Of a stretch of 20,544 nucleotides of DNA, positions 1-20,544 are shown piece after piece; positions within the stretch are counted from its first letter, which is position 1, and each line of letters starts with the position of its first letter. The notes below the pieces were generated by a model. It worked only from the letters and a program-made list of their open reading frames with translations. It ran no database searches and was not told the DNA's origin. The stretch comes from Candidatus Thorarchaeota archaeon (GTDB lineage: Archaea; Asgardarchaeota; Thorarchaeia; Thorarchaeales; Thorarchaeaceae): contig JAEOUG010000079.1 in NCBI GenBank assembly GCA_016839445.1, forward strand, positions 1-20,544, given 5' to 3'. Position numbers and translations under genes: made by a program.

Positions 1-1
1 A

Positions 2-358
2 GGTGATATCTCTCCAGTGACAGGCATGGCGTGGAGTGAAGTCCTTGCACATGCCAGGACCGCGGTCTTCGCCAGCGTGGTGACATTCGAGCTCATGTTC
101 GTGTGGAACTGCCGGGATGAATATCATCCTGTCTGGAAGACTCATATCACCAAGTCGAAGGCGCTACTAGCAGCAGTAGCAGTTTCTGCAACTCTGACTC
201 TCTGCACTATCTACCTCCCTCCAATGTGGGCCCTCTTCCAGACCATGCCACTGAACCCATTGGACTGGGTTGTCATTCTACTGACGTCTCTGCCGGCGCT
301 CCTGATTCCACCACACATCATCTTCGGTCACTGGCGAGAGCAGACTCAAGCTGTCTAG
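2..358 (+). CDS. Cation-transporting P-type ATPase, C-terminal membrane domain (5'-truncated by window edge)
   Basis: Frame is open from position 2 (GDISPVTGMAW...). ARTAVFASVVTFELMFVWNCR...IYLPPMWALFQTMPLNPLDW matches the Cation_ATPase_C pattern of type II (Ca2+-type) P-ATPases. Stop overlaps the convergent gene. Confidence 0.85.
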   Translation, partial: GDISPVTGMAWSEVLAHARTAVFASVVTFELMFVWNCRDEYHPVWKTHITKSKALLAAVAVSATLTLCTIYLPPMWALFQTMPLNPLDWVVILLTSLPALLIPPHIIFGHWREQTQAV

Positions 359-1206
359 GATGGCAGACGCTTCTCCAGCCAGTTCATCAGGTCACCAAGA
401 ACCTTCTCCCGCTCAGGTTCTTCGTGTAGCTCATGGTAGAGTCCTCCATAGAGTATCCAGTTCTTGTCCTTTGAAGAGAGGGCGTCGAAGAACTCCTTGA
501 TCTTTGCCTTGTCTACCATCATGTCATCACCGGCCTGCTGGACCAGGACCGGCATCTGAATGAGCTCGGCACCCTGGAATGCCTCTCTTGCGGCCTTGAG
601 CCCCTCAATGCCGAATCTGGGTGTGACCTTCTGGAATCTGAGCGGGTCGTTCTCATGCCTCTTTGCCACTTCGGGCCGCCTTGTTGTCTTTGAGAATCCG
701 ACCTTGTTGTCTACGTACCTCTTGACATTGAGGAGAGAGAGAAGACGACCGACAGCGTACTCGACCCGTCCAACGCCAAGCGTAGGGCTGACGCCAGGGC
801 AATGGAGAATCAGCCCATCGACGACGTTGGTATACCTAATGACATACTTGGTTACTACCACTCCTCCAAACGAGGATCCAAAGACGTAGGTGAGTTTGTT
901 GAGAAATCGGTCCTTGACCTGCATGATGAGATTATCCATGTCCTCGATGTATTCATCGAATCTCATCACATGCCCCTTCCTGCCGGAGTAGTGACCAAAT
1001 CCCCGCAGGTCTGGGGCGAATACAGCCACACCTCTCTCGGAGAGGTACTCTCCAATTGTGGCCATATCCAAGCCATGACTACCAAGTCCGTGGGCGGCCA
1101 CGACGAGCGCTCTCGGATTCATATCATCCGGAAGCCACGACGCCAGAAACATTCGCGTCCCGTCATAGCCAATGTATTTGCTCTCCTCGAACTTCATCGT
1201 GTCCAA
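355..1206 (-). CDS. Alpha/beta hydrolase, lysophospholipase/monoacylglycerol lipase family (Hydrolase_4)
   Basis: HGLGSH oxyanion motif, DLRGFGHYSG, nucleophile elbow GSSFGG, acid GDDMMVD, catalytic His in LYHELHEEP. Purine-rich SD upstream. Start is TTG 1206 or ATG 1197. Confidence 0.9.
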   Translation of the reverse strand: MDTMKFEESKYIGYDGTRMFLASWLPDDMNPRALVVAAHGLGSHGLDMATIGEYLSERGVAVFAPDLRGFGHYSGRKGHVMRFDEYIEDMDNLIMQVKDRFLNKLTYVFGSSFGGVVVTKYVIRYTNVVDGLILHCPGVSPTLGVGRVEYAVGRLLSLLNVKRYVDNKVGFSKTTRRPEVAKRHENDPLRFQKVTPRFGIEGLKAAREAFQGAELIQMPVLVQQAGDDMMVDKAKIKEFFDALSSKDKNWILYGGLYHELHEEPEREKVLGDLMNWLEKRLPS

Positions 1207-1285
1207 TGCTCCTCTCCCTTAGTGGGCTAAGTATCTTGTCCTGGAAGAGCTTGGGGTGTATCCGCTGGACCACCCCACCTATCTC

Positions 1286-2167
1286 CTAGAACCTATTAGG
1301 TCTAGGCTCCTCACCAGAGTAGTCGTAGAAGCCCATTCCCGACTTCCTGCCAACCCATCCTGCGCGGACCATCTTTCTCAGCAGTGCTGGAGCTCTGTAC
1401 TTCCCATCTTTGAACTCGTCAACGAAGTAGTCACTAATGTATAGCAGAGTATCCAGCCCGACGAAGTCCGCCAGTGTCAGAGGTCCCATCGGCCAGTTCA
1501 GGCCCAGTTTGATTGCCAAATCCATGTCTTCCACTGTCGCCACTCCTTCCTGGATGGCGAAGATGGCCTCATTGATGGCCGGCACAAGCAGTCGGTTCAC
1601 AGCAAAGCCGGGCGCCTCGTTGACCAGCACGGTCTTCTTCCCCAGCCTGCCTGAGACCTCCCTGATTACATCGACCGTGGAGTCATCTGTACCCTGACCC
1701 TTGATTATCTCAACTAGCCCCATTACAGGCACAGGATTGAAGAAGTGCATACCAACGAAGAGGTTGGGCCGCTTCGTCACTGCCGCCATCTGGGTTATGC
1801 TGATGCTGGACGTGTTCGAAGCAAGGATGGCATGTTTGGGAGCGTTGGCATCCACTTCCTTCCAGGTGTCGAGCTTGAGCTTGACGATCTCGGGAATGGC
1901 CTCTATCACAAGATCTGCATCCTTCACTGCATCCTTCAGATCGAGGACACCCTTGATTCTCCCTAGAGTACCATCAATCTCCTCTTGTGTTATCTTCCCT
2001 TTCTTGAGACCTCTCTCCAGGTTCTTCTTGATGGTTGACATCCCATTATCGATGAACTTCTGGTCAATGTCCCGCATCTTCACTTCATATCCTGCCTGAG
2101 CGCAGACTTGGGCTATGCCGTTGCCCATCTGTCCAGCGCCTAGGACTGCGACCTTCTTGATTTCCAT
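1286..2167 (-). CDS. hbd: 3-hydroxybutyryl/3-hydroxyacyl-CoA dehydrogenase
   Basis: Rossmann motif VAVLGAGQMGNGIA, plus ASNTSS, GMHFFNPVPVM, PGFAVNR, PMGPLTLADFVGLD and GRKSGMGFYDY. Likely start is ATG 2167 (MEIKK), preceded by GAGGA; the ORF track extends it to 2221. Confidence 0.95.
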   Translation of the reverse strand: MEIKKVAVLGAGQMGNGIAQVCAQAGYEVKMRDIDQKFIDNGMSTIKKNLERGLKKGKITQEEIDGTLGRIKGVLDLKDAVKDADLVIEAIPEIVKLKLDTWKEVDANAPKHAILASNTSSISITQMAAVTKRPNLFVGMHFFNPVPVMGLVEIIKGQGTDDSTVDVIREVSGRLGKKTVLVNEAPGFAVNRLLVPAINEAIFAIQEGVATVEDMDLAIKLGLNWPMGPLTLADFVGLDTLLYISDYFVDEFKDGKYRAPALLRKMVRAGWVGRKSGMGFYDYSGEEPRPNRF

Positions 2168-2276
2168 AGTCAACTTCCTCATGTCTGTTGGAGAATGACT
2201 TGGCCTCGTTATGCCCTCCAAATATGTTTGACTGTTTAGCAGAAGAAGGGGTTTCGCTTCGCTATGGCTAACGGAT

Positions 2277-2318
2277 AGTCACATGTTGTGACTACTTGTT
2301 GTGACCCTTTGTTGTGGC
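2277..2318 (+). promoter_or_regulatory. Palindrome plus three 13-bp-phased direct repeats, probable transcription-factor binding array
   Basis: AGTCACA-tgt-TGTGACT at 2277-2293. TGTTGTGAC at 2284 and 2297, TGTTGTGGC at 2310. Lies immediately 5' of a TATA box. Confidence 0.6.
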
Positions 2319-2323
2319 TCCGC

Positions 2324-2331
2324 TATATATA
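2324..2331 (+). promoter_or_regulatory. Archaeal TATA box of the small-peptide operon
   Basis: TATATATA ending 33 nt before ATG 2364, consistent with a short-leader first cistron. Confidence 0.6.
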
Positions 2332-2363
2332 CCAAATCTGAGTGGTACTTCTTGTGAAACATC

Positions 2364-2465
2364 ATGGCTCTAGCAACTAACAACCACACATCTGTGCTGA
2401 AGAACAAGACCGGTAAGGCTCAGTCCGCTGATGCTCTTGCCTACGCCTACCAGTATCGGAGGTAG
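2364..2465 (+). CDS. Small peptide P1 (33 aa): MALATNNHTSVLKNKTGKAQSADALAYAYQYRR
   Basis: Manual translation. First ORF after the TATA box; shares the C-terminal DA[ILV]AxAYxYRR motif with P4 and the N-terminal MALAxxxxTS with P2. Confidence 0.75.
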   Translation: MALATNNHTSVLKNKTGKAQSADALAYAYQYRR

Positions 2466-2471
2466 AAGTCT

Positions 2472-2561
2472 ATGGCTCTGGCTAAGCGAGAGAGGACTTC
2501 TGAGAGGAAGAGAATCACGACTGACGCTGTCACATACGCGTACCTGACCACTGTGAGATGA
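2472..2561 (+). CDS. Small peptide P2 (29 aa): MALAKRERTSERKRITTDAVTYAYLTTVR
   Basis: Manual translation. SD GGAGGT is embedded in the end of P1, with a 6-nt gap between the ORFs. Carries ITTDAVTYAY. Confidence 0.75.
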   Translation: MALAKRERTSERKRITTDAVTYAYLTTVR

Positions 2562-2565
2562 TCTC

Positions 2566-2691
2566 ATGCGTGGAAGCGGAACGATTGCGAAGACCCCTGG
2601 AGGCACATCCGACCCCGGATGGCCACTAGGTGACCACAGATTTGCTCAGTTCTTCCCAGAACTAGCATATCTTCTGACCAGTCATACATAG
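2566..2691 (+). CDS. Small peptide P3 (41 aa): MRGSGTIAKTPGGTSDPGWPLGDHRFAQFFPELAYLLTSHT
   Basis: Manual translation. Fills the P2-P4 gap almost exactly (4-nt and 14-nt spacers). Motif similarity is weak (AYLLT vs AYLTT of P2). Confidence 0.5.
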   Translation: MRGSGTIAKTPGGTSDPGWPLGDHRFAQFFPELAYLLTSHT

Positions 2692-2705
2692 GAGTGTGAA
2701 TAATC

Positions 2706-2813
2706 ATGGCTCAGACAACAGGGTCACCGAACACATCCGGAAGACTGGGGCACGCGGTCGGGCGAGGAATCTCTACCGACGCAATCGCTCACGCTTATAG
2801 TTACAGGAGGTAA
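2706..2813 (+). CDS. Small peptide P4 (35 aa): MAQTTGSPNTSGRLGHAVGRGISTDAIAHAYSYRR
   Basis: Manual translation. SD-like AGGAGTGTGA upstream; carries ISTDAIAHAYSYRR. Confidence 0.75.
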   Translation: MAQTTGSPNTSGRLGHAVGRGISTDAIAHAYSYRR

Positions 2814-2819
2814 GCTCCA

Positions 2820-2894
2820 GTGGAACACGAGAAACCCAAGAAGAGATCCAGAATCTCAACTCGCGCTATTGCAGAGCAGTACTTCAGGAGGTAG
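2820..2894 (+). CDS. Small peptide P5 (24 aa, GTG start): MEHEKPKKRSRISTRAIAEQYFRR
   Basis: Manual translation. SD AGGAGGT at the end of P4, 6-nt gap. Carries RISTRAIAEQYFRR. Confidence 0.7.
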   Translation: MEHEKPKKRSRISTRAIAEQYFRR

Positions 2895-2926
2895 TGTCAC
2901 TCCATGAATGTGCCAATGGGCAAAAT

Positions 2927-2989
2927 GTTTGCGTCACACAAAACGTTTATAACAAACCGTTGGTACTACAAACGGTGTCTGACACAAAC
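2927..2989 (+). promoter_or_regulatory. Probable promoter (TATA TTTATAA 2946-2952) with overlapping palindromic operator
   Basis: Near-perfect 21-bp palindrome ACCGTTgGTA-c-TACaAACGGT at 2956-2976. Outer imperfect inverted repeat GTTTGCGTCACAC (2927-2939) / GTCTGACACAAAC (2977-2989). Confidence 0.55.
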
Positions 2990-3015
2990 TCAATTTCTGA
3001 GGTGTGTTCTCGACA

Positions 3016-3336
3016 ATGACAGAAGAGGAGGATGAATGTGACGTTGAATCGAAGTTCAATGGTAGCCTGTGTTACCAGAAGGAACAGGTCGATCAAGGTC
3101 CAGTCGTTCGGCGCCTTCTGTTATGGCGGCTTGATGCTTTCAAGCTAGAGTCGTGCTGCATTCACAATACAACCGGACAAATACACTCTACCTATCTCCC
3201 GCAGCGGTCCTCGCTGTGTGATCCGAGGGCCGCTGCAACCGCCGTTGGAACGACAAAGCCTAACTGCGTGCGAGACCACGTGGCAGACCCAGCTTCTTTG
3301 GTCTCAATACTGGAAGAGGGCATGGTCCGGACATAG
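3016..3336 (+). CDS. Hypothetical protein (106 aa, 6 Cys)
   Basis: SD GAGGTG at 2999-3004, ATG 3016, stop 22 nt before the MFS start. No recognisable motif; could instead be a long leader. Confidence 0.4.
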   Translation: MTEEEDECDVESKFNGSLCYQKEQVDQGPVVRRLLLWRLDAFKLESCCIHNTTGQIHSTYLPQRSSLCDPRAAATAVGTTKPNCVRDHVADPASLVSILEEGMVRT

Positions 3337-3358
3337 GTCATACCAAGAGGAGAAACAA

Positions 3359-4933
3359 ATGAGCAGAATGAAGCAGTTCCTGGGCCTTCCTGACGCAACG
3401 GAAAAGGTCCTTCGACTTGCGCAGGTCATGGCCATACTCGGGCCGCTAGCAAATCTTACGTTCACACTATCGTCGACATTCTACGTTGTCTTCGTCGCAG
3501 GTGCCCTTGGTGGGGGCTCCTTCATCGAGGGCATGGCATTGGTGGGGGTCCTTGTGGTCATCCAGATGGCCACTCAGACGCTTCTGGACTATCCCACTGG
3601 AGCAGTAGGGGATTGGATCGGGCAGAGATATGTCATAGGTTCTGCATCAGTCTTCTACGGCCTATCGTTCTTCATGGTGTCACTTGTCACAGAGGCCACT
3701 CCCTTCTGGTATCTCGCTGTCATCTATGCGGTCAGTGGATTCGCTGGCTCTCAGATGAGCGGAGCTTGGGGCGCATGGTTCGACAACAACTACAGAGTAG
3801 CCATGCCTGGCGACGTAGACAGGAAGCAGTACGGCGTGTTCTGGGGCCGGATGGGCATGATAATGCAGGTTGTAGCGACGGCCTCACTGATTCCAGGAAG
3901 CATCCTTGCCACCATCATCTCTCGTGAGTGGGTCTTTCAAGTTCAGGCAGTTCTCTCAATCGTTTTGGGCATTGTAGCCTTCCGGCTTGTGAGGGACTTT
4001 CCCGAGGTCGAAGAGGAGAGGCGCGCCCAGAACGGAGGGGCAAGACCCAGTATGGGCGAGTACGTTGGGATCCTGAAGGGTGGAGTCTCCTTCCTGTTCA
4101 AACATCCCTTCGTTCGGTACATCGTCATTGGAAGCATGCTTGCTGCCAGTAGCATTATGGTTTGGGGTAATCTGATCCTCTTCCCCATGTACTATAGCTA
4201 CCTCATCACTGACGTTGCCGTAGCAAGCTTCAGAACGCTTCTCTTTGCTCCCGGGATACTGTCCCAAGAGCGCTCTGGAGTCTGGTCTCGCAGATTCGAA
4301 CCGAAGAAGTGGATTCCACGGTTTCGCTTTATCCAGACTTGCGGCTTCGTGTTCTTCTGGGTTTTCGCCGTGATTATGTTCATCTTCCCGCCTGCATTGG
4401 ACTCAACCAATGTGTTTGTGATAACCTGGCCCTTCACAGCTGTGGAGCTCCTTAGGCTCCCTGTGAATAACATCGTGCCTATCGCTCTGATCTTTACCAC
4501 CTTCGTATCGACCAGCTTCTTTGGTGGCTTTGCAGAGATTCTCACTCAGAGGGTTCTTCTGGACGTGATCCCAAACAAGATCAGGAACAGCATGTACTCA
4601 CTTCAGCCAACGATTGCGATGTTGTTCGCTATGCCTCAGATAGCACTCTTCGGTTATCTGCTGACCACCATCGGCTTCCCGCTGACCCTTATGATCTGCG
4701 GAGTAACGTCGTTGGCTGGCGTGCTGCTAATCGCACTTGGTCTAAGGCAGGAGGTGCCTGAGCACGAGGACGACTCTCTTGCCCTGCCTCCAGGAGCCAT
4801 CGTGGAAACCGGTGCCTCATCGCTAGATGTGCCTGACATTGAGGAGGCTGAGGCGACGCTCACGACCGAGGAGGTTCTCGCAGATGAGAATCAGTTTGTG
4901 GCAGAGGTAGAGAGAGTCTCTGCAGAGGACTGA
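3359..4933 (+). CDS. MFS transporter with acidic C-terminal tail
   Basis: About 12 hydrophobic segments. Motif A-like DYPTGAVGDWIGQR and a second-half ILTQRVLLDVIPNKIRNSMYS. SD GAGGAG before ATG 3359; the track's start at 3218 is an unlikely extension. Confidence 0.9.
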   Translation: MSRMKQFLGLPDATEKVLRLAQVMAILGPLANLTFTLSSTFYVVFVAGALGGGSFIEGMALVGVLVVIQMATQTLLDYPTGAVGDWIGQRYVIGSASVFYGLSFFMVSLVTEATPFWYLAVIYAVSGFAGSQMSGAWGAWFDNNYRVAMPGDVDRKQYGVFWGRMGMIMQVVATASLIPGSILATIISREWVFQVQAVLSIVLGIVAFRLVRDFPEVEEERRAQNGGARPSMGEYVGILKGGVSFLFKHPFVRYIVIGSMLAASSIMVWGNLILFPMYYSYLITDVAVASFRTLLFAPGILSQERSGVWSRRFEPKKWIPRFRFIQTCGFVFFWVFAVIMFIFPPALDSTNVFVITWPFTAVELLRLPVNNIVPIALIFTTFVSTSFFGGFAEILTQRVLLDVIPNKIRNSMYSLQPTIAMLFAMPQIALFGYLLTTIGFPLTLMICGVTSLAGVLLIALGLRQEVPEHEDDSLALPPGAIVETGASSLDVPDIEEAEATLTTEEVLADENQFVAEVERVSAED

Positions 4934-4942
4934 TTCGATGAA

Positions 4943-4975
4943 GGCCGCCCTTTCGGCGGCCCTTCTACTTCTTCC
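4943..4975 (+). terminator. Hairpin plus pyrimidine tract after the MFS gene
   Basis: GGCCGCC-ctttc-GGCGGCC followed by CTTCTACTTCTTCC. Confidence 0.6.
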
Positions 4976-5080
4976 TAGGAAAGTATATACAGGCTCATGT
5001 TGAAGGCCGTTCGGTGCTTACTTATGACAGATAGGCCGCATTTTCTGAATGTCCAGTACTCAGGGTCTGGACTAACCACC

Positions 5081-5905
5081 ATGGACTATGAGAAACGAAT
5101 GGTCCGGGAGCAGGATGTGAAGTTTGACGGCGAAGATGGCTCAATCGAGCTGACTGACGTACGCCTAGTGTGGATCAAGGCCCCGAAGAAGAAGAGTGGA
5201 ATGAAGAGGTTCGGTGCTCTTGCAGCGGGCATCGCTGGCGCCGCTCTATTAGAGGGTGCAGGGAGACAGGTGGGAGGTATCGGAGGTCGCATGCTCAGAA
5301 GTGCAGGGCGCGGCATAGGCGTTGCAGCTGTGGGTACAGCAATCAGCGGATGGACTCGCGACTCATTCTATAACAAGGATGCAGACGGTAACACTGAGAG
5401 TCTTGCCCTTCCGGTTGCCGTGATATCTCAGGCCACCCAGAGCGGTGACAACCTTGTGGTCGAGCTGAAATCCGGTGGGAATATGCAGTTTCAATTCAAA
5501 CAGAAGAAAGTGATTCCGTCCATAGTTGCCAATCTCACGCAGGCGCAGGGAGAAGGGAAGTGTCCCTACTGTGGCGCCGGAGCGGCTACGAACATGTCCT
5601 CATGTCCGAGATGCAATGCTCCTCTTGGTGGTTCGGGCAAGCCGGCCCCTTCAGGTGGCGGCGGTGGTGGACGAGCGGACTTCTCCGGAACCCCTGGCGA
5701 GATGCATATCCACTACCAGGGTGATGAAGGAGGTCCAGAGTCTGTCACTGTCAGATATGGCGAAGACCGTGACGGTGATGGCAGGCCTGACAGCGTGTCT
5801 ATTGACTACGGCGGCCAGGCTGGCGGCGGAGGCTACTGCGCAAACTGCGGGGCGCAATATCCGGCAGGAGCCAAGTTCTGCAACAAGTGCGGCAACAAGG
5901 TTTGA
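5081..5905 (+). CDS. Hypothetical protein: PH/GRAM-like domain with glycine-zipper insert and two C4 zinc ribbons
   Basis: GSIELTDVRLVW...LALPVAVISQA...LVVEL pattern; CPYC-x10-CPRC and CANC-x10-CNKC; DRDGDGRPD loop. TATA-like AAAGTATATA near 4980-4989. Start uncertain (4997, 5024 or 5081). Confidence 0.75.
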   Translation: MDYEKRMVREQDVKFDGEDGSIELTDVRLVWIKAPKKKSGMKRFGALAAGIAGAALLEGAGRQVGGIGGRMLRSAGRGIGVAAVGTAISGWTRDSFYNKDADGNTESLALPVAVISQATQSGDNLVVELKSGGNMQFQFKQKKVIPSIVANLTQAQGEGKCPYCGAGAATNMSSCPRCNAPLGGSGKPAPSGGGGGGRADFSGTPGEMHIHYQGDEGGPESVTVRYGEDRDGDGRPDSVSIDYGGQAGGGGYCANCGAQYPAGAKFCNKCGNKV

Positions 5906-5924
5906 TGGCCTCTATCAGGCTGTG

Positions 5925-5946
5925 AGGGTTCTCTTCGGAGAACCCT
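5925..5946. terminator. Perfect hairpin between convergent genes (probable bidirectional terminator)
   Basis: AGGGTTCTC-TTCG-GAGAACCCT, a 9-bp stem with cUUCGg tetraloop, followed by a T-rich tract. Confidence 0.7.
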
Positions 5947-5961
5947 TCTCTCGTTTTCTTC

Positions 5962-6723
5962 CTAGCGCACAAGGTCTTCTTCTCTAGGCCTGTTAATCTC
6001 GGTGCATTTCCCGGTCCTGTCCGTGGTAGTGTAGCCCCTGATCAAGACAAAAGGAGTCCGTTCGTTCGCCTGTCCCATGAGATTCTCTGCAAGAGCGCAC
6101 AGCTCATCTACTTGACAGACAGTGGATCGCTTCAGCTCTCTGCCGTACAGGTCTCTCTTCCCTGCATTCATCTTGAAAGGACTGATGCCAGCGCAGCCAA
6201 TTGCGACATTGATGGATCCCTTTCTCCATGGTCTACCTTGCGTGTCGCTGATTATGACCGCAAGCTCAGCGCCTGTATGCTTCTCGAGTTCGCTTCTTAT
6301 TCTGGCTGCTGAGGCGTCCGGGTCACTGGGCAAGAGAACGTAGGTGCCCTCTTCTGTGTTCGACCGGTCCACGCCACTGAAGTTGCACACAAGCCCGCTA
6401 TGAGTTTCCGTAATGAGTACCTTCACATCTCTGATGACTTCGGATGCTTCATGAAGTGCTATCTGAACGTGAACGGGGTCAAAGCCGTTGGCCTTGGCAA
6501 TAGCCGCCGCCTTATCGGACACACTTACCTCCTCTCCCCGGACAACTCTGCCCTCCGACTTGGAGACGACCTTCGACGATATGACCAGAATGTCCCCAGA
6601 CAGGAGGCTCATTCCCCTATTATCTGAGGCTCGAAGAATCAGCGCCTCCAGTGAGTCTCCCTCCCTCACTTCATCCTGTACTGTCAGACCATATGCTTCG
6701 ACAGTCACGTTCGTCACAGGCAT
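5962..6723 (-). CDS. cofE: Coenzyme F420-0:L-glutamate ligase
   Basis: GDILVISSKVVSKSEGR, NFSGVDRSN, LLPSDPDASAARIR, VIISDTQGRPWRKG, DLYGREL, DELCALAENLMGQANE. Likely start ATG 6723 (MPVTNV). Confidence 0.93.
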   Translation of the reverse strand: MPVTNVTVEAYGLTVQDEVREGDSLEALILRASDNRGMSLLSGDILVISSKVVSKSEGRVVRGEEVSVSDKAAAIAKANGFDPVHVQIALHEASEVIRDVKVLITETHSGLVCNFSGVDRSNTEEGTYVLLPSDPDASAARIRSELEKHTGAELAVIISDTQGRPWRKGSINVAIGCAGISPFKMNAGKRDLYGRELKRSTVCQVDELCALAENLMGQANERTPFVLIRGYTTTDRTGKCTEINRPREEDLVR

Positions 6724-6968
6724 GAAGAAGCAAGAACTGCACGTATAGGTATCGTTAGAACATGTGTTCCAAGAAATGAACTCCTGATGATTTGGGCTCA
6801 CTATCACTAGACGCGCTCAAAATAGCCCTCTGGCCCATTCTGGGGGTCCAGAGGGAAAACGGTAATATAGGGAACAACGAAGTCCAACAGGACCAGTAAT
6901 CGATGCGCAAAACACTCTGACCTAGGGGCGGAGCGTGCAGTCCGATAGTACGACCTTCTGGTCCCGAC

Positions 6969-8990
6969 ATGGAGAGATGCGAATTGAGTCCCTCGAAAAA
7001 GACTACGAAGTCCAGCCCATCGGCGAGCAAGAAGAACCCCGCGGGAGCGGCATCCATGCCTGCGGGCGACATTAAGCAGGGGACAATCGCCAAGTTCATG
7101 AGGAAACGGACTCAGCTGGTCGGCTTCGAGACCGGGCTGAACAAGCATACTCAATATGCTATAGAGTTCCTCGACAATGCAATTGATGCTCTTGAGAGCT
7201 GGTGGTGGAAATCGAAGAGTCGACCCCGGCTTTCCGAGACCCTTGATCAAGAGACTGTTGATGAAGTCCGCGCGAAGCTAAAGGAGGGTCAAATCGACTC
7301 CATTGCTCTTAGCAAGCAGATTGAGCGAGACGTGAGAGCTGGAAAAGAAATCGAAATACCGACAGCCCGTAAGGACACACTCGACGATCGAGTGACTGAG
7401 TTCCGGAAGATTATGACCCCTCTGCGGACACTACTCAACAAGAGAGAGCCGCTTGTATTCATGCAACTCACTGAAGTCCAAATGCCGGACCTGGTTCCCG
7501 CTGATGATGAAGAGGGATTCAAGGTCTATGAGTTCACCTGCTTTGATACCGGCGTTGGGATGGTCCCTGAAGACCTTGAGAAATTCGGGATATACCTTGC
7601 CTCATCCAAATCTGAGAAGCTTCGGCAGACAAGAGGCAGCCAAGGTTTCGGTGCGCCATCAGCATTCAGTGATGCCCAGAACACTACCGGGAAGCCGATC
7701 TTCACTGTTTCACAGCGGTTCAACTCAGACGAGGCAACAGTGGCCAGTTTCTACACAACCACGGCAAATACCAAGGAGTACGTTGGTGGTCCCCTTCAGA
7801 TGTCCCTGCCATTCAACCACGGGACGTACATCCGCTTGTACTACTTGAACATTCAGTACCGTCGTGGTTATTCAGACATCTATGCCGAGATGGCCTCACT
7901 CCTAAACTCACATGTCACAATCATCTTCGTAGACCCCTACGGCGAAGTACACGTCTTTCCGAGAAGGGTCACACAGATGCCGGAAGAACCGAAGTACGCC
8001 CAACCCCATCCTGCCAGTATTAGGATTGGAGAGTTTCAGGACCTGCTTCGTGAGACCAACGAAAATGACCTTCGAGGATTCCTCACCAGGGCCTTCTGCC
8101 GCTTAAGCTCCAACAAGGCGAAGACAATCATAGAGTCCGCTAGCAAGGAACTCCGAAGGCGACATCTTGACGGGCTGAAGATGAACACACCCACTGAGGC
8201 TCTCTCGAAAACCGAAGTAGAGCTTCTCTATAGGGCATTCTCAAGCGAGGACTATATCGCGCCTCCGACAGACACCGTTGTCCCAGTTGGCGAGGAAGTG
8301 TTCGAACAGACCATTCAGATGGCATACAAGCCTGATTTCGTTGCAGCAGTGACAAGGCGGCCAACATCTGGAAAGGGTCTATCCTTCGCAGTGGAGGTCT
8401 GCATAGCATACGGCGGCGAGATCAAAGCCGCAACTTCAGCGCCGATGGTGTTGTGGCGCTTCGTGAATAGAGTGCCGAAGCTGAGGGACAACAGCGACTG
8501 TGCAACATGGAAGGCAACAACTCTTGTCAACTGGAAGAACTACAAGGTAGCCACATTTGATAATGGAATACCCCGCGGACCAATCATGGTCTTCATACAT
8601 GTCTGTGGGGCCTACGTACATGTCATGTTCAAGGGGCAGAGCAAACAGGCTCTCGCAGAAGATGAGGTCCTTCTCAGGGAGATCAAGCTAGCACTGGAAG
8701 ACGCCGGTCGGAAATTTCGACGCTTCATCACCAGGAGAGAAACGGCTAGACGCAAAGCAAAGAGAGCGGGCATTCTCGCTATGTATGCAGACCAGTTCGC
8801 TCAGAGTCTGGTAAATATCGCCAACAGTAGTGCGAAGAAGAAGAAGTTCGATGCTGAATTGATAGCAAGCAAGATCAGAGACTCGATCTCTGGCTTCGAG
8901 ACTGCTGAGGATCAAGAAGAGACTGAAACTGATACTATAGGCTCAGACCTTGTGGCGGATGTTCCGCTTGACGGAGATGATGAGGAATGA
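6969..8990 (+). CDS. top6B: DNA topoisomerase VI subunit B
   Basis: GHKL motifs EFLDNAIDA, DTGVG and QTRGSQGFG, H2TH region, transducer RFVNRVP...FKGQSKQAL. Adjacent to top6A. Start is ATG 6969, TTG 6984 or ATG 7056. Confidence 0.95.
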   Translation: MERCELSPSKKTTKSSPSASKKNPAGAASMPAGDIKQGTIAKFMRKRTQLVGFETGLNKHTQYAIEFLDNAIDALESWWWKSKSRPRLSETLDQETVDEVRAKLKEGQIDSIALSKQIERDVRAGKEIEIPTARKDTLDDRVTEFRKIMTPLRTLLNKREPLVFMQLTEVQMPDLVPADDEEGFKVYEFTCFDTGVGMVPEDLEKFGIYLASSKSEKLRQTRGSQGFGAPSAFSDAQNTTGKPIFTVSQRFNSDEATVASFYTTTANTKEYVGGPLQMSLPFNHGTYIRLYYLNIQYRRGYSDIYAEMASLLNSHVTIIFVDPYGEVHVFPRRVTQMPEEPKYAQPHPASIRIGEFQDLLRETNENDLRGFLTRAFCRLSSNKAKTIIESASKELRRRHLDGLKMNTPTEALSKTEVELLYRAFSSEDYIAPPTDTVVPVGEEVFEQTIQMAYKPDFVAAVTRRPTSGKGLSFAVEVCIAYGGEIKAATSAPMVLWRFVNRVPKLRDNSDCATWKATTLVNWKNYKVATFDNGIPRGPIMVFIHVCGAYVHVMFKGQSKQALAEDEVLLREIKLALEDAGRKFRRFITRRETARRKAKRAGILAMYADQFAQSLVNIANSSAKKKKFDAELIASKIRDSISGFETAEDQEETETDTIGSDLVADVPLDGDDEE

Positions 8991-11131
8991 GCCGTAGGAA
9001 GAAGTCAGTAAAGGATGAGAGTACGGTTCAGACTACTCTTGTCGAAGAGGACAAGAAGAAGTCGAAATCTGCGAAAGGGAGCAAGAAGAAGGTGTCCAGC
9101 AAGAAGTCACCAAAGAAGACAACCGCAAAGAAGGAGACCACGAAGCCCTCAAGTAAGAAGGATTCAGTGAAGGAGAAGCCTGCCAAGAAGACGACGAAGA
9201 GAAGTGCAAAGAAGCCGTCGACGAAGGCGAAGAAACAGGCGAAAAAGGCGAAGCCCGAGGTCTCGAAGGATACGATAGTAGAGCTGACGTCCATTCCTGG
9301 AGTTGGAGGGAAGCTTGCTGAACGGCTTGCACTTGCTGGATATGACTCCATTGAGCGGATTGCACGTGCGAGAGCCACGTCAATCTCAAAGAAGGTGGAG
9401 GGTGTCAGCGAAGATGGAGCAAAGAAGCTGGTTGCAGCGGCAAAGGACGCTCTAATGATGGCTGGTGCTCCTGAGGTTGAGGTTGCCGATGCTGGCGCGC
9501 CAGACGATAGAATGAGTCTGAGAGATGTGCCAGGTGTCGGAGAGAAGCTGGCCATTTCACTCACAAGAGCGGGCTATGATTCGGTAGAGCGACTCTCTCG
9601 AGCTAGGCCAGAGAGTATATCCAAGTATGTTGACGGTGTGAGCGATGCGACGGCTCGAAAACTAGTCGATGCAGCCATCACCATGGTGAAGGAGCGAGAG
9701 GTTGCTGCCATAACTGGTCCTCAGGAACCGGTCGTAGTTGCGGCCAAGAAAGCTGAGGCGACGAAGGCTCCAGAGCCAGTGGTCGAGACTGCTGAGGAGG
9801 CCGAGGACGAGCCCAAGAAGAGAGAGCCGAAGCCGAAAGAGAAGAAGGCAAAGAAGAAACCTGAGAGCAAGCCCAAGGCAAAGCCACTTCCACCACCAAA
9901 GAAGACGAAGCCAAAGGTTGTGAGAAAGGATTCTGGTCTCCCTGTTCCTGACGCCGTGAGGAGTCTCTCGAAGGAAATGAAGGAGCAGTGGGCCGAGGCC
10001 GCCAAGGCTGCCAAACGAAAGAAGACTGAGGACGAGTCTGAAGAACAGCTAGAGACAGTAGAAGTCGTGAATCTGTCAGCAGATGACACAAGCGATCGAC
10101 TCGTTGACGTTGCGATTGAGATATTGAACGAGACCATGATGACCGGCCGTCCGGCGTTCGAGATTCCAAGTCGGTCTGGTGACAACATTGTCTGGGATGA
10201 GGTGCGTGACCTATTGCTCCTTGGGATGCGAACGATATCCCGACCCTACCATTCACTGGCCTCGGTAGTAGATGCAACAAGGACCGCTCGCGTCATGGAG
10301 ATTGTCTTTGAGTTGCTGAATTCAAGTCTCCATGCAACGAAACGAGAGGTGTACTACAGCGATGTGAACCTATTCAGGGATCAGAAATACAGTGACAAGA
10401 TCATTGAAGATGTGGCCTCAATGCTCCAGACTACTCGTGACAGCATTCACGTAGTCGCTTCAGCTAGAGGTTCTGCGATGGGCCGCGTAGTCATTCGTGA
10501 TGGTGGTGACCTCATCGATCTCACCAAGATGGGTACAGGAGGCTGGGCTGTCACTCCCTTCCTCGACCAACTCGAGATTGTGGAGAGCGATGCCGAGTTC
10601 ATCATTCTCTCTGAGAAGGACGCCGCTGTGATGCGACTGGCAGAGGCGAAGTACTGGAACAGACAACCCTGTATTGTCCTCACTGGCAAAGGTTCCGGCG
10701 ACATCGCCACTCGAGCCTTCCTCAAGATGCTAGTGAAGGAATTGGAGATTCCTGCGTTTGCACTTGTCGACTCCGACCCCTACGGACACTACATCTACTC
10801 AGTGTTCCTTAGAGGTAGCAAGAGGCTGAGCTATGAATCGCCCTTCATCGCTACTCCTGAACTGAAGCTGCTGGGCGTGCTTAGTCGTGATCTCGACCAG
10901 TACAACATTCCGAAGTCTGTACGCATCCCTATGCAACCGACAGACATCAAGAGGGTCCGCGACATGCTCAAGGAACCCTTTGTCAAGCAGAACAAGCCAT
11001 GGGTTGAAGACTTGAGGCTCATGCTCAGCATGAAGGAAAAGGCTGAGATTCAGTCCTTCGCCAGTCACAGCTTCGAGTATCTGACGGACGAGTACTTGCC
11101 AACCAAGCTTGAAACTGGTGACTGGATCTGA
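8987..11131 (+). CDS. top6A: DNA topoisomerase VI subunit A (Spo11-like) with long N-terminal extension
   Basis: Catalytic TKREVYY, TOPRIM EKDA, TGKG...TRAFL, DSDPYG and KAEIQS. ATGA overlap with top6B. N-terminal ~360 aa consist of Lys-rich tracts and two HhH domains. Confidence 0.95.
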   Translation: MSRRKKSVKDESTVQTTLVEEDKKKSKSAKGSKKKVSSKKSPKKTTAKKETTKPSSKKDSVKEKPAKKTTKRSAKKPSTKAKKQAKKAKPEVSKDTIVELTSIPGVGGKLAERLALAGYDSIERIARARATSISKKVEGVSEDGAKKLVAAAKDALMMAGAPEVEVADAGAPDDRMSLRDVPGVGEKLAISLTRAGYDSVERLSRARPESISKYVDGVSDATARKLVDAAITMVKEREVAAITGPQEPVVVAAKKAEATKAPEPVVETAEEAEDEPKKREPKPKEKKAKKKPESKPKAKPLPPPKKTKPKVVRKDSGLPVPDAVRSLSKEMKEQWAEAAKAAKRKKTEDESEEQLETVEVVNLSADDTSDRLVDVAIEILNETMMTGRPAFEIPSRSGDNIVWDEVRDLLLLGMRTISRPYHSLASVVDATRTARVMEIVFELLNSSLHATKREVYYSDVNLFRDQKYSDKIIEDVASMLQTTRDSIHVVASARGSAMGRVVIRDGGDLIDLTKMGTGGWAVTPFLDQLEIVESDAEFIILSEKDAAVMRLAEAKYWNRQPCIVLTGKGSGDIATRAFLKMLVKELEIPAFALVDSDPYGHYIYSVFLRGSKRLSYESPFIATPELKLLGVLSRDLDQYNIPKSVRIPMQPTDIKRVRDMLKEPFVKQNKPWVEDLRLMLSMKEKAEIQSFASHSFEYLTDEYLPTKLETGDWI

Positions 11132-11353
11132 TCTCTCTACTTGAGACTGGACTAGTGCTCTAGCCCTTGGTTCTCTAGTGGGACCAGAATCCGGCCTGCA
11201 GTTGGTATTCACGTAGGCGGGACCCAAGTCGGTTGTGTCAAACTAGGTGATTTCTCTGTCTAGGTCAGAAGCACAGTGAGGACGATATGGGCTTTGCTTC
11301 TGAGGAATCATGCTGCGTCAGGCAGGATTCAAGCCTGGAACGAAGGGTATGGC

Positions 11354-12535
11354 TCATGCCTTCCGGATCTTCTTCTGGAGTCCTTTGAGCCTCTTGTCCG
11401 CTTTACCCTCGCGGTATTTCTCAGCGGCTTCCTGATACTTCATCAGAGCGTCTCTCGAGCTACCCGCTTTTGCGAGCCCATCTCCTTCTGTCTCAAGGGC
11501 CTTTCCCCACTCCTGGTATGCCTCACGAGCCTTTTCTGAGCACTTGACTCTCTTCTTTGCGTCTGTGCTGAACATGTAGAGTTCTCGGGCTTTCTTGTAT
11601 TGCACGATTGCCCATTCATAGTGACCTTCCTTGAGATGTGCCTCACCTTGGTCGTAATGGAATCTCGCCATGGAGTCGTAGCCATCATCTATTCTCTTTG
11701 TGCATTCAGCTACTCCCTTGTCGTTGGAAGCTCTCTCAAACAGGAGCTTCGCCATCTCGTATGATTCGATCGCGCGCTCGTGCTCGTCTTCGCCCAGCAG
11801 CTCATCTCCCCGTTCAAGACGCGCCCTGCCCATTGCGTCGAAGACGTATCCCGGGTACTCGAAGTCATCTGCGGTTATCGCAGCACCGCAACTGGGGCAA
11901 GCAGGAGAGTCAAGCTCCTTCATTGGGGCAGCAGAAACGCGGTTGGGTTTACCGACAACGACATCGATGAAGCTTGAGCTAGTTGATCCTCTGCCCTCCG
12001 GAAAGAGATGTGCAACAGCGTCTCTCGTGGCATCGTCCCCTGAGCTCGGAAAGAGATGGTCTACAGCATCCGTCATATCGATGTCTTCTGAGAAGACTCT
12101 AGGTGGTTCGACTTCCTTGAAGGGCATGCCCACCTTAACCTCGCTAACTCCTTCTTCCCAGGAGAGGTCTTCAACATCGACCGCCTTCGGCACATCGCTG
12201 TTCTCTACTGGTATCTCCTCAGGGCGCTCTCGTTCTGGATCGACTGGTTCTGCGGCAGTAATGTCATCCTCCCAACTCAGTTCCTCTACAGGAGGAAGGC
12301 ACTCGTTTTCTGGTTCACACTCCTCTTCAGGAAGAGAAGCAATCTCATCAAGACCCGAGTCCTCGACTGCGGGCAGGACTGCTTCCTCGACGCCGTGTCC
12401 TTCAGTTTCTTCCTCCGAGTGCATTTCCACGGGGTCCGGTCTAGTCTCAGCCACTTTGTGGCCGCAGCTAATGCAGAATGTCGAGCCCTTGCCCAGTTTC
12501 ATCCCACATTCGGGGCATTGAAGTTGTTCATCCAT
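11354..12535 (-). CDS. Hypothetical protein: N-terminal zinc ribbon, acidic disordered region, C-terminal TPR-like repeats
   Basis: CPECG-x9-CISCG, an E/P/D-rich middle region, a lone CPSCG, and three G-x2-L/H...A-I/L-x2-Y-x2-A helical repeats. Confidence 0.8.
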   Translation of the reverse strand: MDEQLQCPECGMKLGKGSTFCISCGHKVAETRPDPVEMHSEEETEGHGVEEAVLPAVEDSGLDEIASLPEEECEPENECLPPVEELSWEDDITAAEPVDPERERPEEIPVENSDVPKAVDVEDLSWEEGVSEVKVGMPFKEVEPPRVFSEDIDMTDAVDHLFPSSGDDATRDAVAHLFPEGRGSTSSSFIDVVVGKPNRVSAAPMKELDSPACPSCGAAITADDFEYPGYVFDAMGRARLERGDELLGEDEHERAIESYEMAKLLFERASNDKGVAECTKRIDDGYDSMARFHYDQGEAHLKEGHYEWAIVQYKKARELYMFSTDAKKRVKCSEKAREAYQEWGKALETEGDGLAKAGSSRDALMKYQEAAEKYREGKADKRLKGLQKKIRKA

Positions 12536-12626
12536 TCTTCAACCGCTTCCAGCCGTATCTATGTTCTAGCTGAGAACTGGATATATGAACTGTTTTGGGA
12601 TGGTTCCGTGCTCCGACCCTAGGTAG

Positions 12627-13244
12627 TCAGTAGAACCCAACGTACACTATGGTTGTGACGACTATGCCTATCACCAGACCCAGAACCGACTGCTGGATTG
12701 TGTGCTGTTGAAGAACAGTCCTGGCCCAGACAACAGCAATCCACACAAGAATGACTAGGAGGGCCGGAGGACCGAAGACGAAGATCAATGCTGTTCCTGG
12801 ACCGCCCACACCTGCGGCATGTACTGAAGCCTTGGTGCGGAAGCTTGCGACCAGTACGCCAAGGGTCACGGAGAAGTAGGCGAGGGCCAACGTGCTCATA
12901 ATGTGACACTGGGTCAGCAAGTATATCCCGAAGGCAGAAACATAGCAGCAAAGGGAGAATACGAAGAAGATAGGTCTGCTCTCTCGTTCGGACACATCGA
13001 GATCAACGGTTCCTTTGAATGCGGAGTAGAATATTGGGACAATCGGAAGAATCACCATTAGCCAGACGCAGATAAGAAGTGAGTAGGATGGAGCTAGTGT
13101 GGGCCCAAGTCCTATTGGCGAAAAGAATGAGAACAGAATGCCGACATACAAGTTCACGAGGGGAGCTGGCGTAATCCTTGAGATTATTCTGGCGATTGTG
13201 ACTCTGCGACCCTTCAAGTCTAGGAGTTGGTCCCCATACTTCAT
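12627..13244 (-). CDS. PAP2-superfamily membrane phosphatase-like protein
   Basis: About 6 transmembrane segments. KASVHAAG (C2-like) and WARTVLQQHTIQQSVLG (C3-like SRxxxxxHxxxQ). Confidence 0.75.
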   Translation of the reverse strand: MKYGDQLLDLKGRRVTIARIISRITPAPLVNLYVGILFSFFSPIGLGPTLAPSYSLLICVWLMVILPIVPIFYSAFKGTVDLDVSERESRPIFFVFSLCCYVSAFGIYLLTQCHIMSTLALAYFSVTLGVLVASFRTKASVHAAGVGGPGTALIFVFGPPALLVILVWIAVVWARTVLQQHTIQQSVLGLVIGIVVTTIVYVGFY

Positions 13245-13386
13245 CGCATTTCACTCACTCAATTGTCTTGAATCGTCGAAAGCCTCACCATCTAGGCTTC
13301 CCAGACGGCCTCGGTTCGTGACAATAAGCTTTTTGTAATATCTTCGCTCATCTCACAAGGCAGAGAACCACCATTCTGTCAGGGAT

Positions 13387-13707
13387 GTGTGCAAGAACAT
13401 GCCAGCAATGCCTAAACGTGAGATTTTCGAGCGAATCATCCAGAACATCACAAGCAAATTCCCAGACGTGTACGCAGCCCTTTTCATCAGCCCAGAGGGC
13501 TTCCCCATAAACACATGGGGCGTCACTCTTGAGAGGGCAGAGGAGATCTCTGCGCTACTCAGCGCATTGATTGGCAAGACCTGGGAGATTGTACGCGGTG
13601 TGAAACAGGGCGGAGAGCTCCAGTTCATTCAGATTCAGACGAACATCGGAGGCGTTCGAATTGCGCCTCAAGAGGAGTTCATCCTCGTAACGATGACGAA
13701 GAGCTGA
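13387..13707 (+). CDS. Roadblock/LC7 domain protein
   Basis: About 100 aa. VYAALFISPEGFPI...EEISALLSAL...GELQFIQIQTNIG pattern. Start may be ATG 13399 or 13408. Confidence 0.85.
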   Translation: MCKNMPAMPKREIFERIIQNITSKFPDVYAALFISPEGFPINTWGVTLERAEEISALLSALIGKTWEIVRGVKQGGELQFIQIQTNIGGVRIAPQEEFILVTMTKS

Positions 13708-13808
13708 AGTCTACCCTCATCGTCGACTCCTCCTTCCAGTATTGCCGGATAGAGTGTGCCTTACGCTAGGAGATTAGGTCTCCTCACTCGGCTTCTCCAC
13801 TAGTGCTA

Positions 13809-13817
13809 TTTTTATAC
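13809..13817 (+). promoter_or_regulatory. TATA box upstream of radA
   Basis: TTTTTATAC about 50 nt upstream of the ATG; SD GGGAGG precedes ATG 13867. Confidence 0.55.
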
Positions 13818-13866
13818 TCTCCATTTCGACTAGTTCGTGACGAGTGTCCTGAGGGAGGCCACACGA

Positions 13867-14910
13867 ATGTCACGGAAGAAAGCAGATGAAGAAGACTTAG
13901 ACAATGAAGACTACGAAGACTTCGAGGAAGAAGGCGTCAATGAATCAGACGAGATTGATGACGCAACTGTTTCAGGTATCGAAGTAACCGATCTACCTGG
14001 TGTCGGACCCGCCATCGGAAAGCGACTTGCCGAGGCTGGATACAAGAGCGTGGAAGCAATCGCAGTTGCCTCGCCCGGCGAGCTTGCGGCAGCAGGATCG
14101 ATTGGGGAAACTACGGCCACCAAGATCATCAAAGCCGCACGTGAGATGCTTGACATCGGTTTCGAGACAGCAGACCTACTCCTTGAGCGCAGGAGGTCCG
14201 CGGGTAGGATTACAACCAGCTCAAACGCGCTGGATGAGCTCTTTGGAGGAGGAATCGAGACACAGAGCATCACAGAGATGTACGGAGGATTCAGGTCTGG
14301 AAAGACACAGATTGCACACCAGCTCGCCCTCAATGTGCAGCTTCCCCCAGAGAAGGGAGGGCTCGGAGGCACTGCAATCTTCGTGGATACGGAAGGAACC
14401 TTCAGACCCGAGCGTCTGGTCGACATGGCTGAGGCGCACGGGGTGGACGCGGCAAAAGTCCTCAAGAATGTGGTCTGGGCTCGTGCCTACAACTCGGACC
14501 ACCAGATCCTTCTCTGTGACCAAGCCATGGAGATGGCGGCTGAGAAGAATGCCAAGCTTCTTGTCGTGGACTCTGTTACGAGCCACTTCAGGGCGGAGTA
14601 CACGGGACGAGGGACTCTTGCAGCAAGACAGCAGAAGCTGAACAAGCATCTGCACCATCTGCAGCGTGGCGCCGAAATCAACAACATGGCGGTATACATC
14701 ACGAATCAGGTGATGTCAAGGCCCGACGCATTCTTCGGTGATCCCACCGCCCCGGTGGGCGGACACGTGCTCGCACATGTTCCACAGACTAGATGCTACC
14801 TTAGGAAGTCCAAGGCTGAACGAAGAATCTGTCGTCTGGTGGACTCGCCGAACCTTCCTGAGGGTGAGGCTGTCTTCACTGTGACCAAAGACGGAATTCG
14901 AGACGTCTAG
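13867..14910 (+). CDS. radA: DNA repair and recombination protein RadA
   Basis: N-terminal HhH DLPGVG, polymerisation motif FETA, Walker [19 protein letters not shown], Walker [35 protein letters not shown]. Confidence 0.97.
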
Positions 14911-14935
14911 TAATGCAGGGGGGCTTCTTGCCTCC

Positions 14936-16294
14936 CTACAGCCTCTCGAACGAAGCCTGCTCTACCATGGACACAACGGAGTTATTCCATTCGTCCAGCC
15001 CGTCGGGGCTTCTTGGATATTCTGAGTACGCCTTGTCGATCTTCTTCATAAGACCAGAGGCCTTCTGGAGGCTTAGCAGAAGCCTCATTCTTCCTGCGCC
15101 TCTTTTCACTCGCCGGAGTTTGTCGACAGCACTCAGGGAGAGCCCCTCTCCCTTGTTGGCTGCCATTAAGTCGCCGGCCTCAAGCAACCTCTTCTCGAAA
15201 CCGTAGTCCATGTCTTCGTCTCTGACGGCTTGGAGAAGGCGCCGGAATATCTCAAGCGATGCAAGCCTGCGGCCGAAACTACTCAGGAATCGTGTATTAT
15301 AGGGCCAGAGTCCGCGAGCCGTCAAGTCTCTCCTGGCAATTGCCTCTCTCGCAACCTCTCCCAGAACGATACCAGCCCGCATACCAGCACCAATTCCTCC
15401 GCCGTGAATAGGGTTCACCTGCAATGCAGCATCCCCGACAAAGGCCACTCCATGACTCACCAGGCTCTTGAGAGGTCTTCTCACTGGAACTGCGCCTCCT
15501 CTGCTATCCTTGACGGTGCAATCAAACAAGAGCGGATAGGTCTCCTTGAAGAGACCGAGCAGGGCCTTCGGAGATCCTCTACCTTCCCCTCCGGTTATTC
15601 CCACTCCCACATTGACTTGCTGTGGTCCCTTCGGGAATATCCAGCCATATCCCTTTGGTGCTATCTGTCCACCAAGGAAGACACGTGCAACTTCTGGTTC
15701 AGCAAGCGGCATCTTCAGCTGCACTATCTCCCGATAGCATAGTGCTATGTCTTCTTTGGCAATCTCTCCTTCTACGAGTTCATTCTCGATCTTGTTTCTA
15801 ATCACTCCAGCGAATCCGCTGGCGTCAATGACGAGCTTTGCAGAGACCTTGTGTTCAGTCTTTGTCGACATGTCTCTGTACTCAACGCCAATGACCTGTT
15901 CATCTCTGGTGATTGGCCCTCCGACGTGGGCCCGGTCGTTCAGCTGCACACCTGCGCTAATGGCCTCCCGCAATAGCCTCTGCCCGAATGCGCTCCTGTC
16001 AACAGTCCATCCGTCGAACTCAGTCCATCCCCTGACCTGCAGGATGTTCTCCATGCTTGGTGGATACACATCCGCTCCCGAGATTGAAGTGGACACCTCT
16101 CCTCCGGATGGGTAGTCAATACCTGTGGCGTCGAAGTGAGACCTCGAGATCTCATCTCCGCACACCTTATCGCCGATGGCCGGTTTCTCTTTCCTATCAA
16201 GAAGAAGCGTTCTGAGACCGAGCTCTGCACATCGCCTTGCAGTAACACAGCCCGCAGAACCAGCGCCAACAACAACAACATCCGGTCTCTTCAA
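14936..16294 (-). CDS. Geranylgeranyl reductase family flavoprotein (DGGGPL reductase-like)
   Basis: VVVVGAGSAG FAD-binding motif, KVCGD, IDASG, PKGYGWIFPKG (YxWxFP), GDAA...NPIHGGGI. TTG start with TTTATA about 30-35 nt upstream on the minus strand. Confidence 0.92.
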   Translation of the reverse strand: MKRPDVVVVGAGSAGCVTARRCAELGLRTLLLDRKEKPAIGDKVCGDEISRSHFDATGIDYPSGGEVSTSISGADVYPPSMENILQVRGWTEFDGWTVDRSAFGQRLLREAISAGVQLNDRAHVGGPITRDEQVIGVEYRDMSTKTEHKVSAKLVIDASGFAGVIRNKIENELVEGEIAKEDIALCYREIVQLKMPLAEPEVARVFLGGQIAPKGYGWIFPKGPQQVNVGVGITGGEGRGSPKALLGLFKETYPLLFDCTVKDSRGGAVPVRRPLKSLVSHGVAFVGDAALQVNPIHGGGIGAGMRAGIVLGEVAREAIARRDLTARGLWPYNTRFLSSFGRRLASLEIFRRLLQAVRDEDMDYGFEKRLLEAGDLMAANKGEGLSLSAVDKLRRVKRGAGRMRLLLSLQKASGLMKKIDKAYSEYPRSPDGLDEWNNSVVSMVEQASFERL

Positions 16295-16398
16295 GGTCAG
16301 TCGATGTCTAGATTGCTGTCCGAAATATAAATGCAGGCATCATACCGAGTGCGGCAGGTGCGCCCTCAGGCTCTTGCTGCCGGTGAGGGCCCCTCTTC

Positions 16399-16941
16399 TT
16401 AGACATGTCTGAACTCAATTGCCAGCACAGAGAGAAAGACAATGAGGAAGACCAAGAGGAACAGCGGGGGAGTCCAGTCCAAGAATATCGCAAAATACCT
16501 GACGATCTCCTGGGGGTTCAGTGCGATAGTTGTCAGATGGCCCCAAACCAGAAGGAGACCGTATACGGCGAATATAGGGTAGAACGCGATTCCTCCTGTG
16601 ATAATGAGGAGGAGAACAAGCACGCCCAGCCTACTTCTAATGGGGTCTAGAAGCCAGAGGGGAATCGCCTCGTCGTCGCCGAATTGGAAGTAGTAGGTTA
16701 TGAGAAAAGTCGGGAATCGCATCCGTATGATCTGGAGAATCTGTATAGCGAGCTGAAACGAGAGCAGCAGTAGCGTGTGAGCCAACATGAATCCCAAGAT
16801 CATGGCATTCAGCCAGGGCAGAGGAGGGTCAAGACTGAAAAGGTCAAGGCTCTCGATGATACCCACCATTACGCAGAAGTTCACGAACAACAAGAAGAGG
16901 TGCCCAAACAGACCTTTCGCGAGCTGGAGTCTTGAAACCAT
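16399..16941 (-). CDS. Hypothetical membrane protein (4-5 TM)
   Basis: Strongly hydrophobic 180 aa ORF starting 14 nt after the GTPase stop on the same strand, so probably co-transcribed. Confidence 0.8.
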   Translation of the reverse strand: MVSRLQLAKGLFGHLFLLFVNFCVMVGIIESLDLFSLDPPLPWLNAMILGFMLAHTLLLLSFQLAIQILQIIRMRFPTFLITYYFQFGDDEAIPLWLLDPIRSRLGVLVLLLIITGGIAFYPIFAVYGLLLVWGHLTTIALNPQEIVRYFAIFLDWTPPLFLLVFLIVFLSVLAIEFRHV

Positions 16942-16955
16942 GCCAGGAGAGCCAC

Positions 16956-17603
16956 CTATACGCCTAGTTTGGAGGGTCTATGGGGCGGCGTGCCTGCCAT
17001 CGTCTGGTCTATTGGCCCGAGTTCTTGTTGCTTCTCGATTGCTCTCTTCACAAGATCGGTGAATAGCAGGTTGATGTTCTCGCCCGTCTTAGCAGAAGTC
17101 TCGTAGTGCATCACGTCGAGCCACTGCTGAACCATATTGCCGGCCTCGCTTGGGACCAGTCTGTCCTCTCTGTCTATCTTATTGGCAACTACTGCCACGA
17201 CGGCATTCGGGCACACTGTGATGAACCTAGTAAACCAGTCGCCAATGTCAAGGAAGGTCTGAGGTCTCGTTACATCATACACTATCATGGCCATGGAAGC
17301 GCCAGCCATGTATCTGCGTCTGAGCTCGTTGTAGGTTGGTTGGCCTGCCAGATCCCAGAGCACAACACGCGCCGTCACGGTGCTTCCTGATGGTAGTTCC
17401 ACATCCAATGTCTTCAGAGCGAAGGTCGTTCCAATAGTGGCGATGTACCGTTCGCTGAAGCTGTCCTCCGTGTATCGCTTGATACAAGACGTCTTACCGA
17501 CAGCCCCGTCCCCTAATGCCACTAGTTTGAACATATGGGAAACTGAAGACATGTCGTTTGCCATGTTCTTGTCAAACCTAGTTTTCTCTTCATCGTCAAT
17601 CAC
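16956..17603 (-). CDS. Ras-superfamily (Rab-like) small GTPase
   Basis: G1 GDGAVGKT, G2 TIG, G3 WDLAGQ, G4 NKID, G5 ETSAK. No C-terminal Cys prenylation motif. Start may be ATG 17564. Confidence 0.95.
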   Translation of the reverse strand: MIDDEEKTRFDKNMANDMSSVSHMFKLVALGDGAVGKTSCIKRYTEDSFSERYIATIGTTFALKTLDVELPSGSTVTARVVLWDLAGQPTYNELRRRYMAGASMAMIVYDVTRPQTFLDIGDWFTRFITVCPNAVVAVVANKIDREDRLVPSEAGNMVQQWLDVMHYETSAKTGENINLLFTDLVKRAIEKQQELGPIDQTMAGTPPHRPSKLGV

Positions 17604-17750
17604 CTGTTATGAACATAAAAACAATCTGGGAATGTACTCCGTTCTGGGGCCATCACTGCACTTGGAACTTAGCTCTTGAGGGGTCTGTCACCATAAGGAT
17701 TAAGACGACTGTTCATCAAAGGGAGGGGCGTTAGAATCGGGTGAGTATAG

Positions 17751-18440
17751 ATGGCAGAGCAGTTCCTGAGTCGCCTCAACAAGATTGAAGAAAGCATTAA
17801 TCAGCTTGGCGAGACCCTCAAACGAATGATCACCATCCTCGGAACGGTCACTGAGATCAAGTCAGAGGTTCGAACTTCTAAGGATGAGATACTGGAGGCG
17901 CTGAAGCAGCCCGCAGCTCCTGCAGCGGCTCCCTCCGAAGACAATACCGAGCTGGCCAAGATGGTTGTTCAAGAAGTGGGTGCAGTGAGGGTATTTGTAC
18001 AGGAATCCATGGAGAAGCTCAAGAAAGAGATGACTGCCATGCTTAGTGAGATAGAGATCCCGGCGCCAGTTGTCGTTCCTGCAGCAGCTCCCGCCGCAGC
18101 ACCGACTCCCGCGAAAGCACCCGCCCCCACTCCAGCAGAGCCAATGGCTGGTGCTCCCCCAAGCCTGGCCGCAGACCGCGGTATGCAGGTCGCAGATCAG
18201 CTTGAGCGAATTGTTGAATCCATGAAGATGGGCTGTACAGCTGGTGATGTCTTGGACGTCATGAGCGAAGTCAAGGCCGAGATAATGAAGATCGTCCCTA
18301 GCGACCCAATCATGGTGAAGATCGACAAATGGGCTGGCGTTGTCGCAGGCTATCCAAAGCGAAACGAGCTCCAGGCCAGAGACATCTTGAAACTGAAGAA
18401 GGATCTGCGAGACGAGATTCCCAAGTACAGACCTGCTTAG
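17751..18440 (+). CDS. Hypothetical helical/coiled-coil protein with Pro/Ala-rich linkers
   Basis: SD GGTGAG before ATG. Heptad-like N-terminus, PAAAPAAAPTPAKAPAP linker, helical C-terminal domain. Confidence 0.8.
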   Translation: MAEQFLSRLNKIEESINQLGETLKRMITILGTVTEIKSEVRTSKDEILEALKQPAAPAAAPSEDNTELAKMVVQEVGAVRVFVQESMEKLKKEMTAMLSEIEIPAPVVVPAAAPAAAPTPAKAPAPTPAEPMAGAPPSLAADRGMQVADQLERIVESMKMGCTAGDVLDVMSEVKAEIMKIVPSDPIMVKIDKWAGVVAGYPKRNELQARDILKLKKDLRDEIPKYRPA

Positions 18441-18862
18441 TCATCCTCTGACTCTAGGATGGATCGTGGCGCCCCGTCCGCAATGAGCTTCATTGTGGCT
18501 AGAACACGAATAATGTCAGTGGCTGTCACAATACCAATGATGGCGTCTCCCTCCACAACGGGAACGTGCCTCTCTCCCGTCTGATTCATCAGGGCTATCA
18601 CCTGTCCCAGATCTGCGTCTGGACCGATAGTGATGACAGGAGTCGTCATTATGTCTGCGAGGACGAGGCTATGGTATGACTCGTCGGATAGCAGTTGAGC
18701 TCCTACTATCTCTCTGCGAGTCACCATGCCAGCCAGCATCTCTGAACGTGTCACCAAAAGACTTCCTATGTCCTCAGCCGCCATAAGGCGGGCCGCCTCC
18801 ACCACTGGAGTGTCATGGTCCGCAGCGATTATCATGGAGGTCATGAAGTCACGAGCTATCAA
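18437..18862 (-). CDS. CBS-domain pair protein
   Basis: ARDFMTS...EAARLMAAEDIGSLLV...GMVTRRE and ADIMTTPVITIGPD...HVPVVE...GIVTATDI. Confidence 0.92.
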   Translation of the reverse strand: MIARDFMTSMIIAADHDTPVVEAARLMAAEDIGSLLVTRSEMLAGMVTRREIVGAQLLSDESYHSLVLADIMTTPVITIGPDADLGQVIALMNQTGERHVPVVEGDAIIGIVTATDIIRVLATMKLIADGAPRSILESEDD

Positions 18863-18888
18863 ACGATCAATACACCTCTATGTCGCCC

Positions 18889-19479
18889 TCACGCAAGAGG
18901 ACTCTTCCCCTCACCAAGTGCCTTTTGGAGAAGTGCCTCTGCACAACGCGTAAACACGTCCGCGACATTCTCGCCCGTCTTTGCTGAAGTCTCATGGTAC
19001 TCTGACTGGAACCAATCTCTTAGCATCTGGCCTGGCTGCAAAGGCACCATCCGGTCCTTCGCCAGGTCCACCTTGTTCGCACAGATCATCACAGGCGCGT
19101 CGGGGCAGACTTCTCTGAATGACTCAAACCAGTTGTTCATCGCCATGAATGTCTCAGGTCTGGTGACATCATAGACAATGAGCGCTGCGGAAGCTCCCTT
19201 CATGAACTGTCTTCTGAGCTCCCGGTAGGTCGATTGACCGCCCATATCCCATATATTGAGGCGAACCTTCCTGTTGCTTCCGTCTTGGTCGGTGATATCG
19301 ACATCCTTGTTTGCGAAGGTCGTGCCTATGGTCTGCTTGTAGGATTCCTCGAAGACACTCTCTGTGTATCTGCGAACGAGACTCGTCTTCCCAACGCCAG
19401 CCTCCCCGAGCAGGACTACCCTGAATTTGTAGCCATCAAACCCGTTTGAGGAATCAGCTGATAGTCCGTCATCAGTCAC
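18889..19479 (-). CDS. Ras-superfamily (Rab-like) small GTPase, paralog of 16956-17603
   Basis: G1 GEAGVGKT, TIG, WDMGGQ, NKVD, ETSAK. SD GGAGG upstream of the GTG start. Confidence 0.95.
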   Translation of the reverse strand: MTDDGLSADSSNGFDGYKFRVVLLGEAGVGKTSLVRRYTESVFEESYKQTIGTTFANKDVDITDQDGSNRKVRLNIWDMGGQSTYRELRRQFMKGASAALIVYDVTRPETFMAMNNWFESFREVCPDAPVMICANKVDLAKDRMVPLQPGQMLRDWFQSEYHETSAKTGENVADVFTRCAEALLQKALGEGKSPLA

Positions 19480-19581
19480 GAGAGAGAACCTCCAGAAGGC
19501 AGTTCAAGACCAACACTGGTGAGAACTCGGCCTGTTTCTTATATGTTTTCTGCGGAGGTTCTACTCTGCTTCCCCCAGGCC

Positions 19582-20544
19582 TCACTTCTTCCAGTTTCCG
19601 GACCGGGGCAGGAGTAATTCGAACGCCACAACAGGATTCATGATCTCGAAGTTGCCGAGGACCTCTGGTGAGATCTCTCCGAACAATCCCCTCGGTCTGC
19701 CATCAATCACGATGTCCGCGGCACGACCATGAATGAAGGTTGCGTCATTTCTCCTTCTGAAGATGAATCTGCCTTCGAGACCGAGATTGGTCAAGAGGAA
19801 AGCGATGTCCTTCATTATGTCTGTGACATTCACTCTGGTATCAGTTGTCACTCCGCATACGGACGGAGTCTGATCGACCATCGTTTCTGCATTAGGGTCA
19901 GGTCTCACGACGTCTCCGACTTCAAAGAGCCGCTGCGGAAGGTCCGCATGCTGGTTCTGAGCCACGAAGCCTAGGAGAATCGGAAGAAGCGCGTTCCTAA
20001 GTACAGAGTAGTCCCTGCTCTTCGGATTGGTCGTTGTCACTAGCTTCTCCTGTCGTAGCATCTTGTCGTTGAGGAGACTGTGTGACGCCATGATATAGCT
20101 CAGGACCTCCTGGTACTCCATGCCGACCATGATATCCATGACCTTGCTCTTCAGGCGCGTTGATGTGAGAAGCCGTCCGGATGTCATTGTCGTAGGCATG
20201 GTCGGCTTGATCTTGTCATATCCGTAGCCGATTGAAATGTCCTCGATGATGTCCACCGGGTGAAGGATGTCGGTCCGATACGCGGGTGAGTCTACTGCAA
20301 TCTTCCTACCTTTGACTACAGCATCATGTCCCATTCTCCCCAGGCTCTGCATCAGCTCTTCATCGGACAGATCAAGTCCTAGGAGTTCTACCACTTCCTG
20401 TTTCGCAATCGTCATCTTCAGTGGCTTTAGGTTTGGAGTCGTCATCTTCTTGCCAGTTGGGTATTCCACCCTGACTGACTCAATGGTTCCCCCTCGTTCA
20501 ACAAGGGAGGTCACCATGATGTTGAGAGCCTGATCCACAGTCGG
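19582..20544 (-). CDS. pheT: Phenylalanine--tRNA ligase beta subunit, archaeal type (5'-truncated)
   Basis: B5 domain PAYRTDILHPVDIIEDISIGYGY, NPKSRDYSVLRNALLP, RLFEVGDV, GEISPEVL. Frame is open to the window edge. Confidence 0.95.
   Translation of the reverse strand, partial: PTVDQALNIMVTSLVERGGTIESVRVEYPTGKKMTTPNLKPLKMTIAKQEVVELLGLDLSDEELMQSLGRMGHDAVVKGRKIAVDSPAYRTDILHPVDIIEDISIGYGYDKIKPTMPTTMTSGRLLTSTRLKSKVMDIMVGMEYQEVLSYIMASHSLLNDKMLRQEKLVTTTNPKSRDYSVLRNALLPILLGFVAQNQHADLPQRLFEVGDVVRPDPNAETMVDQTPSVCGVTTDTRVNVTDIMKDIAFLLTNLGLEGRFIFRRRNDATFIHGRAADIVIDGRPRGLFGEISPEVLGNFEIMNPVVAFELLLPRSGNWKK

Follow-up and report, generated by a model that had tools for sequence, protein, structure and literature searches.

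The window, i.e., the whole analyzed DNA stretch of 20,544 nucleotides from Candidatus Thorarchaeota archaeon (GenBank assembly GCA_016839445.1, contig JAEOUG010000079.1), carries five tiny open reading frames, P1 to P5, on the forward strand upstream of a gene of an MFS transporter (Table 1). The ORFs are separated by only 6, 4, 14 and 6 nt. P1, P2, P4 and P5 share one reading frame, and P3 is in another. In the first-pass annotation, the five ORFs were described as tandem micropeptides with a conserved Tyr-rich C-terminal motif, from which P3 diverges. Reading the sequence confirmed these ORFs, their C-termini and the use of different codons for the conserved residues (GAT GCT / GAC GCT / GAC GCA; GCC TAC / GCG TAC / GCT TAT). 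In addition, the last codons of each upstream peptide (CGG AGG TAG, AGG AGG TAA) form a Shine-Dalgarno-like GGAGG just before the next start.

Table 1. Features of the micropeptide array and the adjacent MFS gene
Position	Strand	Feature	Observations
2277..2293	+	Palindromic operator AGTCACA-TGT-TGTGACT, first element of the conserved promoter	Conserved across the aligned paralogous and orthologous loci
2300..2319	+	Two further half-sites, TGTGACCC (2300-2307) and TGTGGCT (2313-2319), spaced 13 nt apart	The last abuts the TATA box; both are part of the promoter pattern used for the search
2324..2331	+	TATA box TATATATA	Ends 32 nt before the P1 ATG
2352..2363	+	Conserved TTGTGAAACATC just before the ATG; likely start-site region and very short leader (inferred)	Near-invariant in the aligned loci
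2364..2465	+	P1, type A peptide (33 aa, pI 10.0)	62.4 bits
2472..2561	+	P2, type B peptide (29 aa, pI 10.4)	46.6 bits; starts behind GGAGG
2566..2691	+	P3 (41 aa), a kept-open spacer frame and not a family member	No profile hit
2620..2705	+	Internal, decayed copy of the promoter (GGTGACCACAG ... GCATATCTTCTGACC ... GTGTGAATAATC-ATG)	Alignment of promoters with internal regions in 12 loci
2706..2813	+	P4, second type A-like peptide (35 aa, pI 10.8)	61.3 bits; RNA-library contigs cover 2538-2921
2820..2894	+	P5, second type B-like peptide (24 aa, GTG start, pI 10.9)	42.9 bits; orthologues ending ISTRAIAExYFRR are present
2895..3358	+	Conserved leader between the array and the MFS gene, with a TATA-like TTTATAA at 2946-2952	Nucleotide conservation across 9 species; an RNA-library contig spans 2881-3044
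3201..3236	+	13-bp stem (GCAGCGGTCCTCG / CGAGGGCCGCTGC) with loop CTGTGTGATC inside the MFS leader	RNAalifold consensus; both-sided changes at 2 of the 13 stem pairs, with 8 valid rows out of the 9 aligned
3359..4933	+	MFS transporter of a lineage-specific family	PF07690, 58.8 bits

P1, P2, P4 and P5 belong to a family of Thorarchaeota peptides

In order to determine whether the motif could arise by chance, a profile of the family was searched against all 121,196 stop-to-stop frames of at least 12 aa in the 2.9 Mb genome. It found exactly 10 members in 4 loci at 42.9-69.8 bits, and the next frames scored 9.6 and 9.4 bits. The motif is thus far beyond chance. Matches occur in 68 of 87 genomes of the class and in 0 of 16 outside the family, with 2-13 profile matches per genome and no stops inside any listed match. 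A search among 1.84 billion representatives gave 31 hits at E<=1e-3. By eye, about 24 of them are true short peptides of 29-42 aa (22 of them) or 70-72 aa (2 fusions).

Substitutions are biased to synonymous sites only in the annotated frame. Over 308 pairs, dN/dS is 0.31 against 1.19 and 1.25 in the other frames. Type A alone gives 0.32 against 1.18 and 1.21, and type B gives 0.24 against 1.41 and 1.50. The first-pass inference of a diversified paralogous peptide family under selection on the peptide rather than on a DNA repeat is therefore supported.

It turned out that P3 is different. In 11 orthologous loci its frame has 0 stops while the other frames have 2-4, but there is no frame-specific synonymous bias (0.69 against 1.02 and 0.63). 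P3 is best read as a translated spacer over the decayed internal promoter copy, so the array is two A/B modules in tandem and not five members of one family.

The peptides are roughly 24-38 residues long. Type A (usually 33-37 aa) and type B (24-33 aa in the loci read) are paralogues. They are basic and hydrophilic (pI 10-10.9, GRAVY -0.55 to -1.64), start with MAL and have a variable middle and a conserved core (S/T)-T-x-A-(L/I/V)-x-x-A-Y-x-x-R-R. We saw no hydrophobic leader or double-glycine motif in the alignments. N-glycosylation sequons in type A are not conserved across members by eye. AF2 predicts, with only moderate confidence (mean pLDDT 67), a disordered N-terminus and one helix at residues 22-31 of type A. 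In 45 of the 83 loci with enough downstream sequence there are exactly two profile hits. In 18 of 116 loci an acidic type C peptide follows B in frame, and two natural B-C fusions exist. The AF2 model of one such fusion (2-row alignment) showed two helices without confident packing (pTM 0.18) and is uninformative.

No described family was recognized in the first-pass annotation, and this holds as far as we could test. NCBIfam at E<=0.1 (P5 not included), PHROGs and PADLOC gave no family for P1-P5, and Pfam gave none for P1 and P4 at E<=0.01. Rfam at permissive E-value found no family over 1800-3600. The ESM Atlas gave no usable hit for P1. The only PDB profile hits were to Cas7/Csa2 at E=1.2, and PF01905 was found in 0 of 28 genomes of the genus, including the window's own (89.8% complete). 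We treat this likeness as chance. A limited literature search listed nothing relevant.

The peptide modules share a near-invariant promoter

The promoter of the modules, with its palindrome, two further half-sites and TATA box, is near-invariant across paralogues and species. Its pattern hit at least 116 stretches. The first ATG sits 60-63 nt after the pattern start in 105 of 109 readable loci. The same promoter type directly precedes a paralogue of the window MFS gene. A closely related promoter precedes a bactofilin-domain gene. It is found beside a small winged-helix gene, the candidate regulator, in 11 of 14 loci, and that gene is single-copy in 28 of 28 genomes of the genus.

We also assessed whether the locus is transcribed. 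Contigs 100% identical to the window, from three RNA libraries of two studies, cover 2538-3044. This is only a hint of expression, since these are low-depth assembled contigs (depth 2-3) and DNA carry-over is not excluded.

The recurring neighbors are MFS transporters

In 40 of 116 modules, an MFS gene of one of two unrelated families follows on the same strand. The window-type MFS follows in 22 loci, and a second family (MFS_1 plus MFS_3) in 18 loci. In the junctions read, the second family starts about 5-15 nt after the stop of B. In 5 of the 18 loci, a second module lies between. Over 87 genomes, the presence of peptide/MFS is +/+ 63, +/- 5, -/+ 10 and -/- 9. This association is not corrected for relatedness, and the profile, built from one genome, may miss distant members.

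The window MFS protein gave no hit against PDB sequences at E<=0.1 and no NCBIfam family, so no substrate can be inferred. Complex prediction for the window MFS (14-row alignment) and type A (87 rows), run without controls, scored 0.01, which counts neither for nor against binding. A resemblance between the tails of C-type peptides (EEVLxLEAT) and of the window MFS (TTEEVLADE) is not supported, as the motif is absent from the MFS alignment consensus. None of the 20 neighbor families annotated across the 116 loci is a radical SAM, P450, ATP-grasp, YcaO or dedicated RiPP-processing enzyme. The families found are ordinary syntenic genes, including an S33 hydrolase, GNAT, HDAC and methyltransferases. 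No modifying enzyme lies in the window either.

Discussion

We are highly confident that the peptides are real, that they have a dedicated regulon and that they are linked to MFS genes. The window holds two tandem copies of a Thorarchaeota-specific micro-operon. Small proteins are the least charted part of archaeal genomes, and this multi-copy family, below usual annotation cut-offs, is found in most Thorarchaeia genomes searched. The function of the peptides is unproven. No partner has been identified, and their translation and location are unmeasured. Tentatively, we favor a model in which A and B (with C where present) are soluble small proteins made in bulk when the candidate winged-helix regulator switches the regulon. 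They may act in trans inside the cell, docking through the conserved C-terminal helix onto a conserved partner. The most economical partners are the co-expressed MFS transporters or a nucleic acid. The intracellular helical docking peptides proposed among the first-pass options fit the predicted disordered basic N-terminus and short C-terminal helix. The tight spacing of the ORFs and the kept-open P3 frame between the modules would keep all peptides of one transcript expressed together. However, many paralogous copies per genome and a variable middle region fit secreted or antagonistic peptides at least as well as a regulator.

The main rival, which we consider rather unlikely but cannot rule out, is that A/B (and C) peptides, intact or after cleavage, are exported by the linked MFS transporters as signals, antagonistic peptides or chelators. 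Several unlinked peptide operons and the transporter operons would then share one operator, and the MFS or peptide C could double as self-protection. The peptide genes come first and a transporter gene last, which is the classic cargo-plus-exporter layout. The peptides are paired, cationic and diversified, their promoter type is shared with an MFS paralogue, and one of the MFS families matches the MFS_3 model, described in Pfam as 'Transmembrane secretion effector'. The first-pass suggestion of a link to the adjacent MFS is strongly supported genetically, though export itself is not shown. On the other hand, the peptides are strongly hydrophilic and have no leader, signal peptide or double-glycine motif. 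MFS carriers typically move small substrates, and export of a peptide of about 3.7 kDa would probably be unusual for them. No ABC/C39 exporter, protease or immunity-like membrane protein is among the 20 annotated neighbor families. The most conserved part is a short helix shared by all paralogues, which suits a common docking partner better than target diversification, and a bactofilin-domain gene in the same regulon does not fit a bacteriocin system. In a broader form, likewise unlikely, the paired A/B and acidic C micropeptides would be the cargo or gatekeepers of two families of MFS transporters in a signaling or antagonism system gated by a transcription factor, with no leader peptide and no ABC exporter. 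We know of no such system in archaea, and the limited literature search listed none.

It is improbable that A and B are cis-acting leader ORFs, whose translation senses a small molecule or ribosome status, for example by arrest at the C-terminal motif, and sets the amount of downstream MFS through termination-reinitiation. The conserved residues do lie within the last 13 or so codons before the stop, and the next ORF, including the MFS_3 gene in the junctions read, starts a few nt later behind a Shine-Dalgarno motif formed by the final Arg codons. P3 is kept open without visible amino-acid selection, which suits a requirement for ribosome passage, and a conserved, structured leader precedes the window's MFS gene. 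However, 76 of 116 modules (about 60%) have no downstream same-strand MFS gene. In the window's own genome, three of the four modules are followed by a tRNA or by opposite-strand genes. The N-terminal MAL motif and the middle region are also under purifying selection, and the conserved C peptides and the B-C fusions point to protein products.

It is very doubtful that the peptides are RiPP or cofactor precursors, modified in the Tyr region by an enzyme encoded elsewhere, with the small product exported by the MFS. Position 29 is Tyr in all 10 copies of this genome, Ala-24 and Ala-28 are invariant in the 87-row alignment, precursor genes are multi-copy, and an MFS could handle a small processed product. 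However, this first-pass option gets no support from the neighbor families annotated, and the tyrosine is replaced by Phe, Met or Asn in some members. The reading of the ORFs as non-coding by-products of a conserved promoter, RNA element or repeat is already largely refuted for P1, P2, P4 and P5: although the promoter, the first five or so codons of type A and the terminal GGAGG are conserved at the nucleotide level and P3 shows no coding signature, the synonymous bias is frame-specific for A and for B, the listed matches have no stops, the MAL start of type B uses varied codons (GCT, GCA, GCG; CTG, CTC, CTT, CTA) and Rfam gave no match.

Whichever of the trans-acting, exported or leader mechanisms holds, we know of no precedent for it in Asgard archaea. 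Nevertheless, some known systems appear similar. Small cytosolic or basic proteins of bacteria, such as MntS with MntP and FbpA/B/C of the Bacillus Fur regulon, may be a parallel to the favored model, as short soluble proteins that are probably switched on by the same regulator as transport genes; Fbp proteins seem to be likewise basic and paralogous. There is no sequence similarity to them, and the peptides here are far more numerous, are arranged as translationally coupled A/B(/C) sets, and sit in the same operon as the transporter. The multi-operon two-peptide (class IIb) bacteriocin and pheromone regulons of lactic acid bacteria, e.g., the plantaricin locus, would share with the array adjacent small cationic peptide genes, several operons with conserved repeat operators, and a transporter operon under the same control. 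In contrast to them, the peptides have no double-glycine leader, no ABC/C39 exporter among the 20 annotated neighbor families and no GxxxG or amphipathic membrane helices, the transporters are MFS, and the host is an Asgard archaeon. Leader or arrest peptides of resistance and efflux genes (Erm and Mef leaders, TnaC) are likely to resemble the array in having conserved residues next to the stop and in some modules a downstream gene a few nt later, but most copies here seem to have no downstream gene to regulate, selection also acts on the N-terminus, and conserved C peptides and B-C fusions exist. Precursors with a key tyrosine (PqqA, MftA, biarylitides) may be compared as tiny, sometimes multi-copy genes with a near-invariant Tyr, but no radical SAM or P450 enzyme was found among the neighbor families annotated in the 116 loci, and the usual layout of a conserved leader and a variable core is reversed.

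Organization of the locus

The first-pass annotation described five same-strand ORFs (P1–P5) separated by 6, 4, 14 and 6 nt. We found all five exactly where it had placed them, and the C-termini and the differing codons it had given for the shared D-A and A-Y residues were also read correctly. P1, P2, P4 and P5 lie in one reading frame and P3 lies in another. The last Arg codons of each upstream peptide (CGG AGG TAG; AGG AGG TAA) form a GGAGG Shine-Dalgarno motif a few bases before the next start. The window is a whole contig of a 2.91 Mb, 190-contig genome with 52.6% G+C, and the neighbouring genes are ordinary archaeal ones. On the left, an S33 hydrolase and a 3-hydroxyacyl-CoA dehydrogenase are encoded on the minus strand. 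On the right, there are an MFS transporter, a zinc-ribbon protein, the F420 ligase CofE and topoisomerase VI B and A, followed by RadA, a geranylgeranyl reductase, two Ras-family GTPases and PheT. The topoisomerase VI A subunit is 714 aa long and carries an N-terminal region with helix-hairpin-helix domains (HHH_5 and others) ahead of the TP6A_N and Toprim domains. The two Ras/Roc-family small GTPase genes lie about 1.3 kb apart. No peptide-modifying enzyme lies in the window. The coordinates of the features are collected in the table.

Positions of the features in the window and in related loci
Feature	Sequence	Position	Strand
Palindrome AGTCACA-N3-TGTGACT	window	2277-2293	
First further half-site	window	2300-2307	
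Second further half-site	window	2313-2319	
TATA box TATATATA	window	2324-2331	
TTGTGAAACATC, directly before the ATG	window		
Stretch aligning with the promoter, overlapped by P3	window	2620-2705	
Regions 100% identical to RNA-library contigs	window	2658-2921; 2538-2805; 2881-3044 plus 3834-4046	
Conserved leader of the MFS gene	window	2895-3358	
Stem-loop within this leader	window	3201-3236	
Protein ending in a zinc ribbon	window	4997-5905	
Protein ending in a zinc ribbon	L130 (another locus)	1854-2684	
Topoisomerase VI A	window	8987-11131	
Ras/Roc-family small GTPase	window	16956-17603	minus
Ras/Roc-family small GTPase	window	18889-19479	minus
Type C peptide	L003 (locus on contig C157 of this genome)	2921-3031	
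Winged-helix gene, operator, TATA box and bactofilin-domain gene	L140 (locus on contig C98 of this genome)	1170-2920	
MFS paralogue and GyrI-like protein	L141 (locus on contig C164 of this genome)	3592-6308	
Third copy of the window-type MFS family	contig C6 of this genome	52534-53994	minus

The peptides form a multicopy, lineage-specific family

In order to determine whether the shared motif exceeds chance, we first searched the genome with a regular expression, which found paralogues on contigs C7, C97 and C157. We then built a profile from the ten sequences and searched it against all 121,196 stop-to-stop frames of at least 12 aa in the genome. It returned exactly those ten at 42.9–69.8 bits, and the next frames scored 9.6 and 9.4 bits. 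P3 did not score. The same profile matched 24 of 24 other genomes of the genus, with 3–13 matches each, and 0 of 16 genomes from other families of the order and phylum. Across the class, 68 of 87 genomes have a match at E<=1e-4, covering 13 of 17 genera, and the one genome of the second family has none. None of the listed matches contains a stop. A full HMMER scan of 1.84 billion representative proteins gave 31 hits at E<=1e-3. Judged by eye, about 24 are true members, 22 of them 29–42 aa long and two of them 70–72 aa fusions, and the rest are translated DNA repeats or unrelated proteins.

To test whether the reading frame is under selection, we collected 160 unique family coding sequences from all fetched loci and compared every same-length pair with at least 75% nucleotide identity (308 pairs), leaving out the first five and last four codons. 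The dN/dS is 0.31 in the annotated frame and 1.19 and 1.25 in the two shifted frames. For type A peptides it is 0.32 against 1.18 and 1.21 (254 pairs), and for type B peptides 0.24 against 1.41 and 1.50 (34 pairs). The pairs are not independent, but the shifted frames are a fair internal control. A cruder, misaligned comparison gave 0.70 against 0.96 and 0.95. Two parts are also conserved at the nucleotide level, namely the first five or so codons of type A and the terminal GGAGG(T)GA. The MAL start of type B uses varied codons, so that motif is selected as protein.

Promoter and composition of the module

All four loci of this genome, and the loci from relatives, share a remarkably conserved upstream region, which consists of a palindrome, two further half-sites at 13-nt spacing, the TATA box and the sequence directly before the ATG. 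We scanned a 32-position pattern taken from this region over one genome for each of about 185,000 species, where by our own calculation about 0.07 hits would be expected by chance. The 80 titles examined read Thorarchaeota (64), 'uncultured archaeon' (11), Promethearchaeota (4) and Hermodarchaeota (1). In 105 of the 109 loci with readable downstream sequence, the first ATG lies 60–63 nt after the pattern start and opens a type A peptide. Over all loci the ORFs opening at exactly +63 are 29–38 aa long, and 107 of 114 are 33–36 aa.

Type A (MALTTNxxNTSVLKN...STDALxYAY-YRR or -TVVR) is normally followed by type B (MALAK...K(R)ISTDAITRAYFRR). Type B starts a few nt after the stop of A or overlaps the frame of A, behind GGAGGTGA. 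In 18 of 116 loci a third peptide, type C, follows B. It is always in frame with B, and its ATG lies two codons after the stop of B. Type C is not basic and ends (L/I)(T/S)x(E/D)(E/D)VLxLEAT. Its coding signal is weaker, 0.43 against 0.80 and 1.51 over 9 pairs. Two database proteins (P0009 and P0023) are natural B-C fusions in which Gln replaces the stop.

The stretch of the window that P3 overlaps aligns with the promoter itself. It keeps the GTCACA-type sites and the GTGTGAATAATC-ATG start region, but the TATA box has decayed to GCATATCTT. The array is therefore two modules in tandem: P1–P2, then a remnant promoter, then P4–P5. In 11 orthologous loci the P3-like frame has no stops, while the other two frames carry 2–4 each. 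This frame shows no frame-specific synonymous bias (0.69 against 1.02 and 0.63) and no three-base periodicity. In our reading, the frame is kept open, perhaps so that ribosomes can pass on to P4, while its amino-acid sequence is not what selection sees.

Association with MFS transporters

A fifth copy of the promoter in this genome, on contig C164, directly drives a 508-aa paralogue of the window's MFS. It is followed by a 348-aa GyrI-like small-molecule-binding protein with weak DUF6144 and V4R matches, which hints at a xenobiotic or ligand response. We clustered all ORFs of at least 100 aa in the 116 promoter loci and annotated the 20 largest families. Two families lie consistently downstream on the same strand: the window-type MFS, with 23 ORFs in 22 loci, and a different MFS family in 18 loci (MFS_1 125 bits plus MFS_3 110 bits). 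In the junctions we read (for example, at the promoter loci L128, L089 and L109), the second family starts about 5–15 nt after the stop of B, behind the Shine-Dalgarno motif in the last codons of B. In 5 of the 18 loci a second module lies in between. Thus, in 40 of 116 modules a transporter gene follows on the same strand, and the transporters come from two families. The other recurrent neighbours are ordinary syntenic genes: 3-hydroxyacyl-CoA dehydrogenase, S33 hydrolase, URO-D, PolX, GNAT, HDAC, amino-acid kinase, zinc ribbons, OsmC and a P-type ATPase. None of the 20 families is a radical SAM, P450, ATP-grasp or YcaO enzyme or an ABC/C39 exporter. A roughly 280–300-aa protein ending in a zinc ribbon, otherwise unannotated, follows the MFS gene on the same strand in 13 loci.

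The window-type MFS family is itself confined to the class. It occurs in 73 of 87 genomes at E<=1e-60, with 1–7 copies. A third copy in this genome carries one in-frame TGA and may be a pseudogene, a sequencing error or a recoded codon. We cross-tabulated this family with the peptides. The association is positive, although it is not corrected for relatedness, and all five peptide-only genomes are 52–87% complete.

Co-occurrence of the peptides and the window-type MFS in 87 genomes of the class
Peptides	MFS	Genomes
+	+	63
+	-	5
-	+	10
-	-	9

The leader of the window's MFS gene is conserved at the nucleotide level across 9 species. It holds a 13-bp G+C-rich stem with loop (T)TTGTGTGATC, and both-sided changes occur at 2 of the 13 stem pairs. 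Most relatives have a second hairpin (GAATCTCC...GGAGATTC) that the window lacks. There is no Rfam match. It is possible that this leader is a cis-regulatory RNA for the transporter.

Candidate regulator, peptide properties and expression

An exact palindrome plus TATA on contig C98 precedes the gene of a 413-aa bactofilin-domain protein, and immediately upstream lies a 124-aa winged-helix gene (HTH_45). The winged-helix gene is single-copy in 28 of 28 genomes of the genus. In 11 of the 14 fetched loci from the genus, the operator and a promoter very like the peptide promoter lie beside it, and in the four loci we checked the gene behind it opens like the bactofilin-domain gene. By position, the small winged-helix protein is the candidate regulator, which is an inference only, and the bactofilin-domain gene is a further candidate target of the regulon.

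The four member peptides are basic (pI 10.0–10.9) and hydrophilic (GRAVY −0.55 to −1.64). AF2 with an 87-sequence alignment predicts a disordered N-terminal two-thirds and one helix at residues 22–31. The mean pLDDT is 67, and it is about 80 over the helix. The residues conserved across family members (T22, A24, A28, Y29, R32) lie in or next to this predicted helix. Three RNA libraries from two studies hold contigs 100% identical to parts of the window. Their depth is only 2–3 and these are assembled contigs, so this is a hint of transcription across P2–P5 and into the MFS leader rather than proof of it.

Possible function and comparison with known systems

These results indicate with high confidence a real, translated-looking, lineage-specific micro-protein family, organized in A/B(/C) micro-operons behind a dedicated operator and promoter and genetically coupled to MFS transporters. 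How it works is inferred. Tentatively, we favour soluble trans-acting small proteins that dock by the C-terminal helix onto a conserved partner (the transporters or nucleic acid) in an inducible transporter regulon. Exported cargo, resembling two-peptide bacteriocin or pheromone regulons, seems less likely but remains possible. The many diversified copies and the operon order, with the peptides first and the transporter last, argue for export, whereas the hydrophilic, leaderless, roughly 3.7 kDa nature of the peptides argues against MFS export of the intact peptides. Cis-acting leader or arrest ORFs seem unlikely. Most modules have no downstream gene, which, together with the conserved C peptides, argues against a purely cis-acting role. 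RiPP or cofactor precursors are more doubtful still. No enzyme recurs near the peptide genes among the annotated neighbour families, which argues against RiPPs. A non-coding origin is very improbable. Part of the likelihood is left unassigned.

No curated family matches these peptides, and the literature searches, judged from their listings alone, yielded nothing on such peptides. The only structural-database likeness is a chance-level similarity to the Cas7/Csa2 N-terminus, and that family is absent from the genus. We regard the peptides as a new family, and at most as a new form of peptide-plus-transporter regulon. If neither export nor transporter modulation holds, it could turn out to be something further removed. 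Apart from the pairs of adjacent small peptide genes, the defining features of the bacteriocin and RiPP classes that could be tested here were not found. The closest known kinds, apparently and by analogy only, are plantaricin-type regulons, the MntS and Fbp small proteins, the Erm and Mef leader peptides, and PqqA-type precursors.
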